Shown piece by piece: positions 1-64,000 of a stretch of DNA of 64,000 nucleotides. This DNA comes from Spirochaetia bacterium. Lineage in GTDB: Bacteria > Spirochaetota > Spirochaetia > SP-2023. The position numbers and the translations under genes were made by a program. The notes beneath the pieces are model-generated. The model worked only from the letters and a program-made list of their open reading frames with translations. It did not search any database and was not told the origin of the DNA. The stretch lies in assembly GCA_965263295.1 (NCBI GenBank), contig OZ253665.1, positions 352,001 to 416,000 of the forward strand. Reading direction: 5' to 3'. How positions within the stretch are numbered: position 1 is the stretch's first letter; each line of letters opens with the position of its first letter.

Positions 1-2400
1 CATGTCAATGCGGTATATCAGTTTTTGCAAACTGAAGGCCGTCATAACTTCACTGTCGGTATTGAGGACGATGTGACTCACTTGTCTATTCCCGTCGCCG
101 AGCATATTGACATTACGCCCGCTTCTGTCAAGAGTTGCATGTTTTGGGGCTTGGGTTCGGATGGTACGGTCGGCGCCAACAAAAACTCAATCAAAATTAT
201 TGGCGGTAGCACCGAGCAGAATGCACAGGGTTACTTCGTTTACGACTCGAAGAAATCCTACGGTGTCACCGTATCGCACCTGCGCTTTGGCCACGATCCC
301 GTCAATATGCCGTACCTGATTACCGACGCGGACTTTGTCGCCTGTCATCACCCCAGTTATCCAGGACGCTATGACATTTTGGAGCCATTAAAAGAGGGGG
401 GGACCTTTCTGCTGAATACGGTCTTGGGGCCCGATGAAGTCCTAGCCAGCTTCACGGAAAAAGACCAGAAACTGCTGCGTGAAAAAAAGATACAATTTTA
501 CATTGTCGATGCCTTGAAAATTGCCAAAGAAGTGGGCCTTGGTATCCGCATCAACACTGTGATGCAAGCCGCATTTTTTCACCTTTCGGAAGTTTTGCCC
601 GCCGAACGCGCCACTAAGCTGATTAAAGACACCATCCATAAGTCCTACAAAAATAAGGGCGAAGACATTGTCAAGATTAATTGGGCCGCGGTGGATCAGG
701 CTATTGCCGGTTTACAAAAGGTTGAAATTCCGCCGGTTTTTTCCGTATCAGCTCCTGAACGCAATACTCTGGCCGATATTAGTGACAGATTCGCGGCCGA
801 GGTCATTGAGCCGGTTGCCCGCATGCAGGGCGATCAACTGCCAGTCTCCAAGATGAATTACGATGGTACCCTGCCCATCGGTACCAGTCGTCTCGAGAAA
901 AGGGAAATGGCTCTGGATGTGCCGAGGTGGTTGGCGGACAACTGTATTCAATGTAACCAGTGCGTTATGTCCTGTCCGCATTCCGTCATTCGCGCCAAGC
1001 AAATTGTGCCAGCAGACCTCCAGGAGGCGCCGTCTAGCTTCAATACCATTCCGGTCAGGGGCAAGGTCAGCCAAGGCCTGCGGTATCGACTGCAAGTTTA
1101 TACCCAAGACTGTACCGGTTGTGGCGTCTGCATTGATGTTTGTCCGGCCAAGGAAAAAGCCCTGACATTTTCGAGCTTGCCACTGGAACAGGAGGCGGGA
1201 CAGGTTGAAAACTTTACTTTCTTCGATAGGCTGCCGAATAACAACGAGGGCGCCCCAGCCAACTCAATCAGGGAAATTGGTCTGCGCAAGCCATACTTTG
1301 AGTTTCACGGAGCTTGTGCCGGCTGTGGTGAGACTCCATACTACCGGCTCGCGACCCAGCTTTTTGGCAACCGCATGATTATTGGTAATGCCACGGGGTG
1401 TTCGTCGATCTACGGCGGTACTTTTCCGACTATTCCATTTGCCAAAGACAGCAAGGGGCGCGGGGTCTCTTGGGGTAACTCTTTGTTTGAAGATAATGCC
1501 GAATACGCCTTGGGGATGCGTTTGGCCGTAGATCAGAATCGTAAAGCTTTACAGGCCGTCTGCGAGAAGTTGCTCGTTGCAGGCGTCGAGTTGGATGGTT
1601 TGTTGGCCGCGGCCCTGGCCGACTACAACGATAAGTCGGAAGAAGCTTTTGACCGCCAGGTGGCTATCAAGAAAGCGGCTCAAGAGATTTTGCCGTCTGC
1701 CGTGGCCGAGGTCAAACCCTTGTTGGAGAAATTGATTGAGTTGGGAGACTACTTTGTCGACAAGAGCGTCTGGGCCATTGGCGGAGATGGCTGGGCTTAC
1801 GATATTGGTTTTGGCGGGCTTGACCACGTTCTGTCGCAGAACTTTAATGTCAACATATTGGTCATGGATACTGAAGTTTATTCTAACACGGGTGGCCAGG
1901 CTTCAAAGTCCACGCCCATAGGCTCGACGGCGAAATTCGCGTATAAGGGGCGCCGAATGGGCAAAAAGGATATGGGTTTAATTGCGATGTCTTACGGCCA
2001 CGTGTATGTGGCTTCAGTGGCGATGGGGGCCAACCGCAATCAGGTCATTAAGGCATTTCTGGAAGCGGAGGCTTACAATGGCCCGTCAATAATTCTGGCT
2101 TATGCTCCCTGTATTGCGCATGGTATTGACATGGGGAAGACGCAAAGCGAGCAGAAGTTGGCCGTTGGGACAGGCTATTTTCCGCTGTATCGCTACAACC
2201 CGAACGCTTTACAGGGCGAGCGCCTGGCCTGGGAAAGTAAAAAGCCTGCACGTCCGATCAGCGACTTGTTGAATAACGAACGCCGTTATACGGCTCTAAA
2301 GAAGATTGCACCGGAGGCCATGGAGCAGCTGTTCCAAGAGGCAGACCTCGATGCCAAACGTCGCCATGGTTTTATGGAGGAGATTTCCAAGTATCTTTAA
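1..2400 (+). CDS. nifJ: Pyruvate:ferredoxin (flavodoxin) oxidoreductase, 5' end outside the window
   Basis: Frame is open from base 1. Motifs WGLGSDGTVGANKN, two ferredoxin motifs (CIQCNQC, CTGCGVCIDVCP), GACAGCGE, and the TPP motif GGDGWAYDIG...DTEVYSNTGGQ. Confidence 0.96.
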   Translation, partial: HVNAVYQFLQTEGRHNFTVGIEDDVTHLSIPVAEHIDITPASVKSCMFWGLGSDGTVGANKNSIKIIGGSTEQNAQGYFVYDSKKSYGVTVSHLRFGHDPVNMPYLITDADFVACHHPSYPGRYDILEPLKEGGTFLLNTVLGPDEVLASFTEKDQKLLREKKIQFYIVDALKIAKEVGLGIRINTVMQAAFFHLSEVLPAERATKLIKDTIHKSYKNKGEDIVKINWAAVDQAIAGLQKVEIPPVFSVSAPERNTLADISDRFAAEVIEPVARMQGDQLPVSKMNYDGTLPIGTSRLEKREMALDVPRWLADNCIQCNQCVMSCPHSVIRAKQIVPADLQEAPSSFNTIPVRGKVSQGLRYRLQVYTQDCTGCGVCIDVCPAKEKALTFSSLPLEQEAGQVENFTFFDRLPNNNEGAPANSIREIGLRKPYFEFHGACAGCGETPYYRLATQLFGNRMIIGNATGCSSIYGGTFPTIPFAKDSKGRGVSWGNSLFEDNAEYALGMRLAVDQNRKALQAVCEKLLVAGVELDGLLAAALADYNDKSEEAFDRQVAIKKAAQEILPSAVAEVKPLLEKLIELGDYFVDKSVWAIGGDGWAYDIGFGGLDHVLSQNFNVNILVMDTEVYSNTGGQASKSTPIGSTAKFAYKGRRMGKKDMGLIAMSYGHVYVASVAMGANRNQVIKAFLEAEAYNGPSIILAYAPCIAHGIDMGKTQSEQKLAVGTGYFPLYRYNPNALQGERLAWESKKPARPISDLLNNERRYTALKKIAPEAMEQLFQEADLDAKRRHGFMEEISKYL

Positions 2401-2540
2401 TATAATCGGACTTATTTTGTCCATATAAGTGCCTGATTATTAGGAGCTGAGCAGGTCCTACCAGTAATTTTTGTGTTGGAGGCTTGCCCTTTAGATATAG
2501 CTGTAAAAAGAGTATTTCAGGTTTTTTGGTGGCAAAAAAG

Positions 2541-2570
2541 AAAAAAGGACTCCGATAAACGGAGTCCTTT
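2541..2570 (-). terminator. Intrinsic terminator hairpin downstream of tRNA-Leu, possibly bidirectional
   Basis: aaaggactccg-ataaa-cggagtccttt perfect stem with an A-run on the left, which is a U-tract on the minus strand. Confidence 0.75.
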
Positions 2571-2572
2571 AG

Positions 2573-2656
2573 TGCGGCGAACTGGACTTGAACCAGCACG
2601 ACATTACTGCCACTAGCCCCTCAAGCTAGCGTGTCTACCTATTCCACCACCGCCGC
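2573..2656 (-). tRNA. tRNA-Leu (GAG)
   Basis: Reverse complement reads GCGGCGG-TGGTGGAATAGGTAGACAC-G-CTAGC-TTGAGGG-GCTAG, then a long variable arm, then GCTGGTTCAAGTCCAGT-TCGCCGC-A. CCA is not encoded. Confidence 0.95.
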
Positions 2657-2877
2657 AGGCAGAGCTAAAATTTTTAAGCATGATACGGAGGCCAGAGACA
2701 CTTGTCAACAGTTTATTGTATTATTTGCTTGACTTGAAATTATGTGGGTTGACTTTCGGGGCTTTAAAAATAGACTTCTATCAAACAGGCTAAAACGGTA
2801 TAATTCCTAGATTTTGCTGTAGTCTTGACAAATACCTTTTGGGGGGTATGGTATTAAATATATGGAGTGGCCTCATT

Positions 2878-4029
2878 ATGAATATCACAGTAAAACTTAG
2901 AACTTTATTTATACTTTCGTCCTTTGCTTATATCTTTGCTCTTGTCACATTATTCTCCTGTAGCAAAAAAGCCAGTTCAAGTAATGTCTCCGCCACAGGT
3001 GCACAAGTTGAAGTCACCGTCAGGCTGGGTACCGATGGATCTGGTGTCGATGACAAATCTTTCAATGCTTCGGCTTGGCGCGGTATCACTAACTTTTATG
3101 GCGACACTCCGGAAAACCCCAGCAAACGTGGGATTTATTATGATTACATAATCTCCAGCCATATGGACAAATATGTATCTAACTTGCGTTTGATGTCTGA
3201 AGGTGATTATGATCTGGTAATTGTCAACGGATTTACCTGGGCCGATGCCCTATCCCAGGTGGCACCTGAATACCCCGAACAAAAATATTTAATGGTTGAT
3301 GTCGATTGGCTGGCGAACGAAGCCCATAATGTAATGGAGGCTATATATGCCGAGGAGCAGGGGTCTTTCCTCGTCGGTGTCGCCACGGCTTTAAAGGCTA
3401 AGGAAATTGATGCGACGCCGAAATTTGGCTTTATTGGCGGGATACCTGGGGCTGTAATCACGCGCTTCCAGGTCGGATATATGCAGGGGATTCTGTCGAT
3501 ATCTCCAGATGCCGAGATTCTGGATTATTATGCTAACGATTGGGCTGACCCGGCGAAAGCGAAAGTCAAGGCTGAAGCTTGGTTTGACAATGGCGTATAT
3601 GCAATCTTCTCTGCTGCTGGCTCTACTGGCAACGGCACGATTCAAGTCGCGAAAGAGCACCGTCAACGGGGTGAAGATGTCTGGGCTATCGGTGTCGATT
3701 CTGATCAATACGCCGAAGGCATTTACGAAGAAGGCAAGTCGGCCATTCTGACTTCAATGGTTAAACGCGTTGACGCTGCCGCAGAACTTGCCTTGCGCAA
3801 TGTTAGGGAAGGAAAATTTAAGGCAGAAGTGATTCGCCTGGATTTAAGGAGTCATGGAGTGGGCCTCCCTGAAGCTAACCCCAACCTTTCCGATGAGATT
3901 ATGCATGAGTTGGGGAACTACGAAAAGAAAATAATAAATGGTGATATCGTAGTTGATCGCACTGTTTCTGAGTTTACCTCGGCTGGACATCTAGGTGAAG
4001 GTCTGATTTTACAGGCACAGGATGATTAA
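2878..4029 (+). CDS. BMP family ABC-transporter substrate-binding lipoprotein (nucleoside/purine-binding type)
   Basis: Signal peptide ending LFSC (lipobox). Motifs DDKSFN, FIGG, AAGSTGNG, WAIGVDSDQ, ILTSMVKRVD. Start placed at ATG 2878 after GGAG. Confidence 0.9.
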   Translation: MNITVKLRTLFILSSFAYIFALVTLFSCSKKASSSNVSATGAQVEVTVRLGTDGSGVDDKSFNASAWRGITNFYGDTPENPSKRGIYYDYIISSHMDKYVSNLRLMSEGDYDLVIVNGFTWADALSQVAPEYPEQKYLMVDVDWLANEAHNVMEAIYAEEQGSFLVGVATALKAKEIDATPKFGFIGGIPGAVITRFQVGYMQGILSISPDAEILDYYANDWADPAKAKVKAEAWFDNGVYAIFSAAGSTGNGTIQVAKEHRQRGEDVWAIGVDSDQYAEGIYEEGKSAILTSMVKRVDAAAELALRNVREGKFKAEVIRLDLRSHGVGLPEANPNLSDEIMHELGNYEKKIINGDIVVDRTVSEFTSAGHLGEGLILQAQDD

Positions 4030-4140
4030 GATTGGTCGTTAATTGACGGCTATATTAAATGAGCGAAATGACTTGCGTTGAATCTCAATTTTTTATATTT
4101 GGCAAAAGTGAAAAAACTTGTATTGACATGGCAAATATAC

Positions 4141-4169
4141 TTGACATAACTGAATCGGTTCCGTATGTT
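4141..4169 (+). promoter_or_regulatory. Sigma70-type promoter for the tRNA-Thr/rpmG/secE/nusG cluster
   Basis: TTGACA (4141-4146), 17-nt spacer, TATGTT (4164-4169), just upstream of tRNA-Thr. Confidence 0.7.
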
Positions 4170-4186
4170 ATCGCCAGTCTTGCCAA

Positions 4187-4259
4187 GCCTCTGTAGCTCA
4201 GTTGGTAGAGCACAACCATGGTAAGGTTGGGGTCACCGGTTCGAGTCCGGTCGGCGGCT
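4187..4259 (+). tRNA. tRNA-Thr (GGT)
   Basis: GCCTCTG-TAGCTCAGTTGGTAGAGC-A-CAACC-ATGGTAA-GGTTG...GGTTCGAGTCC. One T.C mismatch in the acceptor stem. Confidence 0.93.
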
Positions 4260-4311
4260 TTGGTATTTGTTTATTTAGCCTTTCAGGGCTATTTTTGGGG
4301 TATTTAAGGGT

Positions 4312-4488
4312 ATGGCAAAAAGCAAGAAAACTGCAGTTGAGTTGATTTCTTTACGTTGCGCCGTTTGTGGGCACAGAAACTACACAACGCGTAAGAATCG
4401 TCGTAATACGCAGGAAAAGCTGGAATTGAAAAAGTACTGCAAATGGTGTAAGGCTGCGACAACCCATAAAGAAGGCAAGATTAAATAA
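4312..4488 (+). CDS. rpmG: 50S ribosomal protein L33, Zn-ribbon (C+) form; absent from the supplied ORF track
   Basis: Manual translation MAKSKKTAVELISLRCAVCGHRNYTTRKNRRNTQEKLELKKYCKWCKAATTHKEGKIK (58 aa). Canonical position before tRNA-Trp/secE. Confidence 0.96.
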   Translation: MAKSKKTAVELISLRCAVCGHRNYTTRKNRRNTQEKLELKKYCKWCKAATTHKEGKIK

Positions 4489-4494
4489 GACAAT

Positions 4495-4567
4495 AGGTCA
4501 GTAGTTCAATTGGTAGAGCACTGGTCTCCAAAACCAGGTGTTGCAGGTTCGAGTCCTGCCTGGCCTG
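4495..4567 (+). tRNA. tRNA-Trp (CCA)
   Basis: AGGTCAG-TAGTTCAATTGGTAGAGC-A-CTGGT-CTCCAAA-ACCAG...GGTTCGAGTCC-TGC-CTGGCCT-G. Confidence 0.95.
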
Positions 4568-4651
4568 TCTTTTATGGGTTGCGCTGTTAAAGTTTGCAGC
4601 CTTTGTTTTGAAGCTTGCTTTTTGTGTGTCTTGTGCGTAAAGATTTGGGTT

Positions 4652-4834
4652 ATGAATATGTTGAGATTTATTCGCGAATGTGTGGCAGAGTTTAAAAAGG
4701 TTACTTGGCCCAGTCGTGAGACGGTTGTTTCTGCTTCCAAAGTGATGTTGTTGTCTACTTTTGTTTTTGTGTTGTTCTTTCTGGGGGTGGATAATCTGAT
4801 ACGTACTCTGCTATTACTCCTCTTGGGGGCATGA
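4652..4834 (+). CDS. secE: Preprotein translocase subunit SecE
   Basis: FIRECVAEFKKVTWPSR motif followed by one transmembrane helix. Lies between tRNA-Trp and nusG. Confidence 0.92.
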   Translation: MNMLRFIRECVAEFKKVTWPSRETVVSASKVMLLSTFVFVLFFLGVDNLIRTLLLLLLGA

Positions 4835-4931
4835 TTTGGGGGCATGATTGTCGAAATATGTTTTGTGTTTGGCTGTGTAATGCCGGAGATGTAGGGCGGA
4901 GTGAGAGACGAGCAAGGAAAGGCGGCAGATT

Positions 4932-5489
4932 ATGGCAAAGGGCTGGTATGTTCTACAGGCTTTGACAAGCCAGGAGAGTAGAGTTGAGAAATATATTCAA
5001 AACATTATTAATAGTGCGAAGTTTGAAGGTGTTTTGAATGCGGTGAAAGTCCCTTCTGAAACTGTTGCGGAAATTCGTAATGGTAAGAAAAGAAATGTAA
5101 ATAAAAAGTTTTTGCCAGGTTATGTCCTGGTGGAGATGGACCTGCCGCATGAGAACTGGCAGCCTGTTTGTTCCGAGCTGCGTGCTTTGCAGGGTGTTAC
5201 TGGTTTTGTCGGGTATGGCAAGCAGGTAAAACCGCAACCTATTTCTAAGGAAGAAGCACGTGCAATTTTACAGCGCAGTGGTGATATTAGGTCAGATGTG
5301 AAGTTTCAAGTGCGCCAGGATTACACCGTCGGAGAAGAGATCAAAATTATTTCAGGTCCTTTTGAAAGTTTTGCGGGTCGTATTGATGAGGTGTTTCCAG
5401 AGCATAGCAAGTTGAAGGTTATGGTGGCAATTTTTGGTCGCGATACTCCTGTAGAACTTGATTTTGAAGAAGTGGAAAAAGTAATTTGA
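4932..5489 (+). CDS. nusG: Transcription termination/antitermination factor NusG
   Basis: WYVLQ, KKFLPGYVLVEM, VTGFVG, KOW motif GPFESFAGRI, IFGRDTPVELDF. Confidence 0.97.
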   Translation: MAKGWYVLQALTSQESRVEKYIQNIINSAKFEGVLNAVKVPSETVAEIRNGKKRNVNKKFLPGYVLVEMDLPHENWQPVCSELRALQGVTGFVGYGKQVKPQPISKEEARAILQRSGDIRSDVKFQVRQDYTVGEEIKIISGPFESFAGRIDEVFPEHSKLKVMVAIFGRDTPVELDFEEVEKVI

Positions 5490-5515
5490 GTCCTTTCGTT
5501 TAGATTGGAAATTTT

Positions 5516-5562
5516 GTGGGAGCTGCTTTTCCCTTTCGATATAAAAGTAGCGCGATTACCAC
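5516..5562 (+). promoter_or_regulatory. Putative L1-binding autoregulatory leader of rplK-rplA
   Basis: Outer stem GTGG/CCAC, asymmetric internal loop, inner stem GCTGCTTTT/AAAAGTAGC, directly before the rplK RBS (GGAGGA). Matches the architecture of known L1-binding mRNA sites. Confidence 0.6.
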
Positions 5563-5573
5563 ATGGAGGAATT

Positions 5574-6011
5574 ATGGCAAAAAAAAGAAAGGAAGTAACG
5601 GCAATTGTAAAATTGCAAGCCCCTGCAGGTAAGGCCACGCCTGCGCCGCCTATCGGTCCAGCTTTGGGTCCTCATGGCGTCAGTGCTCCGCAATTCGTGC
5701 AGCAATTTAATGATGCCACTAAAAATATGGAACCGGGTCTGATTATCCCGGTTGAATTAACGATTTATAATGATCGTACTTACGAGTTTATTTTAAAAAC
5801 TCCACCGGCTTCGGTTCTACTTAAAAAGGCCGCCAAGATTGACAAAGGTTCCAAATTGCCCCACAAGGAAAAGGTCGCGACCATCACCCGTTCTCAGGTG
5901 CAGCAAATTGCAGAAACTAAGATGCCGGACTTGAACGCCAACGATATGGAAGCTGCAATCAATATTGTGGCGGGGACGGCCCGCAGCATGGGCATCCTGG
6001 TTGAGGGTTGA
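5574..6011 (+). CDS. rplK: 50S ribosomal protein L11
   Basis: [43 protein letters not shown] 5574 follows GGAGGA. Confidence 0.97.
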
Positions 6012-6015
6012 CTAT

Positions 6016-6702
6016 ATGGCAAACAAAGGTAAAAAATTTCGTGCGGCAGCGGAAAAGGTCGGGGAAAATCCTTTGCCTGTCGATGAGGCAATCAAATTGA
6101 TAAAAGGAATTTCTTTTGCCAAATTTGATGAGACAATTGAAGTTGCCGCTAAGTTGAATCTGAAGAAAAGTCATTCGGTCCGTGATATAGTGGTTTTGCC
6201 TAACCAGTTTCGCCCTGAAGCTCGCGTGCTCGTTTTTGCCCAGGGGGACAAGGCAAAGGAAGCTGAAGAAGCGGGGGCGATTCATGTCGGAGGGGCAGAG
6301 TTGGTGAGAAAAATTCAAGGCGGCTGGCTTGAATTTGACGTGTGCGTGGCGACGCCCGACATGATGAAAGATGTCGGTAGGTTGGGACAGGTACTGGGGC
6401 GCCGGGGTATGATGCCTAACCCAAAGACCCGCACGGTGACGATGGACATTAAGGGTGCTTTGGCAGAATTGAAGTTGGGGCGCACTGAATTTCGTGCGGA
6501 TAAAGGCGGTGTTGTGCACTTGGCGATTGGTAAAGTAAAGTCGATGGACGATGAAAAAATCAAGCAGAACTTGTTGTCTCTAGTTGAAGGTTTGGAGGCT
6601 AAGCGTCCGACTGATGTTAAAGGTGATTACATCCGTACTCTCTCTTTGTCTTCGACTATGGGGCCGGGTGTTCGCGTCGAATTGAGCAGCGTACAGACTT
6701 GA
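6016..6702 (+). CDS. rplA: 50S ribosomal protein L1
   Basis: KFDETIE, ATPDMM, LGRRGMMPNPKT, SSTMGPG. Confidence 0.97.
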   Translation: MANKGKKFRAAAEKVGENPLPVDEAIKLIKGISFAKFDETIEVAAKLNLKKSHSVRDIVVLPNQFRPEARVLVFAQGDKAKEAEEAGAIHVGGAELVRKIQGGWLEFDVCVATPDMMKDVGRLGQVLGRRGMMPNPKTRTVTMDIKGALAELKLGRTEFRADKGGVVHLAIGKVKSMDDEKIKQNLLSLVEGLEAKRPTDVKGDYIRTLSLSSTMGPGVRVELSSVQT

Positions 6703-6716
6703 GTTCGACAGGAGTT

Positions 6717-7250
6717 ATGATCGTGGAAAAAAAAGTTCAACAGTATAAGAAGGATGCCGTCTCTGAGTTGCGAAAGCTTCTGGAGGACAGCCAAAGCTAT
6801 GTTCTTGTCAATTACCGAGGCCTGGCCGTAAAGCAGATTACCAGCCTGCGCAGAAAACTGCGTGAGGAAGGGGCGAAATTTCACGTTGTCAAGAATAATT
6901 ATTTGAAAATCGCTTTAGATCAGAGTGAAAAACCTTACGAGGACAGTGCTCTGAAGGGTCCCACAGCTATTGCTGTCATGGCCGGCGATGCCAGTGCTGC
7001 GGTTAAGGTCATTGCCGAGTTCCCGCACGAACAGGCTCTGGAAATGAAGAGTGGCGTTATTGATGGTAGTGTTTTTGACCGGGCCGGCCTGCTTGAGTAC
7101 TCTAAACTGCCGAGTAAGTCTGAACTTATTGCTAAACTTTTGGCTGTGCTCAATGCTCCAGCTCGGCAGACAGCGGGGGTCCTACATGCTTCGGTGGCTC
7201 AATTGCTATATGCTTTGAATGCGCTCAAAGATAAGCAGGAAAAGACTTAG
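6717..7250 (+). CDS. rplJ: 50S ribosomal protein L10
   Basis: YRGL...LRRKLR...VVKN, LKGPTAIA, SKLPSKSELIAKL. ATG 6717 follows AGGAG. Confidence 0.94.
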   Translation: MIVEKKVQQYKKDAVSELRKLLEDSQSYVLVNYRGLAVKQITSLRRKLREEGAKFHVVKNNYLKIALDQSEKPYEDSALKGPTAIAVMAGDASAAVKVIAEFPHEQALEMKSGVIDGSVFDRAGLLEYSKLPSKSELIAKLLAVLNAPARQTAGVLHASVAQLLYALNALKDKQEKT

Positions 7251-7348
7251 TTTTATTTTCAAAAGATAGGCAGTCAGCCTTCAGCAATTTCTGTTATCGT
7301 CATGCTGCTGTCTAAAACAAAAATTTATATATTTAGGAGGAAGTTAAT

Positions 7349-7717
7349 ATGACGGTAGAAAATCTGGTTGAAGAAATCAGTAAGTTGACTGTGCTTGAAG
7401 TTTCCGAGCTGGTAAAGGCACTGGAAGACAAATTTGGTGTCAGCGCCGCAGCTCCAGTTGCAGCTGTTGCCGCTCCGGCTGCCGCTTCTGCTGAGGAAGA
7501 ACAGACAGAGTTTGACGTAATTCTGACTGGTGTCGAGGATGGCAAGAAGATTGCCTTGATCAAAGAAGTCCGAGCATTGACTGGTTTGGATCTTAAAGGC
7601 GCCAAGGAGTTTGTTGAAAATCCGGGTAAGGCTGTCAAGGAAGCCGTTTCTAAGGATGAGGCCGCTGAGCTAAAAAGTAAGCTGGAAGCTGCCGGAGGCA
7701 AGATCGAAATTAAATAA
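7349..7717 (+). CDS. rplL: 50S ribosomal protein L7/L12
   Basis: [49 protein letters not shown]. Confidence 0.97.
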
Positions 7718-7780
7718 TTGATTGGTGCCGTTTGGCTACCTACCATCAAGTGAGTTTGCTGAGCCTTTAGAATCTTGTTG

Positions 7781-7817
7781 AAGGATGGAATAGAGCATTG
7801 TCGTCATTCCATCCTTT
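7781..7817 (+). terminator. Hairpin (possible attenuator) between rplL and rpoB
   Basis: 11-bp stem aaggatggaat/attccatcctt with a weak T-rich tail. An attenuator is known at this position in E. coli. Confidence 0.5.
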
Positions 7818-7929
7818 CTGTGTCATTTCGTTTGCGGAATGGAGAGAAGCTGTGATGGACTGAGATGAGCATACAAGTACGACAAATGTATAACTACCTC
7901 TTATTGGGTTACGCTGCGAGGAGAAGCCT

Positions 7930-10900
7930 GTGGGCAACGAGACAAAAGACATTGCTTTAGAGAAACTGATGAGCAAGATAGAGCGGAATTATGTCGGCGA
8001 AGAATATAGTGAAGTTCTTGCTCTGCCGAATCTCGTGGAAGTGCAAACATTGTCTTATGAACGTTTTCTTTCTAATTCTATTCAAGGAGAGCAAAAAGTC
8101 AGCGAAAATTTGCAGGATGTCTTTAATTCTGTATTCCCGATTGAAAGCCCTAATGGCGATCTCTTGATTGAGTACGTTGATTTTTCTCTTGATTATCATG
8201 GTGTCCGCTTCTCGGAAGCCGAATGTAAAAGAAAAGGTCATACTTACGCCGTGCCATTGAAGGCCAGAATTAATCTGGTGTTCCAGCACACCGGAGAGAT
8301 TCGTCAAAAAGGAATTTATATGGGAGATATTCCCATTATGACAGAACGTGGTACCTTTGTTATTAACGGTATTGAACGTATTGTCGTTTCACAATTGCAC
8401 CGTTCGCCCGGTGTCATTTTCAATAATGACAAAGGTGTGTATTCTTCGCGAATTATACCTTATCGCGGCTCTTGGCTGGACTTGGAAGTAGACTCTAAAA
8501 AAGAAGTTGTATATACTAAGATAGACCGCAAAAAACGAATTTTAGTCACGATGTTCTTGCGCGCTCTGGGGCTAAGTACGCGTGAAGAGATCATTGACGC
8601 TTTTTACAAGTCCAAGACGGTGCGTTTGTCGCAGAAGGCCGTCAAGGATTTGCCGGGTTCATATCTGGCCAAGGCGGTCTACGTCAAAGACGAAAACGGT
8701 AGTGAACGCAAGTTGTATCGCGCCGGTGAAAAACTGATGCCTCACGATATTGATGACTTGCAGCACAGCAAAGTCAGCTCAATCAGCATTATCGACATGT
8801 TGGCGGAAGGTTCACTGAACTCGGCTGTGATTTTAAACTGTTTTAAGCGCGAAGCCGGTCTGTTTGCCGAGGACCTTGAAAACAAAAAGGATGAGCCTTC
8901 GCGCGAAGATGCATTTGGCATAGTTTATTCGACGTTGCAGCCTGGTGATCCCGTTACAGTTGAAGCGGCTGATCGCGAGCTACAGAGTATTTTTTTCTCC
9001 GCCCGTCGCTACGACCTGGGCAAGGTGGGGCGTTATAAATTAAACAAAAAGCTCGAAACAAAGGCGCCCAGCACGCTTCAGGTACTGACAATTGAAGATA
9101 TCATTCTTACCGTCAAGCACTTGATTAAAGTCTACGAAGGCTACGAGTCCATAGACGATATCGACCATATGGGCAACCGTCGTGTACGTTCGGTAGGCGA
9201 GCTAATGGCCAACCAGCTCAAGACGGCTTTTAGCCGTATGGAGCGCATTGTGCGCGAACGCATGCCGCTCAAAGATGCCGAGACTTTGAATCCGCAGGAT
9301 CTAATTTCAACTAAGCCGATCGTTTCTGCGATCAAGGATTTTTTTGGTTCCAGCCAGTTATCCCAGTTCATGGAACAGGTCAATCCTCTGGCGGAATTGA
9401 CCCACAAACGGCGCTTGAATGCTTTGGGCCCCGGCGGCTTGTCGCGCGATCGCGCCGGTTTTGAAGTGCGTGATGTGCATTATTCTCATTACGGTCGCAT
9501 GTGCCCGATTGAAACCCCTGAAGGACCGAATATTGGCCTTATCGTTTCACTGGCTAATTATACTCGTATCAATGAATTCGGTTTTTTGGAAACGCCTTAT
9601 CGCCGAGTTGTTAATGGCAAAGTGACCGATCAGATTGAATTTTTGTCTGCCATGGATGAGGAGAAGTGTTACATCGCCCAGGCTTCTGCCGCAATTGATG
9701 AAAGGGGCAACTTTACCGATGAACTAGTGGCTGTGCGCCGTTCTGGAGATTATACCAACAAAACTCCAGATGAGATTGAATATATGGACGTTTCGCCACG
9801 GCAGATCATTTCCACGGCGGCTTCGTTGATTCCTTTTCTGGAGCATGATGATGCCAACCGCGCTTTGATGGGTTGTAACATGCAGCGTCAGGCTGTGCCT
9901 CTGTTGTTCCCTGAGGCCCCCGTTGTCGGCACCGGCATGGAAGCCAAAGCCGCTTATGATGCCGGCATTGTCGCAAAAGCTTGTGAGAGTGGGGAAGTGA
10001 CCTATGTTACTTCGACAGAAATTCGCATTCGCCATGAAGGCGAAGATAAGGACACGAGTTACCCTTTAATCCAGTATGGCCGCACCAACCAGGATACTTC
10101 TTTCCATCAGCGTCCTCTGGTGAGTTTGGGCGATCGTGTCGAGAAGGGGGAATTGATTGCCGATGGTCCGGCAACGGACAAGGGTGAACTGGCTCTGGGT
10201 CGCAACTTGCTGGTCGGTTTTGTGCCTTGGAACGGTTATAATTTTGAGGATGCCGTTTTGATATCGCAGAAAGTCGTCAAGGAAGACTGCTACACTTCAA
10301 TCCATATTAAGGAATTTTCGATTCAGATTCGTGAAACTAAGTTGGGCCTAGATAAAATTACGCGCGACATTCCCAATATTGCGGATAAGAGTCTGGGGCA
10401 TTTGGACGAGGAAGGTATTGTGCGCATCGGCGCTCAAGTCAAATCGGGAGATATTCTAGTCGGTCGCATTACACCAAAATCGGAGTCTGATAGCACGCCC
10501 GAATTCCGTTTGTTGAACTCTATATTTGGAGAAAAGGCCCGTGACGTGCGCGATACTTCGTTGAAATTGCCTCACGGTGTGGAAGGTACAGTTGTGGAAA
10601 TTCAGCGTCTGGCCCGTTCGGCTGGCGACAACTTGGACCCCGGAGTCAATGAGGTGATTAAGGTCGTTCTGGCTACTAAGCGCAAACTGAAGGAAGGTGA
10701 CAAGATGGCCGGTCGCCACGGGAACAAAGGCGTGGTCGCCCGCATTTTGCCCGAAGAGGACATGCCTTTCTTGGAGGATGGGACACCTCTGGAGGTTTGT
10801 CTGAATCCCTTGGGTATTCCATCCCGTATGAACATCGGCCAGATTCTGGAGACTATGTTGGGGCATGCGGGCAAGCGCCTGAACAAATTTTACGAGGCTC

Positions 10901-11439
10901 CGGTTTTCCTGTCGCCAGATGTCGAAGAAATCAGTGCCCTACTCAAAGAATCAGGAGTGTCGGGGGCTTCCAAAATGACAGTCTACGATGGCTTGACCGG
11001 TGACGCCTTTGAAAGCCCAATTTTAGTGGGATATATGTATTATCTGAAATTGCATCACTTAGTCGACGATAAGATGCATGCTCGTTCGACGGGTCCTTAC
11101 TCGTTGGTGACGCAGCAGCCTTTGGGTGGCAAGGCCCAGTTTGGTGGTCAGCGTCTCGGGGAGATGGAAGTGTGGGCACTTGAGGCTTACGGCGCTTCTC
11201 ATACGCTTCAGGAGTTGATGACAGTAAAATCAGATGATATGAATGGTCGTGTTCATGTCTACGAAAGCATTGTCAAAGGAGAGCCGGCTTCGGCCTCTGG
11301 TATTCCTGAGTCGTTTAACGTATTGGTGCAAGAACTTCGCGGCCTAGCCTTGGATGTTTCGGTCTACGATAGCAAAGGTAAGCCATTGCCGCTGACTGAG
11401 CGCGATGATGAATTGATTAATCGTCAGGATTCTTTCTGA
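7930..11439 (+). CDS. rpoB: DNA-directed RNA polymerase beta subunit
   Basis: [62 protein letters not shown] start after GAGGAG; ATG 7969 is an alternative. Confidence 0.98.
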
Positions 11440-11465
11440 GAAGCCAGGTAAGGAGTTTTACGGAA

Positions 11466-14400
11466 ATGAGAGATATTCAGGAATTTGATAGCTTGAAGAT
11501 CCGCTTGGCATCGCCAGAGCAGATCCGCAGTTGGTCTTATGGCGAGGTCAAAAAGCCAGAGACCATTAACTACCGTAGCCTGAGACCGGAAAGAGACGGT
11601 CTGTTTTGCGAACGTATTTTCGGTACCACGAAAGAATGGGAATGTTTCTGCGGCAAGTTTAAATCAATTCGTTATAAGGGTGTTGTCTGTGATCGTTGTG
11701 GCGTAGAGATCACCCACAGTCGTGTCCGCCGCGAGCGCATGGGGCATGTCGAGCTGGCCGCTCCGGTTTCGCACATATGGTACTACCGCGCGATCCCATC
11801 GAGTATGGGAGCGTTGCTTAGCCTGTCGCAAAGTGCGCTGCGCGCCGTACTGTACTATGAGAAATACATTGTAGTTGATCCGGGGAACACGGAACTGGAA
11901 CTGCATCAACTTCTGACAGAAGGGGAATACACTGAGGCTCGCGATCGCTTTGGCGAAGCCTTCAACGCCGGTATTGGCGCCGAATGTATTAAACAGATGC
12001 TCGAAAATCTCGACTTGGATGCCCTGTCGGCGGAGCTGCGTGCCAGGATGATTGAAAAAGGATCTAAGGCGGATAAAAAGCTGCTCAAGCGTATTGAAAT
12101 TGTTGAGAATTTTAATCGTTCGGACAGTGAAGCCAAGTGGATGATTCTGGATGTAATACCGGTCATTCCGCCCGATCTGCGACCGATGGTTCAGTTGGAT
12201 GGTGGCCGTTTCGCCACCTCTGATCTGAACGATTTGTATCGCCGCGTGATCAACCGCAATAATCGTCTAAAACGTCTGTTGGCTCTTTCGGCGCCAGAAG
12301 TCATCATTCGCAACGAAAAATGCATGTTGCAGGAGGCGGTGGACGCGCTTTTAGACAACTCCAAGCGCAAAAAAGTCAACAAGGGTCCGGCCAATCGTCC
12401 TTTCAAGTCGCTTTCTGATCTACTGAAGGGCAAGCAGGGGCGCTTTCGGCAGAATCTGCTGGGTAAACGCGTCGATTATTCTGGCCGTTCGGTAATTGTG
12501 GTGGGTCCACAGCTCAAGCTACATCAGTGTGGCTTGCCGACCAACATGGCTCTAGAGTTGTATAAACCCTTTATCATGCGCAAGTTGGTAGAGAAAGGGA
12601 TCGTTTTTAACATTAAAAAAGCCAAGACTTTGGTGGAGCAGACCACCACTGAAGTTTGGGAAGTTCTGGATGAAGTGGTATGCGAGCATCCTGTGCTGCT
12701 GAATCGCGCCCCGACGTTGCACCGCTTGGGTATCCAGGCATTTGAGCCTGTACTCGTCGAAGGCAAGGCCATCCAGCTCCATCCGCTCGTCTGTCATGCA
12801 TTTAACGCTGACTTTGACGGCGACCAAATGGCGGTGCATTTGCCCCTGACCCAGGCGGCACAGGTTGAGTGTTGGTCTCTGATGTTGGCCTCTAAAAACC
12901 TCATGAACCCGGCCAATGGCATGTCTGTGGTGTTCCCTTCGCAGGACATAGTCCTGGGTATCTATCTGTTGACCAAGCCGCGCAAGGGAGACAAGGGAGA
13001 GGGCCGCCATTTCTCCAGTTTTAATGAGGTGTTAAAGGCTTTGGACTTAAAGCAAGTCAGCTATCATTCGCTGATTAAAGTTCCCAATCCGGCGTTTGCC
13101 AAAGAGAATGCTGAAACGAAACCACGTTGGCTGGAGACGACTCCGGGGCGTGTCGTTTTTAATATGGCGATTCCCCATATTGCTGGCTTTGTGAATGAAA
13201 CATTGGGTGATAAGGGTTTGCGCAATTTGATTGAGCGCTCTTTCGAGGAGAATGGAGCTGCGCTTACCGTGGAGCTGTTAGATAATATCAAGGCCGTTGG
13301 TTTCCGGCATGCTACGTTGCTCGGTTGTTCCATTGGCATCGACGATATCCTGATTCCCGATGAGAAGCGTGAGCTGATTGAGAAGTCCAATCAAGATGTG
13401 GCCAGGATTCAAGAGCAGTATCGTTCTGGCCACATAACCAACGAAGAACGCTACAATCGCGTAGTCGAAGTTTGGAGCAAGACGAATGAAGACTTGACTC
13501 GCCTGATGATGGACTTGTTGTCGGAAGATCAGCAAGGGTTTAATAATGTTTATATTATGGCAGACTCTGGGGCTCGTGGGTCGCGCAACCAAATCCGCCA
13601 GTTGGCGGGCATGCGCGGGCTGATGGCGAAGCCCTCTGGTGATATTATTGAGCTGCCGATTCGCTCCAATTTTAAAGAAGGCCTTTCAGTAATTGAATTC
13701 TTTATTTCGACTAACGGTGCCCGCAAGGGGCTGGCTGATACGGCCTTGAAGACGGCGGATGCCGGTTACTTGACTCGCCGTTTGGTCGATATTTCACAGG
13801 ATGTAGTCGTCAATCAGGAAGACTGCGGCACTATTAACGGCATTGTGATGTCGGCGCTGAAGGGGAGCGGCGAAGAGATTGTTGAGAGCCTCGCGGATCG
13901 AATTCGCGGTAGTTATACCCTAGAACGTGTCAAGCATCCAATCACTGGCGCTTTAATTCTTGATGTGAATGAAGAAATTACCGATGCCATTGCCAATCAT
14001 ATTGAGCAGATTGGTATTGAAGAGGTTCGCGTGCGCACTGTGCTGACTTGTGAAGCCCGTTACGGCGTGTGTTGCAAGTGCTATGGTCGCGATCTTTCGA
14101 CTCGTAAGACTGTCAACGTCGGCGAAGCTGTCGGTATTTTGGCGGCACAGTCCATCGGCCAGCCGGGGACTCAGTTGACCATGCGTACTTTCCATGTCGG
14201 CGGAACAGCCTCGACCGTCGCCGAAGACAACAAAATTGCTTTGAAATATCCCGTGCTGGTGCGTGACATTCAGGGTCATTACCTGGATATGGGGGAGAAG
14301 CGTTTGCTCTTTACTCGCAAGGGTTACATCTTCGTTTCCAAAATTCTTGAACAGCACAGTTTGGCCGCAGGTGACAAATTTCTGCTGGAAGATGGGGAGC

Positions 14401-15902
14401 GCGTCGTCAAGGGCGTGCCGATTATTGAGCGCAATGATGAAGTGATTGAAGCCCAGCAGACGGCCTTTATCGTGCGCAAGCCAGATAGCTTGCTGCTCGT
14501 TGCCCAAGACCAGCGTTTGGAAGTCCGCAACGGTTCAAACGTTGGCGTCAAGATTGGCCAGATTGTTGGTATTGACGAACCGATTGCTGTATTTGATCCT
14601 TTTAGCGATCCAATTATTGCTGAGCAGGGCGGTAGAGTTCGGCTTGTCGACTTAATTAATGGTGTCACCTTGCGTGAGGAGCTCAATGAGGAAACGGGCA
14701 ACATTGAAAAGAAGATTGCCGAGCAGTTCTCGCAAAGCCTGGAGCCCCGCATTGAGTTATTAGACGACAGCGATGAAGTGATTGGCAATTATTACTTGCC
14801 GGGTGGTTCTTACTTGAGCGTTGAAGATGGGGCCAGAATTGCCGCGGGTCGCGTTCTGGCCAAGTTGCTGAAGGAGAATGCCAAGACTCAGGATATTACT
14901 GGCGGTTTGCCGCGAGTGGTTGAACTGTTTGAAGCTCGCCGGCCCAAGAATGCTGCGATTCTGGCCAGTATAACGGGCACCGTGCATTTTCGCGGCTTGT
15001 TTAAAGGTAAGCGTCTGGTGATTGTCGAAGACCCATATGGTAACGAGAGTCGTCACCTGATCCCCCAAGGGCGTCATTTGCTGGTACGCGATGGTGACCC
15101 TGTGGTCGTCGCCGAGCCACTTTGTGATGGCCCGATTGATCCGCACACAGTGCTGGAAATTCAGGGTGAAAACGCTTTACAGCGCTTCTTGGTGGATGAA
15201 GTTCAGGAAGTATACCGTATGCAGGGGGTAAATATTAACGACAAGCACATAGGTGTAATTATCCGCCAGATGATGAGCAAGGTAGAAATCGTAGATGTAG
15301 GTGATACCCAGTTTATTTATGGCCAGCAAGTCGATAAGTATACCTTTCGCACGCAGAACGAAAGTGTTCTCCGTGAGGGGGGGCGCCCAGCTGTAGCCCG
15401 GCCATTGCTCCAAGGTATAACTAAGGCCTCGCTGAACATCAACTCGTGGGTTTCGGCCGCATCGTTCCAGGAAACTACGCGGGTACTCACCAATGCAGCG
15501 ATTGCTGGAAGTACCGATCCTTTGAATGGTTTAAAGGAAAATGTGATCATTGGCCACATGATTCCAGCAGGTACGGGTATGAAGAAGTACCGCGATTTAC
15601 AGCTTTATACTGAGGATATGGAAGACTTGGACGCCCATATTCAGGAAATTTTGGAGCAGCGTCGCATTGAACAGGAAGAGGCTGAGCGTTTGGCTTTAGA
15701 GCAGGAGGCAAAAGAGGACCTGATTCTAGAGGATGATCCTTTCCCATTCTTTGATGATTCTGCACCGGCGGAAACAGTTAAGGCTCCCAAGTCTTTTGAA
15801 AGTAATGACAATAGTCCTTCAGATGAAAGTGATTCTACTTGTGATGAAGATGAGGAAACGTATGATGACTTCGCGGACACAGAAGGAGATGTCGGGGCTT
15901 AG
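11466..15902 (+). CDS. rpoC: DNA-directed RNA polymerase beta' subunit
   Basis: [12 protein letters not shown] catalytic motif, N-terminal Zn finger, [19 protein letters not shown], long acidic C-terminal tail. Confidence 0.98.
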
Positions 15903-15920
15903 AGTTTGAGCTGTCATCTG

Positions 15921-15952
15921 AAAAAGAGAGGAGCGAGTGCCTCTCTTTTTTT
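15921..15952 (+). terminator. Intrinsic terminator after rpoC
   Basis: aaaaagagagg-agcgagtg-cctctctttttt followed by a T-run. Confidence 0.85.
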
Positions 15953-16079
15953 GCGTATTTTATCACCCTCCAAGGCTTTTAATTGTAATAAGTAATAAAA
16001 TTGTGATAACAAATTGGCATAAACAGGCAGTATTGTGCCTATTTTGCAAATAATGTAGGGGAGAAATGATTCCAAATAT

Positions 16080-17510
16080 ATGAAAATACTACCCTCTTGG
16101 CAGAGTATTGTAGCTGATTACAGGAAGATTGTCTTGTTAGCCTTTCCTGTGGTTTTTAGTAATGCCGTCGATACTGTGATGATGATGCTAGATCGCCTGT
16201 TTCTGGCTCGGGTGGTTGTTGATGGTGGCAGTGAGGTATTGCTGGGAGGGGCAATGGGTGGGGCTGTTATAAGCTGGCTGGTACAGGCTCCACTCGTCGG
16301 CTTGCTCTTGTATACCAATGCTCTGGCTTCACAGAATTTTGGGCGCGGTAATTTGCCGCGCTGTACTCAGGTAAGTGCGCAAGCTATGTATTGGGCTCTT
16401 GCGCTCTATCCATTTATGTTGTTTTTGGCTGGCTTTACTCCAGATATTCTGATCTGGATGGGACACGACCCCGTTATGGCGGATGCGGAGTGGACTTATT
16501 CTCGGATTCTAATATATGGGGGACTATTTTCGCAGTTGCGAATTCCACTGAACAGTTTTTTTATTGCCAGTAACCGATCAAGCCTGGTCATGAGAGTTTC
16601 GTTTATCGGTCTTATGTTCAATATCCCGATGGATTACTGGCTTATATTTGATGTCCCTTTCAGCTTGAATATGGGTGCCTGGGGGAATTGGAATCTGCAG
16701 CCCAGCGCTTTGGGGCTAAGCACTGGTATTGCCGGGGCAGCAGTTGCCACGCTAGCTGCACAGTCATTGACGTTTTGTTTATTATTTGTGCTGTTCTTGC
16801 GCCAGAGACGTGAGTATCGTGTCGCGGAATCTTGGTATCTGCGCCTAGATATTCACAGTGAGTTGCTGCGTTTTGGCTTGCCAGCCTCCCTGGAAGGCTC
16901 TTTAGTCTCGTTTTCCTTTAATATCTTCCTGATGCTGTTTAATGCGATCAGCCCTTTGGTTGCGGCCGCAGGTACCATCACTTTTAGCTGGGACCTATGC
17001 AATTTCATTGTTTTAATGGGTATTGGCACGGCGACGACGACTTTGGTGGGGCAAAGTTTAGGAGAAGGCAATATTTTGCGAGCCAAACGCTACACGTGTT
17101 TGATTCTTCTTGGAGCCTTGAGTTTTTCGGGGTTTATCAGTCTATGGTTTATCTTTGCGCCGGATTTACTGAGCCGGGTTTTTGTCTCGGAAGCGGCTTT
17201 GGAACGGGAAGCATTGCTGGCCATGAGCCACAAAATGCTACGTCTGGCCACGTTTTACCTGCTGGCGGATGCTGTGGGGGTTGTGATGAGGGGAGCGCTG
17301 AACGGGGCTGGCGATACGTTTGCCGTTATGCTTATTTCCGCGTCATGGCACCTATTGTTACTCGTTGGAGCCGTTGTTGTACTGCGTGTTCTTCATTTAG
17401 GCGCTATTGAAGTTTGGACTTTTTTTGTTGTTTATGTTTTGTTTATGAATGCGACCTTTGCCCTGCGGTATATGAGTGGGCGCTGGTCTCGGCGTTGGGC
17501 TTCGCTGTGA
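16080..17510 (+). CDS. MATE family efflux transporter
   Basis: LAFPVV...DRLFLARV, ASQNFG, NIPMDYWLIF, GIAGAAVAT, VGQSLG, GALNGAGDT. About 12 hydrophobic segments. Confidence 0.92.
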   Translation: MKILPSWQSIVADYRKIVLLAFPVVFSNAVDTVMMMLDRLFLARVVVDGGSEVLLGGAMGGAVISWLVQAPLVGLLLYTNALASQNFGRGNLPRCTQVSAQAMYWALALYPFMLFLAGFTPDILIWMGHDPVMADAEWTYSRILIYGGLFSQLRIPLNSFFIASNRSSLVMRVSFIGLMFNIPMDYWLIFDVPFSLNMGAWGNWNLQPSALGLSTGIAGAAVATLAAQSLTFCLLFVLFLRQRREYRVAESWYLRLDIHSELLRFGLPASLEGSLVSFSFNIFLMLFNAISPLVAAAGTITFSWDLCNFIVLMGIGTATTTLVGQSLGEGNILRAKRYTCLILLGALSFSGFISLWFIFAPDLLSRVFVSEAALEREALLAMSHKMLRLATFYLLADAVGVVMRGALNGAGDTFAVMLISASWHLLLLVGAVVVLRVLHLGAIEVWTFFVVYVLFMNATFALRYMSGRWSRRWASL

Positions 17511-17726
17511 GTGCGTAACTTGAGGGGTTGTTGTTGCCGCAATAGCGACTGAAATAAACTTGCATTTTTTGAAAAAACGATATTTTTTCTTTGTCAGACT
17601 GGGTGATCTTGATTACAGTTAGTAGTTGCAGGTTTCAGGCTTGAATTTTTTACAGCCGGTTTTGCATTTCTGGAGGGGAAAGCATGACTCAGCTCCTGTT
17701 TTGAGCACAAGTTATGTGAAATTTTT

Positions 17727-19976
17727 GTGATGAAAAGAGTTCTTTCGGCCTTGTTGGTATGGGGCGCGATAATGACTACAGAATTGGTTCCGCCACTGTG
17801 CGCGGATGTTGTATATCACCTTTCTATTCTAGTTGACCCTAATCTTAATGACTCTGTCGCGCTGGTCAATCTGTTTCCAGGTAACAGTTCGGTTAGTGTG
17901 GCTAATGCGGATACGGGGCGGCGCGAGGTCTTTACTGTTCAGCAGCGCAATTCAATTGGACGTAAAATTGCACTTTCTCCGAATGCGGCTAAGCGCTTGG
18001 GTCTGGGTGAAGGCAGTATTGCTGAGGTGCGGATCGTTGAATTAGCTCTGAATGGCGATACCACAGGCAGAGACGTAAACCCTGCGGCGGAGTACCAAGA
18101 CATTGTGGCGAGTCCGATCGGCACCGATGGCTCTTTTTCACGCCCAACGTTAGAGCCTGTTTCCAGTGGCTCTTCTGCTTCTTCGGCAGCGCCAGATATG
18201 GAGGCTCACAGTCCTGCCGGTAACTTTAGTGGTCCCAGTCTCCCTGGCGCTCAAACCTCTGACCTACCCAGTGAGCCTATTGTCCAGAATGCCGTGCCGG
18301 AAATCTATACTGAGCCTTTGGCAGATGGTCTACCGCCGGCAGCCCAGGCTCCGGTGGCTAATGCGGCCAAACCCTCGAAACGTTCTGCCAACGCCAATGA
18401 TGAATCGTTGGTGATCAACATGCGAGATCAGGACTTGCATATCCCTCTGCCGGCCAAGGGTAAGGAATTGAAGGCGCAGAATCCAACACCTAATTCCATC
18501 GCAGGCAGCGGTACGCCAACGGAACCCTTAAAAAAAGATAGGCCTCCTGATGAGCCGCTTACGACTCAGCTCCCAGCAGGAGATCCGTTTGCCGCGCGTT
18601 CTAGAGCTGTGGACAATGATGACGGTGCGGATCTTACTGAGATACAATTTTATAGTCCGGTGACGAAGCGAAATACTCCACCTTTAAAATCAAAGAACTT
18701 GAATACGGTGGCCCCACAGGCAAACCCTAATGCCGCCAAAGCGGAATCAATATCCGGGACTGAGCAACCAAAGCTGGCACAGACGAATGAACCGCGAGCT
18801 ACTAGAAGATATGAACCTGAGAGTGGAGTAATATCGCCGATGGGAGATGTTCAATCCTTTAATGAAGCAACGGCAAGTCGTGCCCCTTCCGGGGAGCGGT
18901 CTTCTAGTGAGGGGAACTCAGTTTTGAATCGTCCTGCCGATTTGGGCTTGCGAGCGGGCGGTTCGGACGAGTTGCCGAGCGAAAACAAAAAGAAGCCTCT
19001 CAATGAGGCAATAGCCAGTCGGGCCCCTTCTGAGGAACAGTCTTCTTCTGCGGATAACTCGGTTTTGAATCGTCCTGCCGATTTGGGCTTGCGAGCGGGC
19101 GGTTCGGACGAGTTGCCGAGCGAAAACAAAAAGAAACCTCTCAATGAGGCAATAGCCAGTCAGGCCCCTTCTGGGGAACAGCCTTCTTCTGAAGGCAACT
19201 CGGTTCTGAATCGTTCTGCCGATTTGGGCCTGCGAGCGGGCGGTTCGGACGAGTTGCCGAGCGAAAACAAAAAGAAACCTCTAGATGAGGCGATGACAAG
19301 CCGTGTCCCTTTAAGGGAGCGGTCTTCTACTGAGGGTAACTCAGTTTTGAATCGTCCTGCCGATTTGGGCTTGCGAGCGGGCAGTCTGGACGAGTTGCCG
19401 AGCGAAAGCAGAAAAACCCCTCAAGTTGACAGTACCCCCGATAGTCCTCAAATTTACTTTCCAAAAGCGGCAGACATGAGTCCGCCACCTTCTAGTGGCA
19501 AGGAGTTATTAGAACCGCCAACTAGTGTCATTGCTATTAAGCCGCCTGTTAATTCCCCCAAGGATTCGCGTTTGGAGTCGCTAGCGACTCCAAACGCGAT
19601 GGTTACTTCGCCACGAGATAAGCGCAAAATGCAGCCTGTAGCTCCCACCCCCCTGGCTCCAACCGACAGTCGGGCTGCTTCCTCTGAGCCAGTCAGGGCA
19701 AAATCCGCCCCAGTTCATGTAATTGGTAGTCTGAACAACTTGGGACTGCCCACGGGTTATTACATTCAACTGGCCTCGTTCCAAGATGTGCGCAAGACTC
19801 GGCCGGTTTATCAGCAGTTTGTCAACGAATACAAAATGAATGTAGTCCCGACTGAGATTGACGGTCAGAAATACTATCGTTGTCTGATTGGGAACCTGAA
19901 TGAGTCGGAAGTTGCCTCAGTCCTACGCAAGGTCCGCTCGGCAGGTTATAAGGATGCTTTTGTGTATAAGAACTAA
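17727..19976 (+). CDS. Exported SPOR-domain protein with an N-terminal RlpA-like barrel and a long repetitive linker
   Basis: Hydrophobic N-terminus. IALSPNAAKRLGL...EVRI resembles an RlpA double-psi barrel. C-terminal YYIQLASF...YRCLIG...GYKDAFV is SPOR-like. The centre is P/S/E-rich. Confidence 0.72.
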   Translation: MMKRVLSALLVWGAIMTTELVPPLCADVVYHLSILVDPNLNDSVALVNLFPGNSSVSVANADTGRREVFTVQQRNSIGRKIALSPNAAKRLGLGEGSIAEVRIVELALNGDTTGRDVNPAAEYQDIVASPIGTDGSFSRPTLEPVSSGSSASSAAPDMEAHSPAGNFSGPSLPGAQTSDLPSEPIVQNAVPEIYTEPLADGLPPAAQAPVANAAKPSKRSANANDESLVINMRDQDLHIPLPAKGKELKAQNPTPNSIAGSGTPTEPLKKDRPPDEPLTTQLPAGDPFAARSRAVDNDDGADLTEIQFYSPVTKRNTPPLKSKNLNTVAPQANPNAAKAESISGTEQPKLAQTNEPRATRRYEPESGVISPMGDVQSFNEATASRAPSGERSSSEGNSVLNRPADLGLRAGGSDELPSENKKKPLNEAIASRAPSEEQSSSADNSVLNRPADLGLRAGGSDELPSENKKKPLNEAIASQAPSGEQPSSEGNSVLNRSADLGLRAGGSDELPSENKKKPLDEAMTSRVPLRERSSTEGNSVLNRPADLGLRAGSLDELPSESRKTPQVDSTPDSPQIYFPKAADMSPPPSSGKELLEPPTSVIAIKPPVNSPKDSRLESLATPNAMVTSPRDKRKMQPVAPTPLAPTDSRAASSEPVRAKSAPVHVIGSLNNLGLPTGYYIQLASFQDVRKTRPVYQQFVNEYKMNVVPTEIDGQKYYRCLIGNLNESEVASVLRKVRSAGYKDAFVYKN
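18861..19421 (+). repeat. Coding tandem repeat, 141 bp (47 aa) x ~4
   Basis: Units start at 18861, 19002, 19143 and 19284. Consensus is approximately NEAxASRAPSxExSSSEGNSVLNRPADLGLRAGGSDELPSENKKKPL. Confidence 0.95.
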
Positions 19977-19978
19977 AA

Positions 19979-21391
19979 TCATAGTAGAGCTCTTAATACA
20001 CCGCCAGTGTCGGGCAGGGCTCGGCTCTCAAGGTTTTGCAGGTCGCGCAGTTGCCAACTAAAGTCGGCTTTCAACAGCAGGAGGTAGCGACAAGACTTGA
20101 CTTCGGCACGCTGGAAGAGACTGCTCATCTTTTTGCTGCGAGGCACCAGGTCGCAGGCTTGCCCCGCGGCCTGCAATTGATTGCTGATTTGCAGGCATGC
20201 CAGCTGGGCTCGGATTGTCTCATCTGTGGAGCTGGATTTCCAATCTGGGTCCAGGCTGAGCAGCAAACCGGAACGATCGGCCATGGCTTCTGTTTGCTGC
20301 GGCCCCTGTTTTTCTAGCTCTGCGAGGCCTGCTAGCAGGCGATCCAGGCCAATGGAAGCACCCACTCCGGGCATTGGGGCCTCGCGATATAACTGTGTCA
20401 ACTGGTCATAACGGCCGCCTGAACACACGGAGCCAAGACTGGGGAGGTTTTGCAGAAAGCTTTCAAAAACCATGCCGGTATAGTAATCCAGACCGCGGGC
20501 AATGCTGGGGTCAAAATGCAGGGGCATATCGTTTTGGATGGCAAATTGGGCAATATGTTGCAACTCGTTCAAAGCCTTGTCGGCTTCCGGTGGCAGACGA
20601 GAGCCCCATTTATTCTGGACAAGTTCGCCCAGCAGGAGCCGCAGACGCTGTAGTTCGCTTTCAAAATCTATATCTGACGCACTGTTTGTTTGAGGTCGCC
20701 AGCTTAGGAAAGGAATCAAGGTCTCTGTCGTTTCGCTGCCCAGCAGTTCTTCCAGTTTCTGTTGTACCGCTTCGGCTCCGATCTTGTGCCATTTGTCAAT
20801 AATGCGCAGAGCCGAAACGCGTTGCGCTGCCGTGGTGCCACAGGTATTCCAGAAGGCTGCGAGTAGACCTCGATGGTTTATGTGGATACGCAAGGGGCCC
20901 AGAGCGGGGAAGTCTTGCTGCAGCTGGCTGAAGGCCCGGTGAGCCATTTGCAGTATGCAAAGGTCAGCCAGAATGCTCTGGTCGCCGACAATGTCAAAAT
21001 CACATTGGAAAAACTCACGATAGCGGCCACGTTGGGCATTTTCACCGCGCCATACTTTGGCGATATGGTAACGCTTGAAGGGCAAGTTCAGCAGGGCAGA
21101 GTGCTGGACGACAAAGCGAGAAAACGGCACAGTCAGGTCAAAACGTAGGGCTACTTCACGCCCGCCATTGTCCTGAAAGCGATAGATTTGCTTTTCGGTT
21201 TCGCCGCCGGCTTTACCCAGTAGAATTTCGGATAGTTCTAGCGCCGGCGTATCAATCGGATCAAAGCCCCCTAGCTCAAAGAGTTGGCCGAGTCTTTCAA
21301 TGATGCGCCTACGACGTTTTTCGCCTTGGGGGCCGTAGGGCAAAGAGTCGCGAAAGCCTTTTAATACGCGCGGTTCAATGAGCTTAGACAT
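19979..21391 (-). CDS. hisS: Histidyl-tRNA synthetase
   Basis: PRVLKGFRD, LRFDLTVP, RGENAQRGRYREFFQCDFD, ARGLDYYTG, SGGRYD, GASIGLDRL. Confidence 0.95.
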   Translation of the reverse strand: MSKLIEPRVLKGFRDSLPYGPQGEKRRRRIIERLGQLFELGGFDPIDTPALELSEILLGKAGGETEKQIYRFQDNGGREVALRFDLTVPFSRFVVQHSALLNLPFKRYHIAKVWRGENAQRGRYREFFQCDFDIVGDQSILADLCILQMAHRAFSQLQQDFPALGPLRIHINHRGLLAAFWNTCGTTAAQRVSALRIIDKWHKIGAEAVQQKLEELLGSETTETLIPFLSWRPQTNSASDIDFESELQRLRLLLGELVQNKWGSRLPPEADKALNELQHIAQFAIQNDMPLHFDPSIARGLDYYTGMVFESFLQNLPSLGSVCSGGRYDQLTQLYREAPMPGVGASIGLDRLLAGLAELEKQGPQQTEAMADRSGLLLSLDPDWKSSSTDETIRAQLACLQISNQLQAAGQACDLVPRSKKMSSLFQRAEVKSCRYLLLLKADFSWQLRDLQNLESRALPDTGGVLRALL

Positions 21392-21438
21392 ATATTTTGC
21401 TCTTTTGGGCTTTGTTGGCAGTGTTTTAGATGGATGAA

Positions 21439-21816
21439 TTAGCGCTGGGCGATGGCTTCAACTTCGACAAGTACACCCTTGGGCAGGTCGCGCACGGCAA
21501 AGCAGCTGCGGGCGGGGTATGGCTCATGAACATAGCGCCCATATACGGCGTTGAATTCGGCAAAATGGGCTATATCCGTCAGGTAGCAGGTGGTCTTGAG
21601 GATTTTGGCAAAAGAAGAGCCAGCCGCCTCAAGTACGGCCTGTAGGTTCCGCATTACCTGTTCACTTTGTTCGCCAATATTGCTGCCGACAACTTCGCCG
21701 GCTAGATTCAGGGGGATTTGGCCGGAAGTAAAGATCAGATCACCTAGGGCGTTAGCCTGGGAGTAGGGGCCGACGGCGGCTGGGGCCGCCTCACTGTGAA
21801 TGCTTGTGCGCTGCAT
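21439..21816 (-). CDS. ridA: RidA/YjgF family enamine-imine deaminase
   Basis: APAAVGPYSQA, SGQIP, FNAVY, PARSC, LPKGVLVEVEAIA. Start set at the ATG after GGAGA. Confidence 0.93.
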   Translation of the reverse strand: MQRTSIHSEAAPAAVGPYSQANALGDLIFTSGQIPLNLAGEVVGSNIGEQSEQVMRNLQAVLEAAGSSFAKILKTTCYLTDIAHFAEFNAVYGRYVHEPYPARSCFAVRDLPKGVLVEVEAIAQR

Positions 21817-21973
21817 GATAGTCTCCAATAATTTTTGTGTTGGCTTGTCAACTGCTGAAACTTAAAAATAACGAAATCTTTTGTCTTTGTCAGCTGAGAT
21901 CAGGTTTGCGACGATAAAATTACACGGCTATTCGCCATGAAGAGACGACAATCAAGTGCGAGAGATTTCTCTA

Positions 21974-23248
21974 TCATACTTGCAGGCGCTGTAGTTTCTG
22001 CAACAGAGTCTGAGCCCAATTCGCTTCCCCAATTGTTTGGGCCTTTGGGACAACGGAATCTGAGTTCCAGAATTGTGGACTGTGATGCCACCATGAAAAG
22101 CGCAATGCGTTGCGCTGTCGTTCGGGATTTATGCCCATGGCTGCCAGTACTCTGCTGCCGGACTTGTCGTCTTGCGAACAGGCCGCGCCTCGGCCCGCCA
22201 CCAGTAGTTGGCGCAGGTTTAGTAGCGCTGATTCGGCGTCGATACCCGGTAGGCTGAGATTGGCGACGTGCGCCAAGGTTTTGTCCGGGTCGCCGTGTAG
22301 TTGCGGTTGCAGGGGGGCTAATAATTGCAGGAACTGTTTGCGAAATTCCTGATTGCGCGCTCGCCGCATTGTGCGCTGAGATTCACAGAGTTCCAATGCA
22401 TCGCGCAAGCTCAAAGCTAGGGCTAAAGGCAGGCTGCCCGGACGCAAGCCTTTGAGTTGGCCTTGCCCCTGTTGGCCCCCGCCGTGCCATAATGCTTGTA
22501 GCGGAGGAAACGAGTTCTGTCGTTGTATTCGCCGCGGACTATGGCGCGGTTTAAGTAGTAAAGCAGCGATGCCGCAAAGACCGTAAATCTTGTGTCCACT
22601 GATGCTTATCATGTCAATGCGCGGATGCTGGACAGTAGATTGGGGATAGATGGATGAGTCGATATGAGCTGCGCCCTGGCTGGCATCGACGTGCAAATAG
22701 GCATCGTGGCCATTGCGCAATAAAGTTTCGGCCAGCTCTGCTACGGGCTGTATTATGCCCGTTTCGTTGTTTACCTGCATACAGCAAATTAGCAGAGTCT
22801 CTGGCCTCAATTCCCGCATCGCGCTGGCTATATTAATTTGCCCACTGCTTTCTACAGGGGCCAGGCTCAATTCAAAACCATGATGACGCAGCAGATATTC
22901 GCAAGGCTGCAGCACGGAAGCATGCTCCAACTCGCTGGCAATAATATGCTTTTTCCCAGTGTCCAAACCTTGTGCAAGAAGCCCCAAAATAGCCATATTA
23001 TTGGCTTCAGTAGCACTGGCGCAAAAAAACACAGAATTTTCCACGCCGGTTGACCTCTCCATTGGAATACCCGCCCAACCGGCCAAATACTCGCGGGCCT
23101 CTTGCAGGGCCTTGCGTCCTCGTCGTGCGTGGCCGGCGCTACAATTGCCCCAATATTGGGGATCGGAAATGTAGGTTTGAAATTGGCGCAGGACTGCTGG
23201 CTCACAAGGTGTCGAACCGTTGCAGTCCAGGTAAAGTGGTAATTTCAC
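21974..23248 (-). CDS. Cysteine desulfurase, IscS/NifS family, DndA-like
   Basis: YLDCNGSTP, ATEANN, EHASV, VNNETG, HVDASQ, PLP-lysine motif SGHKIYG, catalytic Cys in GAACS, ALRFSW. Confidence 0.88.
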   Translation of the reverse strand: MKLPLYLDCNGSTPCEPAVLRQFQTYISDPQYWGNCSAGHARRGRKALQEAREYLAGWAGIPMERSTGVENSVFFCASATEANNMAILGLLAQGLDTGKKHIIASELEHASVLQPCEYLLRHHGFELSLAPVESSGQINIASAMRELRPETLLICCMQVNNETGIIQPVAELAETLLRNGHDAYLHVDASQGAAHIDSSIYPQSTVQHPRIDMISISGHKIYGLCGIAALLLKPRHSPRRIQRQNSFPPLQALWHGGGQQGQGQLKGLRPGSLPLALALSLRDALELCESQRTMRRARNQEFRKQFLQLLAPLQPQLHGDPDKTLAHVANLSLPGIDAESALLNLRQLLVAGRGAACSQDDKSGSRVLAAMGINPERQRNALRFSWWHHSPQFWNSDSVVPKAQTIGEANWAQTLLQKLQRLQV

Positions 23249-23294
23249 GGCGGCTTCTCTTTGAAAATGAATGATTCATGTGATGGATTGGGGG

Positions 23295-24068
23295 CTATGA
23301 ATCCGAATCGCTCAAGCGACTATGATGCCCAGAGATATTCTGTTTTTGCTGAGCTTCTGGCTGGGCATTGGTGCTGCTGGTGCTGCGCCGGCATACTTGT
23401 TGTGAGTGCCGCTGCAAAACGCGTTTCAGTCTGTGACGCAAGGCTTCTGCCTGATGTGTACGCCCCCAGTAGCGTTGCATCAACTTGCTTTCGCGGCTGT
23501 GTGAATATAGAAAATATTGCATTAGCTCTGGCGAAACGGGGATTCCTCGCCAGATAAAGGCGCGAATAAGGCGCATGCTATTGCCAAAGCCTAAGCTCAA
23601 GGTAGCCGGACGCTCGTGGTGCAGCAGAAGGATAAAGTCGTATACAGGCTGTCTGCGTTGGAGTTTTTCGACGAAGCGCAGCTGGCGGATGGAGGTATAT
23701 GGGCAGTGATTTAGGCGGAAGTCGAGACCGCTACGCCAGTAAAAACGTCGCCTGCTTAAGACCACCCTTACGGCAAAGGCATAGTAGGCTGTCAGAAGCA
23801 GAAGGAGCAGGCTAAAGCCGAGCAGCAATAGGCCATACAAGGCTTGACCTGAATTCGCAGTAGCGGCGGCCGCAGGGTTGAGATAGAAGGTTTTGGGGAA
23901 AAGCACCAGATTTAGCAGCCCCAATAATACCGGATAGATACACAACAGGCTGAGTAATTTGCCATGATTCGGAAGGTAGAAATATAAATTTTGCCCTTGT
24001 CTCTGAGCTTTGTTTGCTCGTTGTTGGGCTGGCGATTTTGCATCCCGATCCAGATTGTCCGGTCTCAT
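23295..24068 (-). CDS. Hypothetical membrane protein (two TM segments, basic C-terminal domain)
   Basis: Long ORF co-oriented between argF and the desulfurase with two hydrophobic stretches. Start moved to ATG 24068 to avoid overlapping argF. Confidence 0.6.
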   Translation of the reverse strand: MRPDNLDRDAKSPAQQRANKAQRQGQNLYFYLPNHGKLLSLLCIYPVLLGLLNLVLFPKTFYLNPAAAATANSGQALYGLLLLGFSLLLLLLTAYYAFAVRVVLSRRRFYWRSGLDFRLNHCPYTSIRQLRFVEKLQRRQPVYDFILLLHHERPATLSLGFGNSMRLIRAFIWRGIPVSPELMQYFLYSHSRESKLMQRYWGRTHQAEALRHRLKRVLQRHSQQVCRRSTSSTNAQPEAQQKQNISGHHSRLSDSDS

Positions 24069-24075
24069 GTTTTTC

Positions 24076-25023
24076 TTAACTGCAGTGTTGCAATAGCCAG
24101 ACCATGATGGCTTTCTGCACATGTAAGCGGTTCTCGGCCTCGTCAAATATGACGGACTGCGATCCATCCATCACCTCGTCTGTAACCTCCTGGCCGCGGC
24201 TGGCTGGCAAGCAGTGCATAAACAGGGCATCACTCTTGGCTTGCCGCATCAGTTCTTTGGTCACTGTGTAGTAGGGCGAAAACACGGCTTTGCGCAGCTC
24301 GTAGTCCGTTTGCCCCATGGATATCCAGGTGTCCGTGACGACCAAGTCGGCATTATATACGGCCTCAGCCAAACCGTTTTCGGGGTCCATGTGTTGGACC
24401 ATGCTGCCGTCCTTGCCGGCTTGTTTCTGTTTGTGGGCCCAGCGCTGCACTGTGCCGACAAGTTGGTATTCGAGTGGAGTGGCAATGGCCAAATCAAAAC
24501 CGAAGAGGAAGGCTGCGTGTACGAAGGTATTGGCCATATTGTTCGCATCGCCGACCCAAGCTATTTTTTTACCACGGATGGCCCCTCGGTGTTCCATGTA
24601 GGTAAAGATATCAGCCAGCACCTGACAGGGGTGATTGTAGTCTGTCAATCCGTTGATTACCGGGATATCAGAGTGACGGGCAAGCTCCACCAAGTCGTCG
24701 TGGCTGTTGGCGCGCATCATGATCATATCTACAAAACGTGACATAACTTTGGCTGAGTCGTGTAAATTTTCTTTGCTGCCAATGTGGCTCCGGGAACTGT
24801 CGATGACCAGGCTGTGGCCTCCAAGCTGCTCGACGCCAACTTCAAACGACATGCGTGTGCGTGTGGAGCTCTTTTCAAAGATGAGGGCAATGTGTTTCTG
24901 CTCCAGACGGTTTTGCCAGGGCCTGGCCTTCAATTCGGCCGCCAGGGCCAGGATTTCTTCGACTTCCGTCCGATTGAAGTCACGCAAGTCAATAAAGTGG
25001 CGCAGTTTCATATCGCTCTCCAT
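24076..25023 (-). CDS. argF: Ornithine carbamoyltransferase
   Basis: FEKSSTRTR, NGLTDYNHPCQ, TDTWISMG, FMHCLP, DEAENRLH. Confidence 0.96.
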   Translation of the reverse strand: MESDMKLRHFIDLRDFNRTEVEEILALAAELKARPWQNRLEQKHIALIFEKSSTRTRMSFEVGVEQLGGHSLVIDSSRSHIGSKENLHDSAKVMSRFVDMIMMRANSHDDLVELARHSDIPVINGLTDYNHPCQVLADIFTYMEHRGAIRGKKIAWVGDANNMANTFVHAAFLFGFDLAIATPLEYQLVGTVQRWAHKQKQAGKDGSMVQHMDPENGLAEAVYNADLVVTDTWISMGQTDYELRKAVFSPYYTVTKELMRQAKSDALFMHCLPASRGQEVTDEVMDGSQSVIFDEAENRLHVQKAIMVWLLQHCS

Positions 25024-25193
25024 CCTTGGGGATTTTTATTTTGGAAATTTTATTTGGGGAATTTTGCCTGATTCGGAATCGGTTTGTCTTTCCTGTTTCA
25101 CTCTATAGGGCTAAACGAGTTAGATCAAGATCTTGCCGCTTTTCACCTAAAATAGCAAGTTCTGCCAATTTTGTCTTGCCATTAGCTGTGTTT

Positions 25194-25937
25194 TTAGTCC
25201 TGTCCTTGGTTCTGTCCTTGGTTCTGTTTTGGGCCCTGGTAGCCTTTGCACAAGAAGTAAATTTCACATGATTGACTGCGCACGGCCTGGGGTTTCAGGC
25301 GCTGGCAAAGACGGAATATATTTCGCAGTTCTCTTTGTAAGTCTTGCTCTCCGCCGCCTTGAAACAGCTTGAACAGCAAATTACCCTCTGGTTTAAGGAA
25401 ACGTGGCAGCACAGCCAATACTTCTTGTAACAGAGCTTCCGAGCGGCCGGTATCCACGGTGCGGTTGCCTGTGGTGCGGGGAGCCATATCGCTGAGGACA
25501 AGGTCAAAGAGGCCGTGCTGTTGCAATTGGGACAAAATTAACTGTTGTATTGCCGGGCTGGTGAAGTCGGCTTGATAGAAAGTCAGATTGGCTGCCCGCT
25601 GCAGTTCTGGCCCCAGTCCCTGTAGGTCCACGGCGCAGAGCCAGGGGCTAACGTTGCCGTTTTTATAGCTTGAGCCGGCGCAAATGCGCTGTAATACATA
25701 GCGACTCCAGCTGCCGGGAGCTGCACCTAAATCAATGACCCGCATGCCGGGATGTAATAACTTGTGTCGCTGGTCGATTTCGCTCAGCTTGAATACCGAA
25801 CGGGCTGTGTAGCCATCTTTCATGGCTTGATCGGTATAGCTGTCATGTACATAGTTGCGGTTCTTGGGCCTTGTCGTTTTTTTGCGCGGGGGGATGTTTT
25901 GAGCTTGCAGACGTGAGTTGTGTTTATGCTTTTTCAT
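25194..25937 (-). CDS. rlmE: 23S rRNA U2552 2'-O-methyltransferase RlmE/FtsJ
   Basis: ARSVFKL, DLGAAPGSW, VLSDMAPRTTG, KLFQG, KPQAVRSQSCEIY. Confidence 0.93.
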   Translation of the reverse strand: MKKHKHNSRLQAQNIPPRKKTTRPKNRNYVHDSYTDQAMKDGYTARSVFKLSEIDQRHKLLHPGMRVIDLGAAPGSWSRYVLQRICAGSSYKNGNVSPWLCAVDLQGLGPELQRAANLTFYQADFTSPAIQQLILSQLQQHGLFDLVLSDMAPRTTGNRTVDTGRSEALLQEVLAVLPRFLKPEGNLLFKLFQGGGEQDLQRELRNIFRLCQRLKPQAVRSQSCEIYFLCKGYQGPKQNQGQNQGQD

Positions 25938-25974
25938 CGGATTGGTCAGAGAGTCTGGGTGATGGCGAGGGCCT

Positions 25975-26802
25975 TCAATCCATTGGACGGAAAGGATTCA
26001 AGAAATTATCCCACTCTTCATCGTAATCTAATTCGTCTTGCCAGCCTTCATCTCCTGGCAGTTCTTCCAAGATTTTGTGTTTGCCTTGTTGTTGAATTTG
26101 GGCTCTCTCTTTGGCGTCCTGTTCGCGAAGCTGTTGAAGTTGGGTCATTAAATTCTGATAGACTTCGGGATAACTTTGTTCCCAGTAATCTGCGGTCTGA
26201 GGGCTCGCTCGCTCGGCCAGTAGACTCAATACTGTAGCGATATGTCGCAGGATTGGTTTGCAGTCTTCAGTCGGAAATAGCAATACATGAACAATGCCAC
26301 TGCTTACCTGGGTGAGCAACAAGTCGACCGTTTCATTGTGGTTGTCGCAGCTTAGCTGCTTTTCTCCTTCAGCTTCAATTATCAACTGGACGAGCATATT
26401 TTTGAGTGGCCTGGTGCGTTTATGTATTAGCTCGCCAAGAGAGCGCCCTTCCTTGTCAAGTTTTAATATGAAAGCACTCTGGCTGACCAGTTCGCGGCGT
26501 TTTTCCCGACAAGAGATGACTATATGGCTTAGAATAAAACGAAGTCTGTGAATCGCCGCCAGCTCTTTGAGCTGGACTACTTTTTCATAATAGACTAAAA
26601 ATTCATCTGTAAATTGTTTGGATGCAAAAAATAGAATCTGATGTTTATTGCGGAAGTACTGGTACAAGGTTGGCCGCGCAATATGCGCGGCCTTGGCTAT
26701 ATCGGCTAGAGTGGTGGCTTGATAGCCTTGGGAAGAAAACAGCTCCAAGGCCTCTCGCAAAATTTCTTTCTTGCGTTGCTCATGGTCAATTTTCTTGGGC
26801 AT
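25975..26802 (-). CDS. TetR/AcrR family transcriptional regulator
   Basis: N-terminal HTH ILREALELFSSQGYQATTLADIAKAAHIARPTLYQYFRNK. Confidence 0.9.
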   Translation of the reverse strand: MPKKIDHEQRKKEILREALELFSSQGYQATTLADIAKAAHIARPTLYQYFRNKHQILFFASKQFTDEFLVYYEKVVQLKELAAIHRLRFILSHIVISCREKRRELVSQSAFILKLDKEGRSLGELIHKRTRPLKNMLVQLIIEAEGEKQLSCDNHNETVDLLLTQVSSGIVHVLLFPTEDCKPILRHIATVLSLLAERASPQTADYWEQSYPEVYQNLMTQLQQLREQDAKERAQIQQQGKHKILEELPGDEGWQDELDYDEEWDNFLNPFRPMD

Positions 26803-26843
26803 GACTGAAAGAACCCATCATAAAAATCGCGATGTTAAACCGC

Positions 26844-28031
26844 TTAAAGTTCGGGCATGACTGCGGGATCGACGTCAGCCTCATAGTCTATACCTGCAAT
26901 ACCAAAACCGTGAATGTGTAAGTAGCTTTCTCGAAAGCCAGCAATATCAGAGATCTCGGCCAAATTTTCGCTATTGACTTCAGACCAGAGCTTTGCCACT
27001 TCAGCTTGCACGTCATCGCGCATTTCCCAGTCGTCGATGCGGATACGGCCTTTTTCGTCCAGCTGCAAGCTATCGCCGTAGAGGCGACCGGCAAAGAGGC
27101 GATACATTTGCTCAATGCACTCTTCGTGAATTCCTTTGGCTTTCATCACTTTGTATAGCAGGGCCACATACAGAGGTACCACCGGAATTACGGATGAAGC
27201 TCGCGTAACGAGAGCTTTATTAACTGAGACATAGGCTTTGCCCCCAATAGTTGCCAGGCTCTGGCTGAGCTGGGCAGCGGTTTTTTCTAAGTCTGCCTTG
27301 GCTGCGCCAATTGTGCCGTTCCAGTAGATCGGGTAAGTTAGTTCTGGACCGATGTAAGAGTAGGCTACGGTCTGGGCTCCTGGGGCCAAGAGTCTGGCTT
27401 CCTGTAAAGCATGGAGCCACATCGCCCAGTCTTCGCCGCCCATGACTTTGATCGTGGCTTGCCGTTCTCGCTCAGTTGCCGGCTCTATTTTGATCGCAGA
27501 AACCTTGGCGCTCATAAAGTCCACGCTCTGGTTCTCAAAGGGCTGACCGATGGGCTTCAGTACGGAGCGGTAGGTCTCGCCCGTCTCAGGGTCGGTGCGA
27601 ACTGGCGAAGCGAGGCTGTAGACTACCATGTCAAAACCTGCGGGGCAAAGTCGTTTGGCCGCTGCGAGAACTTCTTGTTTCGTTTCGTTAGAAAATGCGT
27701 CACCGTTAATACTTTGGCTCTTCAGTCCGGCTTTGCTTGCCGCCGCATCAAAGGCGGCGGTGCTGTAGTGCCCCGGCGTCCCCGGACGCTTGGCTGATGC
27801 CTCTTTTTCAAAGGCCACACCGATTGTTGTGGCTTTGCCTCCAAATGCCAGGACAATGCGTGAGGCCAGGCCAAAGCCGGCTGAACTACCGATAATCAGG
27901 GCGTTTTTGGGGCCGTTGGGAATCGGTTTCTGGGCCTTTACGTAGTCGATTTGGCGTTTGACGGTGGCGACCACGCCGGCAGGGTGGGTCGTAATACATA
28001 CGTTGTTTAAAATCTTTGGTTCCAGTTTCAT
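26844..28031 (-). CDS. fabV: Enoyl-ACP/trans-2-enoyl-CoA reductase FabV (Ter)
   Basis: GSSAGFGLASRI, INGDAFS, YSLASPVR, VMGGEDW, YSYIGPELTYPIYWNGTIGAAK, HEECIEQ, RIDDWE. Confidence 0.95.
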   Translation of the reverse strand: MKLEPKILNNVCITTHPAGVVATVKRQIDYVKAQKPIPNGPKNALIIGSSAGFGLASRIVLAFGGKATTIGVAFEKEASAKRPGTPGHYSTAAFDAAASKAGLKSQSINGDAFSNETKQEVLAAAKRLCPAGFDMVVYSLASPVRTDPETGETYRSVLKPIGQPFENQSVDFMSAKVSAIKIEPATERERQATIKVMGGEDWAMWLHALQEARLLAPGAQTVAYSYIGPELTYPIYWNGTIGAAKADLEKTAAQLSQSLATIGGKAYVSVNKALVTRASSVIPVVPLYVALLYKVMKAKGIHEECIEQMYRLFAGRLYGDSLQLDEKGRIRIDDWEMRDDVQAEVAKLWSEVNSENLAEISDIAGFRESYLHIHGFGIAGIDYEADVDPAVMPEL

Positions 28032-28098
28032 TTTATATTCCTCAAATATATGCGAAGATGATCTGTTGTATTTGAGACAGCGTCTCTGTTATTTAATG

Positions 28099-28530
28099 TT
28101 ATTCGGTATGGGCCCGGCCGACAATGCATTTCCATGAGGCTTCAGCGGCGACTTCGTCTCCGAGCATGGCCTTGCCAGACTGCACAATCATTTTGCTGCC
28201 GACGCGCTCGTTGGCAATTTCGAACCGTACCGTGTCTCCTGGGACGACCGGCTTGCGGAACTTGGCTTTGTCAATGCTGGCGAGGAAAAACAGACTGTCG
28301 CCGCCCAAGAGACCAGCCTTGCGCAAGCCGGCCCCGCCGCACTGGGCCATTGCTTCAATTAGCAGGACGCCAGGGACTACGGGATGTCCGGGAAAATGGC
28401 CAGCAAAGAAGGCGTCACGCTCTTTACTGTAGCTGCGTATGCCTATAATTTTTTCTTCATTGCTTTCTTGCAGCCGATCGACAAACAAAAACGGCTCGCG
28501 GTGGGGGAGCAGATTTTCTACTTCGGACAT
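28099..28530 (-). CDS. fabZ: 3-hydroxyacyl-ACP dehydratase
   Basis: LPHREPFLFVD, FAGHFPGHPVVPGVLLIEAMAQ, KFRKPVVPGD. Confidence 0.95.
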   Translation of the reverse strand: MSEVENLLPHREPFLFVDRLQESNEEKIIGIRSYSKERDAFFAGHFPGHPVVPGVLLIEAMAQCGGAGLRKAGLLGGDSLFFLASIDKAKFRKPVVPGDTVRFEIANERVGSKMIVQSGKAMLGDEVAAEASWKCIVGRAHTE

Positions 28531-28542
28531 GAAGACCTCCTT

Positions 28543-29790
28543 TTATTCCGTGAAGCGCTTGACGACCAGACAGCCATTGTGCCCACCGAAGCCCAGTGAA
28601 GTTGAAATTGCAATTTCTACTGGGTGTTCCTGACCCTTGTTGGGGACAAAATCCAGGTCGCATTGTGGATCTGGATTTTCCAGGTTGATGGTCGGAGGCA
28701 CAAACTGATCGCGAATGGCACTGACACATGCCATCAGCTCAATGGCGCCGGCAGCGCCGATCATGTGCCCAGTCATTGACTTGGTGGATGACACTTTGAG
28801 CTTGTCGGCATGTGGCCCAAAGGCCAAACGAATGGCGCGGGTTTCGGTGGGATCATTAATTGGGGTGGAGGTGCCATGGGCATTGACGTAGTCAATTTCT
28901 TCGGGTCGGACACCCGCCATTTTCAGGGCCTTTTGAATGGCCTTGGCCGTGTAGGAACCATCTTCTTTGGGCGCGGTCAGGTGATAGGCATCACAGGTAA
29001 TGCCGTAGCCCAGCAGTTCGGCATAAATCGGCGCGCCGCGCTTCCGGGCATTTTCCAAAGTTTCTAGGATGAGTACGGCAGCACCCTCGGCCATGACAAA
29101 ACCGTCGCGGTCACGATCAAATGGCCGACTGGCGAGATGGGGCCTGTCGTTAAAGCCTGTACTTAAAGTCTGCAGTTTGGTAAAAGCGGCGATACCCAAT
29201 TCCGTCAGAGCTGATTCGGCCCCGCCAACTACTGCCGCTTGAATTTGACCAGACTTGATCGCATACATGGCTTGCCCGATGGCGTCTGTACCTGAGGCGC
29301 AGGCTGTGACCACGCCGTAATTGGGACCGTGAAAGCCATACATGGTTGCCAGAGTGCTGGAACCTTCATTGATAATCAATTTGGGAATGGACAGAGGCGG
29401 CACGCCGGCGGGGCCTTTGCGCTCCAACATGCGGGCGGCTTCTTCCATGACTTCAAAGCCTCCGACGCCATTGCCGATGATTACGGCAATCTCGTCATCT
29501 GGATAGAAATTCTGCTTGACCAGGGCGGCGCCTTCAATGGCCTGAGCCCCCGCGTTACAAAAAAACTCAGTAAAACGGGCCATTTTGCGGATTGCTTTTT
29601 TGTCGAAATACTTGCTGCTGTCGAGGTCAAGTACTTCTGCGGCTACTTTGGAGGAAAATAACTGTGGGTTGCAGCGGGTCAGTGGCCGCGTCCCGCTGAC
29701 ACCATTCTTCATGTTTTGCCAAGTTTCTTCCCAAGTGTGGCCGATGGGACTGACGGCGCCCATTGCGGTGATAACGATACGTGAATTCAT
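28543..29790 (-). CDS. fabF: Beta-ketoacyl-ACP synthase II
   Basis: Cys-His-His triad in TACASG, NAHGTST and KSMTGHMIGAAG. Also SRPFDRDRDGFVMAEG and GFGGHN. Confidence 0.95.
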   Translation of the reverse strand: MNSRIVITAMGAVSPIGHTWEETWQNMKNGVSGTRPLTRCNPQLFSSKVAAEVLDLDSSKYFDKKAIRKMARFTEFFCNAGAQAIEGAALVKQNFYPDDEIAVIIGNGVGGFEVMEEAARMLERKGPAGVPPLSIPKLIINEGSSTLATMYGFHGPNYGVVTACASGTDAIGQAMYAIKSGQIQAAVVGGAESALTELGIAAFTKLQTLSTGFNDRPHLASRPFDRDRDGFVMAEGAAVLILETLENARKRGAPIYAELLGYGITCDAYHLTAPKEDGSYTAKAIQKALKMAGVRPEEIDYVNAHGTSTPINDPTETRAIRLAFGPHADKLKVSSTKSMTGHMIGAAGAIELMACVSAIRDQFVPPTINLENPDPQCDLDFVPNKGQEHPVEIAISTSLGFGGHNGCLVVKRFTE

Positions 29791-29813
29791 AAAACCTCCG
29801 TGAATTCGCTTGC

Positions 29814-30584
29814 TTATATGGCCATGCCGCCATCGACAGGAATGACTTGCCCCGTCACATAGCTCGCTAGGTCGCTGGCTAAAAATAATACAATCCGGCT
29901 AACTTCTTCGGGCTGGCCCATTCGACCGAGTGGGATTTGCCCGAGAACTCCCGCGCGTTGCTTGTCGTTAAGTTTTTCTGTCATTGGGGTTGCGATAAAA
30001 CCTGGAGCGATGGCATTGACTCGCACACCGCGGCTGGCGAGTTCGCGCGCCACACTTTTGGTAAAACCGATCAAACCCGCTTTGGAAGCAGCGTAGTTAG
30101 CTTGTCCAGCGTTGCCAATCATACCGACGATTGAACTCATGTTGATGATGCAACCACTCTTTTTGAGCGCCATTGGGCGCGAGAGAGCTCGCGTCATGTA
30201 GAAGACACTGCTCAGGTTGACGTCGATAACGTCCTGCCATTGTTTGGTTTTCATGGCCAAAAGCAGGCCATCTCGGGTAATTCCAGCATTGTTGACCAGT
30301 ATGTCGATATGGCCCAATTGATCGGCGATCTGCTTGAGCAGTTCGCTCACTGTAGCTTCGTCGGCAACATTGCCTTCCAGGCCCTGCAGATGGACGTCAC
30401 TCTGCAGGGCGAGTTGTTCCATTTCGCTGTGTTCGGGGGAAAGGGAGTTGCTGATGTAAGCCACGTCAGCTCCTGCCTGCAGTAGCGTCTTGACGATATC
30501 TTTGCCGATGCCACGGCCACCGCCAGTTACCAGGGCCTTCTTGCCCTCTAAGGAGATTAAGTTACTTATTTTTTGATTTGGCAT
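29814..30584 (-). CDS. fabG: 3-oxoacyl-ACP reductase
   Basis: TGGGRGIG, NNAGITRD, GQANYAASK, NAIAPGFI, VDGGM. Confidence 0.95.
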   Translation of the reverse strand: MPNQKISNLISLEGKKALVTGGGRGIGKDIVKTLLQAGADVAYISNSLSPEHSEMEQLALQSDVHLQGLEGNVADEATVSELLKQIADQLGHIDILVNNAGITRDGLLLAMKTKQWQDVIDVNLSSVFYMTRALSRPMALKKSGCIINMSSIVGMIGNAGQANYAASKAGLIGFTKSVARELASRGVRVNAIAPGFIATPMTEKLNDKQRAGVLGQIPLGRMGQPEEVSRIVLFLASDLASYVTGQVIPVDGGMAI

Positions 30585-30623
30585 ATTTACCTCATAATCT
30601 TTTTAGATTTATATAAACAAAAA

Positions 30624-31622
30624 TTACCAGCGGATCAAGTTGCCCCCATACGTCAGGCCAGAACCGAAGCCGACACACAGGACCAGATCGCCTTTCTTCA
30701 GCATGTTTTCTTCCTGCATTTTGCAGAGCGCGATCGGAATTGAAGCGGAAGATGTATTGGCGTAAGACGCAATATTTAGGTAAAAGCGCTCCAGGGGGAT
30801 ATTTTCTCGTTTGGCTACAGCCTGGATTATGCGTTTGTTGGCTTGATGTGGCACAATGTGGGCAATGTCATCTATGGACAGATTGTTGCGCTTCAGCAGG
30901 GCATTGATGATTTCTTGGTTGGCTCCGACGGCAAAGTTGTAGACAGCGCGACCATCCATTTCGAGTTTGTTGCGGATCTTTGCCTGCCCTGGCTGGACGG
31001 GGCTGCGGCTCCCGCCATCGGGGACTTGCAGGGCCGAATTTCCTTTGCCGTCGGCACGCAGGACAGAGTCGAGAATTGTGCCGCCTTCTGTCGCCGTCGA
31101 ACTCAATGTTGCGGCGCCAGCGCCGTCGCCGAGCAAAACCGCCGTGGAGCGGTCGCCCCAATTGGTGACGGCAGAAAGTTTTTCGGCAGCTATGACGAGG
31201 GCATGGCGGCAGGAGCGATCGCCGAGCAGCATGGCTTTGGCAATTTGTAGACCGTAAACAAAACCGGAACAGGCGGCCATGACATCAAAGGCGGCGGCTT
31301 TGCCGCAGTTAAGTTGTTCTTGCACCACACACGCCGTCGAAGGGAAGCCGTAGTAATCTGGCGCCGAGCTCGAAAGTATGATCAAGTCAATCTCGTCAGC
31401 CGATAAATTTGCCCGTTTTAAGGCCTTTTGGGCGGCTAGGGTGCCAAGGTCGGAAGACGCTTGTTCATCGGTGGCGATATGACGCTGCCGGATGCCGGTA
31501 TGTGAGACGATCCATTCGTCAGAAGTATCGATGTGCCGACTTAGCTCTTCATTACTGATCGTGCGCTCCGGGACGTAATAATCGACAGCTGTGATACGGA
31601 TGCTTTGGTCTAACGATGACAT
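30624..31622 (-). CDS. fabH: Beta-ketoacyl-ACP synthase III (downstream copy)
   Basis: DTSDEWIVSHTGI, AACSGF, PHQAN, NTSSASIP, GFGSGLT. Start at ATG 31622 after AAGGAGA. Confidence 0.93.
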   Translation of the reverse strand: MSSLDQSIRITAVDYYVPERTISNEELSRHIDTSDEWIVSHTGIRQRHIATDEQASSDLGTLAAQKALKRANLSADEIDLIILSSSAPDYYGFPSTACVVQEQLNCGKAAAFDVMAACSGFVYGLQIAKAMLLGDRSCRHALVIAAEKLSAVTNWGDRSTAVLLGDGAGAATLSSTATEGGTILDSVLRADGKGNSALQVPDGGSRSPVQPGQAKIRNKLEMDGRAVYNFAVGANQEIINALLKRNNLSIDDIAHIVPHQANKRIIQAVAKRENIPLERFYLNIASYANTSSASIPIALCKMQEENMLKKGDLVLCVGFGSGLTYGGNLIRW

Positions 31623-31943
31623 AAATAATCTCCTTATTTCTGTCGGGCTGTCCAGTTTAGCCAAAGGCAGATATGTACAGCCGTTTCCTTGCAATCGTTA
31701 TTTTGTGCCCACATGCTCTGAGCGGCTCTCTAGCGCTTGATACGCTGAGTATACAAAAGCGATGAATAATACAAAATTGATCCTATGCCTCTCAATTCCC
31801 CAGATATTAACGGTTTTATTTGGAGAAAGTCAATAATGACGTTTCCTGTAATTCCGTCAAATAAAATAACGTATTTTTTAGGGCAGGTCTACTGTGACCT
31901 GTGATTTTCTGGGACTCGTGATTTTCTGGTCCTGGCTTGTTCG

Positions 31944-32963
31944 TCATTGTTTACCCCATTGCAGCAAGGTGCCCGCATAAGTCAGGCCAGCGCCAAAGCC
32001 AAGGCATAAAATATGGTCTCCGGCCTTGAGTTGACCGCTGGCGGCGAGCTCGGACAATGCGATGGGTATCGAAGCGGCGGAAGTGTTTGCGTAGCGATCA
32101 ATGTTAGTAAAGAATTTTTCCATGGGAATTTTTTCCCGCTTGGCGATGGCTTGAATGATGCGCAGGTTGGCCTGATGGGGGACGATGTAACGCAAGTCGC
32201 CGATTTGAATATCGTTGCGCTCTAGAATTGCGTGCAAAATCTCTTGGTTGGCGGCCACCGCGAAATTATAGACGGCCCGGCCATCCATTTCTATATTTTT
32301 GCGAGGATTATCTCGATTCAATGCGTAGCGACTGCCACCTTCGGGAACCCAGAGCTTTTCGGCGCCGCTGCCGTCACTTTTCATTATGATGTCTAAAATT
32401 AGGGTTGATTCTCGGCCATCGCGACTGAGTAAGGCTGCGCCCGCGCCATCGCCAAAAAGTATGCAGGTTGAACGGTCCTGCCAATTGACGATTCTGGAGA
32501 AAACTTCAGAACCGATGACCATGGCTTTGTTGTAATGGGGGTTGCTGGCGATCATTGACCGTGCGATTTCGAGAGCGTATATAAAGCCGGAACAGGCGGC
32601 CGTGATGTCGAAGGCGACAGCTTTGCGGCAGCCCAGTTTATCTTGCAGAATGCAGGCTGTAGCTGGGAAACTGGTAAAGTCGGGAGTCGATGTGGCCATG
32701 ACGATCAAGTCAATCTCGTGGGCATCCAGCTCGCTTTGCGCGAGAACCTGTCGGGCCGCAGCAAGGGCTAAGTCAGAGGCTGACTGTTGTTCGGAAGCTA
32801 TGTGGCGCTGCCGAATGCCGGTATGTGAAACAATCCATTCATCTGAGGTATTGATGGTTTGAGCTAGTTCTGCGTTGCTGACGACGCGTTCCGGCACGTA
32901 ATAAGCAAAACCTGTAATGGCTATGTATCTAGGGTTTATAGGTTTTTCAACTGCATTTTCCAT
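31944..32963 (-). CDS. fabH: Beta-ketoacyl-ACP synthase III (upstream copy)
   Basis: NTSDEWIVSHTGI, AACSGF, LFGDGAGA, PHQAN, NTSAASIP, GFGAGLT. Start at ATG 32963 after GGAG. Confidence 0.93.
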   Translation of the reverse strand: MENAVEKPINPRYIAITGFAYYVPERVVSNAELAQTINTSDEWIVSHTGIRQRHIASEQQSASDLALAAARQVLAQSELDAHEIDLIVMATSTPDFTSFPATACILQDKLGCRKAVAFDITAACSGFIYALEIARSMIASNPHYNKAMVIGSEVFSRIVNWQDRSTCILFGDGAGAALLSRDGRESTLILDIIMKSDGSGAEKLWVPEGGSRYALNRDNPRKNIEMDGRAVYNFAVAANQEILHAILERNDIQIGDLRYIVPHQANLRIIQAIAKREKIPMEKFFTNIDRYANTSAASIPIALSELAASGQLKAGDHILCLGFGAGLTYAGTLLQWGKQ

Positions 32964-33308
32964 TACTACTCCATGCAATTTGAGTGATTTTTGCCGGCCA
33001 CAGCAGCAGAGAATTAGGCGCCTAGATTACCGCGGCCCTAATATTGAGGTCAATTAGATTGGGAAATAAAGCGAAATGATTGGAAGTTTATTCAGATTTG
33101 GGCAATGTTTTGTCATTGATGTTTTCTTTGCCCCATGTGTTTAATTTGATGATGTAAATTCACTTATAAATGAATCCTGTAGCTCAATCTAAAAAAGAAT
33201 GAATATATTATTATAAAATATTCAAAATAGTTCTGCATCCAGTATTGACATTCGCATAGATAATTCTATATACAATGCGACATCTTTTTGTATTTAGGAG
33301 TATACTAG

Positions 33309-34412
33309 ATGTTTAAACGAATGAATTATTATTCCATAATAATTTTTGTTTTCATTTCATGCGTGATGGCCGGGTGCCAAAAAAAACTTGCGCGTCAAGA
33401 TCAGGCTGTTCAAGCTACAGATGAAGCGGTGCCATTAGTTGTGGCCACAATTGCCCCTTATGCTTATTTGCTGCAGCAGTTGGCCGGTGAGAGTATTCAA
33501 ATCATGAATACGAGCGAGCATTCGGCAGACCCGCACATAGTCAATCTGTCGCCACAACAAGCGATTCAACTGCAGGAGGCCACATTATTTCTTAGCCTCA
33601 ATCCTCAAGAAGAGAGTGTCATTTACAAGGGATTGGGAGAGGATACCCGAATTGTCGAGATGTGGCACGGGTTTGATCTTCTAGCTTCAAAGCATCATCA
33701 TAGTCACGATCACGAAGGCCACGAGCATGAAGATCAGGATCATGAAGGTCACGAGCATGAAGATCAGGATCATGAAGGCCACGAGCATGAAGATCAGGAT
33801 CATGAAGGTCACGAGCATGAAGATCAGGATCATGAAGGTCACGAGCATGAAGATCAGGATCACGAAGGCCACGAGCATGAAGATCAGGATCACGAAGGCC
33901 ACGAGCATGAAGATCAAGAGCATGAAGGTTGGGATGAACATTTCTGGCTGAGTCCGACTGCTCTGCCTATTCAGATTGAGACCATGGCGCGCGAGCTGAG
34001 CCGACTATTGCCCGAAGAACAGGTCACCATTGATAGGAACAAGGAGGTCTTGCTCGAACGCTGCAAAGACTTGGAGGAGATTCTTGTTCAGAGTTTGCCT
34101 GAGTTGCAAAATGGAAAAATTTTCTCTTTCCACTCCGCGCTGTCTTATCTGGCTGATTTCTTTGGAGCGGAAGAAATGTATGTTGAGTCTGAAGGTATTG
34201 AATTAGGCTCGGATGCAATGCTTCATTTAAGTGAAGAAATCAAAGAGCTGAGCCATCCGGTGCTGGTATATTCTCCGCAGTTTCAGCAGGAAAAGGCCAA
34301 GGCTTTGGGCGAGCAGCTTCAATTAGAGCTTGTGGAATTTAATCCCGTAGAGCCGAACGTCTTTGAGAACTTAAAGGATTTTGCGGCTCGTTTGCACAAT
34401 ACTTTGGAATAG
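33309..34412 (+). CDS. znuA: Zn/Mn ABC transporter substrate-binding lipoprotein (ZnuA/AdcA-like)
   Basis: Lipobox MAGC. Metal-ligand His motifs DPH, DEHFWLSP and FHSAL. His-rich loop. Followed by ATPase and permease genes. Confidence 0.85.
   Translation: MFKRMNYYSIIIFVFISCVMAGCQKKLARQDQAVQATDEAVPLVVATIAPYAYLLQQLAGESIQIMNTSEHSADPHIVNLSPQQAIQLQEATLFLSLNPQEESVIYKGLGEDTRIVEMWHGFDLLASKHHHSHDHEGHEHEDQDHEGHEHEDQDHEGHEHEDQDHEGHEHEDQDHEGHEHEDQDHEGHEHEDQDHEGHEHEDQEHEGWDEHFWLSPTALPIQIETMARELSRLLPEEQVTIDRNKEVLLERCKDLEEILVQSLPELQNGKIFSFHSALSYLADFFGAEEMYVESEGIELGSDAMLHLSEEIKELSHPVLVYSPQFQQEKAKALGEQLQLELVEFNPVEPNVFENLKDFAARLHNTLE
33708..33929 (+). repeat. Coding tandem repeat, 30 bp x 7.4 (DHEGHEHEDQ)
   Basis: Seven full units of gatca(c/t)gaagg(c/t)cacgagcatgaagatca(g/a) at 33708-33917, plus a partial unit. 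Confidence 0.97.
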
Positions 34413-34423
34413 CTTTGCAAAAC

Positions 34424-34456
34424 AAGCTCCGGGCTTATTAGTAGTGCCCGGAGCTT
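34424..34456 (+). terminator. Strong hairpin between znuA and znuC
   Basis: aagctccgggc-N11-gcccggagctt perfect 11-bp stem with only a short T tail, so it may be a stabiliser or partial terminator. Confidence 0.6.
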
Positions 34457-34692
34457 TAGGGGTGCCTGCTTGTCCATCCATCAATTAAATTTAATCTGCT
34501 TTTTTAGCGTAAAAGCCGAAAAACATGGTTTAAATTTATGATTGGAACTGTCGTCCAGGGGGAAGGGAAGGGGCATCATTGTTTTGTAATTGATGTCTTA
34601 TTTTAAAGTGGAAATGATTTCCTAATATAAGAGGGCTGTGTACCGTCGCTACAAGGCTTGATTTTGGGTGCAGAGTGGATTTGGAGTGATCA

Positions 34693-35577
34693 ATGGGCGA
34701 CAAAGCAATTGAAATCAAGAACTTATATTTCCGTTACGCCAACACATCAAGAGTCATATTTGCAGACTTTAATTGGTCGGTAAATAAAGGCGATTTTTGG
34801 GTTTTAGTTGGAGCTAACGGTAGTGGTAAGACCAGCCTCATTCGATTGTTACTGGGTTTAGAATATCCAGAAACGGGGACTATCTCTATTTTAGGGAATA
34901 ACTTATCTAAGGCATCAAGCCTGTCTATTGGCTCTCGCGAGCGTGCGATCCGAGCACAAATAAGTCATGTGCCGCAGTACTTGCAGTTTGATCGACGTTT
35001 GCCTATTCCCGTTTTAGACGTGGTAGAAGGCGGAACCTTGTCGTATTCATTTTGGCGAGGGCTGCGGCGCGGTCCAACGGCTAAGCAGCGTCAGGAGACT
35101 TGTCTGGAGTCTTTGGCACAGGTGGGTTTGGAGTCTTTGGCCAAAGAGAGTTTTTCTGTTCTTTCTGGAGGTCAGAAACAGCGTGTGCTCATCGCGAGGG
35201 CCCTGGCCGCTCGGTCTCCCATCTTGATTTTGGATGAGCCAACCGCTTCGGTAGACCCAACGGCAGCCCGGGAAATAGTGCACATTTGCCAGAAGCTCAG
35301 AAAACAGCACACGATTTTATTTGTGTCACATGACATCAGTGTGATTCCTTCGGTCTGTGAGCACATTTTATGTATTAATCCTTCTGGGGACCCAATTGTG
35401 CAAGTTCCGCCCTCGGTTGGCGCGATAGTGCATTCGCACGATGTGCGGGGGATGTCTCGCGCAGAGATTCTATTTTTATTATATAGCCATTGGGGCTTGA
35501 CGAATGACAATGCACAAAATCTTGCACCATCGCACAAACAGCATGAAACTGAAACTCCTAGAGTAGACATAATATGA
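34693..35577 (+). CDS. znuC: Metal ABC transporter ATP-binding protein (ZnuC-like)
   Basis: Walker A GANGSGKT, signature LSGGQKQR, Walker B ILILDEPT, VSHD. Confidence 0.85.
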   Translation: MGDKAIEIKNLYFRYANTSRVIFADFNWSVNKGDFWVLVGANGSGKTSLIRLLLGLEYPETGTISILGNNLSKASSLSIGSRERAIRAQISHVPQYLQFDRRLPIPVLDVVEGGTLSYSFWRGLRRGPTAKQRQETCLESLAQVGLESLAKESFSVLSGGQKQRVLIARALAARSPILILDEPTASVDPTAAREIVHICQKLRKQHTILFVSHDISVIPSVCEHILCINPSGDPIVQVPPSVGAIVHSHDVRGMSRAEILFLLYSHWGLTNDNAQNLAPSHKQHETETPRVDII

Positions 35578-36446
35578 GCGGCATCTGGCAATATCTGTTT
35601 GTAGAGGAAGGGCGGCCCCTGCTGTATGCTTTTCTGTTCTTGCTATTGGCGGCTCCAAGTTTTGGTACCATTGGCGTCTATGTCAACTTGAAAGATTACA
35701 GTGCCAGTATAGGTACAATTGCTCATGCCTCACTGTTGGGCTTGGGCTTGGCAAAATATTCGGCTTACTACTGGGGTTGGACACATTTTTCGCCGTTCTG
35801 GGGAATGTTGCTGGTTTCTTGTATCACAGCTATTATTTTATTTATAGCCGATTCGTTCAAGACGATCCGTATTGGAACATTACTCAATGTGATTTGGAGC
35901 ACCGGTATGGCTGTCGGTATTTTATTGCTCCAGAATGTGCCAGGTGGCGTAAGCATTCATAGCTATCTATGGGGTAATATTTTAATTGTGCGTAGCGAAG
36001 ACCTGTGGGAATTGCTTGCATTAGATCTGCTTGTCTTTTTGGCTTTGATTATGCCGTGGCGTTACCAGCAGTTGTTTATCTTTGATGAGGAGTTCGCCCG
36101 CAGTCGGGGAATGGCCCACAAAATATATAGTTTTATTTTTTATCTGCTAATTTCATATTCAATTACTGTTATCATTTCAGCGGTGGGAATATTATTAAGT
36201 CTCGGATTGTACAGTATCCCCAGTTCTATTGCCAACCTGTATGCGCGGAATTTCAAGCAAATGATAGCCTATTCCGTCGTCGTGTTGTTTTTGAGCTCTT
36301 GGATTGGCCTAATCATCAGTATTGAAACTGATACCTCGCCGAGTTCCTTTATGATTGTAATATTGGTCGCGATTTATTTGCTATTGGCTACCAGCAAATA
36401 CTTGCTGAAGTTGCGCAGCAAGCTGCGGATCATGCCTGAGAGTTAA
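35574..36446 (+). CDS. znuB: Metal ABC transporter permease (ZnuB-like)
   Basis: IAHASLLG, SYLWGNIL, FDEEFARSRG, VGILL. Highly hydrophobic; overlaps the znuC stop (ATGA). Confidence 0.85.
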   Translation: MSGIWQYLFVEEGRPLLYAFLFLLLAAPSFGTIGVYVNLKDYSASIGTIAHASLLGLGLAKYSAYYWGWTHFSPFWGMLLVSCITAIILFIADSFKTIRIGTLLNVIWSTGMAVGILLLQNVPGGVSIHSYLWGNILIVRSEDLWELLALDLLVFLALIMPWRYQQLFIFDEEFARSRGMAHKIYSFIFYLLISYSITVIISAVGILLSLGLYSIPSSIANLYARNFKQMIAYSVVVLFLSSWIGLIISIETDTSPSSFMIVILVAIYLLLATSKYLLKLRSKLRIMPES

Positions 36447-36746
36447 GGCATGTCCCAACTTAACCTCAATTTTTCTCATGGCCCTATATTTATTCGCTCT
36501 TTTTTTTATTATAAATTGAAATATTTTTGAGTTCATTTTATACTGAATCATATCTCAAAGAAATATTTCTTGTCGTGATTTATGCTATACTCTAGGGACT
36601 AAAATCGCAAGTCATTGTTGCTGTTGCAGTACCTTAATTTTGTAAAGATAATTTATTCAGGTAATCCTGGAAGTAAAGTTGATTTTAGACAATTAAAACT
36701 CAATTTACTGTATATCTTTAATCTCTGGTCTATGCAAATAAGACTT

Positions 36747-37868
36747 ATGAAAATTTTTTTACTCATTATCTCAATGTTATTGATCTTGGCCATCGAAGTT
36801 GTGGAAGCTATAGAAGTTTTTGCTCCAGCTCGGCTCTCTGCTCAGCAGAGGTCTCCTTATTCTCGAAAGAATAATGCGTCTGGCCAACAGCCGCAATACG
36901 CAGCAGATACTTCTCAAAGACAGGGCAACACAGAAAAAGAGCTTGAGCTTGCAAAGGTGGAAACAGAAGATAAATTGAGCGATAAAAACAGTTTCAGTTT
37001 AGACCTACAAATTGGTTACATCTATGGTGAAGTCCGCGAGTTGCTAATGGCTAGCTCGGACAACTATGATAAGGTGGACCGTCAACTGACCTGGAAAATG
37101 CAAGATACCCTGACCATGTCTGCCAGCTTTGCGGCCATATTGAAGCAGACCTATTTCAGGTTGGGGGCGTCTCTGCCGCTGATCTTGACTAAAGCTCCGA
37201 TGGAAGAGCTCGGCTGGCGCTTTGATGAGCAGTCAGGGCGCATGTCAGATTACAGTGGGTTCGCCAGTCAATATTCGCTCAGTGATACCGAAAACGAGCT
37301 TTCGTTTTCGGCCTACGGCATCGGTGCCGTAAATCTGTTGAAAGGGTTCAATGCCCCGCGACTGGAGCTGGGGCTTTCTGTCTTGTACATGACTTGGGGT
37401 TGGCGGGCCCTAAAAACTAGGGGCCTGAGCTTGGCATCTGATGGCAGTTTCGAAGTTGTCGCCCCTTCACCTGCTTCGGGGGACACTGTCCGTTACCGAG
37501 TGCACCACTTGGCAGCGGCAATCAGTAGTCGTTTTTCTTTCAAGTGGAGAATTTACGGCATGGAAGTATTGCTGAATTATTCGCCTTCGGCCATCTTTTT
37601 TGACCGCGATAAACACATAGTCACGGGAGTAAGTTCAAATGGCTTTGGGTTTCTGGGGCAAATGTTTTGGGGTACTGTCACCAATCGCTTCTGGATTACT
37701 GACAACTTGTCGATGAATTTTGGTATACGGGGTAAAGTCCTGTTGAGGACGAGAATCGGCTCTCTGGTACAAAAAAATAACAATGGAGAAAAAACAACTA
37801 GGTCCAATGCTGCCGGCTCGGAATATTTTGATATGGAAGTTTTTGCTGGCCTGACTCTACGCTTCTAG
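36747..37868 (+). CDS. Putative outer-membrane beta-barrel protein, omptin-like
   Basis: Signal peptide, alternating amphipathic strands, C-terminal GLTLRF. GYIYGEVRELL...QLTWK and DKH resemble omptin segments. Confidence 0.5.
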   Translation: MKIFLLIISMLLILAIEVVEAIEVFAPARLSAQQRSPYSRKNNASGQQPQYAADTSQRQGNTEKELELAKVETEDKLSDKNSFSLDLQIGYIYGEVRELLMASSDNYDKVDRQLTWKMQDTLTMSASFAAILKQTYFRLGASLPLILTKAPMEELGWRFDEQSGRMSDYSGFASQYSLSDTENELSFSAYGIGAVNLLKGFNAPRLELGLSVLYMTWGWRALKTRGLSLASDGSFEVVAPSPASGDTVRYRVHHLAAAISSRFSFKWRIYGMEVLLNYSPSAIFFDRDKHIVTGVSSNGFGFLGQMFWGTVTNRFWITDNLSMNFGIRGKVLLRTRIGSLVQKNNNGEKTTRSNAAGSEYFDMEVFAGLTLRF

Positions 37869-38049
37869 CTGTATTTGTATGGTGTTTGCCTACATCAGAG
37901 CTTGTTTTTTGCCCGTAGTCTAATTATGATGCGGGATGGACTGAGATAAAATCTCAGAATTATTTTGCTTTTGCGCTACAACTGTGGCTCTGTTTGCATT
38001 CTTGTTTATTGAGCATTATAGCTGAGACTTCACGAAGGAGAAAAAAAAT

Positions 38050-39690
38050 ATGGCACTGACTCTGACGAAAAACCCGCACTGGAAAGTGCGTCGCGGCCCT
38101 GTCGTCTTGTGTATTCTTGATGGTGTTGCTTACGGCAAGCATCCTGAAGGGGACGCTGTGCAGCAAGCGCACATGCCCAATTTTAAGGGTTTAGAGCAGA
38201 GTTGTCCGGCAACTCGGCTGAAGGCTCACGGTACGGCTGTCGGCTTGCCCGACGATGGAGATATGGGCAATAGTGAAGTCGGACACAATGCCATCGGGTC
38301 GGGACGCATCTTCGACCAAGGGGCTAAGCTGGTCAGGAACGCTCTGCTGGATGGTTCTCTGTATGCGGGTGAAACTTGGCGCAAGGCCATACAAAATGTT
38401 CTGTCTAACAATGGGACTTTGCATTTCATTGGTCTCATTTCGGATGGGAATGTCCATTCTCACTGGAATCATTTAAAAATGATGGTTGAGCAAGCCAGGG
38501 AGGAAGGTGTCAAGACGGTGCGTATCCACGGTTTGACCGATGGCCGGGATGTGGATGAAAAGTCCGCGCTGCATTACTTTGGGCCATTGGAAGAAATGTT
38601 GTCCCAGTTGAATCAGCGAGGTAGTTTTGACGCGCGCATCGCCTCTGGTGGGGGGCGCATGGTCCTGACCATGGACCGTTATGAAGCCGACTGGGCCATG
38701 GTCGAGCGCGGTTGGCAAACTCATGTCTTAGGGCAAGGTCGTCAATTTGCTTCGGCCTGTGAAGCGATTCAGACCTTGTATGACGAGAGTGGCAAGACAG
38801 ACCAGAATCTCGATCCCTTCGTCGTCGGGGAAAACGGCCAAGCTATCGGCGCCATGCAAGATGGTGATTCGGTTTTGTTATTCAACTTTCGCGGTGACCG
38901 GGCCATTGAAATTAGCCGGGCTTTTGACGAGGAAGATTTCCCGGCCTTTGATCGTGTGCGCGTGCCCAAGGTTTTTTATGCCGGCATGATGGAATACGAT
39001 GGCGATCTACATGTCCCGAAGAATTTCCTCGTTTCACCACCAGCTATTGATCGCACTATGGGCGAATATTTGGCAAACATGGGAATTGCTCAGTTCGCGA
39101 CGAGCGAAACACAGAAGTATGGCCATGTAACGTATTTTTTCAATGGCAACCGCTCGGGCAAGTTTTCTGAAGCGCAAGAAACCTACTGGGAAGTGCCTTC
39201 GGATAATATCAGCTTTGACGAGAAGCCGGAAATGAAAGTGGACTTGATCACAGAAGCAGTGGTCGAGGCCATTGAGAGTTCTCGGTACCAGTTTGTGCGC
39301 TTAAACTACGCCAATGGGGATATGGTCGGACATACGGGAAATCTTAAAGCCACAATTCAGGCCCTCGAAAAAGTTGACGAAGGCTTGGGCAAGCTGGTGG
39401 AAGCGGTTAAAAAGAGTGGCGGGGTCCTGTTGATTACGGCTGACCACGGCAATGCCGATGAAATGTATGAAATTGACAAGAAGACAAAACAGATAAATAC
39501 TGGTAAAGTAAAAACTTCACACACCCTCAATCCGGTGCCATTTATCGTTTACGACCCAGAATATCGAGGTGAATACAAACCGGCATTGAAGCAAGGGCTG
39601 GGTATCAGCTCGGTGACGGCCACTTGTTTGAATTTCCTGGCTTTTCAGGCTCCCGAAGATTACATGCCTTCAATTATTGAGCTAAATTGA
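38050..39690 (+). CDS. gpmI: 2,3-bisphosphoglycerate-independent phosphoglycerate mutase
   Basis: ILDG, MGNSEVGH, DGNVHSH, DGRD, NFRGDRA, ETQKYGHVTYFFNG, NGDMVGHTG, TADHGNAD. Confidence 0.96.
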   Translation: MALTLTKNPHWKVRRGPVVLCILDGVAYGKHPEGDAVQQAHMPNFKGLEQSCPATRLKAHGTAVGLPDDGDMGNSEVGHNAIGSGRIFDQGAKLVRNALLDGSLYAGETWRKAIQNVLSNNGTLHFIGLISDGNVHSHWNHLKMMVEQAREEGVKTVRIHGLTDGRDVDEKSALHYFGPLEEMLSQLNQRGSFDARIASGGGRMVLTMDRYEADWAMVERGWQTHVLGQGRQFASACEAIQTLYDESGKTDQNLDPFVVGENGQAIGAMQDGDSVLLFNFRGDRAIEISRAFDEEDFPAFDRVRVPKVFYAGMMEYDGDLHVPKNFLVSPPAIDRTMGEYLANMGIAQFATSETQKYGHVTYFFNGNRSGKFSEAQETYWEVPSDNISFDEKPEMKVDLITEAVVEAIESSRYQFVRLNYANGDMVGHTGNLKATIQALEKVDEGLGKLVEAVKKSGGVLLITADHGNADEMYEIDKKTKQINTGKVKTSHTLNPVPFIVYDPEYRGEYKPALKQGLGISSVTATCLNFLAFQAPEDYMPSIIELN

Positions 39691-39747
39691 GCTGCAAGTT
39701 AAAGGAATGGCAGCTCAATTTCCAATCTGAGCACAAGTTTGCGTTTC

Positions 39748-39818
39748 TTTTTGTCTTGTTTTTTGTCTTGTTTTTTGTCTTGTTTTTTGCCTCGTTTTTT
39801 GCCTCGTTTTTTGCTTTG
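39748..39818. repeat. Intergenic 12-bp tandem repeat x6 upstream of trpD
   Basis: ttttttgtcttg x3 (first copy one T short), ttttttgcctcg x2, ttttttgctttg x1. Confidence 0.9.
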
Positions 39819-39897
39819 GGCGTGAGTTCCGCCGTTGGCAATGGAGGTTAAAGTCGCTGCTCTATATTAGCTCATAGGGAATATTGAAGGCCAATTT

Positions 39898-40986
39898 ATG
39901 ACCGAAGAACTGACTTTGGAACAACAGTTATTGCGCAAGGTGGGGCTAGAAGGGCAGCGGCTCTCTCAAGGCGAGAGTCAGGCTTTAATTGAGCGTATCA
40001 CTAGTGCTGATCTGGGTCCAGAAGAATATATTGCTGTTGGGGCTCTGTTGTGTGCCATGAATATTCGCGGGGAGAGTGCCGAAGAAATTGCCGGGGCAGC
40101 CATGGCCCTGCTGCGCGCAATGAGGAGCCTGGACTTGCACTCGGAATGCCGGGAGTATTACGATATTGTCGGCACTGGCGGCGATGGAAAGTCCACGGTC
40201 AGTGTATCTACGGCGGCATCAATTGCTTTGGCGGCTGTCGGCAGAGAGCAGAATGACGGGGACCTGGCGGTGGCCAAGCATGGCAACCGAGCCGTCAGCG
40301 GCAAGGTCGGGTCGGCCGATGTGCTGCGTGAGTGCGGCGTCAACTTTGACGGTGACGAAGCTCAACTGCGAAAGCAGTTTGGGCGTCACGGCTTCTTGTT
40401 TTTGTTTGCACCGTTTTATCATGCTTCAATGCGCTATGTCGCACCGGTCCGTGCGGCTTTAAAATTCCCCACTATCTTCAATCTTCTCGGTCCGCTGTGT
40501 AATCCTAGTAATCCTGATGGCGCTGCCATCGGCGTCAGTCATGTGGCACGCCTGGAGAGTATGTCGGAGGCTGCGCGTCTGCTGGGTAAAAAAAACTATT
40601 TTTTTTACAGTTCTGAAGATGGCTATGATGAGATTTCTACTGCGGCGCCAAGCCATATATTTTGCGATGGTAAGCTGATTTTAAGCGTAGAGCCAAAAGA
40701 TTTTTTTGCGCCCTTTGTCCTTCCACAGGTTGTGGGTCTGCAAGATTCTGTGAACAAATTTCGTTATATGCTCAGCGGGGCCGCAGGGACACCCGATTGT
40801 TCTGCCCAGGCGGCAGGTATTGATGCTGATCTGGGCCTGCGACTGCACTGGACAGTGTGCTTGAATACGGCTCTGCCTTTGTACCTGTTTGGCAAAGTAG
40901 TGTCGCTCAAAGAGGCATTCGCCCTAGTGGACAGTCTGCTGCGCCAAGGCGCAGGTGCGCGAAAGCTAGAGGAGTTGCAGCAGTAG
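39898..40986 (+). CDS. trpD: Anthranilate phosphoribosyltransferase
   Basis: DIVGTGGDG, AKHGNRAVS, GSADVL, FLFAPFYH, TIFNLLGPLCNP, DGYDEIS. Confidence 0.93.
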   Translation: MTEELTLEQQLLRKVGLEGQRLSQGESQALIERITSADLGPEEYIAVGALLCAMNIRGESAEEIAGAAMALLRAMRSLDLHSECREYYDIVGTGGDGKSTVSVSTAASIALAAVGREQNDGDLAVAKHGNRAVSGKVGSADVLRECGVNFDGDEAQLRKQFGRHGFLFLFAPFYHASMRYVAPVRAALKFPTIFNLLGPLCNPSNPDGAAIGVSHVARLESMSEAARLLGKKNYFFYSSEDGYDEISTAAPSHIFCDGKLILSVEPKDFFAPFVLPQVVGLQDSVNKFRYMLSGAAGTPDCSAQAAGIDADLGLRLHWTVCLNTALPLYLFGKVVSLKEAFALVDSLLRQGAGARKLEELQQ

Positions 40987-41009
40987 CGGCTTGAAAATGG
41001 GAGGAATCC

Positions 41010-41933
41010 ATGACTGGGCATATACTAGATCAAATCGTCGAATACAAGCGCAACGACTTGCCGCGCTTGCAGCAAGATTATGCCCTCGATGGGCGGCGAC
41101 GGCAACGCCGTAGGCGCAGTTGCGAAGAACTCTTAGACGCCTTGCAACATCAGCACATCATTGCCGAAATTAAGCGGGCCTCGCCTTCAATGGGCCCAAT
41201 TCACATGGATGTGGACTACTTGGAGCAAGCCCAGAACTACCAGGCCGGCGGGGCTGCCATGATCAGTGTGTTGACGGATGAGCGCTATTTTGCCGGCAGT
41301 TTTCGCTTGCTGGAAGAAATTGGTCGCAAGGTCGATTGTCCTTTGTTGTGTAAGGACTTCATTATTGATGAGTGGCAACTGGACGCGGCGGACTTGGCTG
41401 GAGCCGATGCCGTGTTATTGATTGTCAGTTGCTTTGGAGAGAATTCTGCGGGCGGAGGTCTAGAGCGTTTGCGGCATCTGTATAACTATTCGCTGAGTAA
41501 GGGCTTGCTTCCTTTGGTTGAGATTTATTCCAGTGAAGAGCGCTACGATGCCTATGCTTTGAAACCTCTCTTGTTAGGGGTCAATAGCCGCAATTTAAAA
41601 AGCATGGAAATTGATCTGGCTCAAGGTGCGCAGACTTTGGCCTTAATGCGCCGTGAATTGTCTATGCCGCAGTCAAAGGCGGTGCGCGCGCAGGCAGGCT
41701 TGCCCGATATGCCTTTACTGGCCGGTGAAAGTGGCATTTCGGGGATTGAAGATGCCCGCGCCTGGGCCCAAGCTGGTGCGAACTGTTTGCTGGTTGGGAC
41801 TAGCCTGATGCTGGCAACTAAACACAGTGGCCAAAATGGGCTTCAGGCAAAACAAAATAGTACGGCGCTGGGCCGAGATGAGGTCCTGCGAAAGCGCATC
41901 GCTGAGTTCCAAAATGTTTTTATGGGCAGTTAA
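41010..41933 (+). CDS. trpC: Indole-3-glycerol-phosphate synthase
   Basis: IIAEIKRASPSMG, ISVLTDERYFAGS, LCKDFII, GADAVLLI, GVNSRNL, ESGI, LVGTSLM. Confidence 0.93.
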   Translation: MTGHILDQIVEYKRNDLPRLQQDYALDGRRRQRRRRSCEELLDALQHQHIIAEIKRASPSMGPIHMDVDYLEQAQNYQAGGAAMISVLTDERYFAGSFRLLEEIGRKVDCPLLCKDFIIDEWQLDAADLAGADAVLLIVSCFGENSAGGGLERLRHLYNYSLSKGLLPLVEIYSSEERYDAYALKPLLLGVNSRNLKSMEIDLAQGAQTLALMRRELSMPQSKAVRAQAGLPDMPLLAGESGISGIEDARAWAQAGANCLLVGTSLMLATKHSGQNGLQAKQNSTALGRDEVLRKRIAEFQNVFMGS

Positions 41934-42128
41934 TTCAGACCTGGAATTGCCGCTCATCATTTTGTCAGACGGCCAGGCTACGAGAAGCCGTCTTTGCCCC
42001 TCCCGTTTTAGCTGATTTTGGCACTGCGATAGCCTTTTTCGCCGCAGCTTTTTGTATGCCCTGGTCCCCAGATAAAATGCCGTCCGGACATTTATTTGTA
42101 AGATTTTCTACGGTTCCTGAAAAATATG

Positions 42129-42157
42129 TTGACCGAACGGTAAATTTTTATTATTTT
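42129..42157 (+). promoter_or_regulatory. Putative promoter overlapped by a NemR-like operator
   Basis: TTGACC (42129), 17-nt spacer, TATTTT (42152). TTGACC-GAAC-GGTAAA is an imperfect palindrome resembling the NemR box TAGACCnnnnGGTCTA. Confidence 0.5.
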
Positions 42158-42176
42158 GGCAGTCAAAGAGGGTCAC

Positions 42177-42818
42177 ATGGCAATGAAGAAGAAAGGGCAG
42201 ATCACCCGAGAGCGTTTGATTGAGATTGGGCAGAAGCAGATGTTGGAAGCTTCCTATGACAGTGTGGGTATTCGCAGTATTACGCAGGAAGCTAAACTGC
42301 CCAAGGCCAGCTTTTATTATTATTTTAAATCGAAGGAAGATTTTGGTAAGGAACTATTCTGCGACTATATGAAAAATTATTACCTTATTCATGAGAATTA
42401 CCTAGACAAATTTATCAACCCAGGCACTTCCGCCATGGATCGCTTGAATAATTTATACCAAAATTTTTATCAGAGACACCGCAAGAATCAATGGCGAGTC
42501 CCTTGCCTGTTGGTAAAAATTGCCACCGAAGTTAATGCGAAAAGCGAGCCGATACGCCAGGTCATTCAGGCGGGCACGGAACGCATCATTGCTTTGCACG
42601 AACAAGTTATCCGTGAAGGCCAGGAAGATTCTTCTGTGCTGGTCCCCGAAGCGTTTGATTCGCACACCTGTGCCGAATTGATTTTCAACCAGTGGAAAGG
42701 TGCTGTGTTGCTCTCGGATATACAGCGCAATAGTCAAGCCCTGGATGCGTTTTTTGTGTTTTTGCGCACTCTGCTCCAGGGATACTGTTCCAAGTGTGAT
42801 CCCGATACGGCTGTATGA
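42177..42818 (+). CDS. TetR family regulator, NemR-like
   Basis: HTH with LPKASFYYYFKSKEDFG, then CLLVKIATE and WKGAVL, as in NemR-like proteins. Directly upstream of a nitroreductase. Confidence 0.85.
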   Translation: MAMKKKGQITRERLIEIGQKQMLEASYDSVGIRSITQEAKLPKASFYYYFKSKEDFGKELFCDYMKNYYLIHENYLDKFINPGTSAMDRLNNLYQNFYQRHRKNQWRVPCLLVKIATEVNAKSEPIRQVIQAGTERIIALHEQVIREGQEDSSVLVPEAFDSHTCAELIFNQWKGAVLLSDIQRNSQALDAFFVFLRTLLQGYCSKCDPDTAV

Positions 42819-42882
42819 GTCACCTTGCCCCAAGTTGCTGTTTTTGAATCAGAAAAAATTAACCATTAAAGGAGATGAGAAG

Positions 42883-43536
42883 ATGAAAGAACAATTTTTG
42901 CAGGCCATGAAATTTCGTCATGCTTGCAAACTGTTTGATGCACAGAAAACGATTAGTGAGGAAGACTTTGAATACATTTTGGAGGTGGGGCGCCTGTCTC
43001 CCAGCTCTTTTGGCTTTGAGCCATGGCATTTTGTGGTTGTGCAGAGCCGGGAACTGCGTGAAAAGCTTAAGCAAGACGCCTGGGGGGCGACGGACAAACT
43101 GACCACGGCCAGTCATTTTGTGGTCATTCTCAGCCGCCGAAAGACCGAGACCGAAGCCAATTCTGATTATATTCAGTATATGATGAAGGATGTGCAAAAG
43201 CTGCCCGAAAATGTGCGGGAAATGAAGGAGGGAGCCTATGCGAAATTTCGCTGCCAGGATTTTGAGCTGACGACAGAACGCGCCGCTTTCGATTGGGGCA
43301 CTCGTCAGGCTTATATCGCTTTGGGCAACATGATGACTGCGGCGGCCTACATTGGCATCGACAGCTGCCCGATAGAGGGTTTTGACCAGAAAACCAGTGA
43401 GCGGATTCTAGCGCGAGATTTGGATGTAGATATGGACAAGTATGGTATTGCATGTATGGTGGCCTTTGGCTGCCGAGTCAAAGATCAACCCCCAAAGACC
43501 CGTCGCCAACTCGCTGAAGTCGTTAGCTGGAAATAA
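42883..43536 (+). CDS. NAD(P)H-dependent nitroreductase (NfsB/YfkO-like)
   Basis: FRHACKLFD, RLSPSSFGFEPWHF, QAYIALGNMMTAAA, IDSCPIEGF. ATG 42883 follows AAAGGAGA. Confidence 0.93.
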   Translation: MKEQFLQAMKFRHACKLFDAQKTISEEDFEYILEVGRLSPSSFGFEPWHFVVVQSRELREKLKQDAWGATDKLTTASHFVVILSRRKTETEANSDYIQYMMKDVQKLPENVREMKEGAYAKFRCQDFELTTERAAFDWGTRQAYIALGNMMTAAAYIGIDSCPIEGFDQKTSERILARDLDVDMDKYGIACMVAFGCRVKDQPPKTRRQLAEVVSWK

Positions 43537-43776
43537 GTGTTCATTTGTCAGAGATCGCTTGCCCGCTGCTGGCGTCATACATTGATATTCGCTGATATTC
43601 GCTCTTTGGGCTGCGGACGAGTCCACTTGAAATTTTTGGCGACAATGGATATCAATCTTTTGCGAGAGAAAATGATTGGCAATCAAATAAGTCAGGTGGC
43701 CCGGTCGCACATTGAATTTCTATCTTTTTACGGCCATTATTGGGGCGAGCGGTTTGCTGGCGGTATTTAGGATAAA

Positions 43777-44516
43777 GTGGAGGAAAATATGCTCAGTCAT
43801 CGGGATTTTTTAAACAAATACGAATTGTTAGAGGACGAAGAACACATCCTGGTCAGTAAGACGGCGAATGAAATCTTGTGCGCGGCTGCGGATGGCGAAA
43901 GTTTTGTGCTCTACCTGGGTTTTGATTCTTGCCCTTGGTGCCAGACTTTCACTCCCTTGTTGAACGCTCAGGCTAAGGAGCAGCACATTCGGGAAATTTG
44001 GTATTGGGACATTAAGTCGTTCCGCGGCAATGGGGCCGAACTGAGGCATGCAAAGGAGTACTTGCAGATTCTCGACTTAGTGGGTTTGGAGCCGCCAAAG
44101 CCGGCGCTAAGGGAGTCACCGGTAGCTCGCGAATCTCTGTACCTTTTGTCGCGGTTATAAATGAAGGCAGCATTGAGCTTTTTGCCGAGCCTCCTATAGA
44201 AGTTGGGCGGGGAAAGTTGATGCGCGATTTCCAGGGTCGCGAATTAGGTCTGCCGCTTGGTGACCCGCTTGGTGACCCGATTGGTGACCCGATTGGTGAC
44301 ATTGGGGCCATCCGTTATCAGGATGGTTTTATGCTAAAATCTGGCGATCAGGTACTAGGCGCATATATGTGGGATGATCTGCTGACCGGCCACCAGGTTC
44401 CCGCGGATTTTGAAAACCGAACTGAATGGTTGAATCAGCCTGTGTTCAAGGATTTAATCAGGAAAAATCTGCGCATATTATTAAATATTTCGTTTTGCGG
44501 CCTTTGTTCGCAATAA
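43777..44516 (+). pseudogene. Thioredoxin-fold protein (CPWC) split by a -1 frameshift near 44097-44100
   Basis: ORF 43777-44160 carries YLGFDSCPWCQ. The -1 frame is open from 44016 to 44516 and supplies the expected cis-Pro strand RISVPFVAVINEG. Confidence 0.7.
44253..44300 (+). repeat. 12-bp tandem repeat x4 (PLGD-PLGD-PIGD-PIGD)
   Basis: ccgcttggtgac x2, then ccgattggtgac x2. Confidence 0.9.
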
Positions 44517-44691
44517 GTGGTGATCCCAACTCCAAAAATTTTTATATCAGGGCTTGAAATTTTTGATACCAAAGCTCCGACAGATATAAATAAGCAATAT
44601 ACTCAGCTCAATCTTTATGCTTGACAAGGGCTGTGTAGCCAATTATAAATATTATTTTTTACTGCCCAGTCAAGAGGAGAGCTTATAAGGG

Positions 44692-45099
44692 ATGACGACA
44701 AATACCAATTTGGGGCACCATGTTTTGGTCGAAATGTATCGTTGTGATGAAAAAACGCTCAATGATCCTAAATATCTGCAAGAGGTCTTGTGCCAAGCCG
44801 CACGTCTTGCCGGCGCGACAATTGTCAGTCAGACCTTCCATCAGTTTAATCCGCATGGCGTATCCGGGGTTGTCATCATTTCAGAGTCGCACCTGACCAT
44901 TCACACTTGGCCAGAATATGGCTATGCCTCTTTGGATCTGTATACGTGTGGAAATAACACTGATTCCCGCAAGGCTTTTAACTATATTCGCAGTAAGATT
45001 GGCGCCCAGCATACGTCGACGGTAGAATTGCGCCGCGGCGACTTGGAAGAGATTGAAAATTGGCGGAAACCTGAGACTTCGGGTTGTCGTCACTTATGA
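44692..45099 (+). CDS. speD: S-adenosylmethionine decarboxylase proenzyme (short SpeH/SpeD class)
   Basis: LGHHVLVEMY, FHQFNPHGVSGVVIISESHLTIHTWPE (E/SH self-cleavage site), DLYTCG. Confidence 0.95.
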   Translation: MTTNTNLGHHVLVEMYRCDEKTLNDPKYLQEVLCQAARLAGATIVSQTFHQFNPHGVSGVVIISESHLTIHTWPEYGYASLDLYTCGNNTDSRKAFNYIRSKIGAQHTSTVELRRGDLEEIENWRKPETSGCRHL

Positions 45100-45247
45100 T
45101 TCCTCGTTGCGATTGGCCGGCAACTTGGGGATTTGTCGCTTTGCACTAGCATTAGCCCGCTATTATTTTTTCCTCGGAAAGATTTTTGATAAACTTTTCG
45201 GGCAAAGAAAGTGTATCTCGCGCGCGCAGGAAAGGGGAAAAAGAGCC

Positions 45248-46120
45248 GTGAAGCGAAGTATTCGCGAAAAAACGCCCCACAATTTAATTTTGGAATATCC
45301 AGATTTAGAGCTTGTCTGTGAGGTGCGGAGTGACTTTCAGCATATCGCTATATATCGTCATTCAGAACTGGGCAAGATCCTGGTTCACGACGATGTGGTA
45401 ATGTTGGTTGAGGCTTACGAGGCCGCTTACCATGAGATGCTTGCCCATGTTCCATTATTGCATTATTCTAATCCTGAGCGCGTTTTGGTCATTGGCGGCG
45501 GCGATGGGGGAACCAGCCGCGAGGTGCTTCGTCATCCTGAGGTAAAAGAATTGGTACAGGTGGAGATTGATGGCGAGGTGGTCCGCCTGGCCAAACAGTA
45601 TTTTCCTGACTTGGCCTGTGCGTATGACGATGTGCGCATGGAGCTGCGTATCGACGACGGTATTCAATATATGGCCGATTGTGCACGGGGAAAATACGTG
45701 CCTTTTGATATAATTCTTGTGGATTCGACCGACCCCCAGGGACCTGCCACGGGGCTTTTTACGGAAGATTTTTATCAAAATTGCCGCAATTCTATGAAAG
45801 ACGGGGGCATACTCGTGCTGCAAGGTGAAACTTTTTACGGTATGGCTCATGTTCAACGAAAGATACTGCAAATTCTGCAGAAGAAGTTTCGGGGATGTGG
45901 CATCTATACGAGCGCCATACCGTTTTACCCTTTAGGTACCTGGAGCCTAATTTATGCTTCTGAACTCTTGCGTTCACAATGGCAATTGCGCGAAGATGCT
46001 TTGCAAAATCTTGCCCGTTCCCCTCAGGGATTAAACTATCTCAACCGTGAGATCCTTAACGCCTGTTTTGCTTTGCCCAACTACGCCCTGCGTTTAACGG
46101 GCTTGCAAGCCCAGACCTGA
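45248..46120 (+). CDS. speE: Spermidine synthase (polyamine aminopropyltransferase)
   Basis: SDFQHI, YHEMLAHVP, VLVIGGGDGG, VEIDGEV, DIILVDSTDP. GTG start at 45248 is uncertain. Confidence 0.9.
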   Translation: MKRSIREKTPHNLILEYPDLELVCEVRSDFQHIAIYRHSELGKILVHDDVVMLVEAYEAAYHEMLAHVPLLHYSNPERVLVIGGGDGGTSREVLRHPEVKELVQVEIDGEVVRLAKQYFPDLACAYDDVRMELRIDDGIQYMADCARGKYVPFDIILVDSTDPQGPATGLFTEDFYQNCRNSMKDGGILVLQGETFYGMAHVQRKILQILQKKFRGCGIYTSAIPFYPLGTWSLIYASELLRSQWQLREDALQNLARSPQGLNYLNREILNACFALPNYALRLTGLQAQT

Positions 46121-46179
46121 GAGCGAGGCTCTTGCGTGGCATAAGTGCCGGCCAATGCCGGCTAAGTAAGGAGTATAAA

Positions 46180-47751
46180 ATGAATCGAGTTCTGCTGATG
46201 GTGTTTGCCCTATGTTCATTCTTAGGGCTGTTCGGCATTCTGCAGCTAAACTGGCTGGGGCCGCGTTTGCATGCCCAAGAAGAAATTGAAGAAGAAGCCC
46301 AAGCAGAAGTCGCCAAAGAATTCGCAGAATTAGAAACTTTTAACGAAGATTTTGACCGTATACAAAGCGTATTGCGCTCTATCCCTAAGCGTATTTTGCC
46401 ATCTGTAGTACAGCTTAATATTTTTGCACTCAAAGATGACCCTGTCAGCCCGAATTTCTTATTTGATTTTTTTGATGATAAAGACAAACAAAAGGCACCG
46501 GAGAAAATTAATCCACATAAATACCGCTCCTCTGTAATGGGATCGGGTGTGATTTTTCGTCAGGAGGGGCAAACATTTTTTCTGGTGACCAACAACCATG
46601 TGATTCAAGATGCACGTGATATTGAGATAATCAGTTACCGCAAACACAAGTTTGCAGGAAAAGTTGTCGGCCACGATGATCGCGTCGATTTGGCGGTACT
46701 TAGTTTTGAAGCCGATAAAACACAGGCTGAGGATCTGAAAGTTGCCCGTCTTGGCGACTCCCAGAACCTGGAGATTGGCGATTGGGTTATGGCTGTCGGT
46801 AGTCCGAATGGCTTTCAGTCCTCAGTCACTATGGGTATTGTCAGTTACATCGGGCGTCACGGTGGACCGGTAGAAAATATTAACGACTTTATTCAGACCG
46901 ATGCGGCGATCAACCACGGTAATTCTGGCGGTCCTCTGGTCAACATGTATGGAGAAGTGATCGGTATCAATACTTGGCTCGCTTCTGAGAGTGGTTCAAG
47001 TGCCGGTCTGGGCTTTGCCATTCCGATTAACAATACCAAATATATTATTGAATCCTTTCTTAAGGAAGGTAAGGTTAGGTATGGCTGGCTGGGTATCGTG
47101 ATGCAGGAATATGGCCGTATCCTGAATCGCATTGGGCCTCATATTGAGCGTTTCGTCTTGGGAGATTACGGGGTTTATGATAAGAAGGGCGCATTTATAA
47201 CGAGTGTTTTTGAGGGATCTCCCGCAGATAAAGCCGGAATAAAGCCCGGTGACTTTGTCACGGCTGTAAACGGCAAGAATATCGAAAATACCGAGGAGCT
47301 GACCTTTGCCATAGGTCTGATTTTGCCCGGACAGCAGGCTCAATTGCGCATCTTTCGCGATGGTGAGAGTTCTGAGTATCTGGTTACACTGGGTGAGCGT
47401 AAAGATGGAGAATTGCTGGATTCTGAGTCTCATCGTACTTGGCCCGGCATTGATGTTATACCATTGGATGATAGGGTGGTTAAGGCCCTGAAAGAGTTGA
47501 GTCCTGGCTTAAAGGTCGGCGATGCCGATGATGAGATTGCCGGACTGTGGGTATTTCGTATTATTCCGCAGTCCACCAGTGATATCATGGGTTTGCAGCA
47601 AAACGATATTATTACAGCAATAAATGGTGAGGAAGTTTTCAATTTAAGGGATTTTTATCGTATTCTAAATGAGATTGGGCGGGATGGTGAGATTGTCTAC
47701 AGTTACGAGCGTCAGGGTGAAAAAGGCCAGACAGCGAAGATTGAAAGTTAG
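46180..47751 (+). CDS. htrA: HtrA/DegP (Do) serine endoprotease, copy 1
   Basis: GSGVI, TNNHVI, DLAVL, IQTDAAINHGNSGGPL, two PDZ domains. ATG 46180 follows AAGGAG. Confidence 0.93.
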   Translation: MNRVLLMVFALCSFLGLFGILQLNWLGPRLHAQEEIEEEAQAEVAKEFAELETFNEDFDRIQSVLRSIPKRILPSVVQLNIFALKDDPVSPNFLFDFFDDKDKQKAPEKINPHKYRSSVMGSGVIFRQEGQTFFLVTNNHVIQDARDIEIISYRKHKFAGKVVGHDDRVDLAVLSFEADKTQAEDLKVARLGDSQNLEIGDWVMAVGSPNGFQSSVTMGIVSYIGRHGGPVENINDFIQTDAAINHGNSGGPLVNMYGEVIGINTWLASESGSSAGLGFAIPINNTKYIIESFLKEGKVRYGWLGIVMQEYGRILNRIGPHIERFVLGDYGVYDKKGAFITSVFEGSPADKAGIKPGDFVTAVNGKNIENTEELTFAIGLILPGQQAQLRIFRDGESSEYLVTLGERKDGELLDSESHRTWPGIDVIPLDDRVVKALKELSPGLKVGDADDEIAGLWVFRIIPQSTSDIMGLQQNDIITAINGEEVFNLRDFYRILNEIGRDGEIVYSYERQGEKGQTAKIES

Positions 47752-48213
47752 TTTGGCTGAGTATCCGCAGTTAAATCTGAGCTAGAGTATTTTAGGGGGA
47801 CGAAATGTATATCCTAGTCGCGGCCCACAGTCTACTGTTGTCGAAACCAAGGCGACGAAGGCTGGCGCACTTACGGCCCGCGACACGGGCCAGGCCTGTA
47901 AAATAAGTTGAAATGAGGGCGGCCGGCACAATATCGCTCCCAGTTTAATCTGGATCGCTCGTCTCGGTAGAATTGGCTGAGATTTTACAAAGAGCTAAGC
48001 AGGCAGGTGATAAAATGGATACCCGATACGGAGTGCGAGAAGTCCACAGAAGAATCGAAATTTTTCAGGTGAAGTCCGCTGAACAGCTGCTTTCGTTGTC
48101 TGGGCAAATGGCCTGCAGCAGGCACACCTTCCTCGCTTTGTCGTTTTCCCCTGATATCCCATTCCCCCAGATTGGGAGACGACATGAATATTGTCAGTAG
48201 AATGTCAACGCTA

Positions 48214-48242
48214 TTGCAAATGAAAATAGTTATGATTATAAT
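48214..48242 (+). promoter_or_regulatory. fes promoter with overlapping Fur boxes
   Basis: TTGCAA (48214), 17-nt spacer, TATAAT (48237). The 19-mers at 48216 and 48222 each match 13/19 of GATAATGATAATCATTATC. cgctattgcaaatg.aaatagttat closely resembles the enteric fepA-fes control region as I recall it. Confidence 0.8.
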
Positions 48243-48298
48243 ATCAACAAAATTATTTTTCCCGATGGCAATCATAGTAATATAGGGTCAATGGCGGA

Positions 48299-49489
48299 AT
48301 GCGCATAACCGGAAGTGAAGAGTGGTGGCAGGGCATCACCGGACCGCAATCCGAGGCCGTTGATGGCCGATGCCGGATCACTTTCCGGTGGCGAGATCCG
48401 GCAGGCGGCGAAACCTCATCAATGACTCAGCGAGTGTGGATTTACATCACCGGCGTTACCGACCACCATCAAAATGCCGTGCCTCAAACCATGCAGCGCG
48501 TAACGGGTACCGATGCCTGGTACTGGCAAACCACGTTATCCTCCAACTGGCGCGGTAGTTACTGCTTTATTCCCTCCGAACGCGATGACGATTTTTCTCC
48601 CGATCTATTTGCAGGCGATGTCCCGGATCGTACGTTGCTCCGTGAAGGCTGGCGCAAGTTGCTGCCGCGGGCGATTGCCGATCCACTGAATCCGCAAAGC
48701 TGGCAAGGGGCGCGCGGCCATGCGGTCTCTGCGCTGGAGTTGCCGCATGCACCGGAGCAACCCGGTTGGCAGTTTAACGACGAGCCCCGGCCGGCGCCAA
48801 TCTGCCTTGAGTGGCAGAGCCAACGTCTTGGCAATATACGCAGGATCTGGATTTATGTGACCGGCGAAACCGCACCCGCCGCCCGCCGGTTGGCGGCGCT
48901 GCTCGACGGCCAGTTCTGGGTCGAAATTATGCCGGTCTGGCCGGCGCTGGCCGGGCTAACCCGCGAAGAAAAACTTCCTCCGGCGGTTTACCTGCTGATC
49001 GATGTCATCAATAAGCAACACCGTAGCGTTGAGTTGCCCTGCAATCGCGACTTCTGGCTGGCATTACAAGAGGAGTTGCTGCCGCAGGTCTACCGCATAG
49101 CGCCTTTCAGCGACCGTGCCGATCGTACCGTGGTAGCTGGACAGAGCTTTGGCGGCCTGGCAGCGATGTTTGCTGCACTTTACTGGCCGGAGCGCTTTGG
49201 TTGCGTGCTGAGCCAATCCGGTTCCTATTGGTGGCCCCATCGCGGCGGCGCGCAAGATGGAATGTTGATTGAGCGACTCAACAGCGGCGAACTGCATTCC
49301 CGTGGCTTGCGAATCTGGCTGGAAGCCGGTGAGCGTGAACCGATTATTTTTCGCGCCAATCAGGTGCTTTTAGTCCAGCTACAGCAAATGCAGCATACGG
49401 TCTTCTGGCATCCGGTTGACGGCGGTCATGATGCGCTTTGCTGGCGCGGTGGACTGACGGCCGGACTTATTCAGCTATGGCAGTCTTAA
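48299..49489 (+). CDS. fes: Enterochelin (ferric enterobactin) esterase
   Basis: GSEEWW, TFRWRDP, VWIYITGVTDHH, WRGSYCFIP, IADPLNP, LLDGQFW, RSVELPCN, nucleophile elbow GQSFGG, SQSGSYWWP, DGGHDALCWRGGL. Confidence 0.95.
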   Translation: MRITGSEEWWQGITGPQSEAVDGRCRITFRWRDPAGGETSSMTQRVWIYITGVTDHHQNAVPQTMQRVTGTDAWYWQTTLSSNWRGSYCFIPSERDDDFSPDLFAGDVPDRTLLREGWRKLLPRAIADPLNPQSWQGARGHAVSALELPHAPEQPGWQFNDEPRPAPICLEWQSQRLGNIRRIWIYVTGETAPAARRLAALLDGQFWVEIMPVWPALAGLTREEKLPPAVYLLIDVINKQHRSVELPCNRDFWLALQEELLPQVYRIAPFSDRADRTVVAGQSFGGLAAMFAALYWPERFGCVLSQSGSYWWPHRGGAQDGMLIERLNSGELHSRGLRIWLEAGEREPIIFRANQVLLVQLQQMQHTVFWHPVDGGHDALCWRGGLTAGLIQLWQS

Positions 49490-49644
49490 TTACTTATTCA
49501 GGCAATACGCCCTTTAGGTTCACAAACCATTCTGGAAGCATCAGGCAGCGGGGCACGAATTCCGTCAACTTGCTGAGCGGAAGAATGCACACCGCCACGA
49601 TACAGCCAACCTGAAGAATGACAAGTATTATACAGGAATTTACA

Positions 49645-49704
49645 ATGCAATTCAGTAACCCCTTTGACAATCCGCAAGGGGTGGGGGATGCCTGCTTTTA
49701 CTAA
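49645..49704 (+). pseudogene. ybdZ: 5' fragment of MbtH-like protein YbdZ, truncated at the block junction
   Basis: RBS ACAGGA, then MQFSNPFDNPQG (the YbdZ N-terminal SNPFD motif). It runs into unrelated VGDACFY-stop, and the conserved MbtH tryptophans are missing. Confidence 0.85.
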
Positions 49705-49891
49705 ATTGAGGCGTGGGCATTTGTGTAATTAATTCGCTTGTATAACTGATTATAATTTTGATTATAATGTTTTGTAATCTGGTATGGATTGTATGGTATT
49801 AATTCCGATAAAGATGTTGTAAAACGAATATAAACAAACGAACAAAATTGGGATATGGGCGTTGGTTCAGGTTGAAGGAGAATGAAAGATA

Positions 49892-50533
49892 ATGGAGGCA
49901 ACTCGCAAGATTTTTGTGGATCCCATCACTGTACGCAATAATGGGATCCGCATGGCTTATCAAATGTGGCAAGACGGGTTTATTCCCAGCATGATCTACG
50001 TGCCGCTGCGTGGCGGTGCGGGATTGGGTAATATTATCAGTGAGGTATTTAAGTTACTGCTGCCAGAGACTCCAGCTTTGTATTGCGCGGTGATTGCGCA
50101 CAGCTATCAGGGATATAATCTGGAGGCAGCGGTCAACGTTGACGGCTGGACTACGGAAGCCCAGAACATTCGGCCGGTAGATCGTGTCCTGTTGGTAGAT
50201 GACATTTACGACAGCGGTAAGAGTGCCAATTATTTGTGGCAACAAATCCTGAGTTTTAGCAAGCATCCGGAAAACTGCCGTTTGGCTGTACATGACTATA
50301 AAGAATTTGCTTACCGCGAAGCTTTACCTAAGGTTCCCGACTATTATGCGGTGCATCATAAAATTGCAAGTGAAGCCGATGATTTTTGGATACACTACAG
50401 CTCGCACGAGCTTTATGGCCTGACGTTTGCTGAACGAGAAAAGTACTACTATCAGCAGTATCCACAGTTGCGTGATTCACTGGAAGAAATTTTTAGTTAT
50501 GGCGAGAGGCATAGCAAGAATTTGACAAATTGA
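49892..50533 (+). CDS. Type I phosphoribosyltransferase family protein
   Basis: PLRGG and the PRPP-binding loop VLLVDDIYDSGKS. Confidence 0.85.
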   Translation: MEATRKIFVDPITVRNNGIRMAYQMWQDGFIPSMIYVPLRGGAGLGNIISEVFKLLLPETPALYCAVIAHSYQGYNLEAAVNVDGWTTEAQNIRPVDRVLLVDDIYDSGKSANYLWQQILSFSKHPENCRLAVHDYKEFAYREALPKVPDYYAVHHKIASEADDFWIHYSSHELYGLTFAEREKYYYQQYPQLRDSLEEIFSYGERHSKNLTN

Positions 50534-50743
50534 CAACGCATTATTTTTTAGTCTTCAAGGTGAAATAAGGTGAAATTCTGAAAGCAAAAATTCTTGAGAC
50601 TGCTTTGTTAATGAACTGTGAAAAATATTAGGTCACAGATATTTTCTTAATATATACTGTGCAAAAATCCTTTGTCATTTTAAGCAAATTTTAGTAATTT
50701 AATCATAGATTAAATTACTAAAAACAGGAGGTACACCCCCAAA

Positions 50744-52294
50744 ATGAAACATCATAAGAGTTTGGCTTTATTCCTTATTGTATTTTTTAGTGTTCTCGGT
50801 GGTTATCTACTTAGCTATGCCAACTTCTCACAGAACTTACCCAATAATCTAACTGGTAAAAACGAGGTCTACGCGAAGGAAGCTAATAATGATCTGGCTC
50901 TTGATAACCCTAACTTTGCTCAATTACAGGCGGTATTTCGCGCCGTACCTTCTAAGATTTTGCCGAGTGTGGTACAGATTGATACCTCTTCGACGGAAGA
51001 GGTCGTAGGCAACCCGCAGAATTTATTCTTTCGTTTTTTCGGTCAGCCAGAGCAAGAAGACCCACCTAAGCGGGAATATCAGCGCGTTGGAATGGGATCG
51101 GGTTCAATTATTCAGCAGGAAGGTAATACATATTATGTTTTAACCAATAATCATGTCATTAATGATGCCGACGATATTGAAGTAACCACCTATGATGGAC
51201 ACAAGTTCCCTGCGGAAGTGGTCGGTCATGATGAGCGTGTCGATCTGGGGGTGATTAAATTTACGCCAAATCAACAATTGGATAGTTTGAAAGTAGCTGA
51301 ACTGGGAGATTCGTCTGCTTTGAAAATTGGCGATCTGGTGATGGCTGTGGGGAGCCCTGATTATTTACAGTCGACGGTCACTCAGGGTATTGTCAGCTAT
51401 ATTGGTCGCCACGGTGGTCCAGGGGGTAATATTAATGACTTTATTCAAACAGATGCCTCAATCAATCGTGGTAATTCCGGCGGGCCGCTGGTGGACATGA
51501 ATGGTCAAATTATCGGCATTAATACCTGGATCGCTTCCGAAAGTGGAGCAAGCGCCGGACTCGGTTTTGCCATTCCGATCAACAATGCCAAGTTTGCGAT
51601 TGACTCTTTTTTGCAGGAAGGGGAATTAAGCTATGGCTGGCTGGGAGTTACATTACCACCTTATCTGGAGATTGTAGAACGCTTGGGTAACAAAGTGACC
51701 AAAGAGGTTTTGTCTCCCATGGGAATATATGGCAAAAAGGGTTCACTTGTGGGTGGAGTCTTTTCCAACTCGCCGGCGGACAAGTCTGGCATTAAGCCGG
51801 GCGATTATTTGATAGAGATAAACGGCAAGCCGATTGAGTCGTCAGAGGAACTGACTCTTACTGTAGGAATGTTGCGGCCGGGTCAGAAGGCAAATTTCAG
51901 GTTGATCCGCGCTGGCCAAGAACGGGAAGTCAGTGTGACTTTGGATAAGCGACAATCGGCAGATGAGCTGGCGAAAAACAGCGATGACAGTTGGCCCGGA
52001 ATTATGGTTTTGCCGCTGAACAACGATATTAACCAGAGTCTGCGTAAAATGAGCAATGGACGCATGGATACCGAGGAAACTTCGGGTCTGCTTGTGCTCA
52101 ATGTGACGGAGGACTCTGCAGTTCAAGTGGTAGGTATCAAAGAGGGCGATGTGATCACTAAAATCAATGGCGCAAAGGTCAACGACCTGGCTGAATTCTA
52201 CCGCGAACTGAATGAAAACAGTCTGCAAAATACAGTTTTCACTTATAAACGTAAGGGGTATGAATTGGAGACTCCGAAGATCAAGTTAAAGTAA
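50744..52294 (+). CDS. htrA: HtrA/DegP (Do) serine endoprotease, copy 2
   Basis: TNNHVI, DLGVI, IQTDASINRGNSGGPL, two PDZ domains. RBS AGGAGG. Confidence 0.93.
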   Translation: MKHHKSLALFLIVFFSVLGGYLLSYANFSQNLPNNLTGKNEVYAKEANNDLALDNPNFAQLQAVFRAVPSKILPSVVQIDTSSTEEVVGNPQNLFFRFFGQPEQEDPPKREYQRVGMGSGSIIQQEGNTYYVLTNNHVINDADDIEVTTYDGHKFPAEVVGHDERVDLGVIKFTPNQQLDSLKVAELGDSSALKIGDLVMAVGSPDYLQSTVTQGIVSYIGRHGGPGGNINDFIQTDASINRGNSGGPLVDMNGQIIGINTWIASESGASAGLGFAIPINNAKFAIDSFLQEGELSYGWLGVTLPPYLEIVERLGNKVTKEVLSPMGIYGKKGSLVGGVFSNSPADKSGIKPGDYLIEINGKPIESSEELTLTVGMLRPGQKANFRLIRAGQEREVSVTLDKRQSADELAKNSDDSWPGIMVLPLNNDINQSLRKMSNGRMDTEETSGLLVLNVTEDSAVQVVGIKEGDVITKINGAKVNDLAEFYRELNENSLQNTVFTYKRKGYELETPKIKLK

Positions 52295-52325
52295 AAGCAT
52301 AAGTTGAAATATGCTTTAATAGAAT

Positions 52326-52348
52326 GGCGGGCCTTACGGCCCGCCTTT
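52326..52348. terminator. Hairpin between convergent htrA2 and fbaA
   Basis: ggcgggcc-ttac-ggcccgcc followed by ttt. Confidence 0.7.
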
Positions 52349-52380
52349 AAGATTTGTTGAATTGCAATTTAAAAATCAAA

Positions 52381-53451
52381 TTAAAAATCAAACTTTGCGT
52401 GAGAGTTTAGATCTTTAAATGCCTGTATCAGACGGGCGCTCATACCTTTGACGGCATCGGCCAGATAGGCACGTGGATCAATGTATTTTTTGTTGGGCTT
52501 GTCCGCTCCGTCGGGGTTACCGATCTGGCTCATTAGGTAGGCGTGATTCTTGTCCATGTACTGGCGTAGGGGCTCGGTAAAGGCCCACTGAGTATCTGTG
52601 TCAATATTAAACTTAACGACCCCATAAGATACAGCTTCGGCAATTTTGGCTGGTTCGGAGCCAGACCCACCATGGAATACAAGATCCAGAGGTTTTGCTG
52701 CCGTGCCGCGTTCTTTGGCGACTAGTTCTTGGCTTTCCTTCAGGATTTCCGGTTTCAGCACGACATTGCCGGGCGCGTATACGCCGTGTGTGTTGCCAAA
52801 AGAAGCGGCTAAAGTGAATTTGCCAATTCGGTCCAGTTTGTCGTAGGCGACCAGAACATCTTTGGCTTCTGTGTACAATGCCGAATGTTCGACGCCACTG
52901 TTGTCTACGCCGTCTTCTTCTCCGCCGGTTATTCCCAGTTCAATTTCAAGAGTCATATCCATTTTGCTCATGCGCTCAAGGTATTGGGCACAGGTGTTTA
53001 AATTCTCTTCCAGGCTATCTTCGGAGAGGTCAAGCATGTGACTGCTGAAAAGCGGCCTGCCGTGTTGTTTGTAAAAAGATTCGCTGTAGCTGATTAAACC
53101 GTCAATCCAGGGTAGAAGTTTGCGCGCTGCATGGTCGGTGTGCAAAACGACGGGGACTCCGTAGGCTTCGGCCAAATGGTGTACCGAGAGAGCCCCGGCA
53201 ATAGCTCCGTCGATGGCTGCTCGTTGCTTTTCATTGCTGAGGGCCTTGCCTGCGTAGAAGCTCGAACCGCCATTAGAAAACTGAATGATGATGGGCGCCT
53301 TGGCTTCGCGGGCGGCCGTCAAGGCCGCACTGATACCTTCAGAACTGATCACATTGACGGCAGGCAGGGCACAGTTGTGTTCTTTACAACTGGCAAACAA
53401 GTCTTGCAGGGCATTGCCGGTAATTACGCCAGGAGTTAATTTGATTGGCAT
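52381..53451 (-). CDS. fbaA: Class II fructose-bisphosphate aldolase
   Basis: ALPAVNV, IIQFSNGG, LHTDHA, SSHMLDLS, ELGITGGEEDG, FGNTHGVY, VFHGGSGS, NIDTDTQ. ATG 53451 follows AGGAGG. Confidence 0.96.
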   Translation of the reverse strand: MPIKLTPGVITGNALQDLFASCKEHNCALPAVNVISSEGISAALTAAREAKAPIIIQFSNGGSSFYAGKALSNEKQRAAIDGAIAGALSVHHLAEAYGVPVVLHTDHAARKLLPWIDGLISYSESFYKQHGRPLFSSHMLDLSEDSLEENLNTCAQYLERMSKMDMTLEIELGITGGEEDGVDNSGVEHSALYTEAKDVLVAYDKLDRIGKFTLAASFGNTHGVYAPGNVVLKPEILKESQELVAKERGTAAKPLDLVFHGGSGSEPAKIAEAVSYGVVKFNIDTDTQWAFTEPLRQYMDKNHAYLMSQIGNPDGADKPNKKYIDPRAYLADAVKGMSARLIQAFKDLNSHAKFDF

Positions 53452-53765
53452 AGGTATTCCTCCTATAAATGAATGTAGAATGATAATAGCGATATTGTGG
53501 CGAAAGTCCAGCATCGCCCAGGCTCATTCTACTTTCTGTGAGCTTGTAGATTTTTTTCTTGGAACTGTATATTTGAGAGCCGGGCTCCGAGTCAATGCCG
53601 GCCGCGCAGTAGTGTCACTTCAGGCATATTTCCTAATATCGCATCGTTTACAGAAATTTGTCATCAATATTTCATTGATTATCGCAAGATTGATAAATTG
53701 TCAGGGAAAATTGTCCTCTTATTGATCGGGTAGTGCACGGTGGGGCCGGAAGAGAGGGTGAGCGA

Positions 53766-55376
53766 ATGATTTATAGCTATGCGGCAGCAGGTTTTGGCGG
53801 CCAGATGATACATGTGGAGTGTTCCATCCGGCGCGGTATGCCTGGCACAGATATAGTCGGTTTACCTGATGGCGCCGTCAAGGAGGCGCGTGAAAGGGTG
53901 CGGGCCGTGCTGCATCACTGTGACTTTTTGTATCCGAGCGAGCGCATCTTGATCAATCTAGCCCCGGCGGGCCTCAAAAAAACCGGAGCGGGTTTTGATC
54001 TGCCTATTGCCCTGGCTATCTTGCTGCAGTCTGAGCAGTTACCCGCCAGCCTGGACGGCGCAGATGCTCTACCTTCTTTGCTGGTCTTGGGAGAGTTGGA
54101 ATTGTCGGGCCGGGTACGCAGTATTGATGGTGTGCTGGCGGCGGTGGCCAGCGCTTACGAAATGGGCATTGGGTATTTCCTTGTTCCGGCAGAAAATTTA
54201 CAGGAAGCGCAGTCTCTAGGACTCGGCCAAGTCTTTGCTTTGCAGCATATTGTTGACCTGGTGGAATTGGTTAAGAAGATTGGGCGCGCAAAGCCACAGG
54301 GGCATTGGCCTCTTGATGATTGCAGGGCCGTAGGGCCTGAAGCGGCCACATTTGTAGAAGATAACGTTGAAGAAGAAATTTCGGATATATTGGGCGATGA
54401 GTTTCTCGACTTTGCGGATATCAAGGGGCAACCTTTGCTTAAACGTGCGGTAGAGATCGCGGTAGCCGGGCGCCATAATATGTTGATTTTTGGTCCGCCG
54501 GGCTGTGGGAAAACTATGGTCGTGCGCAGCGTGCCTAGTTTGTTGCCGCCGCTTGGCGGCGGTGAAGCTGTGGAAACTACGCGCATATGGTCACAGGCGG
54601 GGCTTTTGGGCCCTCGGCAATGCCGCCTGAAATATCCTCCGCTGCGCATGCCGCACCACAGTGCCAGCTTGGAGGGCCTGGTCGGTGGCGGCCCTCAGCT
54701 CGGTCCGGGTGAGGTCTCGCTAGCCCACAATGGGGTTCTCTTCTTGGACGAGGCCCCAGAGTTCAAGGCCAGTCACTTGCAAGGTTTGCGCGAACCTTTG
54801 GAAAACCAGCGCATTGTGCTTGTCCGAGCGAGTAAGTCGTTCTGGTATCCCGCGGATTTTCAGCTCTTCATGGCCATCAATCCTTGTCCTTGTGGAAATT
54901 TGGGGCGTGAAGAGAGCATTTGTACCTGTAGCCATTCGTCCATTGCCAAATACTGGAAGCGAGTGGGCGGTGCCCTGCTGGATCGCATTGACATGCGCGT
55001 TCCGGTCCAGCCAACTTCGGCCACTACGTTGCTGGAAAGCAAAGAGGAATGCTCTTTGCTGGTGCGCAAGCGCATTCTGCGCGCACGTCAATGGCAGCGC
55101 GAGCGCTTCGCTGGAGCCCGGCACAAGCCGTACAATTCGCGTATTCCCGCAGGACAGGTCGCCGGTTTTTGTGCGATAGATGAAAGTTCGCGCCGGCTTT
55201 TTCAGGTCGCGGTTAAGAAACTCGGTCTGTCTTCGCGAGCCTGCCACTCGGTGTTGCGTATTGCCCGCAGTATTGCAGATATTGAAGAGAAGACAGAAAT
55301 CGATCAGGATAGTCTGTTGGAAGCGATTGAATACCGTCGCTACGGCGACCGTAATATCTTCTGGACTAGCTTTTAG
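53766..55376 (+). CDS. comM: YifB/ComM family Mg-chelatase-like AAA+ ATPase
   Basis: IVGLPDGAVKEARERVR, INLAPA, FDLPIA, GPPGCGKT, PHHSAS, PGEVSLAHNGVLFLDE, NPCPCG, LLDRID. Confidence 0.92.
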   Translation: MIYSYAAAGFGGQMIHVECSIRRGMPGTDIVGLPDGAVKEARERVRAVLHHCDFLYPSERILINLAPAGLKKTGAGFDLPIALAILLQSEQLPASLDGADALPSLLVLGELELSGRVRSIDGVLAAVASAYEMGIGYFLVPAENLQEAQSLGLGQVFALQHIVDLVELVKKIGRAKPQGHWPLDDCRAVGPEAATFVEDNVEEEISDILGDEFLDFADIKGQPLLKRAVEIAVAGRHNMLIFGPPGCGKTMVVRSVPSLLPPLGGGEAVETTRIWSQAGLLGPRQCRLKYPPLRMPHHSASLEGLVGGGPQLGPGEVSLAHNGVLFLDEAPEFKASHLQGLREPLENQRIVLVRASKSFWYPADFQLFMAINPCPCGNLGREESICTCSHSSIAKYWKRVGGALLDRIDMRVPVQPTSATTLLESKEECSLLVRKRILRARQWQRERFAGARHKPYNSRIPAGQVAGFCAIDESSRRLFQVAVKKLGLSSRACHSVLRIARSIADIEEKTEIDQDSLLEAIEYRRYGDRNIFWTSF

Positions 55377-55425
55377 CAATAAAATAATGGAGGCAGAAAA
55401 CTAATTGCGATTTGTGCATCAGATT

Positions 55426-56115
55426 CTACCAATCTCTAAGCAGATCCATTAGGCGTTGTTCGTTTTCTGGAGTCTGGGTCGATTTTTCCGGGCTCGTAAT
55501 AAGGGGCCTTATTAGACCTCTTATTAGACCTCTTTGGGCAAAGCGCAACAGGTGCTTGGCCAGGATGTCACATTCGACGTTAATGGCGTCGCCAGGCTTG
55601 CGCTGGCTAAACATGGTATGTTTCCAGGTGTGGGCTATCAAGTTTACTTCAATGCCGTCTTCATGCAGCCGGGCGATGGTCAGACTGACTCCATCGAGGC
55701 AAATGGAGCCGTGCAGTACACAGAGATTGAGTAAAGCTTGCGGCAAATTGACGCGTAGGTAGTGATTGTCTTGTTCTCGGCGTACCTCGTGCAAGTGCCC
55801 CAGGCCATCGATATGGCCTTGGACAATATGGCCGCCGAGCCGGGTACTGGGGGTTACGGCCCGCTCTAGGTGAATTGCGTCACCATGTTTTAGTTGGCCT
55901 ATACTGGTCTTGGCCAAAGTTTCGGCAAAGGCTGCTACGGTAAAGCTTTGATTGTCAAACTTTTCCACCGTCTGACAGACACCGTTGACGGCAATTGAGT
56001 CCCCTAACTGAATATCTTCAAGAACTTTATGAGCGCGAATCCGCAAGCGGATATGGTCGTTATAATTTTGTATACTTTGGATCTGACCCCGTTCTTCGAC
56101 GATTCCACTAAACAT
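55426..56115 (-). CDS. ribE: Riboflavin synthase (alpha chain)
   Basis: MFSGIVE, GDSIAVNGVCQT, LERA...RLGGHIVQGHID, GSICLDGVSLT, NVECDILAK. Confidence 0.95.
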   Translation of the reverse strand: MFSGIVEERGQIQSIQNYNDHIRLRIRAHKVLEDIQLGDSIAVNGVCQTVEKFDNQSFTVAAFAETLAKTSIGQLKHGDAIHLERAVTPSTRLGGHIVQGHIDGLGHLHEVRREQDNHYLRVNLPQALLNLCVLHGSICLDGVSLTIARLHEDGIEVNLIAHTWKHTMFSQRKPGDAINVECDILAKHLLRFAQRGLIRGLIRPLITSPEKSTQTPENEQRLMDLLRDW

Positions 56116-56139
56116 AAGAGTTCCTTGTGCGTTCTTTCC

Positions 56140-57567
56140 CTATGGTACCACAATGTCGTGAAGATAGCCATGACACAGGATTTCATCCGGTCCATTCCAG
56201 TTTTCCCGGCTGCCCTCGGCAATGGTCATGCTGCTGCTGTGGCGTAATTGTAAGCTTTGCTCCAAACTGATGTCCGGTTGCTGTGGCCACAGGTCTTGCA
56301 GGCTATTTAGCCCAGAACCCAATAAACGTTGGGAAACAAAGCAATAAATTTCATCGACCAGTCCGGCAGCTAAAAAGGAGCTAGCCAGTTGTGAGCCGCC
56401 TTCAAGCAACAGGTACTGGATTTTATAGGGGCCCCGGCTCAGGGCTGTGAGTCCCTCGCATAGACCTGTCGCACTGCGCAGAGAAGCAGAGAGGCCAATG
56501 CTGGCGATGCCGCTTGACTGTTGTGTTGCTTGTCGTTCTGCCTCGGTAGCACGATGATAAATAACGATACTGCGATTGCGATCGGAGCTGCGGTAGAATT
56601 GCAAGGGCAAGCGCGCTGTAGTCAATTGGCTGTCCCAAACAATACGCCAGGGTTGTTGTCCATTTAGCTGGTATCGGCTCTCCGTATTCAGGTATTCTCC
56701 TGAAGCCAAAAGTCTGAGGAATTGTGGCCGCAGCAGCAGGCTGGGATCATCCGCTTCTAAAGTGCGGCGTCCGACCATGACACCGCTGCGAGCTGCGCCG
56801 TGCCCGGCCCGCAAGGCTTGAACCATATCGCGAGCCCGTGGTCCACTGATCCACCGCGAATGCTTGCTCTTAGTTGCAATATAGCCGTCCAGCGATTGGG
56901 CCAGCTTTAAGGTTACCCAAGGCCTGGACGGGTTTTGCATACTGCGGAAAAATATCTGGTTGATTTGGGCGCTCGGCAGGGCGTAGTCATTGTTGCGCAC
57001 GCTAATGCCAACACGCCTTAGAGTCTCGGCGCCGTTGCCAGCGACCGCCGGGTTTGGGTCCGTATTGGCAAAGATCACGGTACCTACTTGTTGGCGAATG
57101 ATTTGTTCGCAGCAGGGAGGCTGTCTTTTTTGGGCAGCTCGAAAACAACAAGGCTCCAAGTTGCAATATAAAATAGCCTCGTGAAAGGCATCGCGACCGT
57201 AGCCGCGGCGTTGGGCATCGGCAAAAGCCGCAGCTTCGGCATGCAGTTGGCCCCATGCCGCATGGTAGCCTTGCCCTAGCAGCTCAAAATGCTGATGCCA
57301 GTCTCCGCCGTCCCAACAGGCATCCTGCTGTTTTAATAGTTCGGCTTGGGAAAACTTTCTTCCTGTCTTGTCATTATTCTTAGTGCGCACTAGAACGGCT
57401 CCGGTCAGGGGGTTTGGTGCGACACGTCCCAGACCGTTAAGTGCAAGTTCACAGCAATAACGCAGCCAGAACTCGTGCCAGTTGCGCGGTTTTCGTAGGC
57501 GCTGTCGATAGTGTTGGCGCATTAACTGTAGTCCATTTGCGCTTTTAATCAATTTTTCACTTTCCAT
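56140..57567 (-). CDS. ribD: Bifunctional pyrimidine deaminase/reductase RibD, with insertions
   Basis: PNPLTGAV, HAE, NLEPCC...PPC, KLAQSLDG, WISG, DDPSL, EGGSQL. Start uncertain (57567 or 57576). Confidence 0.88.
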   Translation of the reverse strand: MESEKLIKSANGLQLMRQHYRQRLRKPRNWHEFWLRYCCELALNGLGRVAPNPLTGAVLVRTKNNDKTGRKFSQAELLKQQDACWDGGDWHQHFELLGQGYHAAWGQLHAEAAAFADAQRRGYGRDAFHEAILYCNLEPCCFRAAQKRQPPCCEQIIRQQVGTVIFANTDPNPAVAGNGAETLRRVGISVRNNDYALPSAQINQIFFRSMQNPSRPWVTLKLAQSLDGYIATKSKHSRWISGPRARDMVQALRAGHGAARSGVMVGRRTLEADDPSLLLRPQFLRLLASGEYLNTESRYQLNGQQPWRIVWDSQLTTARLPLQFYRSSDRNRSIVIYHRATEAERQATQQSSGIASIGLSASLRSATGLCEGLTALSRGPYKIQYLLLEGGSQLASSFLAAGLVDEIYCFVSQRLLGSGLNSLQDLWPQQPDISLEQSLQLRHSSSMTIAEGSRENWNGPDEILCHGYLHDIVVP

Positions 57568-57897
57568 AGAAAACATAAGGGAAAACAATAAGGGGAAGCA
57601 AGTGTAACACAATACTATTTGCAGTTGAGGGTTTTGGCTAGATGGTTCTGCAAACAGTATCTGGCCGTGGTCATTTATGAACTTTACACGGCAGAAAACT
57701 TCTGTTATAGTGACAATATCCATCCTGTTATTGCAATAATGTTCTAAATAAGGAGTCAGAGCAATGATTTTACCATGATTTTTATCATGGAATCTGGTTG
57801 AATCGGGATCTAGTTTAATTTTTTACATTGACGGGTCTATTTTTTAGATTTTGAACAGAATATTGTAAAAAGCGACTCTGCTGTTTAAGCAGGCAAA

Positions 57898-59703
57898 ATG
57901 GAAGCAAGTTTTATGATTGAGATTGAAGGATTGCCGGCGGCTCCGGGCATAGGTATTGCCCAGCTTTTTTTTGCTCCCTATCAGAAACGCTCTATCCCCG
58001 AATATCGTATTAATAAAAATGATATAGCTTCAGAGCTTAGGCGTTTTCGCAAAGCTTTGGACCTCGTCGATGATGAACTGCGCTTGCTGCACGAAACCCT
58101 CGCCGATTCCAATGCGGAAAAAGTTGAGTTTATTATGGCCCACCGCATGATTTTGCAGGACCCGATCTTACATGATACGATTGAAAACTGGTTGTCTGAA
58201 AAACTTTATAACATTGAGTCGTTATTATTTCGCTTCGCTACTGGAGTTGAGCAGACTTTCCGGGCGATGGATAACCCGTTATTTGCCGAGCGCAGCAGTG
58301 ACATGCAGGACGTCACTCACCGGGTAATTGATGCCCTTTTGGGTCATAAGCGTGATGACTCGTTAAATCGACTCAAAGAAGATTGCATTGTCGTGGCCTA
58401 TGACCTTTACCCTTCAGATGCGGTATCCCTGAATCCACGTTATGTCAAAGGTATTGTTGCGGAAACAGGGGGTGTGACTTCACATATCGCTATTCTGGCG
58501 GGAGCTTTTGGGATACCGGCCGTACTGGGGGTCGAAGATTTATTGTTTAAGTTTCAGCAAGAAAGCTACTCTGCAGGTTGTCTGGCCATTGTCGATGGAG
58601 ATAGGGGGAAGGTGTTTTTTGACCCAGACGAAAGGAATTTGGCTGATTATCACCTACAGTTGGAACAGCGCAATGTTGAGCTGCAGCAGCATATGAGTTC
58701 GCTGCACCCCAAGGTTCGCAGCAAGGATGGCAAGGACGTTTACCTCTACGCGAATATGGGAGCTCTGGGCGAGTTGAATAACCCTTTTTTGTCCTCGTCT
58801 TCGGGCATCGGTTTATTTCGCAGCGAGTTTTTGTTTTTGGAAAGGATTCCCGGCGAAGAGGAGCAATATCAGGCCTATATTAAGATTATGGAGTCAGTAG
58901 ACGCCAGACAGGAAGTGACGATTCGCACTATAGACTTAGGCGGGGACAAAGTACCCGTTACTGGTCTGCTGGCGGAAAGTAACCCTTTATTGGGTTGTCG
59001 TGCCATTCGCTTGGCCATGGCTTATCCCGAAGAGCTTTTTCGACCGCAGATTCGGGCCATCTACCGTGTGGCTGCGTATGCTGCACAAAATGGATTAGCC
59101 AAGATCCGCGTTATGTTGCCAATGATTTCAAGTCACCTGCAACTGACTCGGGCTAAAGCTTTCATCTATGAGACCATGGAGTGTTTACGAAGAGAAGGGA
59201 TCAATGTCCCTCAAATACCAATCGGAGCGATGATAGAATTACCTTCGGCGGCCCTGTGTTCCGACATCCTTGCCAAGGATGTGGACTTTTTTTCAATTGG
59301 TACTAATGATCTGATACAGTACACTTTAGGTATCGACCGGGTCAATGAAAAGGTCGGCCACCTCTATGATCCATTACAGTTCGGCGTGTTAAAATTGATT
59401 CAGATGACGATTATTAACGCGAATCGAGAAGGGATTCCGGTTTCTATGTGTGGCGAAATGGCTAGTGACCCCTGTGCCACGGCCATACTTCTAGGGCTAA
59501 AACTGCGTCACTTCAGTATGAATACTTACAGTTTGCCACATGTTTCTCACGCTATTTGTAATTACGATGTCTCGGAATGTGAAGAGCTAGCTTCTCGATA
59601 TATCTCTATGCAAAATTATGAATTGGCATATAAATATCTGTTAGACTGGCACAAGGACAGAGGCATTGAAATCCCGATCAGTATGTGGGAGAAGTGGAAT
59701 TGA
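57898..59703 (+). CDS. ptsI: PTS enzyme I (PEP-protein phosphotransferase)
   Basis: Phospho-His motif GGVTSHIAI, GIGLFRSEF, IRTIDLGGDK, ESNPLLGCRAIR, FFSIGTNDLIQY, MCGEMA. Confidence 0.95.
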   Translation: MEASFMIEIEGLPAAPGIGIAQLFFAPYQKRSIPEYRINKNDIASELRRFRKALDLVDDELRLLHETLADSNAEKVEFIMAHRMILQDPILHDTIENWLSEKLYNIESLLFRFATGVEQTFRAMDNPLFAERSSDMQDVTHRVIDALLGHKRDDSLNRLKEDCIVVAYDLYPSDAVSLNPRYVKGIVAETGGVTSHIAILAGAFGIPAVLGVEDLLFKFQQESYSAGCLAIVDGDRGKVFFDPDERNLADYHLQLEQRNVELQQHMSSLHPKVRSKDGKDVYLYANMGALGELNNPFLSSSSGIGLFRSEFLFLERIPGEEEQYQAYIKIMESVDARQEVTIRTIDLGGDKVPVTGLLAESNPLLGCRAIRLAMAYPEELFRPQIRAIYRVAAYAAQNGLAKIRVMLPMISSHLQLTRAKAFIYETMECLRREGINVPQIPIGAMIELPSAALCSDILAKDVDFFSIGTNDLIQYTLGIDRVNEKVGHLYDPLQFGVLKLIQMTIINANREGIPVSMCGEMASDPCATAILLGLKLRHFSMNTYSLPHVSHAICNYDVSECEELASRYISMQNYELAYKYLLDWHKDRGIEIPISMWEKWN

Positions 59704-59835
59704 ATGATGAGGCGTCACTTGTTGTAAAAAATAAAATTTAAGGTTTTTATATTGTTTCGTATGTTTGCTCTCATATAATTTCGATCGCTTTATATTAAGG
59801 GGCCAATCCCGATGGAGGGGGAGCGGAGCTGTCAC

Positions 59836-60429
59836 GTGAGCGAATCTACCCCTCATTTTTTGCGTTGTTCCTGGTGTGCTAAGTACTTTGATGCGGCCCA
59901 GAATTGTGCTGCGCCAGGCTCAAGTAAGCCTTGTTGCCCGGCTTGTGCCCAGTTGTTACAGGATAACTATTCTATCTCTGGGTCTGCTTTTGCCGATGAT
60001 CAGGGGCGGCAAGTGGCTGATGACCTTGGCCGTTCTGATGAGCCCAGTCCTGTTGTGCGGCTGCGGCGTGATGCGGCGGATGGCCAAGGTGAGGCAGTGA
60101 AATGGCAACGCTGTCCGATTTGCCATCAGGTTATTCGATCTGAGTCCCTGCAAGTGGCTCCGGGAGCTAACATCAGTGCCATAGAGATTCATTTACGGCA
60201 CACGCGCGCAGAGCAAAAACAACATTTGCGCAATCGAGAGCAGAGCTTATCTTACGTGCTAAGTCTTCCTGAACGCGGTAGCGATGCAAATTCTGGGGAA
60301 CAGCATAGACAGGCTCAACAGAGAAAAAGGCAGACGAAGAATCTGGTAGAGCATTTTTCGCTGAAGTCGTGGTATCCGGACAGTATGGATTGCAGTGTCC
60401 TGTTTTGGTACAATTACGCCTTACGGTAA
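59836..60429 (+). CDS. Hypothetical Cys-rich protein (three CxxC pairs)
   Basis: CSWC, CPAC and CPIC motifs. GTG start after GGAG. Fills the gap between ptsI and tgt. Confidence 0.5.
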   Translation: MSESTPHFLRCSWCAKYFDAAQNCAAPGSSKPCCPACAQLLQDNYSISGSAFADDQGRQVADDLGRSDEPSPVVRLRRDAADGQGEAVKWQRCPICHQVIRSESLQVAPGANISAIEIHLRHTRAEQKQHLRNREQSLSYVLSLPERGSDANSGEQHRQAQQRKRQTKNLVEHFSLKSWYPDSMDCSVLFWYNYALR

Positions 60430-60559
60430 ATAAATGTATTCGTTTGGTAAGAGTTTTGGCGGCGTTTAGTCCTCTTGCTCCCAGAATTGAATCAAATACT
60501 TTCCAGGGAATCGGCCTGCCGCCGGCGGCAGGCACTTGCAGGTGTGCTTCGGACTTATT

Positions 60560-61987
60560 ATGAATATAATTGAAAAAAGACAGGGCGAGGGGGCCGAACA
60601 GGTTTTACAGGCTGACTTAAGCCATTTGCCACAGCCGAAATACAGAAATTCTGAGTCACCGTTTTGCTATCGCTATGAACCGGTTCCAGAGCTCAGAGGG
60701 CTGCCGGGTTCCCGTGCCCGCCTGGGACAATTAAGCTGCCCACACGGCAATATTTCGACCCCCAATTTTATTTTTTGTGCGACAAAAGCGAATGTTAAGG
60801 CTATGAGTCAAGCCGCCCTGCGCGCAGCGCAAAGCGATATCGTTTTGTGTAATACGTATCACCTGATGCTCAGTCCCGGCGCGGAGCTGATTGCCCGGCA
60901 GGGCGGTGTGCATCAGTTCATGCGCTGGGATGGGCCGTTGCTCAGTGATTCGGGAGGTTACCAGGTTTTTGCCATGGGCCATGGCTCGGTTAGTGAAGAG
61001 ATCAAGGGGCGGCGCAAGTTTGGCTACCGTTCCAACGGTGGGCGCAAGTTACTAAACATCAGCGAAAAGGGAGTCAATTTCCGTTCTTACGTAGATGGCG
61101 CCAAGGTTTTCCTGTCGCCGGAGCGTTCAATTGCCATTCAGCGCCAACTAGGTGTGGACTTTATGGTGCAGTTTGACGAATGCACGCCCTATCATGCCAG
61201 TCGTGATTACACAGAGGCATCCATGGAGCTGTCTTTGCGTTGGGGTGCACGTTCGCTGGCGGAGTTTATTGCGGGCGATGATGGCAAGCAGGCGATTTAC
61301 GGCGTGGTTCAAGGCGGCATTTATGCTGATCTACGCCGCCGCAGCGCCGCAGGCGTGAGGGGATTGCCGTTCTTTGGCACGGCGATTGGCGGCTGTTTGG
61401 GTAAAACGCGCGAACAGATGTGGCAGGTGACGTCGGATACCGCCCCCCTTTTGCCGCGCGAGCGTCCCATCCACCTCTTGGGCATTGGCCACATCGCTGA
61501 TATTTTTTGGGGTGTCCTGCAGGGGATTGACACTTTTGATTGCGTGCACCCAACTCGCCTGGCTCGACACGGTTGTGCCATTTTGCCTTTTGCCAGCGTG
61601 CAAGCTGCCAATCGACAGGCTAGTCCCGGCTTGCAGTCTGCGCAGATCCATTTAAGGCAGAGTCGCTACCGCGAAGATTCGCGCCCGTTGTTTGGCGCGA
61701 CGGAACTCTTCCAGCCTAGCGCGAAGGAACTGCCGGATGAGTTGAGTTACAGTAAGGCTTATGTGCAGCACCTCCTGCGGACGGGTGAAATGCTGGGAGC
61801 CCAGATCCTGACGATTAATAATGTTTTTCAGATGAATGCCCTGATGCGAGACATTCGCCTGGCTCTGCGCGAGAATTGTTTGGGTGAGATTTTACGTTAC
61901 TGGCTGGGCTTGAGCCTAGAAGAGTTTTGCAAGGAGAGTTTTACAGGAAGAGTTTTGCAGGTGAAAGGACAGGGGGACTTGAACTAA
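60560..61987 (+). CDS. tgt: tRNA-guanine transglycosylase, atypical
   Basis: NTYHL, SDSGGYQVF, FDEC, VVQGG, PIHLLGIG, GIDTFDCVHPTRLARHG. Confidence 0.92.
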   Translation: MNIIEKRQGEGAEQVLQADLSHLPQPKYRNSESPFCYRYEPVPELRGLPGSRARLGQLSCPHGNISTPNFIFCATKANVKAMSQAALRAAQSDIVLCNTYHLMLSPGAELIARQGGVHQFMRWDGPLLSDSGGYQVFAMGHGSVSEEIKGRRKFGYRSNGGRKLLNISEKGVNFRSYVDGAKVFLSPERSIAIQRQLGVDFMVQFDECTPYHASRDYTEASMELSLRWGARSLAEFIAGDDGKQAIYGVVQGGIYADLRRRSAAGVRGLPFFGTAIGGCLGKTREQMWQVTSDTAPLLPRERPIHLLGIGHIADIFWGVLQGIDTFDCVHPTRLARHGCAILPFASVQAANRQASPGLQSAQIHLRQSRYREDSRPLFGATELFQPSAKELPDELSYSKAYVQHLLRTGEMLGAQILTINNVFQMNALMRDIRLALRENCLGEILRYWLGLSLEEFCKESFTGRVLQVKGQGDLN

Positions 61988-62220
61988 GATGAAACTTTTT
62001 TGGTATCTACAGTCTATTTTGCGGTATTCTATTTATTTTATTGTTGAATAAATATTAGAATTGTTTTGGGGCAACGCCCCGCTTCTTCTTGCGAGGATAT
62101 CTGGGGCTACAAAGCTTGAGGGCAAAACGTTATACTGCTTCTACTGTGGTGGCCTTGTGCCGATACGAAAACCTACAGGATTTCGGTGCCGTTTTTGCCG
62201 GTTTTTCGCAGGTGGGGTAT

Positions 62221-63606
62221 ATGCCTGAACAACAAAAACAACAAATTTGGGGCGGGCGCTTTGCCGCTATGCCGAGCCAAATTATGCAGCAAATCAATGA
62301 GTCCATCAGTGTTGATGTGCGCCTTTACCGCGAAGACATTGAGGCTTCACTCGCGCATGTGGCGATGCTGGCCCGGCAGCGTATTATCGAGCGCGGCGAG
62401 GCAGAACAAATTGCCAGTGCCTTGCGGCAAATACGAGAAGAAATTGCTGCCGGCAAAATGCCATTTCGCAGCGAACTCGAAGATATACACATGCACGTCG
62501 AAGCCCGCTTGGCCGAACTGATCGGTCCGGTGGCGGGTAAATTGCACACTGCACGTTCGCGCAACGACCAGGTTGCCACGGACTTTCGGCTCTGGATACG
62601 CCGCCATTGTGACGTATTGCAAGAGGAAATTGCTCAATTGCAAAAGGCCCTGGAGCAACAGAAAAAAGAGAATCGGGATACCATCATGCCCGGCTTTACT
62701 CATTTGCAGGTCGCGATGCCGGTGACCTTTGCTCGCCATCTGGACGTTTATTGCCAAATGCTCAGGCGGGATGCCGGGCGCCTGGCGGATTGCTGCGAGC
62801 GCCTGAATGAATGCCCATTGGGGGCGGGTGCCCTCGCCGGCAGCGGTTACAATTTGGACCGCCAGTTTACGTCGGCACAACTAGGTTTTGCCCGACCTAT
62901 GGCCAATACCATGGATGCCGTCTCGGACCGCGACTTTGCCCTTGAATATTTAAGTGCATTGAGCATTTTGGCGACCCATCTTTCCCGCCTGGGAGAGGAG
63001 CTGGTGTTCTGGTCGTCCTATCAGTTCCAGTTCGTCAAGCTTGCCGACGATTTTACCACGGGTTCTTCCATGATGCCACAGAAGCGCAACCCTGATGCCG
63101 CCGAACTCTTGCGCGGCAAGGCGGGGCATGTTATTGCCCAGATGATTCAATTGTTGATCGTGCTCAAGGGTTTGCCGCTGAGCTATTCCAAGGACATGCA
63201 GGATGACAAGAAACCTGTATTTGAGGCTAGCGACACCGTGGTGTTGTGCCTGCGCGCCGCCACGGGCATGATTCGCGGCATGCAAGCCAACAGAGAAGCC
63301 ATGTTTGCCGCGGTCCAGCAAGGTTACGCCAACGCCACGTACCTGGCTGACTATCTGGTTTTGCAGTTGGGGTTGGCCTTTCGCCAGGCTCATCACATTG
63401 TCGGCCGCCTGGTCGCTCGGGCTGAGGAGCTTGGGCAAAAGCTTGAGGAATTGTCTCTTGCCGAAATGCAAGCTGTGGAGCCCAGAGTTGAAGCAGGTGT
63501 ATACGAATTTCTGCGCTACGATGCCGGGCGGGCATCTGGCGGGGAGCCGAATAAGGAAGCCGGAGCGGGAACTATAATGACGCAGCGAATTGATACAGAG
63601 GGATAG
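62221..63606 (+). CDS. argH: Argininosuccinate lyase
   Basis: WGGRF, EDIHM, KLHTARSRNDQVATD, MPGFTHLQ, PLGAGALAG, DAVSDRDF, TGSSMMPQKRNPD, FRQAH. Confidence 0.96.
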   Translation: MPEQQKQQIWGGRFAAMPSQIMQQINESISVDVRLYREDIEASLAHVAMLARQRIIERGEAEQIASALRQIREEIAAGKMPFRSELEDIHMHVEARLAELIGPVAGKLHTARSRNDQVATDFRLWIRRHCDVLQEEIAQLQKALEQQKKENRDTIMPGFTHLQVAMPVTFARHLDVYCQMLRRDAGRLADCCERLNECPLGAGALAGSGYNLDRQFTSAQLGFARPMANTMDAVSDRDFALEYLSALSILATHLSRLGEELVFWSSYQFQFVKLADDFTTGSSMMPQKRNPDAAELLRGKAGHVIAQMIQLLIVLKGLPLSYSKDMQDDKKPVFEASDTVVLCLRAATGMIRGMQANREAMFAAVQQGYANATYLADYLVLQLGLAFRQAHHIVGRLVARAEELGQKLEELSLAEMQAVEPRVEAGVYEFLRYDAGRASGGEPNKEAGAGTIMTQRIDTEG

Positions 63607-63624
63607 CATAGAAAGGAGAAACCC

Positions 63625-64000
63625 TTGCTAGTTAAAGATTTGCGTCAGAATGTGGCCCAACTTAAGGGCTTGGGAGCCAAGGCCTGCGAGCACCTGGCGC
63701 GTTTACAGATTCATCACATCGCCGAACTCTTGCAACACTATCCGGTCCGTTATCTTGATCATTTGCAGCCTGTTTCGTTGCAGAATGCCTTGCGGCAGTT
63801 GCAAGGCCTATATTCTGCAGGCGAATCCTACTTCTACCTTGCCGTTCGGGTCGTCGAACATGCTTATATTCCCTGGCGCGGGGGCTATGCCGCTCAAAGA
63901 CGCCAGAGTGCCCCGAATGCCGGCCAGGCTTTGAAGGTTATCGTGGAAGATGGCAGTGGCTTGCGCGCGAGTCTGCTTTGTTTTGGCCGTAACTTTTTGG
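63625..64000 (+). CDS. recG: ATP-dependent DNA helicase RecG, N-terminal part (runs off the window)
   Basis: TTG start after AAAGGAG. Manual translation MLVKDLRQNVAQLKGLGAKACEHLARLQIHHIAELLQHYPVRYLD...LKVIVEDGSG...LLCFGRNFL matches the RecG wedge-domain start. Confidence 0.8.
   Translation, partial: MLVKDLRQNVAQLKGLGAKACEHLARLQIHHIAELLQHYPVRYLDHLQPVSLQNALRQLQGLYSAGESYFYLAVRVVEHAYIPWRGGYAAQRRQSAPNAGQALKVIVEDGSGLRASLLCFGRNFL

Follow-up and report, generated by a model that had tools for sequence, protein, structure and literature searches.

A fes gene of apparent enteric origin, present with its control region in a spirochaete chromosome and broken in one haplotype

The chromosome of a Spirochaetia bacterium carries, between the host genes htrA1 and PRT, about 1,554 bp (48127-49680) of what comparison with known loci identifies as enteric DNA. 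By its sequence, the gene within it belongs to the Fes family of enterochelin (ferric enterobactin) esterases; the locus as a whole is neither an enterobactin system nor a mobile element. The insert is real and chromosomal, and it is common to several strains. The explanation that we find probable, if far from certain, is that promoter and fes were captured by non-homologous means, that they brought some benefit from the enterobactin of neighbouring bacteria, and that they are now under relaxed selection. Positions refer to the analysed window of 64,000 nucleotides, which corresponds to positions 352001-416000 of the single 2.41-Mb contig (49.4% GC) that makes up the host genome (G000; 92.6% complete, contamination 0.08%).

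The host is a spirochaete, as the initial annotation had held, because its genome has three matches to FlaA (PF04620) and none of the 14 control genomes has any. The order speD-speE-htrA1-PRT-htrA2 is kept in all three congeners. The left flank of the insert, htrA1 (46180-47751, + strand), encodes a host DegP/HtrA protease and is syntenic in each of them; the right flank, PRT (49892-50533, + strand), is a host phosphoribosyltransferase gene with 73-76% amino acid identity to the congeners. The two genes are 102, 68 and 27 bp apart in the congeners versus 2,140 bp here, and the congeners lack the block. Single contigs cross both junctions of the insert in all four runs compared, which represent at most three samples and two studies: X1 (25.8 kb, depth 68.5), X2 (29.5 kb, depth 55.3, same sample as X1), X3 (22.2 kb, depth 4.2, other study) and X4 (11.5 kb, depth 99.2, different haplotype). 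X1, X2 and X3 show no differences at the junctions, X4 differs by 18 substitutions and two indels in 4.5 kb, and the ends of the block are identical in all four. In two more assemblies, members of the Fes, htrA1, PRT and htrA2 clusters reside on contigs of equal size (258,607 and 87,925), and it is from this equality that we deduce their co-location.

The foreign segment was originally placed at 47800-49680. Its right edge stands, as enteric homology stops abruptly after codon 12 of ybdZ, at 49680; its left edge has to be moved by about 330 bp to the right. When 47752-48207 is locally aligned to 11 enteric loci, homology begins between 48127 and 48130 for 10 of them, and for eight of the 11 the score is above the maximum of 100 shuffles; position 48127 falls just 5' of the fepA start. 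The leftmost part of the block, the fepA leader (48127-48207), accordingly ends just before the fepA start codon; it is about 80 bp shorter than its Raoultella counterpart, at 48207. The leader is followed by the enteric fes control region (48208-48298, + strand), in which a sigma70-type promoter overlaps sequence homologous to the Fur operator, and by fes itself (48299-49489, + strand). A spacer of 155 bp (49490-49644, + strand), compared with 98 bp in Raoultella and 27 bp in the K. oxytoca group, is partly alignable to the Raoultella spacer and ends in the ybdZ RBS. The block then closes with a 12-codon stub of the MbtH-like gene ybdZ (49645-49680, + strand).

The sequence around the block is mostly untraced, over 375 bp to its left and 211 bp to its right. 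On the right, an AT-rich spacer upstream of PRT (49681-49891), which we presume to be host DNA, has the word TGATTATAAT twice in tandem, starting at 49747 and at 49759. On the left, 47752-48126 has no match in five enteric genomes, phages, or Rfam above the gathering score; within it, the spacer at 47752-48014 reaches a best E of 0.027 in the five enteric genomes and has no phage or congener match. At 48015-48089 (+ strand), a gapless match of 56 out of 75 nucleotides begins exactly at the ATG of a host gene (blastn E 4.5e-6, nhmmer E 1.3e-9). The family comprises five long copies and one short copy in G000, and its 198-aa product has no Pfam match over the cut-off. The differences are spread over all codon positions, as in a decayed pseudogene. 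Judged by this match, the 25 codons are a decayed 5' remnant of the family, and hence host DNA rather than enteric DNA. Six-frame translation revealed no fepA remnant to the left of 48127.

The G-runs at the two edges, which had been interpreted as microhomology, do not bear this interpretation. The longest shared word is 6 nt at the edges proposed earlier and 7 nt at the revised edges, not flush with the junctions; a word of 6 nt is about what chance would produce for windows of 50 x 60 nt (the expectation is an estimate), and GGGG starts occur at 3 per kb. The empty site reconstructed from these edges lacks support, since the left edge lies about 330 bp further right and the congener spacers are too diverged to define the junction at the base level. 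Neither the host motif adduced for comparison, GATGCCTGCTT, with three genomic occurrences, nor TTTAGGGG, with 52, is informative. Microhomology-mediated (SPDIR) integration does not fit a block of 1.55 kb with shared words of 6-7 nt that are at chance level and not flush. The reported lack of an integrase, a transposase or a tRNA target at the site is correct: fes is the sole ORF of more than 100 aa between htrA1 and PRT, and the three tRNAs of the window are all located at 2.6-4.6 kb, more than 40 kb away. We also found no target duplication or terminal repeat at the block.

The block could be what is left of a larger insert, such as a prophage, a plasmid, an ICE or an IS-borne piece, that lost its mobility genes and its ends by later deletion, a possibility that we entertain tentatively and that is compatible with either functional reading of the gene. 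Trimming of this kind would fit the missing target duplication and the lack of above-chance microhomology, the host-gene remnant cut off beside the left end, the shortened leader and the mostly untraced sequence on both sides, and fes regions are indeed present on records filed as plasmids. However, the site has no element remnant, terminal repeat or tRNA, and X1-X4 all have the same ends.

The product of fes has 396 residues and scores 607 bits against NF007758 (cut-off 222), with both Pfam domains, Enterochelin_N (PF11806) and Esterase (PF00756); the ORF is intact in this genome, as had been noted. Enterochelin esterases of solved structure align with the protein over its entire length; its motifs GQSFGG, EAGERE and GGHD match 3mga, and Ser283 in GQSFGG and His377 in GGHD are retained. 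A contrast in codon usage with the flanks is also evident, GC3 being 0.63 in fes versus 0.45-0.58 in six neighbouring genes, and the block ranks second in a scan of the genome for enteric versus host 5-mer composition.

The resemblance extends beyond the protein to the DNA itself, in agreement with the initial annotation: the non-coding sequence upstream of fes has its homologue in the fepA-fes control region of enterics. The predicted promoter (48214-48242) has the -35 element TTGCAA and the -10 element TATAAT separated by 17 nt, and matches the consensus at 10 of 12 positions. Its -10 element is perfect here, versus TAATAT in 27 of 27 enteric loci carrying the anchor; this change could be a trait of the donor. 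The proposed Fur boxes draw their support from homology to the enteric site and not from their scores, which are 13-14 of 19 against a Fur consensus and are also reached by 522 and 86 positions in the genome. Compared with the footprinted E. coli site, given in Table 3 of PMC2189734, the putative operator is partly altered; the host has a Fur-family protein (PF01475), encoded by a single gene.

The first 12 codons of ybdZ were recognized correctly, with homology ending sharply thereafter. They are identical to one enteric locus at 36 of 36 nucleotides and to Raoultella at 33 of 36, all three differences being synonymous. The absence of fepA and entF also stands. With 14 E. coli ent and fep proteins as queries (entA not among them), a genome-wide tblastn search at 1e-3 gave no match to fepA, entF, entB, entD, entS, fepB or fepE, and none of ybdZ length; entC and entE gave weak partial matches only.

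Together, these observations suggest a model that starts with a single entry of the block, which came from a donor not yet sampled, into a common ancestor of the strains compared. The DNA would probably have been taken up from outside without leaving the footprint of an element; ComEC and DprA are encoded in the genome, as is a putative ComM-like protein (ORF at 53733). Uptake of naked DNA is a guess, because the junctions carry no signature and because most genomes have ComEC and DprA (10 and 11, respectively, of the 14 controls). Integration between htrA1 and PRT was likely by non-homologous recombination. The gene would then be transcribed from the captured sigma70 promoter, with repression by the single Fur-family protein of the host as a possibility; the stretch was found in no RNA run. 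Ferric enterobactin from enteric neighbours may be imported via a FepBDGC-type ABC transporter of the host, and cytoplasmic Fes would hydrolyze it and release the iron inside the cell. Since the block consists of almost exactly promoter and fes, the benefit was probably real at the time of fixation; it may now be small or intermittent, so that the gene decays.

Evidence for decay comes from comparison of the alleles. In X4, fes is disrupted twice, by a nonsense mutation in codon 76 and by a frameshift in codon 112, and has three missense and four synonymous changes besides; the flanking genes have six missense changes, 13 synonymous changes and no indels (all but 2 of the 36 substitutions are listed). 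Both X4 indels within 8.7 kb fall inside the block, the second of them restoring the enteric spacer length. Eight of the 396 residues are different in P0001, another intact allele. The Fes of P0122 stops at 216 aa; we did not count it as a second broken copy, as htrA1 on the same contig is also truncated, which may point to an assembly error. Fisher tests of amino acid differences in fes against the flanks give p=0.10 and 0.08, and the ratio of nonsynonymous to synonymous changes (4:4 in fes versus 6:13 in the flanks) gives p=0.41; none of these values is significant, and an excess of change in fes among the strains is suggestive at most. Each intact copy has four changes at the 124 columns that are invariant in 119 enteric Fes proteins, three of them common to both copies, compared with a leave-one-out mean of 0.26. 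Some of this excess is expected from the long branch. Because of the nonsense mutation and frameshift in X4 and the changes at invariant residues in the intact copies, selection looks relaxed: fes is likely under relaxed selection now and likely being lost. The perfect-consensus -10 element, together with a block of little beyond promoter and fes, hints at selection at some stage. We also note that this -10 element and the existence of two intact haplotypes fit continued use.

Enterobactin piracy by the spirochaete is plausible, and in its active form, with fes working and selected within a toolkit for utilization alone that stems from Proteobacteria, it would reduce the broken allele to a local loss. 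We regard this stronger version as doubtful, even though several features favour it: a block trimmed on both sides of its neighbouring genes to little more than fes and its promoter, the consensus -10 element and the retained catalytic motifs. Enterobactin use via an ABC transporter and independent of TonB is reported for Neisseria (PMC3832793). The genome adds further candidate iron uptake genes. There are two ABC systems of the iron-chelate type with PF01497 binding proteins; their architecture is of the FepBDGC type, with 26-37% identity to FepC, FepD and FepG and no FepB match, and the best PDB matches have E values of about 1e-17. The binding protein encoded at 1,500.8 kb, which belongs to a third ABC importer, is 61-67% identical to alphaproteobacterial binding proteins but at most 34% to those of the congeners.

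A second enteric iron-uptake island, with two ABC proteins, MptD and ECF parts, lies at about 1,970.5-1,976.7 kb of G000. It is the top window of the composition scan, in which about ten regions were examined among the top 30 windows and only the first was traced to enterics. Over 6.2 kb, it is 73% identical to a Salmonella plasmid, on which the same genes are directly 3' of NRPS, Irp3-like and thioesterase genes; the spirochaete island is without these adjacent synthesis genes. Its MptD is 73% identical to that of Buttiauxella. The congeners have no DNA match to it, only paralogues at 32-39%, and no contig that bridges it was found in other assemblies. Both the island and the 1,500.8-kb locus have Fur-like boxes (at 1,970,408 and 1,500,738 of G000) that match a Fur consensus at 16 of 19 positions, which makes them two of four such sites genome-wide, another point for piracy. 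Neither an NRPS condensation domain (PF00668) nor IucA/IucC was found in G000.

Against active piracy speak the nonsense mutation and frameshift of X4, assembled at depth 99, the private substitutions that each intact allele has at otherwise invariant positions, and the failure to find TonB, plug or receptor barrel (PF03544, PF07715, PF00593) in G000, at 92.6% completeness. TonB and a receptor are present in two of the three congeners. The import step of our model is therefore left without an outer-membrane route as well. A wider generalization would make the host a TonB-less siderophore thief that repeatedly captured the utilization halves of proteobacterial siderophore loci and put them under its own Fur, with one module still sorting in the population. 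The loci in question would be fes with its strengthened promoter, the twin-ABC/MptD importer cut from an NRPS cluster, and the alphaproteobacteria-like FepBDGC-type ABC system. We consider this picture rather unlikely as well.

The distribution of fes supports its foreign origin. Fes was not found in 400 other genomes of the phylum, and among 401 genomes of the class this one alone exceeds the model cut-off, 100 others having weaker matches to the esterase domain (best 154 bits). The best matches to Fes are from Raoultella, at 78-80% amino acid identity. In a tree of 29 proteins, both spirochaete alleles fall inside the Klebsiella+Raoultella clade (99/98), where they group with Raoultella and the K. 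oxytoca group at lower support (94/91). A closer donor was sought in 11 genome loci, 16 metagenome loci, plasmids and E. coli (67%), as well as among 5.8 billion proteins, where none of the best 120 listed exceeds 80% amino acid identity; none was found. Nor were further Klebsiella inserts recognized with 120 pieces of a Klebsiella-clade genome, which sampled 44% of it (2.4 of 5.5 Mb). At least 39 matches reached a length of 200 bp, at 63-76%, and the 18 that were translated are ordinary conserved metabolic, housekeeping or ABC genes. Four more matches are rRNA-sized or at rRNA loci.

The dS of fes to 11 enterics is 0.89-1.25. The spirochaete branch has a dS of 0.62 and shows no elevated dN/dS (0.13, bootstrap 0.09-0.18, versus 0.14 elsewhere), and its divergence therefore arose under purifying selection. 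The functionless ybdZ stub has changed at none of its approximately 27 nonsynonymous sites, which corresponds to neutral drift of about 10% or less since truncation, and a stub so little decayed indicates a young transfer. We infer from these comparisons that a donor of the Klebsiella/Raoultella clade, itself unsampled, had already diverged to this extent before the transfer. The transfer predates the sampled strains, which differ by about 0.4% at the nucleotide level; the block is common to four haplotypes that differ by about 0.4% of nucleotides or 2% of amino acids. If fes has been neutral since entry, the three to four changes at invariant columns would correspond to a nucleotide drift of 1-1.5%, as a rough estimate. 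The earlier proposal of a very recent cross-phylum transfer without mobility genes is supported except for its timing: with the block spread over four haplotypes and no sampled enteric above 80% amino acid identity, "very recent" applies loosely.

An old transfer, in which most of the 20% divergence from Raoultella accrued inside the spirochaete under purifying selection, would account for the lack of a donor above 80% among the best 120 proteins listed, genomes and metagenomes, for a GC3 of fes (0.635) below the 0.65-0.76 of 11 enterics, and for the 25% divergence of the adjoining host remnant. It is nevertheless improbable, given a stub that still matches one enteric (L018) at 36 of 36 positions, the drift of about 10% or less set against a branch dS of 0.62, and the absence of the block from all three congeners. 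An assembly chimera or enteric contamination of the sample, the alternative raised in the initial annotation, is extremely unlikely. This assembly may itself derive from X1 and X2, and contigs rather than raw reads were compared, with depth flat per contig by construction. Nevertheless, all four runs, one of them from the other study, bridge the junctions; the diverged haplotype has mutations of its own in fes, which rules out a chimera formed on a single occasion; two more assemblies have Fes on contigs equal in length to those of the host-gene members; no donor-like long contig at 80% likeness appears among the matches listed, and genome contamination is 0.08%.

The capture of promoter and fes that we favour offers a nucleotide-resolved, strain-replicated snapshot of a gene that passes, together with its promoter but without the help of an element, from one phylum to another and is then lost in part of the population. 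It points to an unsampled relative of Klebsiella and Raoultella in the same niche. If functional, it would represent Fes-based xenosiderophore use in a spirochaete and raise the question of how ferric siderophores pass the spirochaete outer membrane without TonB. No spirochaete Fes appeared in the literature titles and abstract openings searched, a scope outside of which most subscription journals fall.

In enterics, FepA/TonB and an ABC transporter with a periplasmic protein import ferric enterobactin, and cytoplasmic Fes cleaves it and frees the iron (PMC3832793). Of this pathway, the last step alone has an orthologue here. Like enterobacterial Fes (NF007758/PRK10439; 3mga, 2b20), the spirochaete protein is a full-length two-domain protein with the catalytic motifs, and like the enteric fepA<->fes-ybdZ-entF locus, the block has the promoter/Fur region, the ybdZ start and the gene order. 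Unlike in the enteric locus, fes stands alone, with no fepA, entF, entS, fepB orthologue or TonB found, its promoter has an altered -10 element, and it is broken in one haplotype. Neisseria is reported to take up enterobactin independently of TonB through FbpABC and to use xenosiderophores without synthesis (PMC3832793). The spirochaete likewise has utilization genes without biosynthesis and no TonB that we could find, but its esterase is a captured enteric gene, and both its importer and its xenosiderophore use are putative. SPDIR integrates patches of about 3-100 bp via microhomologies (bioRxiv 2023.11.22.568220); the present case is similar in that wholly foreign DNA was integrated without mobility genes, and different in that the block measures 1.55 kb and has no microhomology above chance.

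Transfer between phyla into spirochaetes is already known, which limits the surprise, and the case reported here is a new instance of it. Such acquisitions have been published for Brachyspira hyodysenteriae (PMC2650404; the word "siderophore" is absent from its main text) and for Sphaerochaeta (PMC3372971), in which spirochaetes gained genes for transport and metabolism from enterics or clostridia living alongside them. Compared with these transfers, the present one is young enough for its non-coding DNA and the end of a truncated gene to be alignable at the nucleotide level, and decay is visible at the level of strains.

The decamer TGATTATAAT occurs nine times in the genome of the Spirochaetia bacterium (G000), and three of these nine copies lie at the fes locus. 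The copy at window position 48233 forms the altered -10 element of fes, and the other two, at 49747 and 49759, stand just past the right junction of the enteric block. To the left of fes, window positions 48015-48089 represent the decayed 5' end of a multi-copy host gene family, whose products of 198-240 amino acids contain a variable coiled-coil-like repeat together with a nuclease-like motif. Members lie at G000:133,147-133,740(-), 683,005-683,631(-), 898,428-899,054, 732,125-732,847, 1,453,634-1,454,200 and 422,291-422,494(-), and a Pfam search of the family returned nothing over the cut-off.

Among the contigs that bridge both junctions of the block, those from sequencing runs X3 and X4 have the protease-core segment of htrA2 aligned to htrA1 (window 46876-47093) with 43-49 differing positions, whereas the alignments of runs X1 and X2 show 0 differences across this segment. 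This contrast may be a display effect, or it may stem from gene conversion between the tandem htrA paralogues.

Intergenic repeats of 50-200 bp, both dispersed and clustered, occur throughout the host genome, for example at G000:1,900,000-1,920,000, 810,400-811,400 and 1,705,700-1,706,900; a single 400-bp query gave more than 200 blastn matches at E<0.01. Comparison with the congeners at the DNA level yielded no match to these repeats.

An ABC operon of the FepBDGC type is located at G000:1,500,800-1,504,850 (positions 3806-7849 of locus L047), and the binding protein that it encodes shares 61-67% identity with proteins of alphaproteobacteria. A Fur-like box at G000:1,500,738 agrees with the Fur consensus at 16 of 19 positions, and an alpha/beta hydrolase is encoded about 1 kb upstream. 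One congener, G003, has 15 matches to the iron-chelate binding-protein family PF01497, many of them in tandem (e.g. C5:1,771,700-1,779,600); a search for TonB in this genome did not find it.

A second island of enteric-type iron-uptake genes (two ABC proteins, MptD and an ECF T/ATPase) occupies G000:1,970,480-1,976,730, or positions 4483-10731 of locus L055. A phosphoenolpyruvate mutase gene on the same locus (L055:2232-3530; G000 about 1,968.2-1,969.5 kb) is shared by two congeners at the DNA level and suggests that phosphonates are synthesized. Next to the island is a 2.8-kb duplication whose two copies are identical and inverted relative to each other (G000:1,897,510-1,900,305 and 1,976,778-1,979,570); it carries a 608-aa ORF that had no match in a family search. 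Dispersed host repeats border the island at both ends, a Fur-like box at G000:1,970,408 again scores 16 of 19 against the consensus, and a DNA-level search of the three congeners gave no match to the island. Lacking the siderophore synthesis genes that are adjacent on the plasmid side, the island aligns with Salmonella plasmid CP053317 at 73% nucleotide identity across 6.2 kb.
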